A stretch of 61,289 nt of DNA from Bdellovibrionales bacterium (GTDB lineage: Bacteria > Bdellovibrionota > Bdellovibrionia > Bdellovibrionales > UBA1609). The notes beneath the pieces are model-generated. The model ran no database searches, had not been told where the DNA came from, and worked only from the letters and a program-made list of their open reading frames with translations. The translations under genes and the position numbers were made by a program. Shown here one piece after another: positions 1-61,289 of the stretch (the stretch's first letter is position 1; every line of letters begins with the position of its first letter). The stretch lies in contig SKLV01000004.1 in NCBI GenBank assembly GCA_007121385.1, forward strand, positions 1-61,289, in the 5' to 3' direction.

Positions 1-7
1 GTGGACT

Positions 8-1147
8 ATGGCAGAGGTGAAGGTGTCCAAAACCCAGGCAGTGCCCGAGTCTTCTCTTTACGAGGTGGCCAAGCTCTATTGTGAGCGGGGCGATCTCTTG
101 TTGGCTCTGGAGAAGCTCAATGAAGCGGCTTCTCAGGCCAAAAAGCTGCGCCAGATGGATGAGTTCCTCAAATGTCAGAATATGCTTTTGCGGATCTATG
201 CCGAGCTGGAAGACCATAAGAATATCGATGCCACCAAAGAGTATTTGCAGGACTTAGTGATTAAGGATCAGTTGGCCCTCAACTCTAAAACTTACTACAG
301 CTTGGCCCTTTGTGCTTCTTATAAGCGCCAACAGAAAGTGGCCCAGGAGTATTTGGAAAAGGCTTTGGCCCTGGCTTTGGAAAAGGATAGCAAGGAGGAT
401 ATCTGCTATGCCATCCATGGTTTGGCCTTAGTTTACTATGCCCAGAAGCGCTATGAGGATGCTTTAAAAGAGATCTACAATCTTCAGGTCTTCTTCCAGG
501 TTTTGCCCATGCCGGAACTCAAGCTCTCAAGCCGAATTCTCAATGGGCTGATTTTACGAGACATGGGGCAGACCGAGCAGGCTCTGGATGTTTTTTGGCA
601 GTGCTATGATATCTTGAAAACTCAGAAAAACCTCTACAGTTACCTCCATCTTCTCTTCGCCATGGGGGCCACCTATCAAGATATGGGTCACCATGATTTG
701 GCCCGCATTTACTTGATGTTGGCCAAGCGCTCGGTGGACCCGGAGAATTTGCCCTATTTGAGTCGCCGGATTGAAGCTCGACTCGAGGCCATGGGAGAGA
801 GTGATCACTCCGAGTACGACATTGTCTTTGATCGCTCTTCCAACTCGGTGATTGAGCGCAAAAAGGGGAAAGTGGATTTTAAAAATCAGTTTGTCCTCCT
901 GGATTTGTTGCGGCTGTTTTTGCGGAGTCCGGGAGAGGTCCATTCTAAAGAGTCCTTAGTCAAAAAAGTTTGGCGTCAGGACTATGACCCCGCTGTTCAC
1001 GACAATAAGATCTATGTGACCATTAAAAGATTGCGCAAGATGATTGAACCCGACTACGACAAGCCCAGATATATCTTTCGGGCTAAGAATGGTTATTACT
1101 TGAGTAAGAACACCAAGGTGTTGTTTCAGGCTGAGGGGTCTCAATGA
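8..1147 (+). CDS. TPR-repeat protein with C-terminal OmpR/PhoB-type winged-helix DNA-binding domain
   Basis: Helical TPR-like repeats (YYSLALCAS..AQEYLEKAL; AIHGLALVYY..YEDAL). C-terminal Trans_reg_C-like segment PGEVHSKESLVKKVW...IYVTIKRLRKMIE...GYYL. Confidence 0.85.
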   Translation: MAEVKVSKTQAVPESSLYEVAKLYCERGDLLLALEKLNEAASQAKKLRQMDEFLKCQNMLLRIYAELEDHKNIDATKEYLQDLVIKDQLALNSKTYYSLALCASYKRQQKVAQEYLEKALALALEKDSKEDICYAIHGLALVYYAQKRYEDALKEIYNLQVFFQVLPMPELKLSSRILNGLILRDMGQTEQALDVFWQCYDILKTQKNLYSYLHLLFAMGATYQDMGHHDLARIYLMLAKRSVDPENLPYLSRRIEARLEAMGESDHSEYDIVFDRSSNSVIERKKGKVDFKNQFVLLDLLRLFLRSPGEVHSKESLVKKVWRQDYDPAVHDNKIYVTIKRLRKMIEPDYDKPRYIFRAKNGYYLSKNTKVLFQAEGSQ

Positions 1148-1701
1148 ACCCATTGAAGAGATCACTTTTAGTTTTTAGCATTCTGATCGCTGTATGGTCT
1201 CCCTGGGCTCAGGCTCAGTTCGATGATCCTCTTCCTTGGCCTTGGGGTTCCGAGTGTCCCTTTCCCTGGGCTGAACTCGATGGGCTTTGGGAGATCAATG
1301 ACCCTGAAGTGGGAGGCTATTTCTATTTTGTTTTGGAAAACCAGTCTGAATGGGAAGAGAGGCCTCTGTTGAGGCTGTGGAAATATAGCCTAGACGGCCG
1401 CTTAGTGGCCTTTGGACAGGGTCATGTCCACTGGAGAGAGAAGTCCGTCCAGCTGACCCTAGCCCCCGCGGCGGGCTCGGTGATCAGTTACCAGATCATT
1501 TTACGCAGCTATCCCGATCATCGGCTCAAGGATGGGGCGAGCAGCTGCTTTGGGCCAGGTGGTCAGGTGATGCTCTTTACACTGCGCAAATTCTACAAAG
1601 AACGGGTTGTTGACCTTCACTACCACCTTAAAAAAGTGCGATTTGCTCCCCTTTTTGAAAGGGGTCGGCAAAAAGGTTCTAGACAGAAGCCGGATTTTTA
1701 A
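1144..1701 (+). CDS. Secreted hypothetical protein
   Basis: Signal peptide ending AQA; PWPWGSECPFPW motif; ATGA overlap with the upstream gene. Confidence 0.75.
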   Translation: MNPLKRSLLVFSILIAVWSPWAQAQFDDPLPWPWGSECPFPWAELDGLWEINDPEVGGYFYFVLENQSEWEERPLLRLWKYSLDGRLVAFGQGHVHWREKSVQLTLAPAAGSVISYQIILRSYPDHRLKDGASSCFGPGGQVMLFTLRKFYKERVVDLHYHLKKVRFAPLFERGRQKGSRQKPDF

Positions 1702-1732
1702 CTATTTTCGCCTCTCTTTTTAGAGAATCTCT

Positions 1733-1808
1733 AGGGCCTTAGCTCAGTTGGTAGAGCGCCACCCTTACAAGGTGGATGTCGTCGGTTCGACCCCGGCAGG
1801 CCCTACCA
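1733..1808 (+). tRNA. tRNA-Val (anticodon TAC)
   Basis: Acceptor stem AGGGCCT/AGGCCCT, D arm GCTC..GAGC, anticodon arm CCACC-CTTACAA-GGTGG, T loop TTCGA, encoded CCA; 76 nt. Confidence 0.97.
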
Positions 1809-1840
1809 ATTTTTCTGTTCCCCTTGCTCAGGAGTCCACC

Positions 1841-2353
1841 TTGCCAAAATCCAAGTCCAAAGGGACTCTGGGTCCTCTGGACCCCCGCCCTATGAGTCAA
1901 TCTTCAGTGACTATGACCGAGATGGTTTTACCAGTGCACACCAATTCACTGGGAACCATCTTTGGAGGTGTCATCATGTCCTGGATTGATATCGCTGCAG
2001 CCATTGCGGCCCAGAGGCATTCTGGTCGACCTGTAGTCACGGCAAGCATTGATGATCTTCATTTTATTGCACCTGCATACAATGGTTGGGTGGTGAATTT
2101 AAAGGCCAGTGTAAATTACGTATCAAAGACCTCCATGGAGGTCGGGGTTCGGGTGGATGCAGAAAACCCAGTGAAGGCTTGTAGTCACCACACAGCTTCT
2201 GCCTATTTAACCTTTGTGGCTTTGGATGAGGAGGGCAAACCCACTCAAGCTCCGCCGGTGGTGCCCGAGTCCAAAGAGGAAAAGCGTCGCTTTGCTGCCG
2301 CTGAGCTCAGGCGGAAATGGCGGCTGGAACGTCGTCAACTTCACGGCCGTTAA
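1841..2353 (+). CDS. Acyl-CoA thioesterase (hotdog fold, YciA-like)
   Basis: HTNSLGTIFGGVIMSWID motif, VVTASID, YLTFVALD. Start moved from 1748 (inside the tRNA) to TTG 1841 after AGGAG; ATG 1892 is an alternative. Confidence 0.9.
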   Translation: MPKSKSKGTLGPLDPRPMSQSSVTMTEMVLPVHTNSLGTIFGGVIMSWIDIAAAIAAQRHSGRPVVTASIDDLHFIAPAYNGWVVNLKASVNYVSKTSMEVGVRVDAENPVKACSHHTASAYLTFVALDEEGKPTQAPPVVPESKEEKRRFAAAELRRKWRLERRQLHGR

Positions 2354-2373
2354 ATCAAATTCCAGCCCAGGTC

Positions 2374-3105
2374 CTAGCTCCACACCAGAATTTGTTCTCG
2401 TCGATAGCCTAGGAGAGAGAAAACTAAAAAGAGGCTGGTAAAGCCGATCACGATGATCAGACTTTCACTGGGGAAGCTACTGCTGGAAGAGGCCCAGACC
2501 AGTTCGCCATAGTGTCGGGTGGGAGTCCACTCGCTCACTCGGTGCAATTTCTCAGGGAGCATTTGGGGAGGGGTGAGGAGGCCGCCAATATAAGAGAGAG
2601 GCAGATAGACCAAGTTGGCTAAGGGCAGGGCTGTTTTTTCTTTCACCCAGTAGCCAAAGGCAATTCCCATGGGGGCAAAGGCCAGACTGCCCAGGGCCAA
2701 GGTGACGAGCAGCTGACTGGCCTCCGTCCAGCTCCATCGGGCCGGGGTGAGAGTGAGAGCGAGAGTCAACACAAGGCCTGCGCTGGTGAGGGCCACTAAA
2801 GTGGCAATGAGAGCTCGGGAGAGAAGGGGCAGCCAAGAGGGAGCAGGTAGGGTGCGAATATACAATGTCCATTTACTTGTACGATCTTGAGCTGTCCCTA
2901 TGCCAAACTGGAAAAAGACCACACCAAAGACAGCAAAGGCACAAAAAGAGCCGGCCATAAAGGCCGCCTGACTCTGCTCCTGGCTCTCGGGGACAGCAAA
3001 AATAAAGTAAAACAGGCTGGGAAAGGCGAGGGTGGGGATGGTGTAGCCTGGTTGGCGAAGTAAGTCCATCAGCTGAAAGTGGAGTGTTCGCAAAAGAAGT
3101 TTCAT
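2374..3105 (-). CDS. ABC-2 type transporter permease
   Basis: About six hydrophobic segments; coupled to the upstream ABC ATPase by a 4-nt overlap. Confidence 0.85.
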   Translation of the reverse strand: MKLLLRTLHFQLMDLLRQPGYTIPTLAFPSLFYFIFAVPESQEQSQAAFMAGSFCAFAVFGVVFFQFGIGTAQDRTSKWTLYIRTLPAPSWLPLLSRALIATLVALTSAGLVLTLALTLTPARWSWTEASQLLVTLALGSLAFAPMGIAFGYWVKEKTALPLANLVYLPLSYIGGLLTPPQMLPEKLHRVSEWTPTRHYGELVWASSSSSFPSESLIIVIGFTSLFLVFSLLGYRREQILVWS

Positions 3106-3983
3106 GGTGGTGGCTCCGACTGCACTTCGTTGGTGAGGTGAATAAAAGCCTCCTCGATAGAGGGAGAAGAGACTTCTAGGTGAGAGAATTCGACCTTTTG
3201 CTCAAAGAGGGCCTTAAGTCTCTCTTCCGGCTGGGAATCACAGCAGATATAAAAATGATTGCCCTCCAAAGCCCACCGGGCATCCAGGCTTCGCAGATCC
3301 ACTTGAGATCTAAGCCGCACCTGGCGAGACTGCAAGAGAGCCTTTAAGCCTTGGGGGGTGCTCTCCCGCAAAACTTGCCCCTTGTGCAGAATGATCAAGC
3401 GGTCCCCTAGGCGCTCAGCTTCATCCATCTGATGAGTGGAAAAAAGCAGAGTGATCTTTTCGCGGGCCACATAGTCGCTCACAAAGTCATAAAAGCGATG
3501 GCGGTTTTCCAGATCAACAGCAGTGGTGGGTTCATCCAGAAGAACCACTTTTGGTCGGCCAATAAAGGCCAAGGCGAGCCCTAAGCGACGCTTCTCACCC
3601 CCGCTGAGGCCCCCGGTTTGCCGACTCATCAAATGGGTCAAATCAAAGGATTGAGCTAGAAAACCCAAAGCGAGGGGTTGAGAGTAGTGAGAGGACACCC
3701 AGCCCATGATTTCGGCCACTCGGGAGTGAGAGGGAAAGTCGTTCTCCTGAAGGCAAAAGCCCACCTGAGACTTTAACTGCGGATGTCCCACGGGTAAGTC
3801 CAAAATATTAATATCACCTAAAGTGGGTCTTCGAAAGCCGCTGAGTAAAGACATGAGAGTGGATTTGCCAGCTCCGTTGGGGCCAAGAAGGGCCACTTTC
3901 TCCCCCTCTTGTAAGGTGAAAGAGACCTCCTTCAGAGCCTGGCGTCCAGCAAAAGCCTTAGTCAAATTTGTGATTTTGATCAC
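3102..3983 (-). CDS. ABC transporter ATP-binding protein
   Basis: Walker A GPNGAGKST, signature LSGGE, Walker B LLDEPT, H-loop STH. Confidence 0.95.
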   Translation of the reverse strand: MIKITNLTKAFAGRQALKEVSFTLQEGEKVALLGPNGAGKSTLMSLLSGFRRPTLGDINILDLPVGHPQLKSQVGFCLQENDFPSHSRVAEIMGWVSSHYSQPLALGFLAQSFDLTHLMSRQTGGLSGGEKRRLGLALAFIGRPKVVLLDEPTTAVDLENRHRFYDFVSDYVAREKITLLFSTHQMDEAERLGDRLIILHKGQVLRESTPQGLKALLQSRQVRLRSQVDLRSLDARWALEGNHFYICCDSQPEERLKALFEQKVEFSHLEVSSPSIEEAFIHLTNEVQSEPPP

Positions 3984-4101
3984 AAAAACTCCTCAGAAAA
4001 TAGAACTACTTATTGAATCTCTCGTGGCGATCTTTGTCATGAGAAAAAGTTGGACATTGTAGGTATTTTCGTTAGCCTATGAATCCAACCAGGGGTGGGG
4101 G

Positions 4102-5166
4102 ATGCCAGAGATTTCAGGTCTTTTAGAGACAGCTCGTGAGGGAACTTTAGAGCCCTCACATCTGTTAGCTCAAGTTGAAACACTGATGCAAGAAAGCTTT
4201 AACTCTTTGCGGCCAGAACCTTTGGCCCAATGGAGTCGAGAGCACCTGCAAGCCGGAGGTCGTCGTCTGCGCGCCAGGATGGCCTTAGAGGTGGGACAAA
4301 TTCTCAATGTGGAAACTCAATGGGCGACCAGCTGGGCGGCGGCCTGTGAGCTTCTTCACAACGCCACTTTAGTTCTTGATGATATTCAAGATCAGGATTG
4401 TCAGCGTCGGGGGCAGCCCACGCTCTGGCAACAACATGGTTTGGGGCCGGCCTTGAATGTGGGAGAGCTTTTGTTGATGTGGCCTCATCTGATGGTTCGC
4501 CAGATGCATATTCCAGCCGAACAGCAGGTTCATCTTCTTGGAAAAATCGCCGAAACCTCTGTGGCTTTGGTCTGTGGACAGACGGAGGAGCATCTGTTGC
4601 AAGAGCAATTGGGTCGGGAGGACTTATGGCAGCTTTATCTAGAGGCCATCAGCGGCAAGACTTCGCCGCTCTTTGAGCTGCCCGTATGGGGTTCGGTCTT
4701 TTTGGCCAAAGGAGATCCAGTTCTAGCCCAGCGCTGGGCTCAGCCTTTTAGACAGTTTGGGGTGGTCTTCCAGTTGGCAGACGATCTGGCGGATGCTTTG
4801 GGGAAAAAACAGGGGCGCTCTCGGGGGGCTGATTTGTGTGAGGGCAAAGTGTCGGCACTCATTCCTCTCTATCTCAAGGAGCGACCAGATCAGCTCTCTG
4901 CCATTAAGGAACTTTTGCGGTCAGAGCGAAGTGAAGTCAGCGCCCAAGTGGTGGAGTATTGGCTCCAAGAGCTTCAGGCAGAGGGTGTTTTTGATGAACT
5001 CAAAGCTCGAATTATATATTGGCTTCAGGCTTTTACGCAAAGTCCTTTAAGACAGGAAAATCCTGAGATATTTAATATGGGAGTAAAATACCTTAAGCTG
5101 GTTCTGTCTGGCCTGGGTTGGTCTCAAGAAGAACAAGGAGATTTTTATGCCGTCCTCTCAAAGTAA
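4102..5166 (+). CDS. crtE: Polyprenyl diphosphate synthase (likely GGPP synthase)
   Basis: GGRRLR, ELLHNATLVLDDIQD..RRG, GQ, KT and FQLADDLAD motifs; first gene of the crt operon. Confidence 0.85.
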   Translation: MPEISGLLETAREGTLEPSHLLAQVETLMQESFNSLRPEPLAQWSREHLQAGGRRLRARMALEVGQILNVETQWATSWAAACELLHNATLVLDDIQDQDCQRRGQPTLWQQHGLGPALNVGELLLMWPHLMVRQMHIPAEQQVHLLGKIAETSVALVCGQTEEHLLQEQLGREDLWQLYLEAISGKTSPLFELPVWGSVFLAKGDPVLAQRWAQPFRQFGVVFQLADDLADALGKKQGRSRGADLCEGKVSALIPLYLKERPDQLSAIKELLRSERSEVSAQVVEYWLQELQAEGVFDELKARIIYWLQAFTQSPLRQENPEIFNMGVKYLKLVLSGLGWSQEEQGDFYAVLSK

Positions 5167-6715
5167 CTCGAAGGCTGTAGTGATTGGGTCCGGTTTTGGT
5201 GGTCTGGCTGCCGCCATCCGCTTAAGAGCTAAAGGCTACCAAGTCACTGTGGTCGAGGGAATGGATCAACCGGGCGGAAGGGCTGCTGTCTTCAAGAGAG
5301 ATGGTTTTACTTTTGATGCCGGACCTACAGTGATCACAGCTCCTTATCTGCTGCAGGAGCTATTTGGGTTGTTGGGGGCGGACTGGAAAGATTACTTTGA
5401 GTTGACCCCTATTGATCCCTTTTACCGCATTGTCTTTGCCGATGGCAGTCACTTTGACTATGTGGGTGAGGAAGAGCGCATTCTTGAAAACATTCGCCAG
5501 TTGAGCCCCGGGGACGTGGATGGCTATCGCCGTCTCGCCGCCCATGCGCAGAGAATTTTTGATGTGGGTTACACGGGGCTGGCCGATCAGCCCTTTGAGA
5601 AGTTTACAGATATGTTAAGAGTGGCTCCAGACATGATTCGCCTCCAGAATTATCGCAGCGTTTATGGTTTGGTGAGTCGATATGTGAAGGACGAGAGGTT
5701 GCGTCAAGCTTTTAGTTTTGAGCCTCTTTTGGTGGGAGGCAATCCCTTTACCACGACAAGTATTTATCTTTTAATCCATTGGTTGGAGCGTAAATGGGGA
5801 GTTTGGTTTGTTAAAGGAGGAACCACAGCTCTGGTTGGGGCTCTGGTTCGTCTCCTAACTGAACAAGGTGTGGAGTTTCGCTATGGCTCCCCGGTGGCAA
5901 GAATTCAGGTGGACAAAGGCCAAGTGAAGGCCGTGGAAACGGAGAGGGGAGAAGTGATCGCCGCCGATGTGGTGGTGGCCAATGCGGACCCCATTAAGGT
6001 CTATGGCCAAATGGTGGATTCCCGCTGGCTTAAAAAGCACAGCCCTCAGAGTCTTAAGAGAAAAAAACAGTCTATGAGCCTCTTTGTGGCCTATTTTGGT
6101 GCCAAGAAAACCTATCCCGATCTGGCCCACCACACCATATTGATGGGACCTAGATATCGAGGACTCTTGAAGGATATTTTTTCAAAGAGAGTATTGGCCG
6201 AAGACTTTAGTCTCTACCTCCATGCTCCTACCCGCACCGACGCCTCTTTGGCTCCAGAGGGTCATGAATGTTTTTATGTGCTCTCGCCCGTGCCTAATAA
6301 CTTGAGTGGGATCAATTGGCAGGAGGAGGGAGAGAGGTATCAAGACAAGATTTTTTCCTGGCTGGACAAAAACTATTTGCCCGATCTAAAAGCCAACTTG
6401 ATCTCCACCAGCTTTATCACTCCGGATTATTTTGAACAGAATTTGCGAACTCATCAGGGGGCGGGTTTTGGACTCGAGCCTAACTTTCGTCAGTCCGCTT
6501 ACTTTCGCTTTCACAATCGCTCAGAGGACATTCAGGGACTGTACTTTGTGGGGGCCAGCACTCACCCCGGAGCTGGAGTGCCAGGAGTTTTGAATTCAGC
6601 CCGTCTCTTGGATAAAGTTCTGCCTGCTTCGGCTCAATCTTGGGTGGCTCCCAAGCTCAAAGAGAGTCGATCTTCCGCCCCACGACAAGAAGGAGAGCCA
6701 CTTGACGCCTTCTGA
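5147..6715 (+). CDS. crtI: Phytoene desaturase
   Basis: VIGSGFGGLAAAIRL FAD motif, FTFDAGPTVIT, C-terminal LYFVGASTHPGAGVPGV. Confidence 0.95.
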   Translation: MPSSQSNSKAVVIGSGFGGLAAAIRLRAKGYQVTVVEGMDQPGGRAAVFKRDGFTFDAGPTVITAPYLLQELFGLLGADWKDYFELTPIDPFYRIVFADGSHFDYVGEEERILENIRQLSPGDVDGYRRLAAHAQRIFDVGYTGLADQPFEKFTDMLRVAPDMIRLQNYRSVYGLVSRYVKDERLRQAFSFEPLLVGGNPFTTTSIYLLIHWLERKWGVWFVKGGTTALVGALVRLLTEQGVEFRYGSPVARIQVDKGQVKAVETERGEVIAADVVVANADPIKVYGQMVDSRWLKKHSPQSLKRKKQSMSLFVAYFGAKKTYPDLAHHTILMGPRYRGLLKDIFSKRVLAEDFSLYLHAPTRTDASLAPEGHECFYVLSPVPNNLSGINWQEEGERYQDKIFSWLDKNYLPDLKANLISTSFITPDYFEQNLRTHQGAGFGLEPNFRQSAYFRFHNRSEDIQGLYFVGASTHPGAGVPGVLNSARLLDKVLPASAQSWVAPKLKESRSSAPRQEGEPLDAF

Positions 6716-7568
6716 GGTCATGGCCCATCATGCCAAGTCTTTTTATTGGGCCTCTCACTTTCTGTCACCCATCCGCTTTTCTCGAGTGGCGAGGCTCTAT
6801 GCTTTTTGTCGCCATGTGGATGATTCAGTGGATTTGACCACTCCTGAGGAGGGACGGCGCCAACTGGATCTGATTGGCCAGGAGATGCAGGGTCTGGCTC
6901 CAGCCCGGGCTGAGGTGGCCTTAATGCTGGAGCTGATGGAGGAGCTAGATATTCCCCTGGATTGGCCCATGCAACTTTGGCAGGGGGCCGATTTTGATCT
7001 GAGCGGGCAGAGCATTGAAACAGATGCCGATCTGCTCGTCTACTGTTACCGAGTGGCCGGGGTGGTGGGATTGCTGATGTGTCCCCTTTTAGGAGTGCAC
7101 AACCCCAAAGCTTGGCCCTTTGCCATTGATTTGGGAATGGCCATGCAGTTGACCAATATCTGTCGGGACGTGGGAGAGGATGCCGAGCGGGGACGAAACT
7201 ACATTCCCGCGCGGCGCTGGCGGCGGCCTGCGGGAGAACCGCCCCCCCAGGCGGGCGAATTGGTCTTGGAGCTCCTGGATCGAGCCGATAGCTATTACGA
7301 AAGTTCCAGGCGGGGTTACAGTTTTATTCCCTGGCGGGAGCGGCTAGCCATTTCAGTGGCCGCCCGAGTTTATCGGGGGATTGGAGTGAAGATTCGCAAG
7401 GACCCAGGGCAAGTAATGCATCGACGAGTTTATCTGTCGAAGGGTGAAAAACTCTACTGGACTCTTATCGGCTTAAAGGATTTTGTTTTCAGTTTTTCTA
7501 ATCACTTTGTCCCCCATCAACAGGAACAACATCAGGCTCTTCGGGGACTTCCGGGGGTGAGCTCATGA
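6702..7568 (+). CDS. crtB: Phytoene synthase
   Basis: KSFY, LYAFCRHVDD, YCYRVAGVVG, MQLTNICRDVGEDA; TTG start after AAGGAG. Confidence 0.93.
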   Translation: MTPSEVMAHHAKSFYWASHFLSPIRFSRVARLYAFCRHVDDSVDLTTPEEGRRQLDLIGQEMQGLAPARAEVALMLELMEELDIPLDWPMQLWQGADFDLSGQSIETDADLLVYCYRVAGVVGLLMCPLLGVHNPKAWPFAIDLGMAMQLTNICRDVGEDAERGRNYIPARRWRRPAGEPPPQAGELVLELLDRADSYYESSRRGYSFIPWRERLAISVAARVYRGIGVKIRKDPGQVMHRRVYLSKGEKLYWTLIGLKDFVFSFSNHFVPHQQEQHQALRGLPGVSS

Positions 7569-8356
7569 CCTATTCCCAATTCCATTTGATTTTTACTTTA
7601 CCTCTTCTTGCTCTTCTTATTTTTGTCTCACGCCGAACCTGGCTGGGACGAGAAAACCAGCTTTTTATGGGCCTGGGCTTTTTATGCCTTATTGCCTTTG
7701 TCTACACCACCCCTTGGGACAACTACCTCGTGTACAGGGGAGTTTGGGGCTACGAGCCCCATAGGGTCTTGGCCGTGATCGGCTATGTCCCCATAGAGGA
7801 GTATGCCTTTTTTATTCTGCAGACTTTAATCACAGGCTTCTTTTTGTGGAACCTGCGAGTTCGGTTTAATTGGAAAGGCTCACCCCGCCTTCCCTTAAGC
7901 CCCTTTTGGGTGAAGGCCTTAGGGGTTGGTTTCTATTTGGCCTTGGCTCTTTGGGGACTTTGGGTGTGGGGAGACCAGCCCTGGACCTATATGTCTTTAA
8001 TTTTGGTTTGGGCCTACCCGGTGTTGGCTTTTCAATGGGCCTATGGGGGGGACCAACTGCTGAAGGACTGGCCCTATTTTTTGGTAGGGGTTGCTGTGCC
8101 CACCCTATATTTTGGTGTGGCCGATGCCATTGCCATCTATCTGGGGGTTTGGGAGATTTCAGCCCTCTACACCACGGGTTGGATGATAGGGAATTTGCCC
8201 TTTGAGGAGGGTTTCTTTTTCCTCACCACTAATTTATTGGTTGTGCAGGGCCTATGGCTCTTTTGGTGGGTTTGGGATCAAGGCAAGATTCCAGGGCAAA
8301 ATCGACTGGTGCTCTGGGGCTCAGCTCCTCAGCAAGAAATGGAGATGAACAGATGA
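7565..8356 (+). CDS. Membrane lycopene cyclase with two CrtYc/CrtYd-type domains
   Basis: Two repeats of the cyclase pattern (YTTPWDNYL..VPIEEYAFF; ADAIAI..LPFEEGFFFL); follows crtB. Confidence 0.85.
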   Translation: MTYSQFHLIFTLPLLALLIFVSRRTWLGRENQLFMGLGFLCLIAFVYTTPWDNYLVYRGVWGYEPHRVLAVIGYVPIEEYAFFILQTLITGFFLWNLRVRFNWKGSPRLPLSPFWVKALGVGFYLALALWGLWVWGDQPWTYMSLILVWAYPVLAFQWAYGGDQLLKDWPYFLVGVAVPTLYFGVADAIAIYLGVWEISALYTTGWMIGNLPFEEGFFFLTTNLLVVQGLWLFWWVWDQGKIPGQNRLVLWGSAPQQEMEMNR

Positions 8357-8871
8357 GAAGAGAAAAAAAATATAAAATTTTAGTTGTCTGCCTTGTAGCT
8401 TTGAAGGTTTCACTTTTAAGTCTTGCCGGCTGCAGCCATCGTGGGGTCCATCAAGAGTGGTGGCGGGGGAGCTCTCACCAAGAGAGTATGGCAACGCTGG
8501 CTCAGCATTTGGGTGGATTTGCTGTGGCCATGTGGGAGATCGGTTACCGTTATCGGGAGCTTTACTGGGCGGGGCAGGACCAAAACTGGGAGTACGCTGA
8601 ATATCAGTTGGAAGAGATGAGAGAAGCTCTGGAAAAAGGGGTGGAAAGGCGTCCTGCTCGCGCCAATTCAACGCAGATGATCCTTCCCCTGCTGGATCGA
8701 ATGGAGAAGTTGATTTCTGAAAAAGATCTAGAAGCCTTTAATGGAGGCTTTCAAAAGCTCACTCAATCTTGTAATGCCTGCCATACTGCCGAACGAGTGA
8801 GCTTTATTCGCATTGAAGTTCCTCGGGAGAGGTTTTCGACCTTCAGTTTGCCCATGGCCCCAGGGCCTTGA
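8353..8871 (+). CDS. Helical c-type cytochrome lipoprotein (cytochrome c'-like)
   Basis: Lipobox LAGC; single C-terminal CNACH heme motif after amphipathic helices; ATG 8353 overlaps the cyclase stop (ATGA) with an upstream GGAG. Confidence 0.7.
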   Translation: MRREKKYKILVVCLVALKVSLLSLAGCSHRGVHQEWWRGSSHQESMATLAQHLGGFAVAMWEIGYRYRELYWAGQDQNWEYAEYQLEEMREALEKGVERRPARANSTQMILPLLDRMEKLISEKDLEAFNGGFQKLTQSCNACHTAERVSFIRIEVPRERFSTFSLPMAPGP

Positions 8872-8914
8872 CAAGCGTGGGCGAGGGATTGGGTCCTGAA
8901 TGGATGCTCCTTAT

Positions 8915-9727
8915 TTAATGGAGTTGTTGAGGACACAATAGATCTACTGTGTCTTCCAGGGCTTGGCGGACTAGATCTCTTTGGGTGAACATCAATCGAT
9001 CGGTGGCATATTCCAGATTGGGGCCCAAGGGCGACCAATCTCCCATTTGGCGCAGGAGCTGCTCCACCTCCAGGGCTCTGACGTCGGAGTCGGGGACAAA
9101 GTCTTTAGGTAAATGATAAGAGCGAATCAGCTCCAAAACATGAAAGTAAAGAGCCACCCAAGCCACCCCTCGGACCACTGTGCCTCGAACTCTTCCCCCA
9201 CCGTAGATTTGTGGATAGTGGTGTAGGGCTTGAATTAAAATGACTGAGGCCATGGTTTTAAAAGTAGGGCCTAAGGACTGTAAAAGATGCTGATAGCTGC
9301 GGGAGCTCTCCCCAAGCTGCAATAGGTTTTCTAGCTCTAACTCAAGCAAAATTCCATAGTGTCCGTTTAAAGCGGGCAGATAATCAATAGGTAGCCAAAG
9401 CGGGCTCAGCCAGTGGCATTGATGTTCTTGATACTGGACCACCTGAGTGGCTCGGGGGGCTTCGTTAAAGCCTTCGCAGGTTTGATAGTTAAAGTGTCCC
9501 CCCCGTAGGGCAAGAATTACTGTGCGTCGGGTCCTCTGCAGGGAAGAGGTATTGTAGAACTGGGGATAGAATTCGGTGTGATCAATCTGGCTTTGCGACC
9601 AATCTTCCGGCTCCACACAGAGGCCGTCGTAAGCTGAGTCTGAACCAAGGGCTCCGGCAAACGCAGGAGGAGAGCTGAAAGGGACGAAAAGAGCCAAAAA
9701 AACGACAGCGATCTTGAGGCCAAGCAT
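8915..9727 (-). CDS. Secreted hypothetical protein
   Basis: 270-aa ORF, signal peptide ending AFA, several Cys; no family recognised. Confidence 0.65.
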   Translation of the reverse strand: MLGLKIAVVFLALFVPFSSPPAFAGALGSDSAYDGLCVEPEDWSQSQIDHTEFYPQFYNTSSLQRTRRTVILALRGGHFNYQTCEGFNEAPRATQVVQYQEHQCHWLSPLWLPIDYLPALNGHYGILLELELENLLQLGESSRSYQHLLQSLGPTFKTMASVILIQALHHYPQIYGGGRVRGTVVRGVAWVALYFHVLELIRSYHLPKDFVPDSDVRALEVEQLLRQMGDWSPLGPNLEYATDRLMFTQRDLVRQALEDTVDLLCPQQLH

Positions 9728-9885
9728 TGCGCAGCATGATGTGGGTCTTTATGAGGCCAGGCTAGAATTTTTTATATTTTTGTAGAAAGTACCAGGCTCT
9801 GAAGCACTGCAAGTAGAAAAGTCTATGCGTTGTCAGCCTCTCCTCGCTTACGTAAAAATCTTTTATCTTCATTAAGGGGGGGATT

Positions 9886-10986
9886 ATGTTTTCCAAAATA
9901 GCTATTGGTTCTGTTTTTGCTTTATCAGCGCTCTGGCTGAGTCCATCTCATGTCAAGGCCAACCCACTGACCTATGAAGGGGGAGTGGTGGAGTACTCAG
10001 AGCCCACCTATTTGATGTGCGAAGGGAATGTGGAGCTCACTCAGCACCTGGCTCGTGCGGCCATCACCTCTCTGCAGAATATATTGCTGGAGATTAACGA
10101 GCGCTTTCCTCTTCCTGATCAGGTGATTGACTATCAAACCATTGAGCAGATGGACCGCCACGAGGATGAGATTTTAAAGGCCTTGGGGCGCATCAATGAA
10201 TTTGTGGGCAAGCAGAGAGCGCGTCGGGGTGGAGAAGTGGGTTGGCACCAAACCTGTCCCAAGGCCATGGTGGTTGTTGGGGGACGTACTTTCAGCGCCA
10301 AGAGCTTTCTCGCCGCTCCCGGTGGTTCTGTAGCCGTGGGTGTGGTCATTATGCCCACTTTGCGCCACCGCTACGACAGCACCACAGGAGCTTATTTAGG
10401 GACCTACTTTTGGCCTGAGATGGCTTTGGTGGGTTGGCCCAATGCAGACATTGGCTTAGGGCTTGGGGATAAGACCTCCTCAGGACGAATTTTTGGTGGT
10501 CTGATCTGGGATATTGAAGATGTGATGTCTAAGGCAGAAGACTTTCACGGCTTTGCTGTGGGTGGCTCGGGGACAGCCATGGGCTTACCCAGTCGGTTGA
10601 CCTCCCTGCCTCTATTTGCTGGATTGAACGCCTTTTTGGGAGGCCGAGGCTTGAATGTGAAGATGGGAGGAGTCAAGCAGATTTCCCGGGCCTCCGAAGC
10701 TCAGGTGGAGTTTGCCTACGTTCTTTTTGGCTCCAGTTTTAGCCGGTTCAATGAATTGCCAAGAACTCGCTTTGAGTCCCATGTCAATCTGGCCTCGGTT
10801 TTATCTTTTGACAATTTGGCCAAGCTTCTGGGCAACGCCCTTGTGGACTCTGGTCGTCGACAGGAGCAGGCCATTCAGGAGAGTCTTCGTCGAGCTGTTG
10901 AGGAGTATTTAATTGACCCCGATATGCAGCAGCCCACTCCACCTAGAAGAGGGCCTGGAATCAATCCTCCTTCAGCTCCTCGATGA
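9886..10986 (+). CDS. Secreted hypothetical protein, Gly-rich core, Pro-rich tail
   Basis: AAGGGGG SD; signal peptide ending VKA; 366 aa. Confidence 0.7.
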   Translation: MFSKIAIGSVFALSALWLSPSHVKANPLTYEGGVVEYSEPTYLMCEGNVELTQHLARAAITSLQNILLEINERFPLPDQVIDYQTIEQMDRHEDEILKALGRINEFVGKQRARRGGEVGWHQTCPKAMVVVGGRTFSAKSFLAAPGGSVAVGVVIMPTLRHRYDSTTGAYLGTYFWPEMALVGWPNADIGLGLGDKTSSGRIFGGLIWDIEDVMSKAEDFHGFAVGGSGTAMGLPSRLTSLPLFAGLNAFLGGRGLNVKMGGVKQISRASEAQVEFAYVLFGSSFSRFNELPRTRFESHVNLASVLSFDNLAKLLGNALVDSGRRQEQAIQESLRRAVEEYLIDPDMQQPTPPRRGPGINPPSAPR

Positions 10987-11053
10987 TGATGCGGTGAGTT
11001 CATGACTCCCTTAGACTTCTCTGGTAGTTTCAGCTTTTAAGGAGGATGAATTT

Positions 11054-11740
11054 ATGGCTTCAAAGTGGATTTCTTTGCTGACAGTTTTTGGTTTTACAGT
11101 GGCCTGCACGGCGCAAATCGACGACGAGAAGATGAAGCAATGGGTGATGGACAACCCTGAGGTGATTATGGAGTCGGTGATGGCCTATCAGAGGACTGAG
11201 CAGGAGAGAAACCAGCCTCAGCCAGCCATGGTGAGCCAGTTCCGCAAAGAGCTCTTTGAATCCGGAGGCAGTCCCATGGCGGGAAATCCTAAGGGCAAGG
11301 TGGAGGTCGCTTACTTTTTTGACTTCAACTGTGGTCACTGTGCTCGCCAAAGCGACACCATCAATGCTGTATTGGCAGCTAATAATGATGTCAAAGTGGT
11401 TTACAAGAACTTTCCTGTTCTGGGTCCATCCTCAGAGTTGGCGGCTCGGGCGGCTTTGGCAGCTCATCAGCAGAACAAGTTTAAAGAGTTCTACTCTGAG
11501 GTCTACAAGACTCGAGAGCGCAGTGTTGAGGCCTTTAAAGGGATTGCCTCCCGCCTAGGCCTGGATGTGGATCAATGGGAAAAGGATTTGGAGTCAGAGA
11601 AGGTTCAGCAGGAGCTGGAAGCCACCCGCAATTTAGCCCAAAAGATGAAGATCGGTGGAACCCCTTTCTTGGCCATTGCCCCGGATAAGGTTTTCCCCGG
11701 TCGGGTGGATGAGCTTAAGGCTGTCATTGAGAGCCTCTAA
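11054..11740 (+). CDS. DsbA-family (Com1/ScsC-like) thiol-disulfide oxidoreductase
   Basis: FFDFNCGHC active site, KNFPVLG, GGTP cis-Pro loop, N-terminal NPEVI helix; AAGGAGG SD. Confidence 0.9.
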   Translation: MASKWISLLTVFGFTVACTAQIDDEKMKQWVMDNPEVIMESVMAYQRTEQERNQPQPAMVSQFRKELFESGGSPMAGNPKGKVEVAYFFDFNCGHCARQSDTINAVLAANNDVKVVYKNFPVLGPSSELAARAALAAHQQNKFKEFYSEVYKTRERSVEAFKGIASRLGLDVDQWEKDLESEKVQQELEATRNLAQKMKIGGTPFLAIAPDKVFPGRVDELKAVIESL

Positions 11741-11779
11741 GCCTTAAGAAGACTTTCTGATCATAAAGCCCGCATAAGT

Positions 11780-11823
11780 AGGCCCAACTGAGGATTAAGT
11801 CCTGAAAAGTTGGGTCTTTTTTT
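11780..11823 (+). terminator. Probable rho-independent terminator
   Basis: AGGCCCAACT ... AGTTGGGTCT stem followed by a T run, downstream of the DsbA gene. Confidence 0.65.
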
Positions 11824-11908
11824 GTCCTTCAGTGCCCTTTTTGGGCTCTCTTCTAAGGGTTTTAGACCAAACTGAGCCCCTATGGGCTTCCTGAGGCTTT
11901 TTTGTCTC

Positions 11909-11924
11909 TGGCATGGGCTTTGCT
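11909..11924 (+). promoter_or_regulatory. Sigma54 (-24/-12) promoter
   Basis: TGGCATGGGCTTTGCT versus consensus TGGCACG-N4-TTGCW (1 mismatch), 40 nt upstream of ATG 11965. Confidence 0.75.
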
Positions 11925-11964
11925 CAAGTAGCTGGCTGTAAGAAAGCGAAATAGGAGCAAAAAT

Positions 11965-12609
11965 ATGCGTAAGGGAAAAATTAAAGCATGGGCACTCTCA
12001 CTGATTTTTATGATTGGGGCTTCTCAGGCCTTTTCCAGAAGTCTGGATAGCACCTTGGACTTGGACTTCGACCTCGAGGCTGAAGAGTTGCAAGTCTTTG
12101 ATGCTCAACAGTTAGAGGAGGCCGCTCGTCAAGAGGCTTTGGCCCTGGAGAGAGAGTCTCGGCGGCTGGAAAATGAGATCAAGAGGTCTGAGCGGCAGAG
12201 GGAGAGGCTCAAGACTCGTGTGGAGAGGTTGTCTCAGCGCTATGACAATAGCTTGGCAGTCTTTCAGCGAGTGGAAAAAAGAGCCCAAGCCGAGGAAAGA
12301 CGTTTACGTCAGGCTGAGGCTGAGGTGAATAAAGTAGAGGCCAGAGTGGATCAAGTGGAAAATCAGGCCATTGAGGCTCGAAATCGAAGGCTGGCTGCGG
12401 AAAAGCGTATTGGGCAAGCGGAAAAGAGAAGAAAGCAACTGACCCAAAGGTTGGAGCAACTGCGTCGTGACCTGCAGAAAGAGCAAAATTTATCTCGATC
12501 CTTACAGCAGAGGGAGCAAAGACTGGAAAGAGAGAATCAGCGCTTGGCTCGACTGGTGGAGCAAGAGCAGCACAAGTTGAATTTTTATGCGGACAGGGCT
12601 TTTGACTGA
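11965..12609 (+). CDS. Secreted long coiled-coil protein
   Basis: Signal peptide, acidic segment, then about 160 aa of E/R/Q-rich heptads; AGGAG SD. Confidence 0.75.
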   Translation: MRKGKIKAWALSLIFMIGASQAFSRSLDSTLDLDFDLEAEELQVFDAQQLEEAARQEALALERESRRLENEIKRSERQRERLKTRVERLSQRYDNSLAVFQRVEKRAQAEERRLRQAEAEVNKVEARVDQVENQAIEARNRRLAAEKRIGQAEKRRKQLTQRLEQLRRDLQKEQNLSRSLQQREQRLERENQRLARLVEQEQHKLNFYADRAFD

Positions 12610-12616
12610 GCCGAGC

Positions 12617-13420
12617 TCAGATCTCGTCCTCTTCTACAGAACCACGATAACCCCAAGAGGCCAAAATGGCCTCTTCGTCTTTTGAGCTTTTGGCTTTTTT
12701 AAAACGGGCTCCCGAGCGGTTTTTTACCCTGGCCTCACATTGGGCCCAAGTCTTATGGCGAAGAACTCGTCCATCCACATAACTTAAATAGGAGTGGGGG
12801 TTTTTAGTCTTTCCCTCCGAAGAGGAGCTTTTGTTGGCGAGAGGGGGGAGTTCATCTTCTTGAGGGAGTTGGGTCAGGTCCACTCCGTAGTCCCTTAAGG
12901 GGCCATAATAGAGTTCAGGGAGTCGGCCTTGACTAAAGTCCACGGCAATTTGGTCGCAGCGCTCATTGCCCGGGTTGCCACTGTGACCTCGAACATAAAG
13001 CCACTTCAGGGAGAACCCCAGTTTTTTAATTTGGTGCACTTGTTGATCTAACTTTTCCCAAAGGTCTTGATTGAGAACCGCCTCTCCTTGACTGGAACGC
13101 CAGCCGCGCTTTTTCCAGTTAAAAATCCACTGGGTGATGCCGCGAATGACATAGGTGGAGTCAGTGTAAAGACAAATTTTGTCCTCCCCCAAAGGAGACT
13201 TCTTGGCAATAAGATTCAAGGCCTCAATAGTGGCCTGCATTTCCATGCGGTTATTGGTGGTTTGTGGCTGGCCCTGACCTAGCTCAAAAACTTTTTGGAG
13301 AGAGGGGATATAGACAATGGCTCCCCAACCTCCAGGGCCTGGGTTTCCCGAGCAGGCCCCATCGGTAAAAATTAAAACCGAAGACTTAGTCGCGACGATA
13401 GCCGCCGCCTCCGCCGCCAC
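12617..13420 (-). CDS. rnhA: Ribonuclease HI with C-terminal hybrid-binding (viroplasmin-like) domain
   Basis: FTDGACSGNPGPGGWG, TTNNRMEM, YTDSTYV, VRGHSGNPGNERCD; C-terminal HKTWAQCEARV..ARFKK. Start uncertain: in-frame GTGs at 13420, 13432, 13441, 13447 all lie inside the RRM gene. Confidence 0.9.
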   Translation of the reverse strand: MAAEAAAIVATKSSVLIFTDGACSGNPGPGGWGAIVYIPSLQKVFELGQGQPQTTNNRMEMQATIEALNLIAKKSPLGEDKICLYTDSTYVIRGITQWIFNWKKRGWRSSQGEAVLNQDLWEKLDQQVHQIKKLGFSLKWLYVRGHSGNPGNERCDQIAVDFSQGRLPELYYGPLRDYGVDLTQLPQEDELPPLANKSSSSEGKTKNPHSYLSYVDGRVLRHKTWAQCEARVKNRSGARFKKAKSSKDEEAILASWGYRGSVEEDEI

Positions 13421-13700
13421 GACGGAAACCACCGCCTCCACCTTCACGGGGAGCCTGAGGCCGGGCTTCCGCCACAGTGATATTGCGGCCATCCATATCC
13501 TTGCCATTAAAGCGGGAGATTGCCTGCTGGGCCTCTTCGTCAGAGGACATTTCCACAAAGCCAAAGCCTTTTGATCGCCCACTGTCTCGGTCCGTGATCA
13601 CACGGGCGGACTCCACCTGGCCCACTTCAGAAAAGGCTTCTTTTAACGACATATCGTCGGTTGAGTAGGACAAGTTGCCTACATATAATTTTTTACCCAT
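13386..13700 (-). CDS. RRM RNA-binding protein with Gly-rich tail
   Basis: RNP2 LYVGNL, RNP1 KGFGFVEM, GGGGGFRRGGGG tail; AGGAG SD before ATG 13700. Confidence 0.95.
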   Translation of the reverse strand: MGKKLYVGNLSYSTDDMSLKEAFSEVGQVESARVITDRDSGRSKGFGFVEMSSDEEAQQAISRFNGKDMDGRNITVAEARPQAPREGGGGGFRRGGGGGGYRRD

Positions 13701-13829
13701 TAGGTCTCTCCTTAGGAACTTAAAAGCACCATCCCTCCAAAGCCCCACCTACAGGGCATAGGGCGGATGGCCAATGACTATGCAGGAGCTTATCATGTGA
13801 TTTTACCCCTTCGCCACAGAATTTTAGAG

Positions 13830-15707
13830 TTAACTGCGGCGGATAATGCTTCTCATATTGCCTTTGAGCACTTTTTTTCGCAGGCGAATGCTTTTGGGGG
13901 TCACCTCAATCCACTCGTCGTCATCGATCCATTCGATGCAGCGCTCAAGGGTCATCTCGCGCAGCCCCTTAAGGGTGACCAGGGCCTCTGATCCGGCCGC
14001 CCTTACATTGGTCAGCTTCTTTTCCCGGCAGGGGTTTACATTGAGGTCGTTTTCTTTATTGAATTCACCAATAATCATGCCCTCATAGACAGGGACTCCT
14101 GGGGGCGTGAAGAGCACCCCCCGGTCTTCCAAGTTGAGCAGGGCATACTCCATGGTCACCCCATCCCGGTCAGAGACCAGAGCCCCCCAGGACCGGTGGA
14201 GCATATCTCCCTTCCAAGGCACATACTCCACAAAGCGGGAACTGAAAATCCCCTCCCCCCGGGTGGCGGTGAGGAACTTAGTCCTCATTCCCAAAAGGCC
14301 GCGAGTGGGGATGTCAAACTCCAGACGGACCCGATTCTGTGTCCCCTCAGGGCCCGACTGAGTCCCACTGGGAACGTAGCTGATTAATATACCCTTTCTC
14401 TCTTGAAACATCCGCGTCACATCGCTGGCGTAGCTTTCAGGAACATCCAGAGTGGCCCTCTCGAGGGGTTCGGTCTTCTGCCCAGTTTCGTCTTTTAAGA
14501 AGAGGACCGCTGGACGACCCACCATAAACTCCAAGCCCTCTCGGCGCATCTGCTCAATCAAAATGGCAAACTGCAGTTCCCCCCGGCCTAAAATGCGGAA
14601 TTGGTCCGGCTGTTCAGTTTCTTCAAAGCGAATAGCCACATTTTGTAGGACCTCTTTTTGCAGGCGTTCCCTGAGTTTGCGGGACTGAACAGCTTCCCCC
14701 TCCCGTCCTGAAAAAGGTGAGGTGTTAACGGAAAAAATCATGGCCAAAGTGGGGGGATCAATTTCCAGTCGAGGAAGAGTGGGAATTTGATCTCCTTCAG
14801 CCAGAGTGTCGCCAATTTGAAAGTCCTCACTGCCAGCCACCACTGCAATGTCCCCGGCCTGAATCTCTGGGGCCTCCGTCTGCTTAAGGCCGCTGTAAGA
14901 AAAAAGCTTAGTGACAGAAAAACTCTCCTTGACCTCTTGTCCCTCTTCATTCAAACCCCGCCGCTGAATACGCAGACCCGGTCGGATGGATCCGGAGAGG
15001 ACTTTGCCGATGGCCAAGCGGCCCACAAAATCAGACCAGCCCAGATTGGTGGTCATCATCTGAAATCCCCCCGCATCCTGAATCTCGGGGGCGGCCAAGT
15101 GACGGACAATGGTCTCAAAAAGAGGTTCCAGGGAGCCCGCTTTGGCCCCACTGATCAACTGAGGAACTTCCTCAAAATCGGGGGTGCACCAGCCCTCTCT
15201 GGCACAGGCGTAGAGAATGGGAAAATCAGCCTGGGATTCGCTGGCCCCCAGATCAATAAAGAGATCAAAGGTCTGGTTGACCACTTCGGCCACCCTCACC
15301 CCATCCGAGCACTCGGGCCGATCGACCTTATTGATCACCAGAATGACCCGCTTTCCCTGGGAAAGGGCCTTTTGCAGTACAAAACGGGTTTGGGGCAGGG
15401 GGCCCTCGGCTCCATCAACAAGGAGGACAGCCCCATCCACCATTCCTAAAATTCGCTCCACCTCCCCGCCGAAGTCGGCGTGTCCGGGGGTGTCCACGAT
15501 GTTGATTCTGGTGTCCTTGTATTGAATGGCCGCATTTTTGGCCTGAATGGTAATGCCTCTTTCCCTCTCCAAATCCATGGAGTCCATCACTCTCTCTTCC
15601 ACCTGGTCTCGAGCTGAAAAGGTTCCTGCTTGCTTTAGCATATGGTCAACAAGGGTGGTTTTCCCGTGGTCCACATGGGCGATAATGCAAATATTCCTAA
15701 GATTCAT
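13830..15707 (-). CDS. typA: Translational GTPase TypA/BipA
   Basis: IIAHVDHGKTTL, RERGITI, DTPGHADFGGEVER, NKVD, C-terminal KKLTNVRAAG and EVTPKSIRLRK; start taken at MNLRN. Confidence 0.96.
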   Translation of the reverse strand: MNLRNICIIAHVDHGKTTLVDHMLKQAGTFSARDQVEERVMDSMDLERERGITIQAKNAAIQYKDTRINIVDTPGHADFGGEVERILGMVDGAVLLVDGAEGPLPQTRFVLQKALSQGKRVILVINKVDRPECSDGVRVAEVVNQTFDLFIDLGASESQADFPILYACAREGWCTPDFEEVPQLISGAKAGSLEPLFETIVRHLAAPEIQDAGGFQMMTTNLGWSDFVGRLAIGKVLSGSIRPGLRIQRRGLNEEGQEVKESFSVTKLFSYSGLKQTEAPEIQAGDIAVVAGSEDFQIGDTLAEGDQIPTLPRLEIDPPTLAMIFSVNTSPFSGREGEAVQSRKLRERLQKEVLQNVAIRFEETEQPDQFRILGRGELQFAILIEQMRREGLEFMVGRPAVLFLKDETGQKTEPLERATLDVPESYASDVTRMFQERKGILISYVPSGTQSGPEGTQNRVRLEFDIPTRGLLGMRTKFLTATRGEGIFSSRFVEYVPWKGDMLHRSWGALVSDRDGVTMEYALLNLEDRGVLFTPPGVPVYEGMIIGEFNKENDLNVNPCREKKLTNVRAAGSEALVTLKGLREMTLERCIEWIDDDEWIEVTPKSIRLRKKVLKGNMRSIIRRS

Positions 15708-16725
15708 AGATCTGTCCATTTCTCTTGGGCAGTTGAACTTTGAAGCAGGCTCCACCCAGAGGAGACGGCTCCACCATAATACGGCCCTCATGGGCCTCCA
15801 CACACATTTTCACTGACAAAAGTCCCAATCCTCGTCCCAGCCCTTTGGAGCTGGTGAAGGGAGAAAACAGCTGCTCCCTCTCTTCTGCAGGAATCCCAGG
15901 GCCGTTGTCATGGACCTCCAAAAAGAGGTCTGAGTCGTCCTCCTGGATATGGACCTCAATCTGTCCACCACCTTCACTCACGGCTTCTGAGGCGTTGAGA
16001 ACTAAGTTAATGAGAATTTGGTGAACGAGTAGAGGGTAAGCTTCCAGGTTTGAGCGATCAGAGGCCAGGGAGGATTGGAGCTGGAGACTGATCCCACGGT
16101 TTTTGAGTTGGGGCTGTAAAAGGTCTAGGTCCTCTCTGACAGCCTTTACCAAGTCCAACTGAGTTCTTTCCCCAAAGGCATTGGCTTCCCCCACCTGTCG
16201 CATTTTTTGACCCAGTTGGTTAAGAGTGTCCATCCCCTTGAGAAGCCTTTTGAGATCAAGGGTCAGAGGCTCTTCTGCTCTCATCTCCTCTAAACCAGAA
16301 CTCTGTACTGACCTTATATTGGCACCGCTTTTCTCCAAATAAGCCCTTAGGCGCTCGGAGGCGAAGGTCATGGATTGGAGAACATTATTGTAGTCGTGGG
16401 CCACTGAGGCCATTAAAAGGCCGGTCATGGCCTGCCGCTGTGAGTTCAGAAGCATTTCCTGGCCCTCTTGGACTTTTTGGCCAGCCTTTTCAATAGAGCG
16501 TAAAAAGTAATAGAGGAGTGAAAATAACAGCAGGGCCCCAAAGCCCACAAATGTAATTCCCTTCTGCACTTCAAATCTTTGAAATTCCTCAACAGTTTCA
16601 AAATGTTTTAAACCCCATTGACCTGTTAAATGGATGTACAGAGCGGATAGGGAAAAAAAGATCAGGGAGGCTAGGAGAGCCGAGCGCAAAGCCTGGGATT
16701 GGGGAGTGAAGAGTTTTTTTTGCAC
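15697..16725 (-). CDS. Membrane sensor histidine kinase
   Basis: Two N-terminal TM segments; H box VAHDYNN; N box NLVLNA; DNGPGI; GLGL. Confidence 0.9.
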   Translation of the reverse strand: MQKKLFTPQSQALRSALLASLIFFSLSALYIHLTGQWGLKHFETVEEFQRFEVQKGITFVGFGALLLFSLLYYFLRSIEKAGQKVQEGQEMLLNSQRQAMTGLLMASVAHDYNNVLQSMTFASERLRAYLEKSGANIRSVQSSGLEEMRAEEPLTLDLKRLLKGMDTLNQLGQKMRQVGEANAFGERTQLDLVKAVREDLDLLQPQLKNRGISLQLQSSLASDRSNLEAYPLLVHQILINLVLNASEAVSEGGGQIEVHIQEDDSDLFLEVHDNGPGIPAEEREQLFSPFTSSKGLGRGLGLLSVKMCVEAHEGRIMVEPSPLGGACFKVQLPKRNGQIYES

Positions 16726-16862
16726 GGAATTTTTCAGCTCTTGTAATCTTGTCCAATGGCCTTGCGAAACAAGTGATTTTCGGGTTTAAGGAGTATTTTA
16801 ACCTGCACGTCACAGGATGTTAATGACTGCCCGGATTTGGGTCAATGTCTTAGGGAGGTTTT

Positions 16863-17996
16863 ATGAAAAGTATTCCGCGCCAAAGCTTTAAGGAGCTGGT
16901 TGAGCACAATCAGTCGCCCAGTGTGACCATTTACTCCCCCATGGTGGTGGCGGGTTCCGAAGTGCAGCAGAACCCCATTCGGTTTAAAAACCTACTGAAT
17001 GAGGCGCGCAAGGTCTTAAGCGAGGAGCAGCAGGGGATGCTCGAGCCGGCGGAAAAGCTGCTTCAGGACCCCATGTTTTGGCAATATCAGGGGCCCGGTT
17101 TGGCTGTTTTTATCGCTCCGGGGGTATTTAAGTATTATCACCTGCCTTTGGATGTGGAGCCTCTGGTTCAGGTGAGTCAGCACTTCCACATTAGTCCTCT
17201 GATTCGGGTCTTCAATGAGGATGGTCAATTTCATATTCTGACCTTCAGCATGGGCTCAGCCCGCCTGTATCAAGCCAGCCACTTTGACCTGGAAGAAGTG
17301 GAACTGGGTCCTGGAGTGCCAAAGAGTTTGGATGAAGCCTTAGAAGGCCTGCAAAAGGAAAAAGCCCTCAACTATCATTCTCAAAATACTGGTGGAGGAG
17401 CTGAGGCCGTCTATCATGGCCACGACGACCCCAATGCTCATCGTCAAGATCTTCTGCGTTGGTTTAGACCCCTGGCCCAAGAAGTCTCTCGTCTTCTGAA
17501 TCACAACGGCGGGGGGCCTTTGGTTCTTGCCGGAGTGGAGTATCTCCATCCGATTTTTAAAGAAGCTTTGAGTTACCCAGGCCTGGTGGAAAAGGGAGTG
17601 ACTGGCTCTCCAGAGGAGTGGAGTGAGAAAGAGCTCCTTGAGAAGGCCTGGCCCTGTGTGGAAGAGGTGGTTAAGGCCAAAGAGGTGGCCACTCTCGAGA
17701 GGCTCAACAACCTCAGTGGTTCGGGAAAGACCTCTGAACAGTTGGAGGAGGTGGTTAAAGAGTCCTTGCAGGGCCGGGTGGACACCCTCTTTTTGAGGCG
17801 AGGACACCAGGTTTGGGGAGAGTGGATGGAAAAGGAGGGGGCTGATTTTGAGGTGAAAAAGGCCACCCCACCTTTGGCTGAGGAACTCGCCAACTTGGCC
17901 GCCATTTACACCATTCGCAAAGGGGGAAAAGTCCATGTGATCAACCCTGAGACCATGCCCCGAGAGGCCAATTTAGCCGCCCTTTTTCGCTACTGA
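16863..17996 (+). CDS. Bacterial archaeo-eukaryotic release factor (baeRF) family protein
   Basis: PSVTIYSP..QQNPIRFKNL, GLAVFIA, FHISPL, PLVLAG, GRVDTL and terminal GGKV..LAALFRY, as in baeRF3/7-like proteins; GGGAGG SD. Confidence 0.75.
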   Translation: MKSIPRQSFKELVEHNQSPSVTIYSPMVVAGSEVQQNPIRFKNLLNEARKVLSEEQQGMLEPAEKLLQDPMFWQYQGPGLAVFIAPGVFKYYHLPLDVEPLVQVSQHFHISPLIRVFNEDGQFHILTFSMGSARLYQASHFDLEEVELGPGVPKSLDEALEGLQKEKALNYHSQNTGGGAEAVYHGHDDPNAHRQDLLRWFRPLAQEVSRLLNHNGGGPLVLAGVEYLHPIFKEALSYPGLVEKGVTGSPEEWSEKELLEKAWPCVEEVVKAKEVATLERLNNLSGSGKTSEQLEEVVKESLQGRVDTLFLRRGHQVWGEWMEKEGADFEVKKATPPLAEELANLAAIYTIRKGGKVHVINPETMPREANLAALFRY

Positions 17997-19138
17997 GCAG
18001 GAGGAGTGAGGGTCTCTTCCATGGAGGAGGGGCCCTTGTGGTCCGCCGAGCCTGTCCCCGGGGCACTGACATGATTGACATAAACTGTCCGAGTGGGATA
18101 GGCAAAGCCGATTCCTCTCTCAGCAAAGGCCTTAAATAATTCCAAGTTAATCGCTTGCTGAGCATCCATATAAGTTAAATAGATCCTATCTTTCACATAG
18201 TAGACCACTTCAAAGTCCAGGGAGAAGTCTCCGTACTTCTGAAAGTGAGCGCGATCAAAGCGGGCCATGGGCCGCCTTTCCACAATCTCTTTGACGATTT
18301 CAGGGATCTGGACCAACTGCTCATAGGGTGTTTCGTAGAGAACTCCAAAGTGAAACACCGCTCGCCTTTCGTTCATGCTCTGAAAATTGCGAATGCGGCT
18401 CTGAAGAAGATCTGAGTTGGAAAAGATCAAGAGTTCACCGCTGAGACTGCGAACCCGGGTGGTCTTTAAGCCCACTCTTTCTACGGCCCCCGAAAAATCA
18501 CCGATAACCAAAAAATCCCCCACGGCAAAGGGCTTGTCGAGCACGATAGTTAAAGAGGAAAAGAGGTCAGAGAGGATGTTTTGTAAAGCTAGAGCAATGG
18601 CCACACCGCCAATACCTAGGCCAGCGATCAGAGCCGTTATATTGACTCCCATCTGATCCAGGGCCAAGAGAACCAGTAGGCTGAGAAGGGCGGCTTTGGC
18701 CACAAAGGTGGCCAGGCCCAAGGCTGTGCCAATGGTGCGGTCATCGGGGGGACGATTCTCGCTGTAGACCTTGGCGTAGTGGTCAATCAGGCTATTGGCC
18801 CAAATGATCAGCTGAACAAAAATGGCCAAGGTGACCGCTATGGCAATGACCTGTTCGGCTTTGGCGGGGAGCTGCAAAAAGTAGAGGGCACTGTAGAGAG
18901 CCAGGGCCAGTAAAAATAAGAAGTAGGTTTTGCGGGTGGCTGGGCGCAAAACTTTAAAAAGGGGATTGTTCTGGCGAAGGGATCCAGGAGCACCATCTTG
19001 CTGCAGCCAATAGCGCAGATATTTTAGGCCATAGAAGCTGACAAAAAAGACAACTCCGGCCACCAGCCAGGCTCGTAAGCTGTTATTCCAAAGGACAAAG
19101 TCACTCATCCACTGGTTTAAACTGATTAGTTGGTCCAT
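17990..19138 (-). CDS. MscS-family mechanosensitive channel
   Basis: LIAGLGIGGVAIALALQ, KPFAVGDF, G.VERVGLKTT, IGFAYP. Confidence 0.93.
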   Translation of the reverse strand: MDQLISLNQWMSDFVLWNNSLRAWLVAGVVFFVSFYGLKYLRYWLQQDGAPGSLRQNNPLFKVLRPATRKTYFLFLLALALYSALYFLQLPAKAEQVIAIAVTLAIFVQLIIWANSLIDHYAKVYSENRPPDDRTIGTALGLATFVAKAALLSLLVLLALDQMGVNITALIAGLGIGGVAIALALQNILSDLFSSLTIVLDKPFAVGDFLVIGDFSGAVERVGLKTTRVRSLSGELLIFSNSDLLQSRIRNFQSMNERRAVFHFGVLYETPYEQLVQIPEIVKEIVERRPMARFDRAHFQKYGDFSLDFEVVYYVKDRIYLTYMDAQQAINLELFKAFAERGIGFAYPTRTVYVNHVSAPGTGSADHKGPSSMEETLTPPAQ

Positions 19139-19155
19139 TTGTTTACCTCATTCAT

Positions 19156-20058
19156 TTAAAGCAAAAATCGTTTTAAGGTTTTTTGGGTTTCCACGGGCTG
19201 GAAGCGGCCATCCATCTGTTGCAGGCCGGAGGCCGCATAGAGATCATCGTGGGTGTAAAAGACCAGCCATTTTTCCTTCAGAGCCCGCTGGTAAATCTGG
19301 GCCTTCTCATCAATCAGCTGTTCGGGAAAGCGATCATAGCCCATGGTGATGGGGAGATGAACCCAGTGGGTGCCGGGGATTAAGTCTCCCGCATAAAAGA
19401 CGGACCTCTCAGTGCCGTGAAAAAGGCTGTGCATCTGTCCCGGTGTGTGACCCTGGCTGTAAATAAACTCCAGGCGCTCATGAAGCTCGGTAGGCAAGAG
19501 TCCCTGAGGGGCCCGGCCGCCCTGAATCAAACTCAGGCGACCACTCTCTTTCAACTTATCCCTCAGGCCCGGGATAAAGGAGGCCCTGTCTCTGGAGTGG
19601 GGGTGAGTGGCTCTCTCCCAGGCCTCCTGACCCACTAGGTATTGGGCTTTGGGAAAGAGGAGGCGATCTTTCCCCTGCTGGATTTCCTGGTAGGTGGGTA
19701 ACAGCCCGCCAGCGTGGTCAAAATGAAGGTGGGATAAAATGACATAGTCAATGTCCTCTTCTCCAAGACCCAAGGCGTCCAAGTTTTCCAACAGCTTATG
19801 GCTTTGAGGATCTTCGACTCCAAAGCGCTCGGCCAGTTTGGGTTCAAAAAAAGCCCCGATGCCGGTTTCGCAGAGTAAAGTTTTCCCATAGGCCTCAATT
19901 AAAAGTGCTCGGCAGGCCAGCAAGATTCGACCCTGTTGATCTGGCGAAGTCCACCTTTCCCAAAGAGCCCTGGGGGCATTGCCAAACATGGCTCCTCCAT
20001 CCAGGCGCTGCCGGTTGCCTTCCACGGAGCTAATAAGGACATCAGAATTCTTGTGCAT
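19156..20058 (-). CDS. MBL-fold metallo-hydrolase (YtnP-like)
   Basis: LDGGAMFG, SHLHFDHAGG, GHTPG, AGDL. Confidence 0.9.
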   Translation of the reverse strand: MHKNSDVLISSVEGNRQRLDGGAMFGNAPRALWERWTSPDQQGRILLACRALLIEAYGKTLLCETGIGAFFEPKLAERFGVEDPQSHKLLENLDALGLGEEDIDYVILSHLHFDHAGGLLPTYQEIQQGKDRLLFPKAQYLVGQEAWERATHPHSRDRASFIPGLRDKLKESGRLSLIQGGRAPQGLLPTELHERLEFIYSQGHTPGQMHSLFHGTERSVFYAGDLIPGTHWVHLPITMGYDRFPEQLIDEKAQIYQRALKEKWLVFYTHDDLYAASGLQQMDGRFQPVETQKTLKRFLL

Positions 20059-20120
20059 GGCAAATTTTTACCACCTAAAAGCGCAAAGTAAACCGTTAAA
20101 AGATCTCAACACTTTAGGCC

Positions 20121-20149
20121 TTGCCCCTCTTTGAATGATGCGCCATATT
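20121..20149 (+). promoter_or_regulatory. Putative sigma70-type promoter of dps
   Basis: TTGCCC-N17-CATATT upstream of the AAGGAG SD. Confidence 0.45.
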
Positions 20150-20172
20150 GACCTTTAAACGGAAGGAGTTTT

Positions 20173-20643
20173 ATGCAGCCCAATATTGGAATCAAGGAAT
20201 CAGATCGTAAGTCTATTGTTGAAGGCCTGAGCCGGGTCCTGGCCGATAGCTACACTTTGTATTTAAAAACACATAATTTTCACTGGAATGTCACCGGGCC
20301 CATGTTTCAAACTCTGCATGCCATGTTTGAGGAGCAGTACACTGAGTTGGCTACGGCTGTGGATGATATAGCTGAGAGAATTCGAGCTCTTGGCGAGTTT
20401 GCCCCCGGCTCCTACAAGGACTTTGCCCTGCTGAGCTCGGTGAAAGAGGCCGAGGGAGTTCCTCCAGCTCGCAAGATGATTGAAGAGCTTTTAGAGGCCC
20501 ATGAAACCGTGATTCGCACTTCTCGAGATGTGCTTCCCCATGCGGACCAAGCCAATGACGAGGCCACTTTGGATCTGCTCACTCAGCGCATCCAGCTTCA
20601 TGAAAAGACGGCCTGGATGCTCCGCAGCCTTCTTGAGGACTAA
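20173..20643 (+). CDS. dps: Dps DNA-protection protein
   Basis: [35 protein letters not shown]. Confidence 0.96.
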
Positions 20644-21680
20644 AAGGGACCGGGGGCCTTGAGAGGTAGAGGTTGCAGTGCGACTAGGCTGCGACCAGTG
20701 GACTGCCGCTGTAACATTCTCTCTGCGGCCTCAGGAATTTGCTCTAAGGAGAGGGTTTGGGAAACCAGGCCCTCTAAGTTTTTAGGTTTCCACTCCGAAG
20801 CTAGGAGTTCCCAAATTTTAAGCCGCAGAGGTCGAGGGGTGTTGTTGGAGCTAATACCTAAAAAACTGACTCCCCTTAAGATCATCGGCATGACAGAACA
20901 GTGGAGTTCTGATCCACCGGCCAAGCCCACACAGGCAATATTACCCCACAGATCAACATGGCGACTGAGGCCAGCCAAGAGCTCTCCGCCCACATTATCG
21001 ATGGCTCCCGCATAGCGAGCCCTTTCCAGGGGGCGAGAGCCCAAGTGGAGCTCTCCTGGAGAGAGGACCTTGGTCGCTCCCAGTTCCATAAGAAAATTGG
21101 ACATATCTGCCTTTCCAGACACCGCAATCACTTCATAGCCCCTTTGGGCCAAAAGGCCAGTGGCCAAGCTGCCCACACCTCCGCTGGCTCCTGTCACCAC
21201 CACGGGGCCTTGTTCAGGTCTCTGCCCATTTTGCTCCATTCGGTAGAGGCTGAGTGCCGCAGTGAATCCGGCGGTCCCTAGAATCATGGCTAGGCGAGTA
21301 TCTAAGCCCTGGGGAATGGGCACCACCGAAGTGGCCGGCACTCTCACTATTTCCGCATAGCCCCCATCTTGATCCTCTCCCAGTCCACAGCCTGTGACCA
21401 AAACCTTTTGCCCTGGTGAGTATTCAGCAGACTGGGACTCCACCACCTCTCCAGACACATCAATTCCCGGAACCAAGGGCAGTTTTTTTAGTATGGGTGC
21501 TCGACCTGTGACGGCCAGAGCATCCTTGTAGTTGAGGCTGGAGAATTCGGTACGGATAAGAACCTCTCCCCGGCCCAAATGTTCAATGTCTATATTTTCC
21601 AAACTGACCTGCTGAGCTTGAGAGGCCTTAGATTTTTTCGGTTCTATCGAGTTAACTCGGAGAGCACGGATCTGTTTCAT
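20640..21680 (-). CDS. YhdH/AcuI-family acryloyl-CoA reductase (MDR superfamily)
   Basis: [36 protein letters not shown]. Confidence 0.9.
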
Positions 21681-21742
21681 GCTTCGGAGAATGTCTTGGC
21701 CTCGGGGCCTGTGTCAATCCCAGTTACCCAGATCAAAACAGC

Positions 21743-22801
21743 TTAATGTGAAACAAAAAAGTTTTTTTCTAGATAAACAGATCCACCCACCAGAACCTCT
21801 ACCTGATAGTGGCCGGGCATACGGCGTACCTGGGGTTGGGACTCCCGAGATTGGAGTTGGTGGCCTGTGGGGAGGGTAATGCTCCATTCGTAAAGTAATT
21901 CCCCACCATCCTCTTGGGGGACCTTAGCCTCTAGAGTGAGCTCTCTTGCCGATTGGCTCAAGGGAATATGAAGTTGGAGCTGGGAGGCCTGAGTGACTTG
22001 GTGGATCACAGATTCAAAGGCCTGGCTGGCTTGAGAAGGGGAGAGGGGCAATCTCGGGGCCTCGTCTTCATCAAGGGGAAAAAAACTGGAGTCAAGGGGA
22101 TGGGATCTCCAATCACAGTGGACATGGGAACGATAGAGCTGAAAAAAACTGGCCCCCCAAGCCAGACAGAGCTGAGCCAGTTCTCTCAGTTCAACTCCAG
22201 GAGAATAAAAGTCCAAAGCATCTCCATAGGTGTGCCGTGACCAGCGCGCCCCACCAATGCGAAAATTATGACCGGGGTTTCTGTAGGCACTGGTGACGAT
22301 CATGGGATTTCCCAAAGATTCCCGAATAAGCTCAATTCGATCTAAGGCGGGAGCTGAGTACAGACCAAAGCGTCCTCGATGAGGCCAAATCAGTTCGGAG
22401 ATTTTAAAGTGGGGGGAGAGCTGCAAATAGTGGGGCCAACGGGAAGCATCTAGAACTCTTGATGGAGGACGATACTGTTGGGGATCAAAGCTTGGGGGAA
22501 AGTCTTCATCCATGAGGGGATCTAAGTAAAGGTAGTCTTGAGGGTTTTCAGGCAACTCGTCCAGTTCCAGAACCTCAAGACAAAGTCCTTCTCCAGACGA
22601 ACCGGGATAGCAGGCGTAGTGAATGGGGAGTGTAGGGGTCTTAGGGTGTTTGGCATCAGGGACTCGCACCTCCTCTTGCTCACCCTGTAGGCCAGAGATC
22701 TGTTCTTTTGGGATAAGAGGTCCACAGTGAATTAAAAGCCCACCCAGGAGGATGAGCACAGAGCCTTTGACAATGGTCATAAAAAAATTATTGTTCTCCA
22801 T
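21743..22801 (-). CDS. Peptidase M15A (Zn D-Ala-D-Ala carboxypeptidase-like), probable lipoprotein
   Basis: SAYRNPGHN..GGA..SRH..GDALD and HVHCD motifs; N-terminal hydrophobic stretch ending LIHC. Confidence 0.82.
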   Translation of the reverse strand: MENNNFFMTIVKGSVLILLGGLLIHCGPLIPKEQISGLQGEQEEVRVPDAKHPKTPTLPIHYACYPGSSGEGLCLEVLELDELPENPQDYLYLDPLMDEDFPPSFDPQQYRPPSRVLDASRWPHYLQLSPHFKISELIWPHRGRFGLYSAPALDRIELIRESLGNPMIVTSAYRNPGHNFRIGGARWSRHTYGDALDFYSPGVELRELAQLCLAWGASFFQLYRSHVHCDWRSHPLDSSFFPLDEDEAPRLPLSPSQASQAFESVIHQVTQASQLQLHIPLSQSARELTLEAKVPQEDGGELLYEWSITLPTGHQLQSRESQPQVRRMPGHYQVEVLVGGSVYLEKNFFVSH

Positions 22802-22880
22802 AATGAGAGGGACAAGTTGGAGGGCTTTTTAGGTCCCTCCTGTCCTAAGAATATGGACCATGGTCCTGAAAGAGGTCTTT

Positions 22881-23465
22881 ATGAAGGGGTTAGAAGAAGC
22901 TCAGTTTGACGGCAAAGCTCTAGCGCAATTGATGCGATCTCGGCGAACTGTTCACAGTTATCGTAAAGCGGAGCCGGATCGCTCCCTCATTGAGCGGGCT
23001 CTGGAGTTGGCCCTCTGGTCTCCCAATCATCGCTCTACGGCCCCTTGGCGTTTCGTCTGGGTGGGGAGCCAGACTCGGGAAAAGTTAGCGCACTTAGCTG
23101 TGGAGCTAAAAGAAAAAGAGGGCAATTTGAGTGAGGCCAAAAAAAAGGCAGTCTATCAGAAAATTTTGGAGCCTGCGGCCCTAGTGGTTCTTGGCTGCCT
23201 TCGTGATCCCGACCCTTTGGTGGAGAGAGAAAATTACGCCTCTGTGGCCTGTGGAGTGCAAAATGCCAGTCTTTATCTGTGGTCTCAAGGCTTGGGGACC
23301 AAGTGGGGCACGGGGGCTCTCACTCGCCACCCCCAAGTCTATAAGTGGATGAATCTAGACCCTCAAAAAGTGGAGATGGTGGGCTTTTTTTGGATAGGAC
23401 CCTTTGACTCCTCGCCTAAGCCCCCGCCCCGGCCTCCTCTCAGCCAGCTTTTGTCAGAGGTCTGA
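22881..23465 (+). CDS. Nitroreductase-family protein (YdjA-like)
   Basis: RSRRTV, WSPNHRSTAPWRF, GLGTKWGTG. ATG 22881 follows GAGG; ATG 22860 is an alternative. Confidence 0.85.
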   Translation: MKGLEEAQFDGKALAQLMRSRRTVHSYRKAEPDRSLIERALELALWSPNHRSTAPWRFVWVGSQTREKLAHLAVELKEKEGNLSEAKKKAVYQKILEPAALVVLGCLRDPDPLVERENYASVACGVQNASLYLWSQGLGTKWGTGALTRHPQVYKWMNLDPQKVEMVGFFWIGPFDSSPKPPPRPPLSQLLSEV

Positions 23466-23828
23466 GCGTCTCAGTCTCTGCATTGCTTGAAGAGGGGAGG
23501 GTATCTCATTCAGCTGGCTCTGAGTTTGAGTCCAAAAATTCTCTAGAGAGAGAGGCTTTTTTTTGAGACCCCAAAGGATTTCTAAGGTTGGAGAGGTTTT
23601 CCAGCTTAACTGGCGACGGCCCATCTTCAACTCAAAGGCGGACCTGGGAAGGGCACTGAGGCGGACTCCTTCGGGTGAAGGGGCTTCATCTAGACCTAAG
23701 GCCAAGCCCTTTTGGTCTAAGGTGGCACAAATGAGAAAGCCCGCCCAATCCACTCCCACTCCCAGCTGGGGCCAACTTCGTTCAGAGTTAGGTTTGGCTT
23801 CGCGGTTGATCTCCACTTGCATGGGCAT
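23454..23828 (-). CDS. Hypothetical protein
   Basis: 124-aa ORF with AGGAG SD, filling the gap downstream of the DUF2914 gene. Confidence 0.55.
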   Translation of the reverse strand: MPMQVEINREAKPNSERSWPQLGVGVDWAGFLICATLDQKGLALGLDEAPSPEGVRLSALPRSAFELKMGRRQLSWKTSPTLEILWGLKKKPLSLENFWTQTQSQLNEIPSPLQAMQRLRRSDL

Positions 23829-23885
23829 TCTCTTTCTCCTAAAAAGTGAACATTTTCCTTAGCATAGTCCCTGTCAAAGAGTGGA

Positions 23886-25025
23886 TCAATGAACTTCTGT
23901 TCGCCAGTAGCGTCGAATAGTCGTATCTGACTCAGGGTCGTCATCTCTATAAAGAGGGCTGCGGAGGATACGAAAGCCAATGCGGCCAATTTCTCTTTGA
24001 TCTGGGGTCAAAACTCTCACTCGCCAGCGACCCATTTGGTAGTTACTCTTAAAACCAAAGCCTCGAAAGCCCTCCTCTCGACCTCCTAAGATTTGAATGG
24101 GAATTCGATCTGTGGTGTGCCAAACTCCATCTTCGCCCAGGAACTCCCAGTTCATATGGACATTCCCTCTAAAGCCAGAAGGGGAAAACAGGCGAAAGAA
24201 CACATGAACTCGATCTCCTGGAAGGGCGTAAAATCGTTGATCACCTCGGTGCCAAAATCTCCACCATGGCCGTTGGTGATAAAGAACATACTGGTCTTCT
24301 TGGCGTTCGACCTGGTGAAAGACTCCCATGTACTGAATGGAGAGGGGGACAGGGGGAATCCAACGCATTAAGTACAGCCCCAGAAAAAGTACGAACACCG
24401 CAAAAACGGGTCCCAGGACCTGGACAAGGACCTCTCGGGTTGTTCGTCGCCAGTAGAGAATGAGGGCTAAGAAGCTCAATGGGATTAGGCCTACAAAAAG
24501 AGAAAGGAGAAAGACCCAAAAGCCGATGCTTCCAAGAGCAATAGGGACCATATAGGTGGCATAGGAAAACCAACAGAGGCTGAGAAGGGACATCTTTATC
24601 TTCAGTCCCAAGGCACGAAACTGGCTGAGCTCATTGGCCAAGAGCAGTAAAAATATAATCAGTAAAAAACCAAAGGACACCACGAGAGAGGCACTTTTAA
24701 AGTAAAATATCGTATAGGCACTCAACAGGCTTCCAAAGCAAAAGTGCAAGGCCAGTGGACGAGCTGACCAAACCTTGTGGACCATCCATCTTGAGGGTTC
24801 GGGGGTGGGCCAGATCTCCATAAAGCTGAGCATTAAGAGTGTGGCTAGAGACAGGTAACCAAGCTGTGAAAAAATGGCAAAGGGACTGTCTATGCGATCT
24901 AAAGTGATGAGATCGAAGATCACCCCACCAATAAAAAATAAAACAGGAAAAATCCTATTCCAGTCAATTCGTCGCCAAAAGGAAGGCGGTGGGTTTTGAT
25001 CAACTATTTCCGGAATTTGATCCAT
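23886..25025 (-). CDS. Membrane protein with C-terminal DUF2914-like domain
   Basis: Multi-TM N-terminus (DLITLDRID; LLSAYTIFYFKS); C-terminal GGREEGFRG..GRWRVRV. Confidence 0.75.
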   Translation of the reverse strand: MDQIPEIVDQNPPPSFWRRIDWNRIFPVLFFIGGVIFDLITLDRIDSPFAIFSQLGYLSLATLLMLSFMEIWPTPEPSRWMVHKVWSARPLALHFCFGSLLSAYTIFYFKSASLVVSFGFLLIIFLLLLANELSQFRALGLKIKMSLLSLCWFSYATYMVPIALGSIGFWVFLLSLFVGLIPLSFLALILYWRRTTREVLVQVLGPVFAVFVLFLGLYLMRWIPPVPLSIQYMGVFHQVERQEDQYVLYHQRPWWRFWHRGDQRFYALPGDRVHVFFRLFSPSGFRGNVHMNWEFLGEDGVWHTTDRIPIQILGGREEGFRGFGFKSNYQMGRWRVRVLTPDQREIGRIGFRILRSPLYRDDDPESDTTIRRYWRTEVH

Positions 25026-25135
25026 AGGAAGTTGAGTTTACATTTGAAGCGCTGATCTTGCAGCCAGTCTAGAGTCTTGATTTTGTCTGGTCCATAAAGG
25101 ACTGGTCTTCAGTAGGAAAGGAATTTCTGAGAAGG

Positions 25136-25162
25136 TAGAGAGGTAATGCGTAAAGCCGATAA
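25136..25162 (+). promoter_or_regulatory. Sigma28 (FliA)-type promoter
   Basis: TAGA-N15-GCCGATAA versus consensus TAAA-N15-GCCGATAA. Confidence 0.6.
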
Positions 25163-25178
25163 AGAGATGGGGGTATCA

Positions 25179-25859
25179 ATGCGTCAGTGGAAAAAACTTA
25201 TTTTCTTAGGGATTGTGTTTTTGATCACTCCATCCACCTGGGCCCAGATGGCTCCCCGGCCCAATATGCAGATGCGGGGGGTGGCAGGAAGTTTAGGGGG
25301 AGGTTACACGGACTTTTATGTTTCCTCACCCTCAGCCAATTTTAAGATGGATAGGGGTGTATTTCTGGCCGGTGCTGGGGAGAGGGCCTTTGACTTTTTG
25401 AACCTGTATATGACTTTCACGCTTAGCATGATGATCGCAGAGGGCATGACCAATTATGATTATACGACTTTAAGTGGGCAAAATTACACTGAGACCGATG
25501 TGCAATTTCGCAGCAATATGCTAGAAGCCAATTTAGGGTTAAAATTCAAGCTCATTGACAATTACTGGGTCCGTCCCTATGCAGAAGCTGGTGGTATCGG
25601 AGGCTATCACGAGGTGAGCTACACCAGTAAGCTGAGCCAACTGGCCGCCCAGGGCCCTGATTTTAAGAGAAAAGATGCAATTATGGGAGCTGGCTGGTAT
25701 CAAGAGTTTGGACTAGAAGTGGATTTTAGTGAGGCTTTTGGGATCAAGGTGGCCGCACGATTCTCAGAGGTCGAGACGAAAAAGCTGGAAACTCTGGCCA
25801 ACCAGCCGATTCGTTTCAAGGCGGAGACTTACTATCTCTCCGCTCTGCGAAGCTTTTAG
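25179..25859 (+). CDS. Small outer-membrane beta-barrel protein
   Basis: Signal peptide ending TWA, alternating beta-strands (RPYAEAGG, FGLEVDF), terminal Phe; start set downstream of the sigma28 motif. Confidence 0.75.
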   Translation: MRQWKKLIFLGIVFLITPSTWAQMAPRPNMQMRGVAGSLGGGYTDFYVSSPSANFKMDRGVFLAGAGERAFDFLNLYMTFTLSMMIAEGMTNYDYTTLSGQNYTETDVQFRSNMLEANLGLKFKLIDNYWVRPYAEAGGIGGYHEVSYTSKLSQLAAQGPDFKRKDAIMGAGWYQEFGLEVDFSEAFGIKVAARFSEVETKKLETLANQPIRFKAETYYLSALRSF

Positions 25860-26038
25860 CGAGCAGAGCGTTTTCGGGCATAGCGATAATCGTATCTCAT
25901 ATAGAGAATCACCACGCCAGCGAGGGTTAGAGCCAAGACACTCAGTTTAAGTATGGCGCTTTCAGGTACAGAAGTACTTACCAGCCAGGCGCCAGCCAGC
26001 AGAGCAAAGGGCTTGAGTTCATAAAAAAGAGTAGGCAT
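25856..26038 (-). CDS. Small two-TM membrane protein (60 aa)
   Basis: Strong AAGGAGG SD before ATG 26038; two hydrophobic helices and a basic tail. Confidence 0.65.
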   Translation of the reverse strand: MPTLFYELKPFALLAGAWLVSTSVPESAILKLSVLALTLAGVVILYMRYDYRYARKRSAR

Positions 26039-26103
26039 CTTTATATCCTCCTTTTGAAACAGTTTATAATGAGTCAGAAAAAATTGAAAAAAAATCTGTT
26101 TAC

Positions 26104-26122
26104 ATATCTCAAATTGAGACAT
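26104..26122. promoter_or_regulatory. Palindromic operator-like site ATATCTCA-AAT-TGAGACAT
   Basis: Near-perfect inverted repeat in a divergent intergenic region; same core as 44242..44260. Confidence 0.5.
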
Positions 26123-26175
26123 TATCTGAAAAAAGATTAGACAGAAGCTTCGGTTTTTAGCCTTTGAGGAAAACA

Positions 26176-26889
26176 ATGTTTTTAGAGAAACCAGTTTGTT
26201 TAGGTCCCCTTGAGGTTTTGCAAAGTGGACCTTTAAAAAAAGAATCTGGGGGTGCCCAGCCCCTGAATTTAGTGTTGTTTCATGGCTATGGAGCCAATTG
26301 CCATGACCTGTACCCTCTTCATCGGGAAGTGAGACTTCGGGGAGAGGTCCAGTGGACTTTCCCCAATGGTCCATTGGAGATAGAAATTGCTCCGGGTTTT
26401 TCAGGCCGGGCTTGGTTTCCCATCGATGTGCAGGAGCATGAAAGAGCCCAGCGCTTGGGGCAGCAGGTGGACTATTCTCAAAAGAGTTCAGCTCGCATGC
26501 ATTCAGCGCGAGACAAGGCTTTGAGTATGCTTAAGGAGTTAAACTGTCCTTTGGATCGACTGGTTTTGGGGGGATTTAGTCAGGGAGCTATGCTCGCTAT
26601 GGAGCTGACGCTCAGCCTCCCTCAGCCGCCCCTGGGGGTGGTATTGCTTTCGGGGACCTTGGTGGATCAACCCAATTGGTCGGGTAAGGCTAAACATTTT
26701 CCTGGCCTGCGATTCTTTCAGAGCCATGGAAAACGAGATCCCATTTTGCCCCATGAGGGAGCCCAAAAGCTGGAGGGGGTTTTAAAGGCCTCTGGCTGGG
26801 AGGGGGAATTGGTTTCCTTTAATGGGGGCCATGAGATCCCCTTTACAGTGCTTCAGTCGCTCTCAGACTTTTTGCAATCTCTCAGTTGA
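26176..26889 (+). CDS. Phospholipase/carboxylesterase (alpha/beta hydrolase)
   Basis: LFHGYGA, GGFSQG nucleophile motif, HGKRDPIL, GGHEI; GAGGA SD. Confidence 0.9.
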   Translation: MFLEKPVCLGPLEVLQSGPLKKESGGAQPLNLVLFHGYGANCHDLYPLHREVRLRGEVQWTFPNGPLEIEIAPGFSGRAWFPIDVQEHERAQRLGQQVDYSQKSSARMHSARDKALSMLKELNCPLDRLVLGGFSQGAMLAMELTLSLPQPPLGVVLLSGTLVDQPNWSGKAKHFPGLRFFQSHGKRDPILPHEGAQKLEGVLKASGWEGELVSFNGGHEIPFTVLQSLSDFLQSLS

Positions 26890-26906
26890 GACTACCGGAT
26901 GAAACA

Positions 26907-28079
26907 CTAGAGATTGTCGTAGTCCACCTGAACTCTTCGTGAAAGAGGGCGGGCTTGGCAGGTAAGAGCCTCGCAAGCGGAGATATTTTCTTCTGTGAGA
27001 ATGCCGGGATCATCTTGGACCACACGGCCTTCAATCACCTTGGCCATACAGGCCATGCAGGCTCCCTCCATACAGGAGTAGGGAGGGTTGAAGCCCGCAT
27101 TGATCAAGGTTTCCAAGATAGACTCATCCGGGTTGGCAGTCACTTCACAGGTCTCCCCATTGAGGAGGGCCACAATGACTTGGGGCTGCTCACCAGGAAC
27201 CTTGGGCTGGCCAATGTAGGTGAGATCCTCATCCTCTACTTCATCCTCAACCTGGGAGCTTGGAGTTGCCGAGGCGGATGCGGGCGGCATGGGCAATCCA
27301 AAGCTTTCTATATGGATCAGCTCCGGCTTCACCTTATGAATTTGAGTCAGTTGCTCACGAATGAGCTCCATAAAGGAGGTGGGACCGCAGAGGTAGTGTT
27401 CCTCGGGCAGTTGGCCTGACGGCCCGGAGAGGTTTTTCCCCCTGGCCTCTGAGATGAGCTGGGTTAGGATTCTCTCGTCTACCCGTCCTTGAGCCCCTGC
27501 CCAGGCCGATGAGGGCTGGCTGAGTTGATGAACCAAGGTGAAGCGGTCTCCATGTTTGCTTTTCCAGTCTTCCAGCTCCTGACGATAGATAATGTTGTCT
27601 TCACCACGGTTGCAGTACAGAAGGGTAACCTGATTTTGCGGGTTCATGGAAATCACTGTTTTGAGAATTGAAAAAATAGGAGTGATACCACTGCCGCCGG
27701 CGTAGAGAAAATAATGGCGGGGCTGCAAATCAGCAGGCATTTTAAAAAACTGACCTTGAGGAGGTGTTGTCTTTAAGGTCTCTCCTTCTTTTATTCGATC
27801 AACTAAAAAAGTCGACCCCTTGCCCTTGGGGACTCTTTTTATGGTGACTTTAAACTCTGAGTCCACAAGAGGTGTGGTGCTCAAAGAGTAACTGCGTTTA
27901 ATCTCTTCACCGTCAATGTCCATAAAAAAAGTAACAAATTGTCCCGGCTTATAATTGAATTCAGAGCGATTCTCTGGAGGTATCTCTAGCACTAGGGTGC
28001 AGGCCTCGGGAGTCTCCATAATTTTTTGGGCGACTTTGAGGGGGCGAGTGAGTTTTTCAGTGAGAGAGGAGGAAGACAT
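26907..28079 (-). CDS. FAD/NAD-binding reductase with C-terminal 2Fe-2S ferredoxin (PaaE-like)
   Basis: RSYSL, AGGSGITP, YLCGP, ESF, C-x4-C-x2-C (SCMEGACMAC) plus LTCQ. Confidence 0.9.
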   Translation of the reverse strand: MSSSSLTEKLTRPLKVAQKIMETPEACTLVLEIPPENRSEFNYKPGQFVTFFMDIDGEEIKRSYSLSTTPLVDSEFKVTIKRVPKGKGSTFLVDRIKEGETLKTTPPQGQFFKMPADLQPRHYFLYAGGSGITPIFSILKTVISMNPQNQVTLLYCNRGEDNIIYRQELEDWKSKHGDRFTLVHQLSQPSSAWAGAQGRVDERILTQLISEARGKNLSGPSGQLPEEHYLCGPTSFMELIREQLTQIHKVKPELIHIESFGLPMPPASASATPSSQVEDEVEDEDLTYIGQPKVPGEQPQVIVALLNGETCEVTANPDESILETLINAGFNPPYSCMEGACMACMAKVIEGRVVQDDPGILTEENISACEALTCQARPLSRRVQVDYDNL

Positions 28080-28103
28080 AAAACAATCTCCTTATCGCAG
28101 TTT

Positions 28104-28937
28104 TTAGGGTTTGAGAGGGTAAATTTCCGCAATGTAATGAGCCGGACCATATAAAATGGGTTGGGGGCCCTGGAAGCTCACAGTGACTTGCCCCCCAGGG
28201 AGCTGAACTTGAATGGGTTGGGGGCCTGGATGTTGTTGGCGGTGGGCCCAGGCCGCCGCAACGGCTCCTGTACCGCAGGCCAGGGTGAAATCCTCAACCC
28301 CTCGCTCAAAGCTGACAGAGTGAACAGCTTCCGGAGAGGTTTCACGGACAAAGGTCACATTGGCCCCTTCTTCACCAAAATGCGGGTGATTGCGAAGGTA
28401 TTCAGCCACGGGCTTCATTTTTTGAAAGTCAAAAGTTCCCTCGGTCTGCAAAACAATATGGGGCACTCCCGAGTCCACATAAGAGTAATTGATAGTTTGG
28501 CCGTGGCTCTCCATTTGTCCTTGAGCCTCGTGGACCTTGAGAGGGGACATCTCCACACTGACAAAGCCCCTAGGGTGGACCTGAGCCCGAATCAGTCCGG
28601 CCTGGGTTTGAAAGCAGAGGGGGTGTTGGTCCTCTGTGAGGGGGCCACTTTGTTCAGCAAACCAGCGGCTAACGCATCGGGCCGCATTGCCGCACATCTC
28701 GGCCGAGGATCCATCAGAGTTATAAAAATCCCAAATAAAATCAATATCTTGACATCCAGGCTTGACCAGAATCAAACCGTCAGAGCCAATGCCAAACTGA
28801 CGATGGCAGAGCTGGGCGGCCACTTGGGAAGGGGGGAGGTCTTGCGCCAACTCTTGCCAGGCCCTCTGACCTTCAGGGGATCTGAGGTCAGCAATCAGAA
28901 AATCATTTCCCGTGCCAGACATCTTAATGAGTTTCAT
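28104..28937 (-). CDS. dapF: Diaminopimelate epimerase
   Basis: KMSGTGNDF, NSDGSSAEMCGNAARC, ERGVEDFTLACGTG. Confidence 0.95.
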   Translation of the reverse strand: MKLIKMSGTGNDFLIADLRSPEGQRAWQELAQDLPPSQVAAQLCHRQFGIGSDGLILVKPGCQDIDFIWDFYNSDGSSAEMCGNAARCVSRWFAEQSGPLTEDQHPLCFQTQAGLIRAQVHPRGFVSVEMSPLKVHEAQGQMESHGQTINYSYVDSGVPHIVLQTEGTFDFQKMKPVAEYLRNHPHFGEEGANVTFVRETSPEAVHSVSFERGVEDFTLACGTGAVAAAWAHRQQHPGPQPIQVQLPGGQVTVSFQGPQPILYGPAHYIAEIYPLKP

Positions 28938-28943
28938 GGGGGC

Positions 28944-28972
28944 AATTTAGAGTTGGCGTCTCTGAGATGCAA
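28944..28972 (-). promoter_or_regulatory. Putative sigma70 promoter giving a leaderless dapF transcript
   Basis: Minus strand TTGCAT-N17-TAAATT-N6-ATG, with no SD. Confidence 0.55.
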
Positions 28973-29158
28973 TCAATTTTGCCCTGGTATGGATTTTGAT
29001 ACTTGAGAGGGTGAGAAAGGTGGTCCCTGATGATCAAAGCCAATTTAATGAAAAAACAGAGCCAAATTGCAGTGGATTTGACCCAAGAGAGCCAAAATTC
29101 GGCTCTGGAAGTGTCCAAAATTGAGCTGCCTCTCACAGCCGCCCTGACATTTATCTTC

Positions 29159-32100
29159 CTATTGATAGTTTCCCAGCCCTTTTTCTCGGCTTAAAAGAGA
29201 AAGAGCCTCCGGGTCTTTTGAGCTGAATCCCCTAGGGGCTCTTAGGGGCCTTAGAGCTTCAGCCCGGATTTGAGCCCGGCCCAGGTGGTTTTCCACTCGG
29301 CCAGTGATCTCCAAGAGGGGTTGCTGTTGCAGGACCTGCCGCTGGGCCAGGTAGATTTGCGGACTCAAAATCACATTAAAAAGTCCCCACTCATCCTCAA
29401 GAGTTAAGAAAGCAAACCCCTTAGCCGTTGGGGGTTTTTGAAAAGTGCTCAGAAGCCCCACCAGAGTGACCCTTTGACCGGAACGCAGTTTTTTCAAGGA
29501 GGCACTGGTCCAGGGACTGATTTTCTCTTCCCGAATAAAACTGCGCAAAACTCTTAGAGGGTGGAGAGTAAGACTGTATCCTTGATGACTATACTCCCTT
29601 TGCATCTGTTGCCAGGGCGCTTCTGGCGGCAGTGGCGGGCGATCTACATCTTTTAGGGGAGCTTGGCTAAAGAAAAAGCTTTTGCGGTCGAGATTGAGAG
29701 ATTGAATTTTCCAAATGGCCCTGCGAGGGCTTTTTTCAAAGCTGGACAGGGCTCCGGCTGCAGCCAGGAGTATGAGTGCAGATCGAGGCAGCTCGGTGCG
29801 ACGGACAAAGTCTTCTAGGCTGCTAAAGCCCCCCCTTTCTCTTCTTTCCAAAAGAAGTTGATCCGTCCATTTGCGATGGAGGCCAAAAAGGGCGCGAAAG
29901 CCGACACGGACAGAGAGAAGGGGCCCCTTTGAGGGCTCTAAAGCGTAGTCATAATCAGAGTGTTGGACATCTAAAGGCAAAAAGGGCACTTGCTGCCTTT
30001 GCGCCTCTGCAATCAAAGTTCGAGGGGCATAAAACCCCATGGGTTGACTGTTGAGGAGAGAGCAAACAAAAACATCGGGATGATGAGCCTTTAAATAAGA
30101 ACTGGCATAGGTGATGAGAGCAAAGCTGGCGGCATGGCTCTCTGGGAAGCCATAGGAGGAAAAGCCCACAATCATCTGATAAATTTGTTCGGCAAAGCGG
30201 GGTTCAATATCATGGTTGAGCATGCCGTTGATCAGTCGCTGACGAAGCCCTTGCATGACTTGTGGTTTTTTCCAGGAAGAGGACATAAGTCGGCGCAGCT
30301 CATCAGCCTCTCCCGGTGTGAAACCACAGACGGCGGAAGCCATCTGCATGATCTGTTCTTGGAAGATAGGAACACCATAAGTTTTAGACAAAATGGGGAT
30401 CAGAGCCGGATGGGGATAGTGTTCTCTCTCCAGTCCATGGCGCCGTTTTAAGTAGGGGTGAACCATCCCCCCTTGAATGGGGCCAGGGCGCACAATGGCC
30501 ACCTGAACCACGAGGTCGTAAAAGCATTTGGGCCTGAGTCGAGGTAAAAGGGACATCTGGGCTCGAGACTCGATTTGAAAGACCCCGATAGTTTCGGCCC
30601 TTTGAATCATTTGATAGGTCTTAGGGTCTCCAGAGGGAATTTTTGCCAGACTGAGATCAAGACCTTTTTTGCTTTTGAGCAGAGCGAAGCTGTGTTTGAG
30701 CGCCGTCAGCATTCCCAATCCCAATAGGTCAATCTTCATCATTTTCAAGGCTTCCAAGTCGTCCTTATTCCATTGCACCACAAAGCGGTCAGCCATAGTG
30801 GACTGTTCCACGGGAACACATTCGGTGATGGGTCTTTGGGTGATAACAAAGCCCCCAGTGTGAATCCCAATATGTCGTGGAAAACCATAGAGTTGAGAGG
30901 TGAGCTCGATCAAAAGGCGAAATCGGCTCTCACTGAGTCCCCAGAGTCTCTGGGGCAGAGAGGGCTCCTGCTGAAAGCTTTGCCACAGTCCTTTAAGGCC
31001 CTCCTTGCCCATGCTTCGTACAATGGAGCTGAGAGTCTCTGAAGGCACCTCTAAAGCCTTGGCCACTTCTCGTAAAGCCATTTTGGATCGATAGCAGATG
31101 ACGGTACAGACCATGGCGGCGTGTTGGACTCCATAGCGCCGATAGACATACTGGAGGACCTCCTCCCGGCGGTCACTCTCAAAGTCCACATCAATATCGG
31201 GAGGCTCTCCTCGCTCTTTGGAAATAAACCTCTCAAAGAGAAGGTCTATTTTTTCCGGGTCCACAGAGGTCAGACCCAAAAGATAGCAGACGACGGAGTT
31301 GGCTGCAGAACCTCGGCCCTGGTAGAGAATATTGTTCTTCCTTGCAAATTCACAGATGTCCCACAAAGTAAGAAAGTAGTCCTGGTACTGAAGTTCCTCA
31401 ATCAGAGCCAACTCCTTTCTTAATAGGCTCAGCACTTTATCAGAAGGACCTTGGGGAAACCTCCATTTTAAGCCCTCCTCAGCCAAGTGCTGGAGATAGG
31501 TCTGTGAAGTGTGGCTCTTTGGCACAGCGGCCTTTGGGTACTGGTATTTGAGTTCATCGAAAGAAAATGAAATACGCTGAGCAATTTTCACACTTTGCTT
31601 CAGAAGGTCTGGTCGATCTCGCCAAATCTGGGCGAGATCCAAAGGGCTTTTGAGGTATCGCTCCTGGTTACTCAGCAGTCGAGTTTTGGCCTGGGAGAGA
31701 GAAACTCCGTGGAGAGAGCAGGTCAACACATCAAAGAGGGCCTTGCGCTCAGGCAGGTGCATGACCGGCCGTTGGGTGGCCACCAGCTGGAGGCCCCATT
31801 GGGTCTCCAATTGAAAGGCCTGTCTTTCAAGAAGGTGGCTTTCCCAAGTCATGTCTCGCCAAATGGGGAGATACATTCGATCGCCAAGAAGCTCATGCAA
31901 AAACTGGAGATCTTCAAGAGACCATGGGGGCAGAGCAAGCACAATCAGATCGTCAGAGTGGTCTTTGAGTATTTTCAGGTCAAATTGACTGAAGGTCTTT
32001 GGGGCCGGACGCTTGGCTGTGGTGATTAACCTACAGAGCTGAGTGTAGCCCTCTTTATTCATAGGCAGAAGAGCCAGAGAGCTTTTATTTTTTAACCGAA

Positions 32101-32377
32101 GTTCAGCTCCACAGATGAATTGAAAAGACTCTCCAAGAGGGTTTCCTGTTGCGGAGAAGAGGGGGTCAAAAGAGGAAACCTGGTAGGCCTGACGATGAGC
32201 TCGAACCACTCCATAAAGTCCATCCAAATCACAGAGGGCCAAACCCTGGTAACCCAGCTCCTGAGCCCGGCTCACCATCTCTTCGGGGGAAGAGGCTCCC
32301 TGTAGGAAGGAGAAGTAACTCCTTCCTAAAAGTTCAACATAGGGTGGAGGGCAGAGGCTGACTTCAGTAGTAACCAT
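29159..32377 (-). CDS. dnaE2: Error-prone DNA polymerase DnaE2
   Basis: PHP domain SYFSFLQGAS, GRGSAANS, PPDIDVDF, FPRHIGIHTGG, YGFPESHAASFA, LLNSQPMGFY. Confidence 0.95.
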   Translation of the reverse strand: MVTTEVSLCPPPYVELLGRSYFSFLQGASSPEEMVSRAQELGYQGLALCDLDGLYGVVRAHRQAYQVSSFDPLFSATGNPLGESFQFICGAELRLKNKSSLALLPMNKEGYTQLCRLITTAKRPAPKTFSQFDLKILKDHSDDLIVLALPPWSLEDLQFLHELLGDRMYLPIWRDMTWESHLLERQAFQLETQWGLQLVATQRPVMHLPERKALFDVLTCSLHGVSLSQAKTRLLSNQERYLKSPLDLAQIWRDRPDLLKQSVKIAQRISFSFDELKYQYPKAAVPKSHTSQTYLQHLAEEGLKWRFPQGPSDKVLSLLRKELALIEELQYQDYFLTLWDICEFARKNNILYQGRGSAANSVVCYLLGLTSVDPEKIDLLFERFISKERGEPPDIDVDFESDRREEVLQYVYRRYGVQHAAMVCTVICYRSKMALREVAKALEVPSETLSSIVRSMGKEGLKGLWQSFQQEPSLPQRLWGLSESRFRLLIELTSQLYGFPRHIGIHTGGFVITQRPITECVPVEQSTMADRFVVQWNKDDLEALKMMKIDLLGLGMLTALKHSFALLKSKKGLDLSLAKIPSGDPKTYQMIQRAETIGVFQIESRAQMSLLPRLRPKCFYDLVVQVAIVRPGPIQGGMVHPYLKRRHGLEREHYPHPALIPILSKTYGVPIFQEQIMQMASAVCGFTPGEADELRRLMSSSWKKPQVMQGLRQRLINGMLNHDIEPRFAEQIYQMIVGFSSYGFPESHAASFALITYASSYLKAHHPDVFVCSLLNSQPMGFYAPRTLIAEAQRQQVPFLPLDVQHSDYDYALEPSKGPLLSVRVGFRALFGLHRKWTDQLLLERRERGGFSSLEDFVRRTELPRSALILLAAAGALSSFEKSPRRAIWKIQSLNLDRKSFFFSQAPLKDVDRPPLPPEAPWQQMQREYSHQGYSLTLHPLRVLRSFIREEKISPWTSASLKKLRSGQRVTLVGLLSTFQKPPTAKGFAFLTLEDEWGLFNVILSPQIYLAQRQVLQQQPLLEITGRVENHLGRAQIRAEALRPLRAPRGFSSKDPEALSLLSREKGLGNYQ

Positions 32378-33671
32378 GGAGGTAGTATTGGTCTTCGACT
32401 CGATCGTGATAAACCCAAAGACACTCCCCCTTAGGGCTTAAGGCCACATAGTAGTCACGGCCCCTTGTGCTCTCCCACCAACTTTCTTCCAGTCTTTCCA
32501 CAGGGTAAGAGCTCAGAAACTCCAGCTTTCGGAGCTCTTTTCCTGAAATTCTTTGAGGGCTTGAGAAGAGAAGGGAAGGGCGAGGAGCGGAGCGCAAACT
32601 GGAGCTGTGAGCTGGTTTAATTTGAAAGCTTTTGCCGTCCACGTGAACTTGGTCCTCTATAGGTTCATAGTCCATAAACTCAAAGTTCAATTGCCAACTC
32701 TTTTCCGGTAAAATTTCGTCTTTGAGTTGAAAAAAACCTGAGTGGACTTCGGCTTGTCTGAGAAGTCCTGATAGGGCATGAACTTTATCTTGGTCTTTTA
32801 CTCGGGGCTGCCAAAAATCCAATTGCTCAATCCTTTCGGGAACAGGAAGAGCTTCGATCTCAATATGCTGAATGGGATTGTCGAGTTCAATAGACTCCAG
32901 TTTGTGTTCGATCAGCTTCATTAAAATATCTAAGTCTCGACAGGCTTGGAGCGGCTGAATTTCAAGGAGATGTATTTGTCCTGAAAATTCACAGTGCAAA
33001 TGGAGGCGAATTCGCTGGGCAAACTCTCCTCGCCCCTGAAGTCGGGCTAAAAGCCTCTGCAGCTGCTTCTCAATACAGTGAAGCAAAAAAGACATCAGGG
33101 AGACGGAAAAATCCAAGTGAATAAATTCAATAAGAGCTTCTTTTGGAATATAAGGAGATAAGGCCTGTTGCTCGCGCCCATGAATCTTTTGCCACAGGCG
33201 CTCTCCAGTTTTGCCCCACTGTTGTCTTAAAGAGTCTCTTGAAATCTGCTGAATATCAGAAATTTGATTTAAACCGACAAGTTTGAAAAAGCTAATAATT
33301 TGTTCAATTTGATCTTCAGGCTGCCAACAGATAAGGCCTTCTAGATGATTGAGGGCAGCCAGAGGGAGGGGGCCTAAGGCCGATGAGTCTTCATTGGGGC
33401 GACTCATGGATGAGGGCTGATACAGACTGAGACCTTGGGCTGTGCTGGGCTGATCCGCAATGGCTGCTGAGAGAGGTAAATGAAGAGATTGGCTCAGTTG
33501 GAGGACTTCACGCAGCAGTTGGGATTCTCCACCAAACAAATGAGCTGTTGAGGAGATATCCAGAAATAGAAGTCCTGGTTTGCGGTACTGAAGCTGGGGA
33601 GAAAATTGCAAAAAAACTTCAGCTAGCGATGGCTTTTCGTTTTTTTGAAAGTTGAGGCATAAGGTCCGCAT
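32364..33671 (-). CDS. imuB: ImuB-like Y-family polymerase homolog
   Basis: LDISSTAHLFGGE, LPLAAL, C-terminal RP..ER..WW..RDYY..LHG; AAAGGAG SD before ATG 33671; position between imuA and dnaE2. Confidence 0.85.
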   Translation of the reverse strand: MRTLCLNFQKNEKPSLAEVFLQFSPQLQYRKPGLLFLDISSTAHLFGGESQLLREVLQLSQSLHLPLSAAIADQPSTAQGLSLYQPSSMSRPNEDSSALGPLPLAALNHLEGLICWQPEDQIEQIISFFKLVGLNQISDIQQISRDSLRQQWGKTGERLWQKIHGREQQALSPYIPKEALIEFIHLDFSVSLMSFLLHCIEKQLQRLLARLQGRGEFAQRIRLHLHCEFSGQIHLLEIQPLQACRDLDILMKLIEHKLESIELDNPIQHIEIEALPVPERIEQLDFWQPRVKDQDKVHALSGLLRQAEVHSGFFQLKDEILPEKSWQLNFEFMDYEPIEDQVHVDGKSFQIKPAHSSSLRSAPRPSLLFSSPQRISGKELRKLEFLSSYPVERLEESWWESTRGRDYYVALSPKGECLWVYHDRVEDQYYLHGYY

Positions 33672-34293
33672 AGAGAACTCTCCTTTGAAAAGACTTGGGG
33701 GTCGGACGATGTAAGGCGCGCTCAATTTCCACAAGCGGTCCCTGAGTCCGAAGGATAGTGGCATAAAAGGGAGACTTGAGGGGTTGTTGTTGCTGACTTA
33801 AAATCACAATGGAACACTGATAGCGTTGAGCTAATTTTCTGAGTTTTTGAATCTGTGAATGCGGAGGGCTGAGGTGATCCCAATGACAGCCAATGATTTC
33901 AAAAAGAGATGTTGATAGGAGTTCTCCCATAATCCACAGCCACTGCTTAGGATTATGTCTATGGCCTTCGACAACAAAAATTTTGGAAAGGTCACAATCC
34001 TTTTGAAAAAGTCCCCAAGGGCAAAGTTTTAAATGTTGAGGACTGACCCAGGCCGCCCACAGCTGCCTTTGGGTGAGAGGTGGGAGAGCCTTGAGCCAAA
34101 GAGCAGTAGGTCCTAAGCCTTCAGATCCGTAAATCAGGCTCACTTCACCCTTAGGCCAGCCAGACCATAAAAAAAATTGATCTAAAGGAGGGCAGCCCGT
34201 AGGCACTGCGGAGGCTGTGCGAATTTGGTCACAGCTCACAAGATGTCTGGCCAACTGACAGCGCAATTGGGAAAGGTGTTTTGTCTTAGACAT
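33619..34293 (-). CDS. imuA: ImuA-like RecA-fold protein
   Basis: PTG.PPLD...GWPKGEVSLIYG with degenerate P-loop; position in the cassette. Confidence 0.8.
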   Translation of the reverse strand: MSKTKHLSQLRCQLARHLVSCDQIRTASAVPTGCPPLDQFFLWSGWPKGEVSLIYGSEGLGPTALWLKALPPLTQRQLWAAWVSPQHLKLCPWGLFQKDCDLSKIFVVEGHRHNPKQWLWIMGELLSTSLFEIIGCHWDHLSPPHSQIQKLRKLAQRYQCSIVILSQQQQPLKSPFYATILRTQGPLVEIERALHRPTPKSFQRRVLYADLMPQLSKKRKAIAS

Positions 34294-34304
34294 TTTTTAC
34301 TCTC

Positions 34305-35024
34305 TTAAAGTGAAAACCGTCTGAGCAGTCCAGTAACAATTCCCTGTATTTCCACCTGATGTGGTTCAAACCACATGGAAACCATTTGCTGGTTTGCAGG
34401 TCGTAATTCTACAAGAGCGGGAGCCTGAGCTAAATGTGGAGGAATCTGTGGATATCTGTGGATAAGTTTTGTTGTATTTTCGTGCAAATAGAACTTTTTT
34501 ACTGTGGCCTCATTGTCCACAATGGCGACAACAGTCTCTCCATTGCGGGCTATGGACTGTTTTTGAATAAAAATAGTATCACCATCAAAAATACCATCTT
34601 CAATCATAGACTGGCCTTGCACCTTTAAAGCAAAGCTCTTTTCTGGGTGGGAGATGTAGTCTTTGGGAACTTCAACAAATTCATTGTGTGCGAGAGCCTC
34701 TATGGGGCGACCGGCGGCCACTTTTCCCAGCAGGGGGAGGCAGAGGGCCTCAGTGGTCAGGGACTCTGAAAGTCCTATGGGCTGGGAAGAGGGAGGAGGT
34801 TGGAGGAGGCGGAGGGCCCGCTTCTGATTGCCTCCAGGAAGATCAATATAGCCTTTTCTATGCAACTGTTTGAGGTAGCGCTGCACAGAATTGAGAGAGG
34901 CAAAGCCAAAGTGCTCGCGAATTTCTTGAAAAGAGGGGGCCGTGGCTTCCCGAACAAAGAAATCATGTAAAAAATCCATGACCTTTCTTTCTTTGGCGGT
35001 GAGAGGGCGTAGAGGGCTTGTCAT
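34305..35024 (-). CDS. lexA: SOS repressor LexA
   Basis: N-terminal wHTH (PSFQEI..FG..S), Ala-Gly cleavage site VAAG, catalytic Ser GQSM and Lys TVKK. Confidence 0.95.
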   Translation of the reverse strand: MTSPLRPLTAKERKVMDFLHDFFVREATAPSFQEIREHFGFASLNSVQRYLKQLHRKGYIDLPGGNQKRALRLLQPPPSSQPIGLSESLTTEALCLPLLGKVAAGRPIEALAHNEFVEVPKDYISHPEKSFALKVQGQSMIEDGIFDGDTIFIQKQSIARNGETVVAIVDNEATVKKFYLHENTTKLIHRYPQIPPHLAQAPALVELRPANQQMVSMWFEPHQVEIQGIVTGLLRRFSL

Positions 35025-35061
35025 AATTAAAACCTCACTTTTTGATCTCAGTTCAAAAAAT

Positions 35062-35105
35062 AAGTGTAAATAAAGTGTAAGTCAAGTGTAAGTAAAGTGG
35101 AAGTA
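35062..35105. repeat. Four tandem 11-bp direct repeats over the lexA promoter (candidate LexA operator)
   Basis: AAGTGTAAATA / AAGTGTAAGTC / AAGTGTAAGTA / AAGTGGAAGTA; on the minus strand TTGACT-N17-TATTTT overlaps them. Confidence 0.85.
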
Positions 35106-35288
35106 TGGTGGTTTTTGGTCTAAAGTCCTGGTCGTAGTGACCTTGTATTTATACCCCTAATGGCAGCCATAAGGCTTTCTCTCTGCATCTAAAAGAGCCT
35201 CGAATCCCTAACATTTTTTCAATAACCATGTTTTTTTTGCATGATTTAAAGGCCTCAGTTTTACTGGCCTCACAAAAAAGGGGGTGCC

Positions 35289-37172
35289 ATGAAGCTTTTA
35301 AGGGGGGCTTTATTGGGTCTGATCATCATGGGGGGGCCATGGGTTGCTCAGGCGCAAATCGATTTTGGGGAAGAGTTCTTTCAGGAGAATTTTGGGGCTA
35401 ATCTGGTTCAACCACAAATTATTGGTGGCGATCCTATTCCAGCCAATCGCTACCTGGCCACCTTAGTGACAGCAGAAGGAGATCCTTTTTGCGGAGGCAC
35501 TTTTATTGCCGAGCGAGTGATCCTCACGGCAGCTCATTGCGTAAATGGGCGATCCCAGAGGCCTGACTTTGCCGTGGTGGTGGGAGCGCAAAGCCTGTCT
35601 GAACTCTATGGCGCAAGGCGGCTGGCTGTCAGGGCTATTCGAGTTCACTCCGGGGTGGCTTCTCCCAGCTATAATCAAGCTCATCAGGATGATATTGCCC
35701 TGCTTTTTTTAGCTGATTATTCGGCTCGGCCTCTGGCTGAGCCGGTGCAACCCCTCTCTCTTTACAGAGGGACCTATGGGAACTTGGAGAGAGAAAAAGT
35801 CAGGGCTATGGGCTGGGGCAATATGTCTAATTTAGGAAGAGTTCTTGCCCGCAATCTCATGGCCGTAGAGATTGAGGTGGTCAGTCCTGAGGAGTGCCGT
35901 CAACTCAATGTGCCTCTGCAGTCGGCCTCAGAGCGCAGTATTGCAGAAAAATACGCTCATATCTCCAGTGTTCATCAGCTCTGTGCTGCCCATCCGCAGG
36001 GCGGTCGGGACACCTGCCAAGGGGACTCAGGAGGGCCCTTGATCTGGACATCTCCCTCTGGAGAGCAGTTCTTAGTAGGGGTCACTAGCTGGGGATTCAG
36101 CTGCGGACAGAGAGGTTTCCCAGGAGTCTATGCTCGGGTGGCCAGCTATGGGGACTGGATTGATGAAGAGATAGAGGCCTACTGGCGGTTTGAAGAGGAG
36201 GGTGGTATCGAGAACCCCACTCGGCTTGCTGAAACTTTTGTGGGACCAGATCTGTCGATTGTCACCGAGGATCGAGACCCCTCGGGAGCCCGAAGGGTCA
36301 ATATGAAACGCTTTACTCAGCCTTCTCTTGAAGATTGGGCTAGAAGTTACTCTCCCTTGGCCTCAGGGACTCAATCCCTGTTCTCTCACCAGTGGAAGGA
36401 TATTAGAGGAAGAAATTTTGACTATCGCATTTATCCCTCAACCTCCTCTCCTCATGAGTTTACGGCCCATCTGACCACTCCCATTGGCCGTTTTCAGGCT
36501 CCTTCACCTTGGCAGAGTTCAGCTCTCGTGGTGTCTTGTCCTTTGCCTAAAGATTTTGAACTCGGATCAAGAGTGGCTCTGCTTCAGGATTTTGATCGTG
36601 GCACAGCCCAGATCACTTTAAATGGAAAATTCTGGCGGGCTCAAGAGCGCTCAGACTTCTCCCAACTCGTCCAGGAGAAAAGCGAAGTGATTTTTTGCGA
36701 GGTGGGAGACTCAAGGCTGAGTCTGGGGCTATGGCAAGATCTCTCCGGGCAAAGAGATCTCTTTGTCCAATTGCAGGACCCACTTTTTGGTTCACAAATT
36801 TTTACCATTGAGACGGCCGTTGAGGAAACCAACCCTGGAGCCGCGTTGAGGTTTGAATTGCGTTTGAGGGGTCAGGAGGTGGCTCTCTTTAACCCTCATG
36901 ATGTGGACCTTTACTATTGGGAGCTGGATTGCAATGAGGCCATGTCCATTCAAGTGGCTCACGCAGGCTTTTCCTCGGGACAAAAATTGGCGAGAGAAGA
37001 GGGAGTTACAGAGAGCCTGGGATATCGCTGGACTGTGGATCATCGGGTCGGAGATTTTTGGAAGATCCCGGCAGGCACAGAGGTGTCCTTCCAGTTGGAA
37101 AGTCCCGTCAGTGTCTCTGGCCTTAAATGCACTTTAAATGGCCAAAGCATCAATGTGACCGAAGTTCTGTAG
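35289..37172 (+). CDS. Secreted trypsin-like (S1) serine protease with long C-terminal extension
   Basis: Signal peptide, IIGG, LTAAHC, DIAL, DTCQGDSGGP, PGVYARV. Confidence 0.92.
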   Translation: MKLLRGALLGLIIMGGPWVAQAQIDFGEEFFQENFGANLVQPQIIGGDPIPANRYLATLVTAEGDPFCGGTFIAERVILTAAHCVNGRSQRPDFAVVVGAQSLSELYGARRLAVRAIRVHSGVASPSYNQAHQDDIALLFLADYSARPLAEPVQPLSLYRGTYGNLEREKVRAMGWGNMSNLGRVLARNLMAVEIEVVSPEECRQLNVPLQSASERSIAEKYAHISSVHQLCAAHPQGGRDTCQGDSGGPLIWTSPSGEQFLVGVTSWGFSCGQRGFPGVYARVASYGDWIDEEIEAYWRFEEEGGIENPTRLAETFVGPDLSIVTEDRDPSGARRVNMKRFTQPSLEDWARSYSPLASGTQSLFSHQWKDIRGRNFDYRIYPSTSSPHEFTAHLTTPIGRFQAPSPWQSSALVVSCPLPKDFELGSRVALLQDFDRGTAQITLNGKFWRAQERSDFSQLVQEKSEVIFCEVGDSRLSLGLWQDLSGQRDLFVQLQDPLFGSQIFTIETAVEETNPGAALRFELRLRGQEVALFNPHDVDLYYWELDCNEAMSIQVAHAGFSSGQKLAREEGVTESLGYRWTVDHRVGDFWKIPAGTEVSFQLESPVSVSGLKCTLNGQSINVTEVL

Positions 37173-37299
37173 TCTGGGCTCAGTGTGCAGACTCAGTGGA
37201 TCTCTAATCCTTGAGCAAGAAGTTGAGCTTGAAGTTTTCGCTCAAGGTCAGAGGTCTATCAAGAGGGAGGGTTGTTAAAGGGCTGACTTTGGTTTAGTT

Positions 37300-37791
37300 T
37301 TATGGGTCTTGGCCTTCGTACTTAAGACTTAAGGCAATAGCCAGAGACAGCCATATACCCTCGGCCTGCTTTTGGCTGATCTGCTGACTCTTTTGCATTT
37401 TCCTTAAGAGGTCCCTGATGCGATTCTGCTGGGGCTCAAGGTAGTTCATATTCTCAGCCGCAATATCATGAATCTGATCGTATTCCACCACCAGAGCCCA
37501 GTTACTCAGAGCTAAAGATAAAACGATGTCGGAGATCTCCGGGCTGGACTTGAAACAACCGGTCAACAGGGCAGAGGTCTCGTAAACCAAATCAGTGATT
37601 TTGGCATCACTCTGCCGAGGACTTGGAATACTGTGGGCTTGCTCGAGGCGCAAAGGGAGTTGGGCTCGCTGTGCCTTCAAGCGCTCGCATTCGCTGGTGA
37701 GAGAGACCTGTGAGACCGATGGGGTGGAGCTGCAGGCCACCATCCACAGGGCGCTCAGACTCAAAATCAGTTTAAAAAATAGCATGTCCAT
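37300..37791 (-). CDS. Hypothetical helical lipoprotein (candidate immunity protein)
   Basis: Lipobox MVAC-SS; GAGGAG SD; starts 17 bp after the amidase gene. Confidence 0.7.
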   Translation of the reverse strand: MDMLFFKLILSLSALWMVACSSTPSVSQVSLTSECERLKAQRAQLPLRLEQAHSIPSPRQSDAKITDLVYETSALLTGCFKSSPEISDIVLSLALSNWALVVEYDQIHDIAAENMNYLEPQQNRIRDLLRKMQKSQQISQKQAEGIWLSLAIALSLKYEGQDP

Positions 37792-37808
37792 CTCCTCTTT
37801 AGATTCTT

Positions 37809-38621
37809 TTAGGGTTTAGGGTAGTAAATGGCAACGAGCTGTCGACCTCGCACTGGATTTCTTGAGCAGAAATCACTGCAAAATTGAGCTTGTTCACCCG
37901 TGTTCACTTTGACCTCTATATGTCCATACCCATCCGGTCCCCCACTGTAAACGAGAATGGCGCCCGGGGGGGCCTGTTCAATGGCCTGAGCGGGCTGGCT
38001 ACGAACTTGGCTCTCGAGAATCTGATCAAACTTTCCAGTTCTCCTGAGATAGCCTTTACTGTGGGCTTCAATGGCATAGGTCCCAGGAAGTCGGGTGGAG
38101 GTAATTCCCGCAGCAAGCAGAGCATCTTTGACCCCGGCATAGCAAAGACCTTTAGAACGGTTCCGACCACAAATTCGAGATTTTCCCGTGTTCTTCTGCA
38201 CCCTCTGTGTGGGGGTGCGGCAGGCATCAGCAGCCTTCACCACCTCGGTCATCAGTTTTCGGGCCTTGGCCTGTTGGCTGGGCGTCGTGGGATAAGTGCT
38301 TGAGACCTGCACTGGAATTGGAGTCACAACTTGGCCCACGGCTGTGGATTGAGCTAATTGAGCTACCGGAAGACTGCGCTGAACCTGGGCCAAATCACTC
38401 AAGTTGCGTCGCTGCGAGGAAACTGGAGACTGGCTGGAGCCTCGGCGGCCGCAGCTGGCACTCGAACAATAGCTGGCCTCTGTGCGATAGCGGGACTCAT
38501 AGGCCTCTGAGTCCAGAGGACCTAAATGGCTCGGGCTCATTAGAAAGGGAAAGAGAGCCGGCCAGGGCATCAGCCAGTGGGGCAGAAACAAGGGAGAATA
38601 GGAAAAGGGCAAAAAGTTCAT
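37809..38621 (-). CDS. Probable secreted papain-like (CHAP/NlpC-P60 superfamily) peptidoglycan amidase
   Basis: GLCYAGVKDAL (Cys), PGAILVY, YGHIEV (His), FCSDF; hydrophobic N-terminus and Ser/Gln-rich linker. Confidence 0.7.
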   Translation of the reverse strand: MNFLPFSYSPLFLPHWLMPWPALFPFLMSPSHLGPLDSEAYESRYRTEASYCSSASCGRRGSSQSPVSSQRRNLSDLAQVQRSLPVAQLAQSTAVGQVVTPIPVQVSSTYPTTPSQQAKARKLMTEVVKAADACRTPTQRVQKNTGKSRICGRNRSKGLCYAGVKDALLAAGITSTRLPGTYAIEAHSKGYLRRTGKFDQILESQVRSQPAQAIEQAPPGAILVYSGGPDGYGHIEVKVNTGEQAQFCSDFCSRNPVRGRQLVAIYYPKP

Positions 38622-38811
38622 ACACAGTTTAAGGGAGCAAGTCTTGGACCTGTTTACTTTTTGTCCAGAGGCCTCGGCTAAAGTATTAAAATTAATAAGG
38701 TTTTATCTGCCTCCTTAAGCTCATGGCCACTGTCAAAAAGCTAGACTGAGACAAAAAATGTCCCTAAATTGACCCTTTCATTCAGTCAAAAGGAGAGAAA
38801 TCTAAGAGGAG

Positions 38812-39537
38812 ATGGAATTGGAGCAGAATCTGGAAGAGCCGAAGGAGGTGGTTGTCTTTGGGAGACCCCAGCTGGTGGAGAGCTGGAGACAGGCCCTGAA
38901 AAAAGAGTTTGAGAAGGAATATATGATCCAACTCAGGAACTTTTTAGCGCAAGAGAAGACAGCACAAAAAACAATTTTTCCCAAGGGCTCGGAGTACTTT
39001 GCTGCTCTCAACGAGACCCCTTTGGAAAAAGTCAAAGTGGTGATTTTAGGTCAAGACCCCTATCACGGGCCCGGTCAGGCCCATGGTCTCTGTTTTTCAG
39101 TTCGTCCGGGAGTGAAGCCGCCTCCTTCCTTACAGAATATTTTTCGTGAACTGCAATCCGATTTAGGCATAGAGCCACCGCTGCATGGCTGTTTGAAGTC
39201 TTGGGCGGAACAGGGAGTCTTGCTTCTCAATGCGACATTAACCGTGGAGGCTGGGCGAGCGGGCTCTCATCAAGGTAGGGGTTGGGAAACTTTCACAGAT
39301 CAAATCATCGCCCTTCTCAACGAGAGGAGAGAGGGCTTAGTCTTTATGCTCTGGGGGAGTTACGCGCAAAAAAAGGGTCAATTTATCGACCGTAAAAGAC
39401 ATTTGGTCCTTGAGGCTCCTCATCCCTCTCCTCTCTCGGCCCATCGAGGTTTTTTGGGTTGTCGCCACTTTTCCAAAGCCAACACCTATCTTCAATCCCA
39501 GGGCCAAGAGCCCATCAACTTTTCCTTGATCCCCTAA
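38812..39537 (+). CDS. ung: Uracil-DNA glycosylase
   Basis: [29 protein letters not shown]. Confidence 0.97.
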
Positions 39538-39598
39538 AAGGGACCAAGTACCTTTTTAACGGCGGCGGGGCGTCGAAATTGCTGAAGGGGAGAAGTGT

Positions 39599-41215
39599 AT
39601 GGGAAATGTATTACTAGCTGGGACAGTATTAAAGTGGTTGGCCTTGGTTTTAATTTTGACGTTGAGTGCCTGCACATCGCAAAAGAGAGAAAAAACTCTA
39701 GTCTATTGCTCCGAGGGCAGTCCGAGCACCTTTAATCCTCAGTTGGCCACTGATGGCCCCAGTTTCAATGCGAGCTCCCGAGTCATCTACAATCGTTTGG
39801 TGGACTTCTCTCCCGGGGGCACTGATCTGATCCCCTCCTTGGCAGAATCCTGGGAGATCTCCAAAGAGGGTCGACACTACACCTTTAAGTTAAGGCCCGG
39901 AGTTCAGTTTCACTCTCGAGGTGACTTTACTCCAACGCGAAATTTTAATGCGGAAGATGTTCTTTTTAGCTTCAATCGGCAAAGGGACAAAGAACACCCC
40001 TATCACAGCGTGAACAATGCGGGTTATGAGTATTTTAACTCCATGGCTATGGGTGAGCTCATTCAGAATATTGTGGCTGTGGATGAGAGGACAGTTCGCT
40101 TTGAACTCTCTCGCCCTGAGGCCCCCTTCTTGGCCAACTTGGCTATGGATTTTGCCAGTATTCTGTCCGCAGAGTATGCAGAACACTTAGCTCAGAGAGA
40201 GGCCAAGGAGAAAATAGATTGGGAGCCGATTGGCACCGGGCCCTATGTCTTTAGAAGCTATGTCAAAGACAACTTGATTCGTTACCAGGCCCATCCTGAG
40301 TACTTTGAGGGGCCAGCCAAAGTCAGTCGGTTGGTTTTCAGCATCACCCCTGAGCCCAGTGTTCGCTACCAGAAGCTCAGGGCGGGAGAGTGCCATTTGG
40401 TGGCTGAGCCCTCGCCCTCAGATTTGGTGTCCATGCGCACAGATTCGCGAGTGCAAGTGCTGTCTCAGCCAGGCTTGAATGTCGGCTATGTGGCCATGAA
40501 TGTGGAAAAGCCCCCCTTTGATCAGCTTAAGGTCCGTCAAGCCATCCACCATGCCCTCAATCGAGCCTCCTATATTGAGGCGATTTATATGGGTCAGGCC
40601 CAAGTGGCTAAAAACCCGATCCCCCCTACGCTTTGGTCCTACAATGACCAAGTGAAGGACTATGACTACAATCCAGAAAGAGCTCGTGAACTCCTCAGGG
40701 AAGCTGGATTTCCCGATGGCTTTCAAGCCGAGATGTGGACTCTCCCGGTGTCTCGACCTTACAACCCGGATGGTCGAAAAATGGGAGAGTTAATTCAAGC
40801 CGACTTAGCTCAAGTGGGCATTCGCTTGAGGTTGGTGACTTTTGATTGGCCCACCTACTTGGCAAAAGCTCGCCAGGGAGAACACCAACTCCTGCAGTTG
40901 GGTTGGACGGGAGACAATGGGGATCCTGATAATTTTCTCAATGTTTTGCTGGGTTGTCGCGGAGTGGTCGCGGGCAGCAATGTGGCTCGCTGGTGTCATC
41001 AGGAGTTTGAAGACTTGATCTCTCGAGCTCGCACCCTCAGTGATCAGGGGGAGAGAGAGAAGCTCTATCGCCAGGCCCAGAAAATTTTTAAACGAGAGGC
41101 TCCTTGGGTCACATTGGCTCACTCGGTTGTTTTTCGCGCTCTATCGCCAGAAATTGAAGGTTATCAAATATCTCCATTTGGTACAGAGTCCTTTCATCGA
41201 ATTGGGTTCAAGTAA
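39599..41215 (+). CDS. dppA: Dipeptide ABC transporter substrate-binding lipoprotein
   Basis: LSAC lipobox, LVYCSEGSP, LAESW, PIGTGPY, RPYNP, GWTGDNGDPDNF. Confidence 0.92.
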   Translation: MGNVLLAGTVLKWLALVLILTLSACTSQKREKTLVYCSEGSPSTFNPQLATDGPSFNASSRVIYNRLVDFSPGGTDLIPSLAESWEISKEGRHYTFKLRPGVQFHSRGDFTPTRNFNAEDVLFSFNRQRDKEHPYHSVNNAGYEYFNSMAMGELIQNIVAVDERTVRFELSRPEAPFLANLAMDFASILSAEYAEHLAQREAKEKIDWEPIGTGPYVFRSYVKDNLIRYQAHPEYFEGPAKVSRLVFSITPEPSVRYQKLRAGECHLVAEPSPSDLVSMRTDSRVQVLSQPGLNVGYVAMNVEKPPFDQLKVRQAIHHALNRASYIEAIYMGQAQVAKNPIPPTLWSYNDQVKDYDYNPERARELLREAGFPDGFQAEMWTLPVSRPYNPDGRKMGELIQADLAQVGIRLRLVTFDWPTYLAKARQGEHQLLQLGWTGDNGDPDNFLNVLLGCRGVVAGSNVARWCHQEFEDLISRARTLSDQGEREKLYRQAQKIFKREAPWVTLAHSVVFRALSPEIEGYQISPFGTESFHRIGFK

Positions 41216-41218
41216 CTC

Positions 41219-42232
41219 ATGTTAAGCTTGATCGGACGCCGTCTGCTCAGCTCTATACCCACTTTACTAGGCGTGTCCCTGGTGGCTTTTTTTCTCATTC
41301 GCTGGGTCCCAGGAGACCCGGTGATGTTGATGCTGGGAGAAAGGGGAGGCAGTCCTGAACTCTACCAGCAGATGCAGGCTCAACTGGGCTTGGACCGTTC
41401 TTTAGGAGAACAGTACCTTAAGTTTTTAGGTCATATACTACAGGGAGATTTTGGAACTTCCGTGGTCTCTCGGCGACCTGTCTTAGAAGAATTTTTGGCC
41501 CGGTTTCCTGCCACTGTGGAGCTCTCTCTTCTGGCTCTCTTTTGGGCTGTAGTATTAGGAGTGCCCTTGGGGGTTCTGGCTGCCATTAAGAGATCTAGCT
41601 TTTGGGATTACAGTTTGATGAGTGGAGCCCTGGTGGGCTATTCCATGCCCATATTCTGGTGGGGCATGATCCTCATTTTATTTTTTTCTGTGGGCTTGGG
41701 TTGGACCCCTGTTTCGGGGAGAATCAGTGTATGGCATGAGGTGGAAGTGGTCACCGGCTTTATGTTGATAGACACATGGTTGAGTGGGGGAGGGGTTGAG
41801 GTCTTTGCAGATGCATTAAGGCATATGATTTTGCCTGCCATCGCCTTGGGAACTTTGCCCTTGGCGGCTATTGCCCGCATGACAAGATCCAGCGTTTTGG
41901 AGGTCCTGCGTGAGGACTATATTCGGACGGCCAAAGCGAAAGGTCTCAAGCATCGGCAGGTGGTGATGAACCACGCTTTGCGCAATGCACTCATCCCTGT
42001 CGTGACGGTAATAGGTTTGATGGGAGGCACTCTTTTAACGGGAGCGATTTTAACAGAGACTATTTTTTCCTGGCCAGGAATTGGGCGCTGGCTGGTCAAT
42101 TCGGTGGCCGCCCGGGATTATCCCGTGATTCAAGGGGGAATCCTTTTAATCTCTTTCGTCATCATTACGGTGAATCTTCTGGTCGACTTAGTTTATCTTT
42201 GGGTCAACCCTCTATTGCGGGATCAAATATGA
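41219..42232 (+). CDS. dppB: Dipeptide ABC transporter permease
   Basis: PGDP, RFPATVEL, GYSMPIFWWG, EDYIRTAKAKGL, ETIFSWPGIG. Confidence 0.92.
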   Translation: MLSLIGRRLLSSIPTLLGVSLVAFFLIRWVPGDPVMLMLGERGGSPELYQQMQAQLGLDRSLGEQYLKFLGHILQGDFGTSVVSRRPVLEEFLARFPATVELSLLALFWAVVLGVPLGVLAAIKRSSFWDYSLMSGALVGYSMPIFWWGMILILFFSVGLGWTPVSGRISVWHEVEVVTGFMLIDTWLSGGGVEVFADALRHMILPAIALGTLPLAAIARMTRSSVLEVLREDYIRTAKAKGLKHRQVVMNHALRNALIPVVTVIGLMGGTLLTGAILTETIFSWPGIGRWLVNSVAARDYPVIQGGILLISFVIITVNLLVDLVYLWVNPLLRDQI

Positions 42233-43101
42233 GCTCGTGGCAGGTCATTATGTCCCCTCTTTGGGTGGCCATAAAGAAAAATCGAGGAGCTCATCTTAGC
42301 TTTTGGTTTTTGATGACTCTGGTGATTTTAGCTGTTTTCGCTCCCTGGGTGAGTCCTCACAGCCCGACTCAAGTTTATCCAGAACATTTTCGTCAGCCGC
42401 CCATTTGGCTCGCCGGTGGAGGTTGGCCTTTTATATTGGGCACCGATGACCTAGGGCGGGATCTTTTAAGTCGTCTGATTTATGGAGCTCGGGTGTCTTT
42501 GATGGTGGGCTTTATGGTGGTCAGTCTTTCTCTGTCCGTAGGGCTGATTTTAGGTGTCCTTGCTGGCTATTTTGGTGGGCGAGTGGATGCCTTAATTATG
42601 CGCTTTGTGGACGTTCTTATGTCTCTCCCCAGTATCCTTTTGGCCATCGTGATTGTCGCCGTTTTGGGCCCCAGTCTGACTAATTCTGTGATTGCGGTCA
42701 GTGTCGTTTCCTTGCCCAATTTTATTCGTATTATTCGCGGGGCTGTATTGGCCGAAAAGGTCAAATCCTATGTGGATGCCTCCCACGGTTTTGGCTCCAC
42801 TCACTTTCGTGTGGCTGTACTCAATATTTTACCCAACTGTGTCGCACCCATAATTGTCCAATCCACCCTTGGGTTCAGTGATGGAATTTTGAATGTGGCC
42901 GCTTTGGGGTTTTTGGGACTAGGAGCTCAGCCGCCGACTCCCGAGTGGGGGGCTATGCTTTCGGACTCCAAGGCCTATATTGAGTCGGCCTGGTGGTTGG
43001 TCACTTTACCAGGGCTCTGCATATTGTTCGTTGTTCTCTGTTTTAATATATTAGGTGATGGCTTGCGTGACGCCCTAGACCCCAAACTGAAGGGGCGTTA
43101 A
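42229..43101 (+). CDS. dppC: Dipeptide ABC transporter permease
   Basis: LGTDDLGRDLLSRLIYGAR, LGAQPPTPEWG, GDGLRDALDP; ATGA overlap with dppB. Confidence 0.92.
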   Translation: MSSWQVIMSPLWVAIKKNRGAHLSFWFLMTLVILAVFAPWVSPHSPTQVYPEHFRQPPIWLAGGGWPFILGTDDLGRDLLSRLIYGARVSLMVGFMVVSLSLSVGLILGVLAGYFGGRVDALIMRFVDVLMSLPSILLAIVIVAVLGPSLTNSVIAVSVVSLPNFIRIIRGAVLAEKVKSYVDASHGFGSTHFRVAVLNILPNCVAPIIVQSTLGFSDGILNVAALGFLGLGAQPPTPEWGAMLSDSKAYIESAWWLVTLPGLCILFVVLCFNILGDGLRDALDPKLKGR

Positions 43102-43119
43102 TTTCAGATTGAGGAGTTT

Positions 43120-44205
43120 ATGAAAACATCTAAATTTCCTTCTCTTCGCAGCCAGGTGTTGTTTCTTGAGGACCTACCCGGAATAAAAAAAATATCTTTG
43201 GTGTTGGGCTTTGAGCCAGAGCAGATTGTTGTTATCTATGACAAAAAACTTTATGCTCATCCCAATGTAAAAGCTTGGTTGAAGAAGTTTCCCCTCAGCT
43301 ACGGAGTGCGTGCTGGGGAGAAGCTTAAAGATATAGATTATTTTCCCCTTCATTTAAAAAAGATCATGAAAGTGATGGGGCCTTCCGCACCCCAAAATAT
43401 GTGTTTTGTGAGCCTAGGAGGAGGCAGCCTTGGTGATTTTGTTGGCTTTTTGGCCAGCATTTTTAAGAGAGGAGTTCCTCTGATTCATATCCCCACTACT
43501 TTTTTGGCTGCGATGGACTCTGCTCACGGGGGAAAAACAGCTTTAAATGTGGGTACAGTCAAGAATCAGGTAGGGTCCTTCTATCCAGCAACCGCTGTCC
43601 TTATTATTCAATCTCTTTTGCAGACTTTGTCAAAAAAACAGCTTCAATCAGCAGCTGGAGAGTTGATGAAAATGGGGCTCATTAAAGGGGGAGAGTTGGG
43701 CTCTGCTCTCCAAGGCCAGAGTAAAGAAGAGCTGAAGTGGCTGTGGGACTTTTTGCCTCAGGCTATTGAGGCCAAGTATGAGGTGGTGGAGAGAGATCCC
43801 TTCGAGACTCAAGGGGAGAGGCAGTGGCTCAACCTTGGTCACTCACTGGGACATATTTTGGAAGCTCACTACGGTCTTGCCCATGGAACTGCGGTGGCCC
43901 ACGGACTTGTTTTTTCAATTCAGTGGAGCTTTCACCGTGGTTATTTAAAGGCGCAAGACACTGAAGACATGCTGCATCTAGTGAGAGAGGGAACTGGGAT
44001 TTCAAGCCCAGAGGAGTTTTTTCGGCAGAATAAAAAAATGTCCTTGAAGCAAATGTCCAAGTATTTGAATCAGGATAAAAAGCGAATCGACAGGAGCCAT
44101 CTAAGCTTTGTGTTTCTGAGCGGCTGGGGGCGGCCCATGCGCCGAAAGGTCACCCAGGAGTCCTTTTTTACCGAGGCTCGGAGGCAGGGCTGGATCAGTT
44201 TTTGA
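43120..44205 (+). CDS. aroB: 3-dehydroquinate synthase
   Basis: GE..K, GGGSLGDFVGF, IPTT..DSAHGGKT, KNQVG, LNLGHSLGH, HGTAV. Confidence 0.88.
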   Translation: MKTSKFPSLRSQVLFLEDLPGIKKISLVLGFEPEQIVVIYDKKLYAHPNVKAWLKKFPLSYGVRAGEKLKDIDYFPLHLKKIMKVMGPSAPQNMCFVSLGGGSLGDFVGFLASIFKRGVPLIHIPTTFLAAMDSAHGGKTALNVGTVKNQVGSFYPATAVLIIQSLLQTLSKKQLQSAAGELMKMGLIKGGELGSALQGQSKEELKWLWDFLPQAIEAKYEVVERDPFETQGERQWLNLGHSLGHILEAHYGLAHGTAVAHGLVFSIQWSFHRGYLKAQDTEDMLHLVREGTGISSPEEFFRQNKKMSLKQMSKYLNQDKKRIDRSHLSFVFLSGWGRPMRRKVTQESFFTEARRQGWISF

Positions 44206-44241
44206 GCAGACCTTTTGGAGTTCAATGGCTGAATTTGGCCC

Positions 44242-44260
44242 TTGTCTCAAGATGAGACAA
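44242..44260. promoter_or_regulatory. Perfect palindrome TTGTCTCA-AGA-TGAGACAA
   Basis: 8-bp arms with a 3-bp spacer, 31 bp upstream of a sigma28-type promoter. Confidence 0.6.
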
Positions 44261-44291
44261 TAAAAATTCAATTTTTTTAGGGGTTTCCACT

Positions 44292-44318
44292 TAAGCCCAG
44301 ACTTTAGTCTGCCGATAG
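44292..44318 (+). promoter_or_regulatory. Sigma28 (FliA)-type promoter
   Basis: TAAG-N15-GCCGATAG upstream of the GAGGAG SD and ATG 44340. Confidence 0.65.
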
Positions 44319-44339
44319 ATTCTTGGTTGAGGAGAACTT

Positions 44340-45005
44340 ATGAATCTAGGCTCCGTGAGGATTTTACTAATCAGTGATCAGCTGATCAATCAGCAGTGGG
44401 TTGAGAGCTTATTGACCCGCATGGGACATGCCTTTGTCACGGCTGACAACTTGGATTTGGCTGGCTACTGGTTGGAGCATAAGGTTTTTGATTGTCTTCT
44501 TTTGGATTCAAACAGTCATTCAAATCTGGCTCTAGATGTGGCCCAGGTTTTGAGATCAGGACAGTTTTTTAGACAAAAAAATACTCCGATGATATTGCTC
44601 AGCTCCAGTTTTGACTCCAAAGCGATGAAGGAGTTCTTGTCTTTGGGAATCGATGATTTCTTAATAAAGCCTTTAAAAGTCAACTCCTTGGCGGATAAGA
44701 TAAATCAAGTTTTGGCTTTAAAGAATCTTAAAAGCCTGTCTCTCGATGAGCAAAAACACTGGATTCAAGCCCTAGTGGTCAATATTCGAGAACATTTGCA
44801 AAAGGGAGAAGAGATTTGGGTTCCGACCAAGGGAGCCAGTTTAATGCAGCTTTTAGATCAAACAGCTGCGGGTCAGCAGGGCTTGGAGCGAATTACTGAA
44901 CAGGCTAGAGACCTCATCCAGCCGGTGTCGGAGGTCTCCTTAGTGCATCTCAATAAAAGTCTTGGTAAAATTGAGGAGTTTATCCTTCACCAGTGGGCGG
45001 CTTAA
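44340..45005 (+). CDS. Response regulator receiver domain plus helical C-terminal domain
   Basis: ILLISD, FDCLLLD, PMILLSS, GIDDFLIKP. Confidence 0.8.
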   Translation: MNLGSVRILLISDQLINQQWVESLLTRMGHAFVTADNLDLAGYWLEHKVFDCLLLDSNSHSNLALDVAQVLRSGQFFRQKNTPMILLSSSFDSKAMKEFLSLGIDDFLIKPLKVNSLADKINQVLALKNLKSLSLDEQKHWIQALVVNIREHLQKGEEIWVPTKGASLMQLLDQTAAGQQGLERITEQARDLIQPVSEVSLVHLNKSLGKIEEFILHQWAA

Positions 45006-45759
45006 GAGGGGCTCTTTTTCTGGCTCGATATATAAAGCTGGCCCCACCCATAAGACGTATGAATTCCACTTGATCAAAGGCCTCAGTTTTTTCCATGAGA
45101 TGGACAAAAGCTTCAGCTGCAGGAAACTGATTGGAAGAGCGGTTGAGGTATTCGTAGGCAGAGCGATGGCCTGTGACTAAGCCCCCAAGACGAGGGACAA
45201 CATGCTGAAAATAGAAGCGGTAGAGGTTTTTAAACAGGGGCCACTGGGAATCCCCGGTTTCTAAGACCATAACATATCCGCCACTACGAGTGACTCGGGC
45301 CATCTCCTTCAGTGCACGCAAAGGGTCACCGACATTGCGGATGCCATAGGCAATACTCGTAATATCAAAGTGCTCACTTGGGTACTTCAAGTTTAAGACA
45401 TCAGCCCACTCAAACTGCACGTCTAAGCCCTTTTCTTTTGCTTTGAGGGGTGCCCACTTAAGCATATCCTCACAAAAGTCAGTTCCAATCACTTGGCCTT
45501 CTGGTCCCACATGAGCTTTGAAGTCGAGGGCTAAATCACCCGTCCCCGTGGCACAATCCAAAACCTTAGCTCCTTTTTTTGCCTGACTCCAACGCACCAG
45601 TTTTTTTCGCCAGCGTCGGGCAAGACCAAAGGTGATCACATCATTGGCCTTATCATAGTCTGAAGAAATGGAGCTAAACAGTGACCGGATAAAGTCCGGA
45701 TTGGGGCGGGTGCTGCTTTGAGGCTCTAAAGAGGGGGTGGGGCTCTGAAGGTCTGTCAT
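44980..45759 (-). CDS. menG: Demethylmenaquinone methyltransferase (MenG/UbiE)
   Basis: YDKAND, VLDCATGTGD, AYGIRNV, AYEYL. Confidence 0.92.
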   Translation of the reverse strand: MTDLQSPTPSLEPQSSTRPNPDFIRSLFSSISSDYDKANDVITFGLARRWRKKLVRWSQAKKGAKVLDCATGTGDLALDFKAHVGPEGQVIGTDFCEDMLKWAPLKAKEKGLDVQFEWADVLNLKYPSEHFDITSIAYGIRNVGDPLRALKEMARVTRSGGYVMVLETGDSQWPLFKNLYRFYFQHVVPRLGGLVTGHRSAYEYLNRSSNQFPAAEAFVHLMEKTEAFDQVEFIRLMGGASFIYRARKRAPLKPPTGEG

Positions 45760-46601
45760 TGAGGCTTCGCCAATCTCCGGCCAAACACCGGGAGGAGTTG
45801 ATCCAGTTGATCCACCAGTCGGCTGAACTGAGGTAGATCCAAGGCTTGAAAGCCATCTGAGAGAGCTTTTTCAGGCTCTGGGTGAACCTCCACCATAACC
45901 CCATCACAACCCGCTGCCGCTGCTGCACAGGCCACTGAGGCCACTAAATCTTTATTGCCCGTTCCGTGGGAAGGGTCGGCTATGATGGGAAAAGAAGTGT
46001 AGCGCTTGATGTAGGCTATGGCATTGATATCAAAAGTGTTGCGAGTGGCTGTTTCAAAGCTGCGAATTCCTCGCTCGCAGAGTATGACTTGTTCGTTCCC
46101 ACCCTGAGTGATGTATTCAGCAGCGAGAAGCCACTCTTTGATAAGAGCCGATAGGCCTCTCTTTAACAAAATAGGTTTATTCAGTGTGCCTAGCTCTTTA
46201 AGGAGAGGGTAATTGTACATATTTCGAGAGCCCACCTGGAAGACATCCACCACATCCATCATATCGCCAATTTGCCGGGGGTCAGTGATCTCAGAAACAA
46301 AAGGCAGACCCACCTGCTCTTTGACCTGACGAGCAATGGAGTAGGCCTCGGTGCCTAAACCTTGGAAGCTGTTGGGGTGGGTGCGCAGTTTAAAAAGTCC
46401 TCCTCGGAGAAAGCTGGCTCCTCTCTGGCGAACCTCTTGGGCCACATTTAAAAAATGACTTTGGGACTCTAGGGAGCAGGGGCCGGCGATCAGGGTGAAC
46501 TCGTCTCCTCCTATAGAGAGAGACCCAACATTAACGCGCATAGTCTTTGGTGGGAAATTTGATTTTTCCAACAACTTCTCCAAATGCCCTTTGACTATCA
46601 C
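45756..46601 (-). CDS. aroF: DAHP synthase, type I-beta
   Basis: [41 protein letters not shown]. Confidence 0.92.
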
Positions 46602-46676
46602 AATCTCCCGCGAATTTTGAGCGGATTGTTGAAATAACTCAGTGACCTTTTACAAGATGCGAAATAGGACAAGGTC

Positions 46677-47795
46677 ATGCTTGCTCTGGACTCTCAATTT
46701 CTGGTGGAAGGGGCCCTCTTGACCGAGCCAGGAGGGGGTCTTCGCTTGGGACTGGGGCCTTTGGGGCGTTTTGCCTCTTTGGAGGAGGCTTTGAGCAAAG
46801 GCAGTCAGGCTGTCTTTTACGCTCCCGATTTTTTTCAAAGTGATCCTCTACCCTGGCTAGCCTTTACTGAAAGTCATCATTTGACCTTGAAGGAGTTGGA
46901 AGAGCAGCTTCTCCATTGGAGTGAAAGGGATTCTCTTCCCTCTGCGCAGGAGGAGTCTTGGCAGGAGCCTGATCTGGAGGTCTTTAAGGAGGATTTCTTT
47001 CAGGCTCAGGAGCTGTTTCGCCGGGGTTTGGCCAAAAAAGTAGTTCCCCTGGTCTTTGCCCAGCGCCCAGGCTCTGTGAGCCGCGATCAGAGAAAAAGGG
47101 CTCTCCTTCAGGCTCTGAGGTCCCTAAAGTATTTGAACTCCTCCAAAGGTTGGGGTCCATCCTCTTGGCTCTATGGATATTGGTCTGAATCGGAGGGCGA
47201 AGGCCTTTTGGGTCTGAGTCCTGAACTTTTATTCTGTCTTACAAAGCCGGGCGAGTTGCGCTCTCTGGCTTTGGCTGGAACAGGATCTCTCGATGGTCCA
47301 CCGCTTCTCTCAGACCCCAAACAGTTGGCTGAGCACAATTGGGTGGTGCAGGGACTTTGTGATCGCCTCGGAGGTCTGGGAGAGGTTAAAGTAGGGCCCA
47401 CTTTTGAGTGGGCTCTCTCTCATCTCAAGCATCTGCGCACGGATATGGAGGTGGGACTTTCCAAAGCGCCGGACTTTCTGGATCTGGTCAATAGGCTACA
47501 CCCCACAGCCGCCTTGGGAAGTTATCCTCTAGAGGCTTTACCCCTTTGGATTGAGAGAGCCTCCGACTCCAATCGAAGCCGTGGTCGCTTTGGCGCACCC
47601 TTTGGCTTTTATCAGAAGCCTGAGGTGGGGCCATCTTGGGCCGTGGTGGCCATTCGCAATCTTCAATGGTCACAGGGCCAGACCCTTTTAGGTAGCGGCT
47701 GTGGCCTAGTGGCACAAAGCCAATTGCTGGATGAATGGAATGAGTTGAACTTAAAGCGTTCGGCGGTGAGAAAAATATTTTTTGGGAGGAGCTGA
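46677..47795 (+). CDS. menF: Isochorismate synthase
   Basis: KKVVP, SPELL, ALAGT, K..AEH, LHPTAALG, AIR, GCGLV; first gene of the men operon. Confidence 0.85.
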   Translation: MLALDSQFLVEGALLTEPGGGLRLGLGPLGRFASLEEALSKGSQAVFYAPDFFQSDPLPWLAFTESHHLTLKELEEQLLHWSERDSLPSAQEESWQEPDLEVFKEDFFQAQELFRRGLAKKVVPLVFAQRPGSVSRDQRKRALLQALRSLKYLNSSKGWGPSSWLYGYWSESEGEGLLGLSPELLFCLTKPGELRSLALAGTGSLDGPPLLSDPKQLAEHNWVVQGLCDRLGGLGEVKVGPTFEWALSHLKHLRTDMEVGLSKAPDFLDLVNRLHPTAALGSYPLEALPLWIERASDSNRSRGRFGAPFGFYQKPEVGPSWAVVAIRNLQWSQGQTLLGSGCGLVAQSQLLDEWNELNLKRSAVRKIFFGRS

Positions 47796-47801
47796 GCAGA
47801 G

Positions 47802-49457
47802 GTGGGCAATATTGAAGGAAGTCTTTGGCTTTTGCAGGCTCTTGCCAAAATGGGAGTGCGGGAGTTTTGCCTCTGTCCTGGGTCACGAAATGCCCCTTTA
47901 GTCGAGCTACTCTCTCGCTCCCAAGGTCTTAAGGTCTGGACTTTTTTTGAAGAGAGATCGGCCGGATTCTTTGCCTTGGGACGAGCCCAAGTGCGAGGCG
48001 GGCCTGTGGCTGTTGTCACCACCTCAGGGACGGCTGCGGCCGAATTGCTCCCGGCCTGCATAGAGGCTCACTATCTTGGAGTTCCCCTTCTGTGGGTGAC
48101 CGCAGACCGTCCTAAGAGCTATCGCCTTCAAGGGGCTCCCCAGAGCATTGAACAAGTGGGGCTGTTCTCTGCCTATGTGCAGTCCTGTTTGGACATCAGC
48201 TTTGCTGATGGGGAAGAGGTCTGCAAAAATGAGATTCGCAAACTCAGTCTCTGGGATCAAAAGGGCCCAGCGCAATTGAATTTATGTTTTGATGAGCCTT
48301 TGGTGAATGCTCCTATTCCAGAGTCCCAAGTCCTTGACTTCTCACCAGACCAGGAGGCTGCCTTCGGAGGCCGACCAAGGGGGCTAAAGAGCTTGGATTT
48401 GCCTTCGGTAAACTTTGTGGAGCAATTTGCCCGACAGAGCCGACAGCCTTTGGTGATTGTGGGGGGCTTGCCCCTCTGGGCCCGATCCCCAGTGGCCGAG
48501 CTCTTGAGCGCCCTCGGCGCCCCCTGCATCACGGAGGCCCCCTCGGGTCTGCGCCAAGGGCCTCAATCCTTGGCGGGTTTGCGTTGGTTGAGTGATGATT
48601 TTGTTTTGCGTGAGGCCATAAGGTCGCAAGAAGTAGATGGAATTTTGCGCCTCGGTGGGGTCCCCTCCCTGCGTCTGTGGCGCGACTTGGAATACGAGTT
48701 GAGAGATCTTCCTGTCCTGTCTCTGGCTTGGCCCCCCTTTTCTGGTCTCAGTGAGGGGCGTGCCAAGACGTTGGATTTAGAGTCTATTCTCGCTGAGCCC
48801 AGTCAGATCTTAAAATTTCTGACTCCTTGGTCCATCAGCGCAATAGAGAGGCTTAGGGAAAGAGATCAGCGGCGTCGCCAGCAGATGGACTCAATGCTCG
48901 CCACCGAGCCTCTCTCCGAGTGGGCTTGGGTTCGCCATTTTTCAGGGGTCATTGGGGATCACTCTCAGGTCTTTTTGGGCAACAGTTTGCCCATTCGGGA
49001 ATGGGACCTCTGGGCGGTGCAGGAGGAAAAGAACTGGCGGATTCATGCCAACCGAGGGGCCAATGGAATCGATGGACTCGTCTCCACCTTTTTAGGTCTA
49101 GTGAGGGGGGGCGAGGAGCAGAACTGGGCCCTTTTAGGGGACCTCAGCGCTCTCTATGACTTGGCCGGATTGTGGCCCCTTGCCCAAGTGGAGAAAGAGT
49201 GGGGCGTCCCGGTTCAGCTCGTGGTGGTCAACAATGGTGGGGGGCAAATTTTTCGCTCCCTCTATCAAAACCCCATCTATCAAAATAGCCATCAGCTGGA
49301 TTTTAGCCATTGGGCCAAGATGTGGGGTCTTGGCTACCGCCGGGTGCAGAAGCCGGAGGACCTAAAGCCCCTTGACTCTGGGTCCATGATCTTTGAAGTT
49401 TGTCCTGACAATCAGGCGACTCAGCGCCTGGAACAGGCTTTAAAGAGAGGACTATGA
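47802..49457 (+). CDS. menD: SEPHCHC synthase
   Basis: CPGSRNAPL, EERSAGFFALG, TTSGTA, TADRP, NRGANGIDG, GDLS..NNGGG. Confidence 0.95.
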   Translation: MGNIEGSLWLLQALAKMGVREFCLCPGSRNAPLVELLSRSQGLKVWTFFEERSAGFFALGRAQVRGGPVAVVTTSGTAAAELLPACIEAHYLGVPLLWVTADRPKSYRLQGAPQSIEQVGLFSAYVQSCLDISFADGEEVCKNEIRKLSLWDQKGPAQLNLCFDEPLVNAPIPESQVLDFSPDQEAAFGGRPRGLKSLDLPSVNFVEQFARQSRQPLVIVGGLPLWARSPVAELLSALGAPCITEAPSGLRQGPQSLAGLRWLSDDFVLREAIRSQEVDGILRLGGVPSLRLWRDLEYELRDLPVLSLAWPPFSGLSEGRAKTLDLESILAEPSQILKFLTPWSISAIERLRERDQRRRQQMDSMLATEPLSEWAWVRHFSGVIGDHSQVFLGNSLPIREWDLWAVQEEKNWRIHANRGANGIDGLVSTFLGLVRGGEEQNWALLGDLSALYDLAGLWPLAQVEKEWGVPVQLVVVNNGGGQIFRSLYQNPIYQNSHQLDFSHWAKMWGLGYRRVQKPEDLKPLDSGSMIFEVCPDNQATQRLEQALKRGL

Positions 49458-50215
49458 TTCAGCTTATTGCCCTGCATGGATTTCTCAACCGCGGAGATCT
49501 TTTTGATCAAACTCTGGGCCACTGGGCCGCGGACCATCCAGAATTGGAGTTCAGCGCCTGGGCGCCCGATCTCTTTTCCCCAGACAGCCCTCTGTCTGCA
49601 GACTTGACCATGTCTGAATGGGCCGAGCGCTTTTGCGAGCTGGTGGAAGTGCACACTCATCCCGAGGAGCCCCGGGTGATCATGGGCTACTCAATGGGGG
49701 GGCGTTTGGCCATGCAGGTGCTCTTGGCTTACCCTCAGCTCTGGTCAGCAGGAGTACTCATTTCCGCCCATCCTGGGGAAGAGGACAATGCTCAACGCCA
49801 GGAATGGCGTGAGTCATGGATGGATCGATTTTCTTCCGAGGAGAACTTTTCCCAAGTTGTGAATGAGTGGCAAAGTCAGGAGCTTCTCGCTTCTTCTCCG
49901 GGAAAAAAGTATAAGGTGAGGGAGGAGGACTTTGATCGGGAGGCCTTGGCTTTGGCCCTGGCAAGGTGGGACCGAACCCAACATCTCTTTTCCCTTGAGG
50001 AGGTGGAGGACATAGGCCGTCCTCTGCTGTGGTGTTGGGGCCAACAAGATGGTGTTTACTCTCAACTCTACCGTCAGCTCAAGGAGCAGGGAATCCCAGG
50101 GCAGTGGACGGAGGTTCCAGGGGCGGGGCACCGGGTGCCCGTGGATGCCCCACGGGAACTGGCTTCGGCTATGGTCAAATTTTTACAGTCCATAGGACTG
50201 GGAGGTCAAAAGTGA
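49454..50215 (+). CDS. menH: SHCHC synthase (alpha/beta hydrolase)
   Basis: LHGFL, GYSMGGRLA, GAGH; follows menD. Confidence 0.88.
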   Translation: MIQLIALHGFLNRGDLFDQTLGHWAADHPELEFSAWAPDLFSPDSPLSADLTMSEWAERFCELVEVHTHPEEPRVIMGYSMGGRLAMQVLLAYPQLWSAGVLISAHPGEEDNAQRQEWRESWMDRFSSEENFSQVVNEWQSQELLASSPGKKYKVREEDFDREALALALARWDRTQHLFSLEEVEDIGRPLLWCWGQQDGVYSQLYRQLKEQGIPGQWTEVPGAGHRVPVDAPRELASAMVKFLQSIGLGGQK

Positions 50216-50427
50216 GTGAAGTGAAGCTTTCAGATGGTGGACAATTTATGGAGCTTAAAACGACTGACAATCAATTGGTTCAGATTCGGCGTTCGGCTGT
50301 AGGAGCTGTGGAAGAAGTTCCGGGCACCAGTCGGTCTGGGGGCCATTTGCGAGTCTATGTGGGAGGCTATCGCTTCTCCATAGAGGCCAAGGTTGAAGAT
50401 GTGATGGAAAAGTTAAAGGAGAGTTAA
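50212..50427 (+). CDS. Small hypothetical protein (71 aa), FlbD/SwrD-like pattern
   Basis: GTG after GGAGG, overlapping the menH stop; ends 3 bp before menB. Confidence 0.65.
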   Translation: MSEVKLSDGGQFMELKTTDNQLVQIRRSAVGAVEEVPGTSRSGGHLRVYVGGYRFSIEAKVEDVMEKLKES

Positions 50428-50430
50428 AAT

Positions 50431-51297
50431 ATGCAATTAGACAAAGAAAGAGAGGGTGGACCGAAGGGGACCTCTGATCCCGTGGTTTGGATGCCGGTCA
50501 AAAAGTTTCAAGACATACGGCTCGAGCGCTCTCAGGACGGAATTGCAAAGATCACTATCAATCGCCCTGAGGTCCGCAATGCTTTTCGCCCGCAAACCGT
50601 TCTTGAACTGCAGGAGGCTTTTTATTGGGTCCGGGAGGAACCGGAGATTGGCGTGGTGATTCTCACTGGAGAGGGCAAAGAGGCCTTTTGCGCCGGAGGT
50701 GATCAGAAAGTCCGTGGTCATGCGGGTTATGTTGGAAAAGATGGAGTGCCGCGATTAAATATTTTGGATGTGCAAAAGCAGATTCGCTCCCTTCCCAAGC
50801 CTGTCGTAGCCATGGTGGCTGGTTATGCCATTGGCGGCGGTCATGTTCTCCATGTGGTCTGTGATTTGACCATCGCAGCCGACAATGCCCGCTTTGGACA
50901 AACAGGTCCAAAAGTGGGCTCTTTTGATGGAGGCCTCGGATCTAGCTACCTGGCCCGGATTGTGGGGCAAAAGAAAGCTCGGGAAATTTGGTATCTTTGC
51001 CGGCAGTACTCCGCCGCAGAAGCTTTAGAGATGGGCTTGGTGAATAAAGTGGTCCCCTATGAGCAGCTGGAAAAAGAGACTGTGGCTTGGTGTCGAGAGA
51101 TCCTGGGGCATTCACCCTTGGCTCTTCGCTGCCTTAAAGCGGCTCTCAATGCCGACTGTGATGGTCAGATGGGTTTGCTGGACTTAGCGGGTAACGCCAC
51201 TCTGCTCTACTATATGTCTGAGGAAGCCAAGGAAGGTAAAAACGCTTTTGTCGAGAAGCGAGAGCCGGATTTTAGCCAGTTTCCACGCCTACCCTGA
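50431..51297 (+). CDS. menB: 1,4-dihydroxy-2-naphthoyl-CoA synthase
   Basis: [39 protein letters not shown]. Confidence 0.97.
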
Positions 51298-51310
51298 GGA
51301 GAGATATCGA

Positions 51311-52201
51311 ATGACTCATTGGTGGACCGCCTTTCGTCCCAAAACCTTGTCTGCAGCAGTGGTTCCCGTGGTGGTGGGGACGGCCCTGGTGCCCACTTTT
51401 GGAGGTGAGATCCTCTGGTGGGTCACTGGTCTGGCTTTATTCGCCGCCCTGATGATTCAGCTGGCCACCAACCTCTTCAATGATGTCATAGACTTCAAAA
51501 AAGGAGCTGATACAGAGGCGAGGCTGGGACCCACTCGGGTCACTCAGAGTGGGATGATTTCTGAGAAGGGAGTTTTTTGGGCCGCCATAGGTTTTTTACT
51601 TTTAGCCTTTCTCGCTGGAATCCCCCTAGTTCTACACGGGGGATGGCCTATTGTCGCAATAGGTTTGGTGTCCCTGTTTTTAGCTTATGCCTACACAGGA
51701 GGGCCATTCCCCTTGGCCTACCTTGGTTTGGGCGAGATCTTTGTGGTGCTTTTTTTCGGTCTTATTGCTGTGGGTGGAGTTTTTTACCTGCATACGCTCA
51801 GCTTTCATCCTGCGGCGGCAGTGGCCGGATTGCAGGTGGGCTTCTTGGCCACCGCTCTTTTGGTGATTAACAATATTCGTGATCGGGAACAGGACCTAAA
51901 AGCCCACAAAAAAACCTTGGCTGTTCGCTTTGGTCTGCGGTTTTCTCGTGTGGAGTTGCTGTTAATCTATCTGCTGAGCTTTGGTTTAGGAGCCTATTGG
52001 TTTATGCAGGGGCTTTGGCTTATGGCTTTTTTGCCCTTGGTGGTTTGGCCTCTGGTGCGCCAAGTGATCCACCAAGTTTTTTTCACTCAGCCGGGGGCTC
52101 ATTACAATGAGTTACTGGGAAAAGCAGCAGCCATTCATGTTCTGTTTGGAGTCCAGCTGGTTTTTGCCTTGGTGGTCAGCGGATTTTTACAGTGGCCTTA
52201 G
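51311..52201 (+). CDS. menA: DHNA prenyltransferase
   Basis: RPKTL, NLFND..DFKKGAD, YTGGPFPL.Y.GLGE, NNIRD..D..KKTLAVR. Confidence 0.93.
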   Translation: MTHWWTAFRPKTLSAAVVPVVVGTALVPTFGGEILWWVTGLALFAALMIQLATNLFNDVIDFKKGADTEARLGPTRVTQSGMISEKGVFWAAIGFLLLAFLAGIPLVLHGGWPIVAIGLVSLFLAYAYTGGPFPLAYLGLGEIFVVLFFGLIAVGGVFYLHTLSFHPAAAVAGLQVGFLATALLVINNIRDREQDLKAHKKTLAVRFGLRFSRVELLLIYLLSFGLGAYWFMQGLWLMAFLPLVVWPLVRQVIHQVFFTQPGAHYNELLGKAAAIHVLFGVQLVFALVVSGFLQWP

Positions 52202-53184
52202 TGAGGTTAAAAGGAGTCGGCCTGAGCCCCTATGAACTGAAGCGGGTGGATCAGAGAGGGGTGGTGTCGGGAACTCTGCTTCGCTGCGAGTTTTCCTCTG
52301 AAGACCAAAAAGCATCCTCCTTGGTGGGCTACTCCTGTTTGCAAACTTGGCCTTCGCTGGGAGAGCCTCGCTGGGAGGGCCTGATTCCTCTATTGAAATT
52401 AGGTGAGGAGGCCCACCGCCAGTCCCTCTTGCTTCAGCGGTGTTTGGAGATGGCCGCTGAGGACGCTCAAGCCAGAGGCCAGGGGCGAGCTCTTTTGGGC
52501 GAGACAGTGGAGTTGCCCTCAAGTCACGCGTTGATCTGGTGGCCGGAACCGGGAGAAAAGAGCTCCCAGCTCTCGGCCGACTGGCTTAGGCAAAAAGTCA
52601 CTTATGATTTTTTTAAGCTTAAGATATCGGCCCAGCAGGTGCAGACAGAGCCAGGAGCTCTCAAGAATTTTGTGGAGTCCCTGGGGCCAGAGCATAGGCT
52701 TCGCTTGGACTTTAATTCCAGTTTTAGATCCTCTGGGGAGTTTTTGACCTGGTGGAGGGGAGTGGAAGATTGGCTAAGGCCCTTTGTGGACTTTATGGAG
52801 GACCCTGTGGACAGTGGGAGCCTTCAGGAGTGGCAAGAGCTAGAGCAAGCGGCTCCGGTGGCCGCTGATCGGCAGTCAGAGCCAGAGGTTTTGCAAGCTG
52901 CCAGCATCAGGATTTGGAAGCCTCTGGTTCATCGTGAGCCCCAGTCTCCGCGAGTGGTCACTACCACCAATTTAGATCACCCCTTGGGGCAGGCCTATGC
53001 CGCTTTTAAATCCATAAAGAGACCTCCGGAGACTTGTGGCCTTCAGACGGCCCATGTCTACGAGCGAGACGCCTTCTCCGAGAGTATAAGCTACGATGGG
53101 CCTCGTATGAGGTTTTGCTCTGAAGGCTTAGGTTTTGGATTTACTCCTCAGTTGGAGTCTTTAGATTGGATCAGTCTGGATTAA
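52192..53184 (+). CDS. menC: o-succinylbenzoate synthase (divergent enolase superfamily)
   Basis: KLK, RLDFN, MEDP, AAD motifs; position in the men operon. Confidence 0.78.
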   Translation: MALVRLKGVGLSPYELKRVDQRGVVSGTLLRCEFSSEDQKASSLVGYSCLQTWPSLGEPRWEGLIPLLKLGEEAHRQSLLLQRCLEMAAEDAQARGQGRALLGETVELPSSHALIWWPEPGEKSSQLSADWLRQKVTYDFFKLKISAQQVQTEPGALKNFVESLGPEHRLRLDFNSSFRSSGEFLTWWRGVEDWLRPFVDFMEDPVDSGSLQEWQELEQAAPVAADRQSEPEVLQAASIRIWKPLVHREPQSPRVVTTTNLDHPLGQAYAAFKSIKRPPETCGLQTAHVYERDAFSESISYDGPRMRFCSEGLGFGFTPQLESLDWISLD

Positions 53185-54371
53185 TGATGAGCTTTTTAGG
53201 ATCAACCACTGAGGCTCTTAATATTGATTGGGATCAAGAGAGGGCCAGTCATCTTTTGTTGAATGATCGTTGGCCTCAGTCTGTGCGAGAGGGCTTAACG
53301 AAGTGGACCCAACAGGTCAGGCAGGAGTGGCCGGGGCTCATATGGTTGGCCACCTCGGGGACAACTGGCCGAAGTGGATATCGATTGGTGGGCTTGTCCC
53401 GCCAAGCTCTTTTGAGCTCAGCGCTGGCAGTGAATCGACATTTGCAGGTTCTCCAATCGGATCACTGGTTTTGTCCTCTTCCTCTTTTTCATGTAGGTGG
53501 TTTGGCCATTTTGGCCCGGTCTTTTCAAGCTGGACTGGCAGCTCCAGCCATCTGGAACGAAGCCTGGGACCCACAAGAATTTTGTTTGGCCCTTGGCGAC
53601 AGTCGGGCCACTTTAGCCTCTCTGGTTCCCACTCAAGTCTATGACTTAGTATCAAAGGGGCTTAAAGCGCCTTCTGTACTCAGGGCTCTTGTGGTGGGGG
53701 GAGGAGCCCTAAGTCCATTCCTGTACCAGAGAGCTAGGGAACTCAACTGGCCTCTTTTGCCCAGCTACGGGATGACGGAGTGCTCGTCGCAAGTGGCAAC
53801 AGCCTTATTGAGCTCCTTGGATCGGCCTGCTCAAGATTTTGCGGAGGATTTGCCTGAGCTGAGAAGGCTGGAGCACATTCAGTGGGCCACTGATGTAGGC
53901 TCTCAAGTATTACGAATTAAGAGCCCATCTCTTCTTACAGCCGTGATTGAGGTGGATTTACGGAATCCGGGAGCTTTTGCCTATGACCCTAAGCAAGAGG
54001 GATGGTTTCAAACTGAAGATATTGTGAGCTTAGAAGGCGAGAACTCCCTGCGCTTTATAGGTCGGGTGGGGGAGACTCTTAAAGTGAGCGGAGAGTTGGT
54101 CAATTTGCATTTCCTCAATTCTCGACTCCAAGAAATGATTATGGAGAGGGACCCTTCTCGGATTCAGAGTCTAGTGGTGGTGGCCAGAGCCTGCCCCCGT
54201 CGTGGTCATAATATGATCTTACTTGCTGAGAAAGATGTGCCTCTCCAGTGGGTGGAAGATCTTCGGCAGACTTACGATCAGTCTGTTTTCCCCTACGAGA
54301 GGATGACTGCTGTGGAGTGGGTGGATAAAATCCCTCGCAACTCCATGGGTAAAGTCCAATGGGGCCGGTAA
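53184..54371 (+). CDS. menE: o-succinylbenzoate-CoA ligase
   Basis: TSGTTG, LPLFHVGGL, SLVPTQ, SYGMTE, IPRNSMGK. Confidence 0.9.
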   Translation: MMSFLGSTTEALNIDWDQERASHLLLNDRWPQSVREGLTKWTQQVRQEWPGLIWLATSGTTGRSGYRLVGLSRQALLSSALAVNRHLQVLQSDHWFCPLPLFHVGGLAILARSFQAGLAAPAIWNEAWDPQEFCLALGDSRATLASLVPTQVYDLVSKGLKAPSVLRALVVGGGALSPFLYQRARELNWPLLPSYGMTECSSQVATALLSSLDRPAQDFAEDLPELRRLEHIQWATDVGSQVLRIKSPSLLTAVIEVDLRNPGAFAYDPKQEGWFQTEDIVSLEGENSLRFIGRVGETLKVSGELVNLHFLNSRLQEMIMERDPSRIQSLVVVARACPRRGHNMILLAEKDVPLQWVEDLRQTYDQSVFPYERMTAVEWVDKIPRNSMGKVQWGR

Positions 54372-54387
54372 TTCTAGTCGAGTTAAA

Positions 54388-56130
54388 TTAATGCCCAGAG
54401 TTGATTTGAGTTAAGTTTTTAAAGCTTGATCTTTCTAACATCTCGTAAAAATCTCGCCGTTGACCAACTGCCAGGATTTCAATTTCCCTCATATCTCTTT
54501 TAATATGATAGGCGATTCTCAATCGCAGTCCCTCTAGGTTCACTTTGTGACGACGGACCCGATGCTTTCTAAAAACATTATGGGCCAGTACACCATTGGT
54601 ATAGGGGCTTTGGGCAATCTGGGGGAAAATCTCATGGACCAATCGGTCAGCCACGGAGGCGTTGCCCAGGCTAGCTAAATTTTTTTGTACCTTCAAGGAA
54701 AGAGGAGCGAGAGAGTGGGGTCGGGAATAATTTGGAGTCGATGGGAGCGATGATTTCGGGGGAGAGTCTGGATGGGGGCTTTGAGTCTTTCTCTTGTTGG
54801 GGTTGGGTGCTGCCGGAGAACTGGATTTCTTAAGCCAGGCTTCTTCACCAGAGAGCCAAAGAGCCTTAGTGCGAGCGACTGGGGGTGAAGCCTTTTGAGC
54901 GGGCCTGACTATGGGAGATCGCAGTGACTGTATTTGTCTTCTCAATTCTGCAAGCTCCGACTTCATGGCTTTACGGAGGGAGTACTCCAGTTGACCACTT
55001 TGGAATTTATGCAGGACAAGACCTACTGAAACATAGTCAAAGAGTTCAAGGAGAATTGAGGAGACCCCTGATTTATAACCCATATTCTTTATACTTTTTT
55101 GAGCTAGGTCACGATCATAATCGAGAAAGCTAAGGGGCTCTGGGTGCATGCTGCTGAAGACAGCTTTTTCTACAAGAGGCAAAATTTCAATCAGCTGATA
55201 AAACAACATTTCTTTGATTGAGGCCACTTCAAAAGATTCAAATTTGTGTCTTAAAGAGATTAATTTTTTACTCGCTGAAGCATCGATTCCTCTAACGAGT
55301 TTGTCCAGCTCCGTGGGCTCCTGTTGGGCTTTGAAGTCCATGTAAACTTGCCGATACTCCAGTTGACTAGGGCCTCTTTCCAGGACAAAGAGGAGAAAGT
55401 CATTGATGGCTTTATCTCGCCGGGGCCAAAGGTACTCATCGATATACATTTTAAGATTAGTTATAAGAAATTGATCAAAGTCTTCATCTACATCCAGTCC
55501 ACTGTTAAGAAACTGGTGCTTGAAACGATCCTGGTGGTGCTGGGGGTGCATAGAAACAAGGGTTCTAGTCACAAATTCAGTAAAAAGGGGCCCATGTGGA
55601 AGGTTCGCAAATTCTTCCCGCTGGCTGAGTTGCCAGATCAGGGATCTGTACAGCTCTTGGGCCAGTTTCTTGGCCAGACGGGGAGGGGCTGAGCCCGATC
55701 CAAAAAGGGCAAGGGGATCCTCTGAGTCGGCCCCCGACCAATGGGAGAGTATGCTTCGAATTTCCTCAAAGTTGGCATCTGTAGGAGAGAGCAGAGAGAG
55801 ATTAAGCTGGCGGGTGAGCTGCTCAAACCAAAAGCGGCGAAGCTGAGTCTGTGTGGGGGAGGTCTTTTCTAGAAAGAGGGCCACCTCGCTGAGTTGATCG
55901 AAGGCCTCTACAAGGTCTTTAGCCTCTTCCAACTTGAGCAGCTCAGGCCGCGAAATCCCAAAAATTTCCTGAGCTCGAGCGGAAGAAAGGGAAAAAATCG
56001 GTTCCCCCTTCTCTAAGAGCGAGGAGCAGAGTTGGGGGAGTTGAGAAGGGGCCCCGGAGCCGGCAGCCACTCGCTCTGGAAAAGCTCCCAGGAAGACAAA
56101 TGGGAAGGTCAATAGCCAAAAATTTTTCAT
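54388..56130 (-). CDS. Signal-peptide protein with helical core, Pro-rich linker and C-terminal RelE/ParE-like domain
   Basis: ATG 56130 opens MKNFWLLTFPFVFLGAF..VAA. C-terminus VQKNLASL..RRHKV..LRIAYHI..IEILAVGQRRDFY fits the RelE family pattern. Confidence 0.72.
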   Translation of the reverse strand: MKNFWLLTFPFVFLGAFPERVAAGSGAPSQLPQLCSSLLEKGEPIFSLSSARAQEIFGISRPELLKLEEAKDLVEAFDQLSEVALFLEKTSPTQTQLRRFWFEQLTRQLNLSLLSPTDANFEEIRSILSHWSGADSEDPLALFGSGSAPPRLAKKLAQELYRSLIWQLSQREEFANLPHGPLFTEFVTRTLVSMHPQHHQDRFKHQFLNSGLDVDEDFDQFLITNLKMYIDEYLWPRRDKAINDFLLFVLERGPSQLEYRQVYMDFKAQQEPTELDKLVRGIDASASKKLISLRHKFESFEVASIKEMLFYQLIEILPLVEKAVFSSMHPEPLSFLDYDRDLAQKSIKNMGYKSGVSSILLELFDYVSVGLVLHKFQSGQLEYSLRKAMKSELAELRRQIQSLRSPIVRPAQKASPPVARTKALWLSGEEAWLKKSSSPAAPNPNKRKTQSPHPDSPPKSSLPSTPNYSRPHSLAPLSLKVQKNLASLGNASVADRLVHEIFPQIAQSPYTNGVLAHNVFRKHRVRRHKVNLEGLRLRIAYHIKRDMREIEILAVGQRRDFYEMLERSSFKNLTQINSGH

Positions 56131-56226
56131 GGGAAAAAGAGGTCTAACGAGAAATACTGCGCAGCGCAATAAAGTTCTCCTAGGCGGGTAAAATTTTTGC
56201 TGATCCGGCTCATAGAATGGGCAAAA

Positions 56227-57354
56227 ATGAAGCCTATGAAAGCAAAACCAAGAGTTCAGGGGCTCCTTATTCGATTTTTTTTGGCTGTGGCCTGGATGGC
56301 GGCCTTGGGACTGAGGCCGAGTTCTCTGCAGGCCCACTCCTGGGTTGGGGTCTATAAGGACCAAGTGGACTCCGTGGTCGTCGTTCTCGGCCAGGGCGTT
56401 TGTGCAGGCTCCCTGGTGAGTGAAGACTTGGTCCTCACGGCATGGCATTGTGTCCCTTATCTGAGAACGGTTTTTGTCGTTTTGAGAAATCCAGAGGTTC
56501 GCCTGAGGGCGCAAGTGATTGATCGGGATCGTCGTCACGACTTAGCCCTTTTGCGTTTAGAGAAACCTGTGGAAGGAAGAAAGGTTTTGCGTCTGGCAGG
56601 AAGGAGTTCAGACTCTCAGGAGTCCTCGCTGCAGGAGGGCGACCCTGTGGCCACCATTGGCCACCCCCTGGCCATTTCTACCCGATGGCTAAGTGGTGTT
56701 CTTCTTGATGATCGAGCCTACCTGATCTCTGCGGGAATTGTTTCTAAGATCAATGAGAAGAATATTATCAGCGATCTATCGTTAAGCCCTGGAAACTCAG
56801 GGGGACCACTCTTGAATCAAAAAGGGGAGATGGTGGGAGTGGCCTCAGCTAAATTGGTTGGCCTAGCAGCTGGACAAATTGGCTATTTTACCCCAGTGGA
56901 GAAAGCGACTCCCTTAATGGAGAATTCGGAGAAGAAAGGTCCCTTGCCTTGGTGGTGGGCAGATAATAGTCAGAGGCTCTTTTTGACCCTGGTTTTAGAC
57001 CCCGTTCTTGATGAGTTGGGCCGGGACCTGAGTCATTGGGGTTTGGAATGGAGTCTTGCACTTCGAGATCGATGGCGCTGGTCCCTCGGGAGGACTCGTT
57101 GGGGGTCAAGTGAAAACATGTTGTATTGGCGAACTGGATATCTTCATCGTTTTTCTCGGCAGGGGATCGGGACCACAAGCTTAGATGTGAGTGTGGGTGA
57201 AAACTACTATCGGTTCTCTGCAGGACAAACTGGTCATGCCACTGCTTTGGCTTTGGGGCTTCAGTTGAGAACACTTAGGTTTGAGTGGGCTCGACTCTTT
57301 CACCCTGAAGTGGAGGGGAGCTCTTTCACTGTGGGCTTTGGAGTCGGGCGCTGA
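56227..57354 (+). CDS. Trypsin-like serine protease with putative C-terminal outer-membrane beta-barrel
   Basis: Signal peptide; LTAWH, DLALL, PGNSGGP; amphipathic C-terminal strands ending FTVGFGVGR. ATG 56236 is an alternative start. Confidence 0.8.
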   Translation: MKPMKAKPRVQGLLIRFFLAVAWMAALGLRPSSLQAHSWVGVYKDQVDSVVVVLGQGVCAGSLVSEDLVLTAWHCVPYLRTVFVVLRNPEVRLRAQVIDRDRRHDLALLRLEKPVEGRKVLRLAGRSSDSQESSLQEGDPVATIGHPLAISTRWLSGVLLDDRAYLISAGIVSKINEKNIISDLSLSPGNSGGPLLNQKGEMVGVASAKLVGLAAGQIGYFTPVEKATPLMENSEKKGPLPWWWADNSQRLFLTLVLDPVLDELGRDLSHWGLEWSLALRDRWRWSLGRTRWGSSENMLYWRTGYLHRFSRQGIGTTSLDVSVGENYYRFSAGQTGHATALALGLQLRTLRFEWARLFHPEVEGSSFTVGFGVGR

Positions 57355-57357
57355 AGA

Positions 57358-57765
57358 CTAATTTTTTCGGTCGATAGTGATGGCAAAGCGTTTAACACCG
57401 CCAATTTTTACAGCATCAATGATCTCGACCACCTGACCATGAGAAGCCTCTCTATCTGCGGAAATAATTGCTTGAACTTCCGGGTTGGCCTGGCTGAGTT
57501 CCTGGGACTTAGTAGTGATGGAGGCAATGTCTGCATCTTGTCCGTTGACGAGGATACGACCATCGGCCGCCAAGGTGACATTGAATTCGGAGGGGCCACT
57601 GTCTTCACCACTAGCCGCTTGGGGTAGCTGAATTTTGATATGGCTTTGCATAATAAATGGTGTGGTGATCATAAAAATAATTAAGACCACCAGAATAATA
57701 TCTACAAAGGGTACGATATTGATTTCTGATATAGGCTCATCGTCTCCAGAAATTTTTCCCGCCAT
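57358..57765 (-). CDS. ExbD/TolR-family protein
   Basis: EINIVPFVDIILVVLIIFMIT, ISAD. Confidence 0.92.
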   Translation of the reverse strand: MAGKISGDDEPISEINIVPFVDIILVVLIIFMITTPFIMQSHIKIQLPQAASGEDSGPSEFNVTLAADGRILVNGQDADIASITTKSQELSQANPEVQAIISADREASHGQVVEIIDAVKIGGVKRFAITIDRKN

Positions 57766-58430
57766 TAGGCCTTTTCCCCTGAGATGTTATTTTTAGCGTA
57801 GGCGAGGCATACATCACGTACGCTTTCTAAGCTCATAAGAATTGATTTTACCTGTCTTTGAAAATAGTTGTACGAAATAACGGCTGGGATAGCGACCATT
57901 AAGCCCACAGCGGTGGCAATAAGGGCTTTGGAGATTCCTATCATCACTGCAGCTGGATCGCCCTGAGTGACGGCTAGAGCTCTAAAGGCATCCATAATTC
58001 CAAATACAGTTCCTAAGAGACCAATAAAGGGGGCATTAGAGCCCACCGTCGCCAGAAAACTCAGGTATTTTTCCAAATAGGGTCGCTCCATGTTGGCATA
58101 GGAATTAAATATTTCCTCAAGTCCAACAGAACCATGTTCGCGGGCATGTCTCAGCCCATAGCTGAGGGCTCGTCCCTCTAGGCTGTCGCGGTCTCGCCCA
58201 ATGTCTTCGATCTCCTTGAGGCTATTGGCCTGGAGGGACTCCCTCAGTCGGGCGCTGACCTTAAGGCTGTTTCTTTTAACTGCCCTCAAGACCAGCCATC
58301 GTTCCAAAATAAAGGCAATACTAAATATACTAAGGGCAATGAGAATCCACAGGGTTATATCGTGCCCCAGGTCTGCAATCAGGTATAGGCGCTCTGTGAG
58401 CATAAAGATCTCCTCTGTATTTTTTTCCAC
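57765..58430 (-). CDS. ExbB/TolQ/MotA-family proton channel
   Basis: LATVGSNAPFIGLLGTVFGIM, ALIATAVGLMVAIPA; start GTG 58430 or ATG 58403. Confidence 0.92.
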   Translation of the reverse strand: MEKNTEEIFMLTERLYLIADLGHDITLWILIALSIFSIAFILERWLVLRAVKRNSLKVSARLRESLQANSLKEIEDIGRDRDSLEGRALSYGLRHAREHGSVGLEEIFNSYANMERPYLEKYLSFLATVGSNAPFIGLLGTVFGIMDAFRALAVTQGDPAAVMIGISKALIATAVGLMVAIPAVISYNYFQRQVKSILMSLESVRDVCLAYAKNNISGEKA

Positions 58431-58486
58431 AAGCCTGTTAAATTATGGCTGCTCCCAAATCTAGGGGTCAAGGTGGTATTGAGTTT

Positions 58487-60322
58487 ATGAAGGTGTTTAG
58501 GCTGATTTTTGTGCTTTCCCTCCTCCTTGGGCTCACTCACTGTACTTTCAAGTCGAGTCAGCAGCCCTCTATTTTGTTGATTGCTGTTGAGGGCTTGGGC
58601 TTTGATTTAGTGGCGTGTGGATCTGAACAGATGTTATCCCCGGAAATGTCGGGCTTTAATATCTTTTGCGATGAGGCCGTGCGCTTTACCCACTCCTTCA
58701 CTCCATCAACCATGAGTCAATCCGCCTTGGCTTCGTTATTGTCAGCGCGTTATCCCCATGAGCATCAAGTCTGGCATAACGGGCCGCAATTCCTTTCTGC
58801 ACAAATTAAGACAGTCACTGAAGAGGCAGTGGAAATAGGTCATCGCACCGCCTTCTTCTCTGGCGGAGCCCCAATCTGGAGAAAGTCCGGTCTCAGTCAG
58901 GGGTTTGAAGTCTTTGAAGACAACCTAAAAATAAGTTTTGAAAGACTTTATCGACCTGCTTCACAAAATATCAACCTTTTCCTCTCATGGATAGATCGAG
59001 AAGTTCAATCCAGCCCCTTTTTTTCTGTGGTCTATCTTGCAGACTTGCAGTTCTCTGAGATCTCAACCGTCTCTTCTACGGGTCAGGCCCGTGAGCGAAG
59101 TCTTTTAGGGCAGTTGACGGAAGTGAGTGAATCTTTGGTCCAATTGAAGATGGAGATGGAGAGACGTCGAATTTGGGATAAAACAACAATTTTATTAGTT
59201 GGCCTTAATGGAATTAGCACAATAACTCGTCCTCAGGAGCTCAGGGCCATCAATTTGCATTCAGAGGCGACTAAGGTGGCCACGTTTATTAAACCCTCCC
59301 AAAAAAGAAGAGATTTAGGTTTAGAGTGGAAAATAGATCGAAATATCAGTCTGGTGGATGTGGGAGCGACGCTTTACGATCTTCTGGATGCCGTTGTTCC
59401 AAAACCTCGAGAGAGGATTCTAGAAGTAGTGAGCTTGACGCCCACTCTGAATAAGCCTCAAGTGAGCTGGGATCCTGATCGGACTATATTGATTGAAAGT
59501 GGTTGGGCTCAGTGGAGAGGAGTGGGCCCCACAAAGTTTGCTTTAAGAACCGGCCAATTTCTTATCTTTTATGAGCAACCTTTGCGTATTTATAACACTC
59601 TGATCGATCGAATGGAGCTCAGTCCCCTTCCTGAAGATGATGGTCTTTACTCAAATCTGGAAAAAAAAGCTCTAGAATTGTTCCTCAATAAGGAATTTGC
59701 TCCCTGGGATCAGCCAGATTTAAGTTTAATTGAAAAAATTCAGTTGGGAAAAAGGCTGTGGAGCCTCAGTCAGATTAAGGATGAGGCTGTTTTTGTGGAA
59801 CTTGAAGATCTATTGGAAGAGCGCCCTTGGGATAGCCAGCTTTTGGAGTGGAGGTGGCAATGGGCATTCAATAAAAAAGATTGGGATTATTTTTTGAATT
59901 TGGGAGATCAGTCCAGCCTAGCCTTGAAGACCGCTGCAAAAAAAAATAGCGGTCAGTCCATCAGCGGTCTTGACCTCAGGGGTTGTGAGGTTTGGTTAGA
60001 TCGCACCAAGGCTCCTGAGAGACGCCCAACAGCTCAGGAGTGTGGGGAAGATGGTTTTGTTCTTTTGGTGGACTGGGTTTTGGAAACGGATTCCCAGCGA
60101 AAGCTAGTCCTTCAGGAAGCTTACCTGCGCCACTATTTTAATCGTGAACTGAGGAATCAAGTTGCCAAAATGAACTTTTTGGCCTCTCTCAGTTGGGATG
60201 TAGATATCAACTTGCCAAAGGGGCCTACTCTCGAAGAGGTCTATCTTTCTCTTCCGGAGAACCGGCGCTATGCAACCATTGTGCGAAACCGGGCTTTAAG
60301 TCGAGGGGACCTTTATTATTAA
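58487..60322 (+). CDS. Sulfatase/alkaline-phosphatase-fold lipoprotein with degenerate active site
   Basis: PSILLIAVEGL, SLLSARYP.EH, TAFFSG, GLSQGFEVF, SLVDVGATL; LTHC lipobox. Confidence 0.7.
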   Translation: MKVFRLIFVLSLLLGLTHCTFKSSQQPSILLIAVEGLGFDLVACGSEQMLSPEMSGFNIFCDEAVRFTHSFTPSTMSQSALASLLSARYPHEHQVWHNGPQFLSAQIKTVTEEAVEIGHRTAFFSGGAPIWRKSGLSQGFEVFEDNLKISFERLYRPASQNINLFLSWIDREVQSSPFFSVVYLADLQFSEISTVSSTGQARERSLLGQLTEVSESLVQLKMEMERRRIWDKTTILLVGLNGISTITRPQELRAINLHSEATKVATFIKPSQKRRDLGLEWKIDRNISLVDVGATLYDLLDAVVPKPRERILEVVSLTPTLNKPQVSWDPDRTILIESGWAQWRGVGPTKFALRTGQFLIFYEQPLRIYNTLIDRMELSPLPEDDGLYSNLEKKALELFLNKEFAPWDQPDLSLIEKIQLGKRLWSLSQIKDEAVFVELEDLLEERPWDSQLLEWRWQWAFNKKDWDYFLNLGDQSSLALKTAAKKNSGQSISGLDLRGCEVWLDRTKAPERRPTAQECGEDGFVLLVDWVLETDSQRKLVLQEAYLRHYFNRELRNQVAKMNFLASLSWDVDINLPKGPTLEEVYLSLPENRRYATIVRNRALSRGDLYY

Positions 60323-61008
60323 AAATTCTCCAAAGTAATTTGCCCGATCCAAAAAGGCATATCTTTATCTGTTTGAGACAGAATCTGAGTCAGGCTATCC
60401 GATGATCGGAGCTCTTCTTTATCCCTATAGAACTCAGGGGGAGTCAGTGTTCTTGAAAGGAGAAGAAGCTCATCTTTGGGTTGAAGGCGGAATGAAAATG
60501 AGTGAATGTTGAGGCTCGGTTCAAGGCCTAACAAATATTGAGGCAATGGGTTTAGAAAATGATGGCTCGCACTGAGTTCCAAAGTGGCGTCAATGGGGGC
60601 ACTCAGTGGAGTGAGGGGTAGTCCTCGACGATTAAGATAGACGATGGGTTGTCCCACCTGGGCGCAGATCAGCTGAGGTCCTAGCCGGCAAGCTGCGAAT
60701 ACCTCCACACCGGCAGTGTACTCATCCCGATTGTCTTCTCGGTAAACACCTTGATTGGCCAAGTAAAGGGCTGTTCTCAGATTGTTTTCCGCGGGAGAGA
60801 GACAGCTCAAAGTGGGAAATGGGGTGGTGGCCTCCAAGTCATTGAGGCTTGAAAGAAAGAAATCTTGGATAATTTCCACAGTTCTCTTGGCGGCAGACCT
60901 TGGTCCCCAAGGTGTGACTACGAGGTAAAGTTGATCGTTTGGTTCCTGTAATATTTCGGGGCGGGGACGAAAAAATTTACCGCTATAAGATCGCTCATGA
61001 ATGGGCAT
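60319..61008 (-). CDS. PP2C/SpoIIE-fold protein lacking catalytic aspartates
   Basis: Fold pattern LYLVV..G, ALYLANQ, CAQVGQ..YLNR, LQPKDELLLLS; GGGAG SD before ATG 61008. Confidence 0.6.
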   Translation of the reverse strand: MPIHERSYSGKFFRPRPEILQEPNDQLYLVVTPWGPRSAAKRTVEIIQDFFLSSLNDLEATTPFPTLSCLSPAENNLRTALYLANQGVYREDNRDEYTAGVEVFAACRLGPQLICAQVGQPIVYLNRRGLPLTPLSAPIDATLELSASHHFLNPLPQYLLGLEPSLNIHSFSFRLQPKDELLLLSRTLTPPEFYRDKEELRSSDSLTQILSQTDKDMPFWIGQITLENF

Positions 61009-61024
61009 TTTTATCTCCCAAGCT

Positions 61025-61289
61025 CTATTCAAAAACTAACCGATAAGCTCTTAGCTTTTGAGTTGCTCTATTGTAATAATCTTCACCAGGAAGGCTTTCA
61101 GCCCGAATCTGCTGCCACATCTCTTTTGCGGCCTCCACATTGCCAATGTCTTCTTCTATAATGCTTCTTTGATAGATGGGTTGCATTTTCTGGCGGAGGG
61201 CATTCATGCTGTCGTTGATTAGGCGTTGCGCTTGGCTGTTCTCAGGAGTGAGTTCAATCACTTGGCGACAGGTCAAAATGGCATTGCGA
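61025..61289 (-). CDS. C-terminal fragment of a TPR-containing protein (5' end beyond the window)
   Basis: Open frame runs to the window edge; TPR-like helices (VIELTPENSQA; GNVEAAKEMWQQI). Confidence 0.6.
   Translation of the reverse strand, partial: RNAILTCRQVIELTPENSQAQRLINDSMNALRQKMQPIYQRSIIEEDIGNVEAAKEMWQQIRAESLPGEDYYNRATQKLRAYRLVFE

Follow-up and report, generated by a model that had tools for sequence, protein, structure and literature searches.

How does a RelE-like domain come to stand at the end of a protein that starts with a signal-peptide-like leader and whose gene has no antitoxin gene beside it? RelE toxins are intracellular growth arresters restrained by an antitoxin, and an apparently exported RelE-like protein encoded beside no antitoxin gene hints, short of proof, that such a toxin has been redirected outward as a weapon. 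The gene that raises this question lies in a window of 61,289 nucleotides (positions 1–61,289 of contig SKLV01000004.1, assembly GCA_007121385.1) from the genome of a soda-lake relative of the predatory Bdellovibrio. That the host is itself a predator we infer only from the label 'Bdellovibrionales bacterium' on the contig of a congener.

The gene occupies positions 54388–56130 on the minus strand, with 580 codons and a TAA stop (54388–54390) according to the list of open reading frames and its translation. The open frame spans 54388–56538, and the ATG at 56130, the start used in a preliminary description of this locus, gives a product of 580 residues (coding 54391–56130). This start is supported by the homologue in the congener genome (G001), which has 606 open codons only and whose alignment begins at residue 4 of the 580-residue protein, and also because a longer upstream frame would run into the divergent protease gene. 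By eye, the 20 bases ahead of the ATG show no evident Shine–Dalgarno-like purine run, and a scan for promoters and terminators gave nothing exceeding shuffled expectation. The first of these observations, together with the confinement of the relatives to one genus, is what could be said for there being no real gene or domain here, but a chance frame with a chance motif match. We regard this as very nearly refuted, since the orthologue in G001 is intact: it has 588 residues, is 27–30% identical overall and keeps the domain order and the protease neighbour. A chance frame is also hard to reconcile with the base composition (GC 0.477 and GC3 0.480, both inside the range of the neighbouring genes) or with the pieces of 99% identity or more that further DNA sequencing runs contain, which have no indels and a single G>T difference at window position 54762. 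None of the sequencing runs listed is of RNA. The same base composition led us to drop horizontal transfer as an explanation for the gene.

The C-terminal domain comprises residues 475–580 (54391–54708), with a core of residues 475–567; its final 13 residues are missing from the orthologue. With E values up to 10 admitted, Pfam lists a single family for the protein, PF15781 (ParE-like_toxin), whose match of 19.9–23.4 bits falls below its cut-off of 28. The isolated domain gives an E value of 6 × 10−5 and the match falls at the same place in both orthologues, spanning just positions 46–86 of the 87 in the profile. No family threshold is reached by the sequence: neither PF05016 nor any NCBIfam family was found for the 580-residue protein. 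Profile–profile comparison with hhalign gave E values of 3.4 × 10−4 and 6.5 × 10−4 at probabilities of just 27.6% and 37.9%, and BLASTP of the domain against P0007, a bona fide PF15781 protein, gave an E value of 0.002 with 30% identity over 43 residues. Sequence searches of the PDB returned noise only, whether made with the whole protein (L7/L12, E = 0.71), with the last 120 residues (designed repeat proteins, no better than E = 0.034) or with a C-terminal profile (lipovitellin, E = 1.8).

The AlphaFold2 (AF2) model of the domain has a pLDDT of 72 and places helices at 5–13 and 17–33, strands at 51–58, 61–69 and 76–82 and a last helix at 84–93, giving a helix–helix–strand–strand–strand–helix order. 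In a Foldseek search of the PDB, RelE chains came first (E = 1.2 × 10−3, probability 1.00), HigB2 and YoeB ranked above the ParE chains, and the top rows for these four families had TM scores of 0.53–0.68; among the matches listed, 34 of 37 were titled as toxin–antitoxin toxins or as the RelE-domain protein Cami1, and the best E value stayed above 0.001. An independent model from the Atlas has TM scores of 0.66–0.88 to four RelE/ParE clusters. The domain models were built on an alignment of two sequences. In the RelE/ParE superfamily a helical hairpin at the N-terminus packs on an antiparallel sheet of 3–5 strands, and a helix ends the fold. AF2, Foldseek and the Atlas thus agree on the RelE/ParE superfamily fold that had been proposed for this domain, as far as predicted structures can place it, and the strings RRHKV, LRIAYHI and AVGQRRDFY noted in it beforehand are all there. 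Judged from the sequence and the models, the resemblance to RelE/ParE exceeds chance.

The residues that in RelE form the active site point the same way. Aligned by MAFFT with members of PF15781 and with E. coli RelE, to which it is ∼19% identical, the domain matches four of the five catalytic positions within 54445–54546: RelE Lys52, Arg61, Arg81 and Tyr87 correspond to Lys529 (54544–54546), Arg538 (54517–54519), Arg558 (54457–54459) and Tyr562 (54445–54447). RelE Lys54 is unmatched, being aligned to Asn531, which is His in the orthologue. Arg538, Arg558 and Tyr562 are invariant in the G001 orthologue, and the RelE-type Arg/Arg/Tyr positions are present in this alignment. Arg61 and Arg81 are named in the RelE catalytic set in a passage of Zhang et al. 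(2012; PMC3482391), and a section of a second paper gives the set as 'two arginine and a tyrosine' (PMC9424270). The RelE-like domain is also the best conserved part of the protein, with 48.4% identity to the orthologue versus 24.5% for the helical region.

Upstream of the domain, the protein is apparently built for export. From the sequence read and its hydrophobicity, residues 1–23 (56062–56130) form a signal-peptide-like N-terminus with Lys2, a 14-residue hydrophobic run from Phe4 to Phe17 and Val-Ala-Ala preceding Gly24, small residues of the kind sought under the −3/−1 rule for signal-peptide cleavage sites. The most hydrophobic 11-residue window of the whole protein begins at residues 4–7, and that of the orthologue at residues 9–12. 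Leader and cleavage motif are kept in both members, and we therefore call the N-terminus signal-peptide-like, as the preliminary description had done. We rejected a lipoprotein reading: Leu precedes the post-leader Cys in the 580-residue protein, and Leu before Cys does not fit the lipobox pattern, whereas Ala-Ala-Ser-Cys would. The G001 orthologue has Ala-Ala-Ser-Cys at its post-leader Cys, which would suit a lipobox. Pfam found no marker domains of the type V, VI or VII secretion systems in the 580-residue protein.

The leader is followed by an orphan region of predicted helices, residues 24–405 (54916–56061). AF2 assigns residues 28–404 entirely to helix, in line with the ∼380 residues of helical sequence noted beforehand, at low confidence (pLDDT below 50 over most of it), and in the full-length model the N-terminal region has a pLDDT of 38.4 and is unusable. 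Pfam, NCBIfam and the PDB gave no match for the helical region, and an Atlas search with residues 26–405 gave no usable match (structural TM score at most 0.30). PADLOC reported one weak Csm2 match only (E = 0.0031, residues 68–103), which we took as noise. Conserved patches lie near residues 221–240 and 321–340. Between this region and the RelE-like domain is a basic linker, residues 406–474 (54709–54915), predicted by AF2 to be disordered, with no secondary structure and low pLDDT. Its composition agrees with the Pro/Ser/Lys-rich character already ascribed to it: 14 Pro, 11 Lys or Arg and just three Asp or Glu residues, with Pro, Ser, Lys, Thr, Gln and Ala together making up a fraction of 0.65 across residues 400–470. 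The motif NPNKRK within the linker (Asn443–Lys448, 54787–54804) is invariant in both orthologues and is a possible processing or targeting site. The net charge is −10 for residues 26–400 and +10 for residues 470–580.

The neighbourhood is as the preliminary description had it, with a convergent menE-like gene on one side, a divergent trypsin-fold protease gene on the other and no adjacent antitoxin. The convergent gene (53166–54371, plus strand) has a Pfam AMP-binding domain and is called menE-like because UbiA-family and o-succinylbenzoate synthase (OSBS) genes precede it. Its stop lies 16 bases from that of the RelE-like gene, too close for an immunity or antitoxin gene to fit downstream. 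Secreted antibacterial toxins normally come with an immunity gene. None lies directly 3′ of the RelE-like gene, and no antitoxin-sized gene adjoins it, either in its own genome or in G001, where the gene downstream of the 588-residue orthologue encodes a 286-residue α/β-hydrolase with a leader of its own. There are no open reading frames of at least 40 residues between the RelE-like gene and either neighbour, and those inside the gene span are only same-strand out-of-frame and opposite-strand frames. PF02604 has no match in the host genome (G000; 97% complete), and PF05016 has none in G000 or in G001. PF04221 was also absent from the host genome; the control was positive in none of 14 genomes, so this carries little weight. 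The locus does not have the make-up of a type II toxin–antitoxin module, which would consist of a small cytoplasmic toxin and an adjacent cotranscribed antitoxin.

The divergent gene (56227–57354, plus strand) encodes a secreted HtrA-like serine protease and is a conserved partner. It matches Pfam Trypsin_2 and Trypsin, and in the PDB residues 56–241 align best with HhoA, DegQ and HtrA1; it has a signal-like N-terminus of its own, no PDZ domain and a C-terminal region of ∼130 residues with no family assignment. G001 has a protease orthologue (50% identical) in the matching divergent position, and both outer flanks differ between the two genomes. Full-length relatives of the protease beyond these genomes were found in only two others (G065 and G044), from another genus; the divergent neighbour of the protease is in both an unrelated protein, and we discarded the idea of a positional homologue. 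We considered the KRK of the linker as a trypsin-type site for this protease and then gave the idea less weight, since its catalytic domain resembles HtrA and DegQ; HtrA proteases are not known to cut at basic sites. The partner protease may still cleave at KRK, a suggestion backed solely by adjacency in the two congeners.

The preliminary description had also called the protein polymorphic-toxin-like and looked to the same N-terminal region joined to other C-terminal domains, and here the comparison went against it. An exhaustive search of 1,835,955,588 representative proteins found two, with an identical C-terminal domain type in both; the N-terminal region has one match in its own genome, and among 41 related genomes including its own there is one real match, in G001. 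No other C-terminal domain follows this N-terminal region in any of these sets. A word-index sequence search returned the query itself only, the C-terminal profile found nothing among 283 word-sharing candidates and a search of genome contigs with P0001 found nothing. Among 401 genomes of the phylum the C-terminal profile found only G000 and G001, aside from weak matches in 11 genomes (E values from 7.8 × 10−4 to 0.0099), which we rejected as noise and nine of which are interrupted by stops. The family is restricted to one genus. Of the features of polymorphic toxins in the sense of Zhang et al. (2012), neither varied C-termini nor a downstream immunity gene is present, and with two members only the comparative evidence is thin.

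On the reading that we prefer, which we consider plausible and a little short of probable, the product is a RelE-type RNase effector that leaves by the Sec route, and this export protects the producer. The protein would be modular: a signal peptide would be followed by an orphan helical carrier of ∼380 residues and a disordered basic linker, and a divergent RelE-type domain would close the chain. Kept unfolded through export, the RNase domain would never mature in the cytoplasm of the producer and, on this proposal, an antitoxin would be unneeded. Once the protein is out, its helical region and cationic linker could serve in targeting or entry; a cut in the linker, perhaps made by the conserved neighbouring HtrA-like protease, might free the C-terminal domain, which would go on to cleave mRNA on the ribosomes of a target cell, either prey or competitor, and halt translation. 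The export, the RNase activity, the proteolytic release, the delivery and the target are all steps that we infer. A bolder version is that Bdellovibrio-type predators have made a toxin–antitoxin toxin into an antitoxin-free, Sec-exported RelE-type mRNase for predation, with a novel helical delivery domain, cut at the basic linker motif by an HtrA-like partner and stopping translation in the prey, as part of a habit of the lineage of exporting modules that are cytoplasmic elsewhere; in this full form we think it unlikely.

A RelE fold need not be a toxin, and the domain could instead be an exported binding module for protein or nucleic acid in the envelope or periplasm that has lost its RNase function, next to an HtrA-like protease that does ordinary quality control in the envelope. 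There are no ribosomes outside the cytoplasm for the domain to act on, and neither an immunity gene nor an antitoxin gene is present; the divergence of the domain beyond any family threshold, the unmatched Lys54 and the failure to find the polymorphism or cassette behaviour typical of weapons are all consistent with this. We nevertheless rate it as rather unlikely: precisely the RelE Arg/Arg/Tyr set is among the positions that stay invariant between two domains 48% identical, no other part of the protein is as well conserved as this domain, and the layout, with a basic C-terminal domain behind an extended, disordered and cationic linker, is one typically seen where toxin domains are released. 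If the domain is exported and active, it might also be of the ParE type and poison DNA gyrase in place of cutting mRNA, with export and delivery as in the preferred reading. The sole Pfam match is named 'ParE-like toxin' and ParE chains (PDB entries 8c26, 6x0a and 6xrw) are among the Foldseek matches, but their TM scores are 0.44–0.55 and they are outranked by RelE, HigB2 and YoeB. The name of a Pfam family is a label rather than a tested activity, and the RelE Arg/Arg/Tyr positions, which ParE proteins are not known to have, are present; a gyrase poison accordingly seems improbable.

Both of these alternatives keep the export. It could be given up by supposing that the N-terminus anchors the protein in the membrane or has been misjudged, and that the helical region neutralizes the RelE domain in cis, with release on a trigger (the neighbouring protease, for instance, or phage infection), making the gene a one-gene defence or addiction module. 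Such a fusion of toxin and antitoxin would account for the missing separate antitoxin and would give the conserved protease neighbour a role, and the acidic helical region (−10) beside the basic RelE-like domain (+10) is reminiscent of antitoxin–toxin pairs. We find it distinctly unlikely. Under the positive-inside rule, Lys2 before the hydrophobic segment gives a usual topology that places the remainder outside the cytoplasm; the protease carries its own signal-like N-terminus and so would miss a cytoplasmic substrate; and the N-terminal region matches no antitoxin family in Pfam or PADLOC. The full-length model has no confident contact between the domains. Complex prediction of residues 26–405 with residues 470–580 gave no answer in two runs (score 0.00) and counts neither for nor against neutralization in cis.

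If the protein is exported and has neither antitoxin nor immunity protein, its owner would have a second route to safety, in which the toxin stays unfolded until it is outside, and predatory bacteria might by this route silence translation in their prey. The carrier of ∼380 residues, whose one relative is the orthologue in a species of the same genus, would be a novel domain for delivery or regulation. With one gene and one protease gene, the locus would be a compact test case for how a ribosome-targeting domain could cross the envelope of a target cell; should the domain prove inactive, it would illustrate on a small scale the recruitment of a toxin fold to the envelope.

Among known systems, E. 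coli RelE (PDB entries 4fxh, 4fxe and 4v7j) shares with the predicted domain the two N-terminal helices, the antiparallel sheet and the C-terminal helix. It is a cytoplasmic protein of 95 residues encoded directly after relB, whereas here the domain, at ∼19% identity, ends a protein of 580 residues with a signal-peptide-like leader. Cami1 is a cytoplasmic CRISPR-associated effector under cyclic oligoadenylate control. Like our protein, this CARF–RelE fusion has its RelE domain behind a larger N-terminal domain, and the title of its entry, which describes it as bound to the 70S ribosome (PDB entry 8phj), indicates that fusion need not keep a RelE domain from the ribosome; it differs in that it lacks a signal peptide and that its N-terminal domain is unrelated.

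Secreted toxins that carry RelE domains have been published before, although they are rare, and the present protein is a further variant, as far as the consulted passages go. The relevant passages of Zhang et al. (2012; PMC3482391) describe Tox-RelE in polymorphic toxins together with RHS repeats, a HINT peptidase and Imm54 immunity, and note a single instance of a classical RelE domain in a polymorphic toxin. The likeness lies in the predicted C-terminal RelE-type RNase domain, the putative Sec (T2SS-type) leader and the notion of a toxin–antitoxin-type toxin serving as a secreted weapon; from what those passages describe, our protein differs in having no RHS repeats, HINT peptidase, immunity gene or alternative C-termini, and in its orphan helical N-terminal region and Bdellovibrionales host. 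The S8-PTS of Gram-positive bacteria, in the sections of two papers that deal with it (PMC9424270 and PMC13556192), combines a BetaH carrier and a BECR RNase (for example Ntox35) with an immunity protein and with an S8 peptidase that is secreted and separately encoded; it is polymorphic, with 16 toxin domains, and occurs in Bacillota and Actinomycetota. In Staphylococcus aureus the S8 peptidase cuts the toxin extracellularly and bares a cationic peptide that aids intoxication (PMC9424270 and PMC13556192). A signal peptide, a carrier, a C-terminal RNase and a secreted peptidase encoded next door are thus common to that system, as these sections present it, and to the arrangement suggested here, and the S8-PTS would be a functional analogue of the proposed pairing of a protease with a cationic linker. 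On the same sources the differences are an S1 HtrA-like protease, an all-helical orphan carrier, no immunity gene and a single toxin type in our case.

P0007 and P0008, from another Bdellovibrionota lineage and a metagenome, have 221–222 residues, a signal-peptide-like leader and bona fide PF15781 domains (48.7 and 47.8 bits, above the cut-off). Leader, helical spacer, C-terminal ParE-like_toxin domain and a single Cys shortly after the leader are shared with our protein, and in L040, likewise, no antitoxin-sized gene is adjacent. These proteins are much shorter, with a spacer of ∼110 residues, have His at the equivalent of RelE Arg81 and have unrelated neighbours, with an iron–sulfur subunit gene upstream. 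They form a second, apparently exported ParE-like family and were counted toward the reading of a lineage habit.

The open frame on the minus strand covers 54388–56538 (716 codons), and the ATG at 56130 gives a protein of 580 residues (P0001). We took this ATG as the start because the sole homologue, a 588-residue protein (P0003) of a congener (genome G001), aligns from residue 4 and has 606 open codons for its 588 residues, and because the longer frame runs antisense through the divergent protease gene. The leader (residues 1–23) consists of Lys2, a 14-residue hydrophobic run and V-A-A, followed by Gly24; it holds the most hydrophobic 11-residue window of the protein, as does the leader of the homologue. 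Residues 24–405 are predicted, with low confidence, to be all-helical, and this region has no relative in Pfam, NCBIfam, the PDB or the Atlas. The linker (residues 406–474), for which no structure is predicted and whose 14 Pro and 11 Lys+Arg stand against 3 Asp+Glu, carries an NPNKRK motif (54787–54804, minus strand), with SSP ahead of it, which is identical in both orthologues; the surrounding linker is disordered and otherwise poorly conserved between the two. Residues 475–580 form the RelE/ParE-like C-terminal domain. P0001 contains every sequence string named in the preliminary description (RRHKV, LRIAYHI and AVGQRRDFY), and the coordinates given there are off by a few bases at most.

The C-terminal domain very probably belongs to the RelE/ParE fold class, in line with the resemblance noted from the sequence. 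The only family listed for P0001 up to E = 10 is PF15781 (Pfam ParE-like_toxin), which scores 19.9 bits with the full sequence and 23.0–23.4 bits (E = 6e-5 to 8e-5) with the isolated domain, under the curated cut-off of 28 bits; the match lies at the same place in both orthologues and covers profile positions 46–86 of 87. The AlphaFold2 model of the domain, built from a two-sequence alignment, has a pLDDT of 72 and a pTM of 0.65; in it two helices are followed by three strands and a final helix. Foldseek with this model returned nothing from the PDB at E = 0.001 or better; the top row is E. coli RelE (4fxh_B; E = 1.2e-3, prob 1.00), and the other best rows are M. tuberculosis RelE1, T. thermophilus RelE, HigB2, YoeB and ParE. 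The titles identify 34 of the 37 rows listed either as the toxin of a toxin–antitoxin pair or as Cami1, which has a RelE domain; a DNA glycosylase, MlaCD and a cystatin-like protein make up the rest. The ESM Atlas has its own model of P0001, in which residues 470–570 give TM values of 0.66–0.88 to four RelE/ParE clusters. These four lines of evidence (Pfam, AlphaFold2, Foldseek and Atlas) are concordant, each weak on its own. Profile–profile comparison gave weak positive signals, with a probability of 27.6% (E = 6.5e-4) when the partner was a set of eight standalone PF15781 toxins from the phylum and 37.9% (E = 3.4e-4) when it was the family of P0007, a bona fide PF15781 protein that BLASTP also matched to the domain (E = 0.002). 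The domain is a far outlier of the class and scores over no family threshold.

PF15781 matches over the cut-off occur in ten of the 301 phylum genomes searched. P0007, a 222-residue product of locus L040 in genome G118 (1090–1755, plus strand), has a signal-peptide-like leader, a spacer of ∼110 residues and a full PF15781 domain (48.7 bits); its gene directly follows that of an iron–sulfur subunit (Fer2_3/Fer4), and there is no antitoxin-sized neighbour in the locus. P0008 (221 residues, 62% identical to P0007) has the same leader and scores 47.8 bits, and P0009 is a leaderless relative of 127 residues that one source names RelE. P0007 and P0008 thus represent a second architecture with a leader and a ParE-like_toxin domain, unrelated to that of P0001. 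Together, the two architectures suggest at least two origins of exported RelE/ParE-type domains in or near this phylum, judging by the signal-peptide-like leaders.

We used a MAFFT alignment of the E. coli relE product (K-12 record), the two orthologous domains and eight PF15781 sequences to compare the domain with RelE. RelE K52, R61, R81 and Y87 align with K529, R538, R558 and Y562 of P0001, and K54 aligns with N531; the congener has R, R, R, Y and H at the K52, R61, R81, Y87 and K54 columns. R538, R558 and Y562 are invariant in both orthologues. In RelE, K52 and K54 also have roles in the active site. The orthologues are 27–30% identical overall; their leaders share 36% identity, their helical regions 24.5%, their linkers 29.4% and their RelE-like cores 48.4%, which points to the putative toxin domain as the most constrained part. 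R61 and R81 have been named as catalytic in RelE (PMC3482391), and the catalytic set has been given as 'two arginine and a tyrosine' (PMC9424270). As four of the five RelE residues are matched and RelE-type chains rank above ParE chains in Foldseek, an RNase is favoured over a gyrase poison, with the caveat that the alignment has only ∼19% identity; ParE-type activity, despite the name of the matching family, appears distinctly improbable. A repurposed, inactive RelE fold in an envelope protein, to be set beside both N531 and the invariant residues, is unlikely but deserves some weight.

In each of the four RelE/ParE-domain proteins with a leader, a cysteine stands shortly past the hydrophobic stretch (Cys35 in P0001, Cys33 in P0003 and Cys27 in P0007 and P0008); in P0001 and P0003 it is the sole Cys of residues 1–400. 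That of the congener is preceded by A-A-S, which resembles a lipobox, and that of P0001 by Q-L, which does not fit this pattern. A membrane-anchored or cytoplasmic fused toxin–antitoxin, with the acidic helical region as a cis-inhibitor, seems improbable. An artefact is extremely unlikely: contigs of metagenome runs from different years, with soda lake or salt lake as their label, contain pieces ≥99% identical to 54388–56400, with one G>T variant at 54762 in a run that may be the source. The composition of the gene gives no hint of recent transfer.

A word-index protein search with P0001 returned the query alone, and an exhaustive search of 1,835,955,588 representatives returned the query and the 588-residue protein. 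Six-frame searches found one copy in its own genome and, among 41 related genomes including that one, one real match, in the congener (E = 2.4e-66); eight more genomes matched within the E = 1 limit, but on short pieces and at E = 0.006 or worse. A profile of the domain (A1) matched convincingly only in these two of 401 phylum genomes. Within the data searched, the family is confined to one genus, and the proposed search for the same N-terminal region with other C-terminal domains yielded none.

The convergent menE-like gene and the divergent protease were found as described. UbiA prenyltransferase, o-succinylbenzoate synthase and AMP-binding ligase genes (menA/menC/menE-like; 51248–54371, plus strand; overlapping gene ends) form a menaquinone-type row that converges on the P0001 gene, and the stop of its last member, the ligase gene, lies 16 bases from that of P0001. 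The partner protease (56227–57354, plus strand; 375 residues) has its own leader and Trypsin_2 and Trypsin domains, with HhoA, DegQ and HtrA1 as its best PDB relatives over residues 56–241; in place of a PDZ domain it has a Trp/Arg/Gly-rich C-terminal region of ∼130 residues with no family match. The same divergent pair is present in the congener (protease 50% identical), where the outer flanks differ: one flank encodes an exported alpha/beta hydrolase and an HTH protein, and the opposite flank has rhodanese-domain and MutS-like genes. As the pair is kept while both flanks differ, the two genes behave as a unit, on the modest evidence of two related genomes. Among 61 family genomes, full-length relatives of the protease occur only in the congener and in G065 and G044, of another genus, where the divergent neighbour is unrelated to P0001. 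No antitoxin-sized ORF adjoins the P0001 gene or its orthologue, in agreement with the preliminary description. PF05016 and PF02604 have no match in the window's own genome (97% complete); nor has PF04221 (RelB), but as this profile matched in none of the 14 genomes used as controls, among them that of E. coli, its negative result is uninformative.

We propose that the leader would send the unfolded chain through Sec, the RelE-type domain folding only outside the cytoplasm; an antitoxin may be absent because export keeps the domain unfolded inside. The long, cationic, disordered linker and its conserved NPNKRK suggest release or activation by proteolysis, for which the conserved secreted neighbour is the obvious candidate, although its HtrA-like nature gives no particular reason to expect cutting at basic residues. 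Once released, the basic domain (or else P0001 in full) would need to get into a target cell and there act on ribosomes engaged in translation. All of these functional steps we infer from the two sequences that exist, and the host is presumed to be a predator solely from the label 'Bdellovibrionales bacterium' on the congener contig. The observations behind the earlier reading of an exported effector stand and its interpretation is supported in part; the polymorphic-toxin label finds no support, since the C-termini are not variable and an immunity gene is absent.

RelE domains on secreted toxins have been published as 'Tox-RelE', a term rare in the literature searched; Zhang et al. (2012; PMC3482391) list them with Sec-type export, RHS/HINT elements and Imm54, and state that among polymorphic toxins they saw classical RelE only once. 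Titles and abstract openings of literature combining Bdellovibrio or secretion with RelE describe no such protein in Bdellovibrionota. Cami1 (PDB entry 8phj) shows that a RelE domain can engage the ribosome when it is joined to a larger domain on its N-terminal side. The closest functional analogue is the Gram-positive S8-PTS, which comprises a signal peptide, carrier, BECR RNase, separately encoded secreted peptidase and immunity protein; the peptidase uncovers a cationic peptide and so activates the toxin (PMC9424270, PMC13556192). The P0001 locus lacks the variable C-termini and immunity gene of polymorphic toxin systems, and has neither the antitoxin nor the small cytoplasmic protein of type II modules; it therefore belongs under neither. 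We file P0001 as a variant of secreted toxins with a toxin–antitoxin-type RNase domain: its architecture is unusual, and the underlying toxin concept has precedent.
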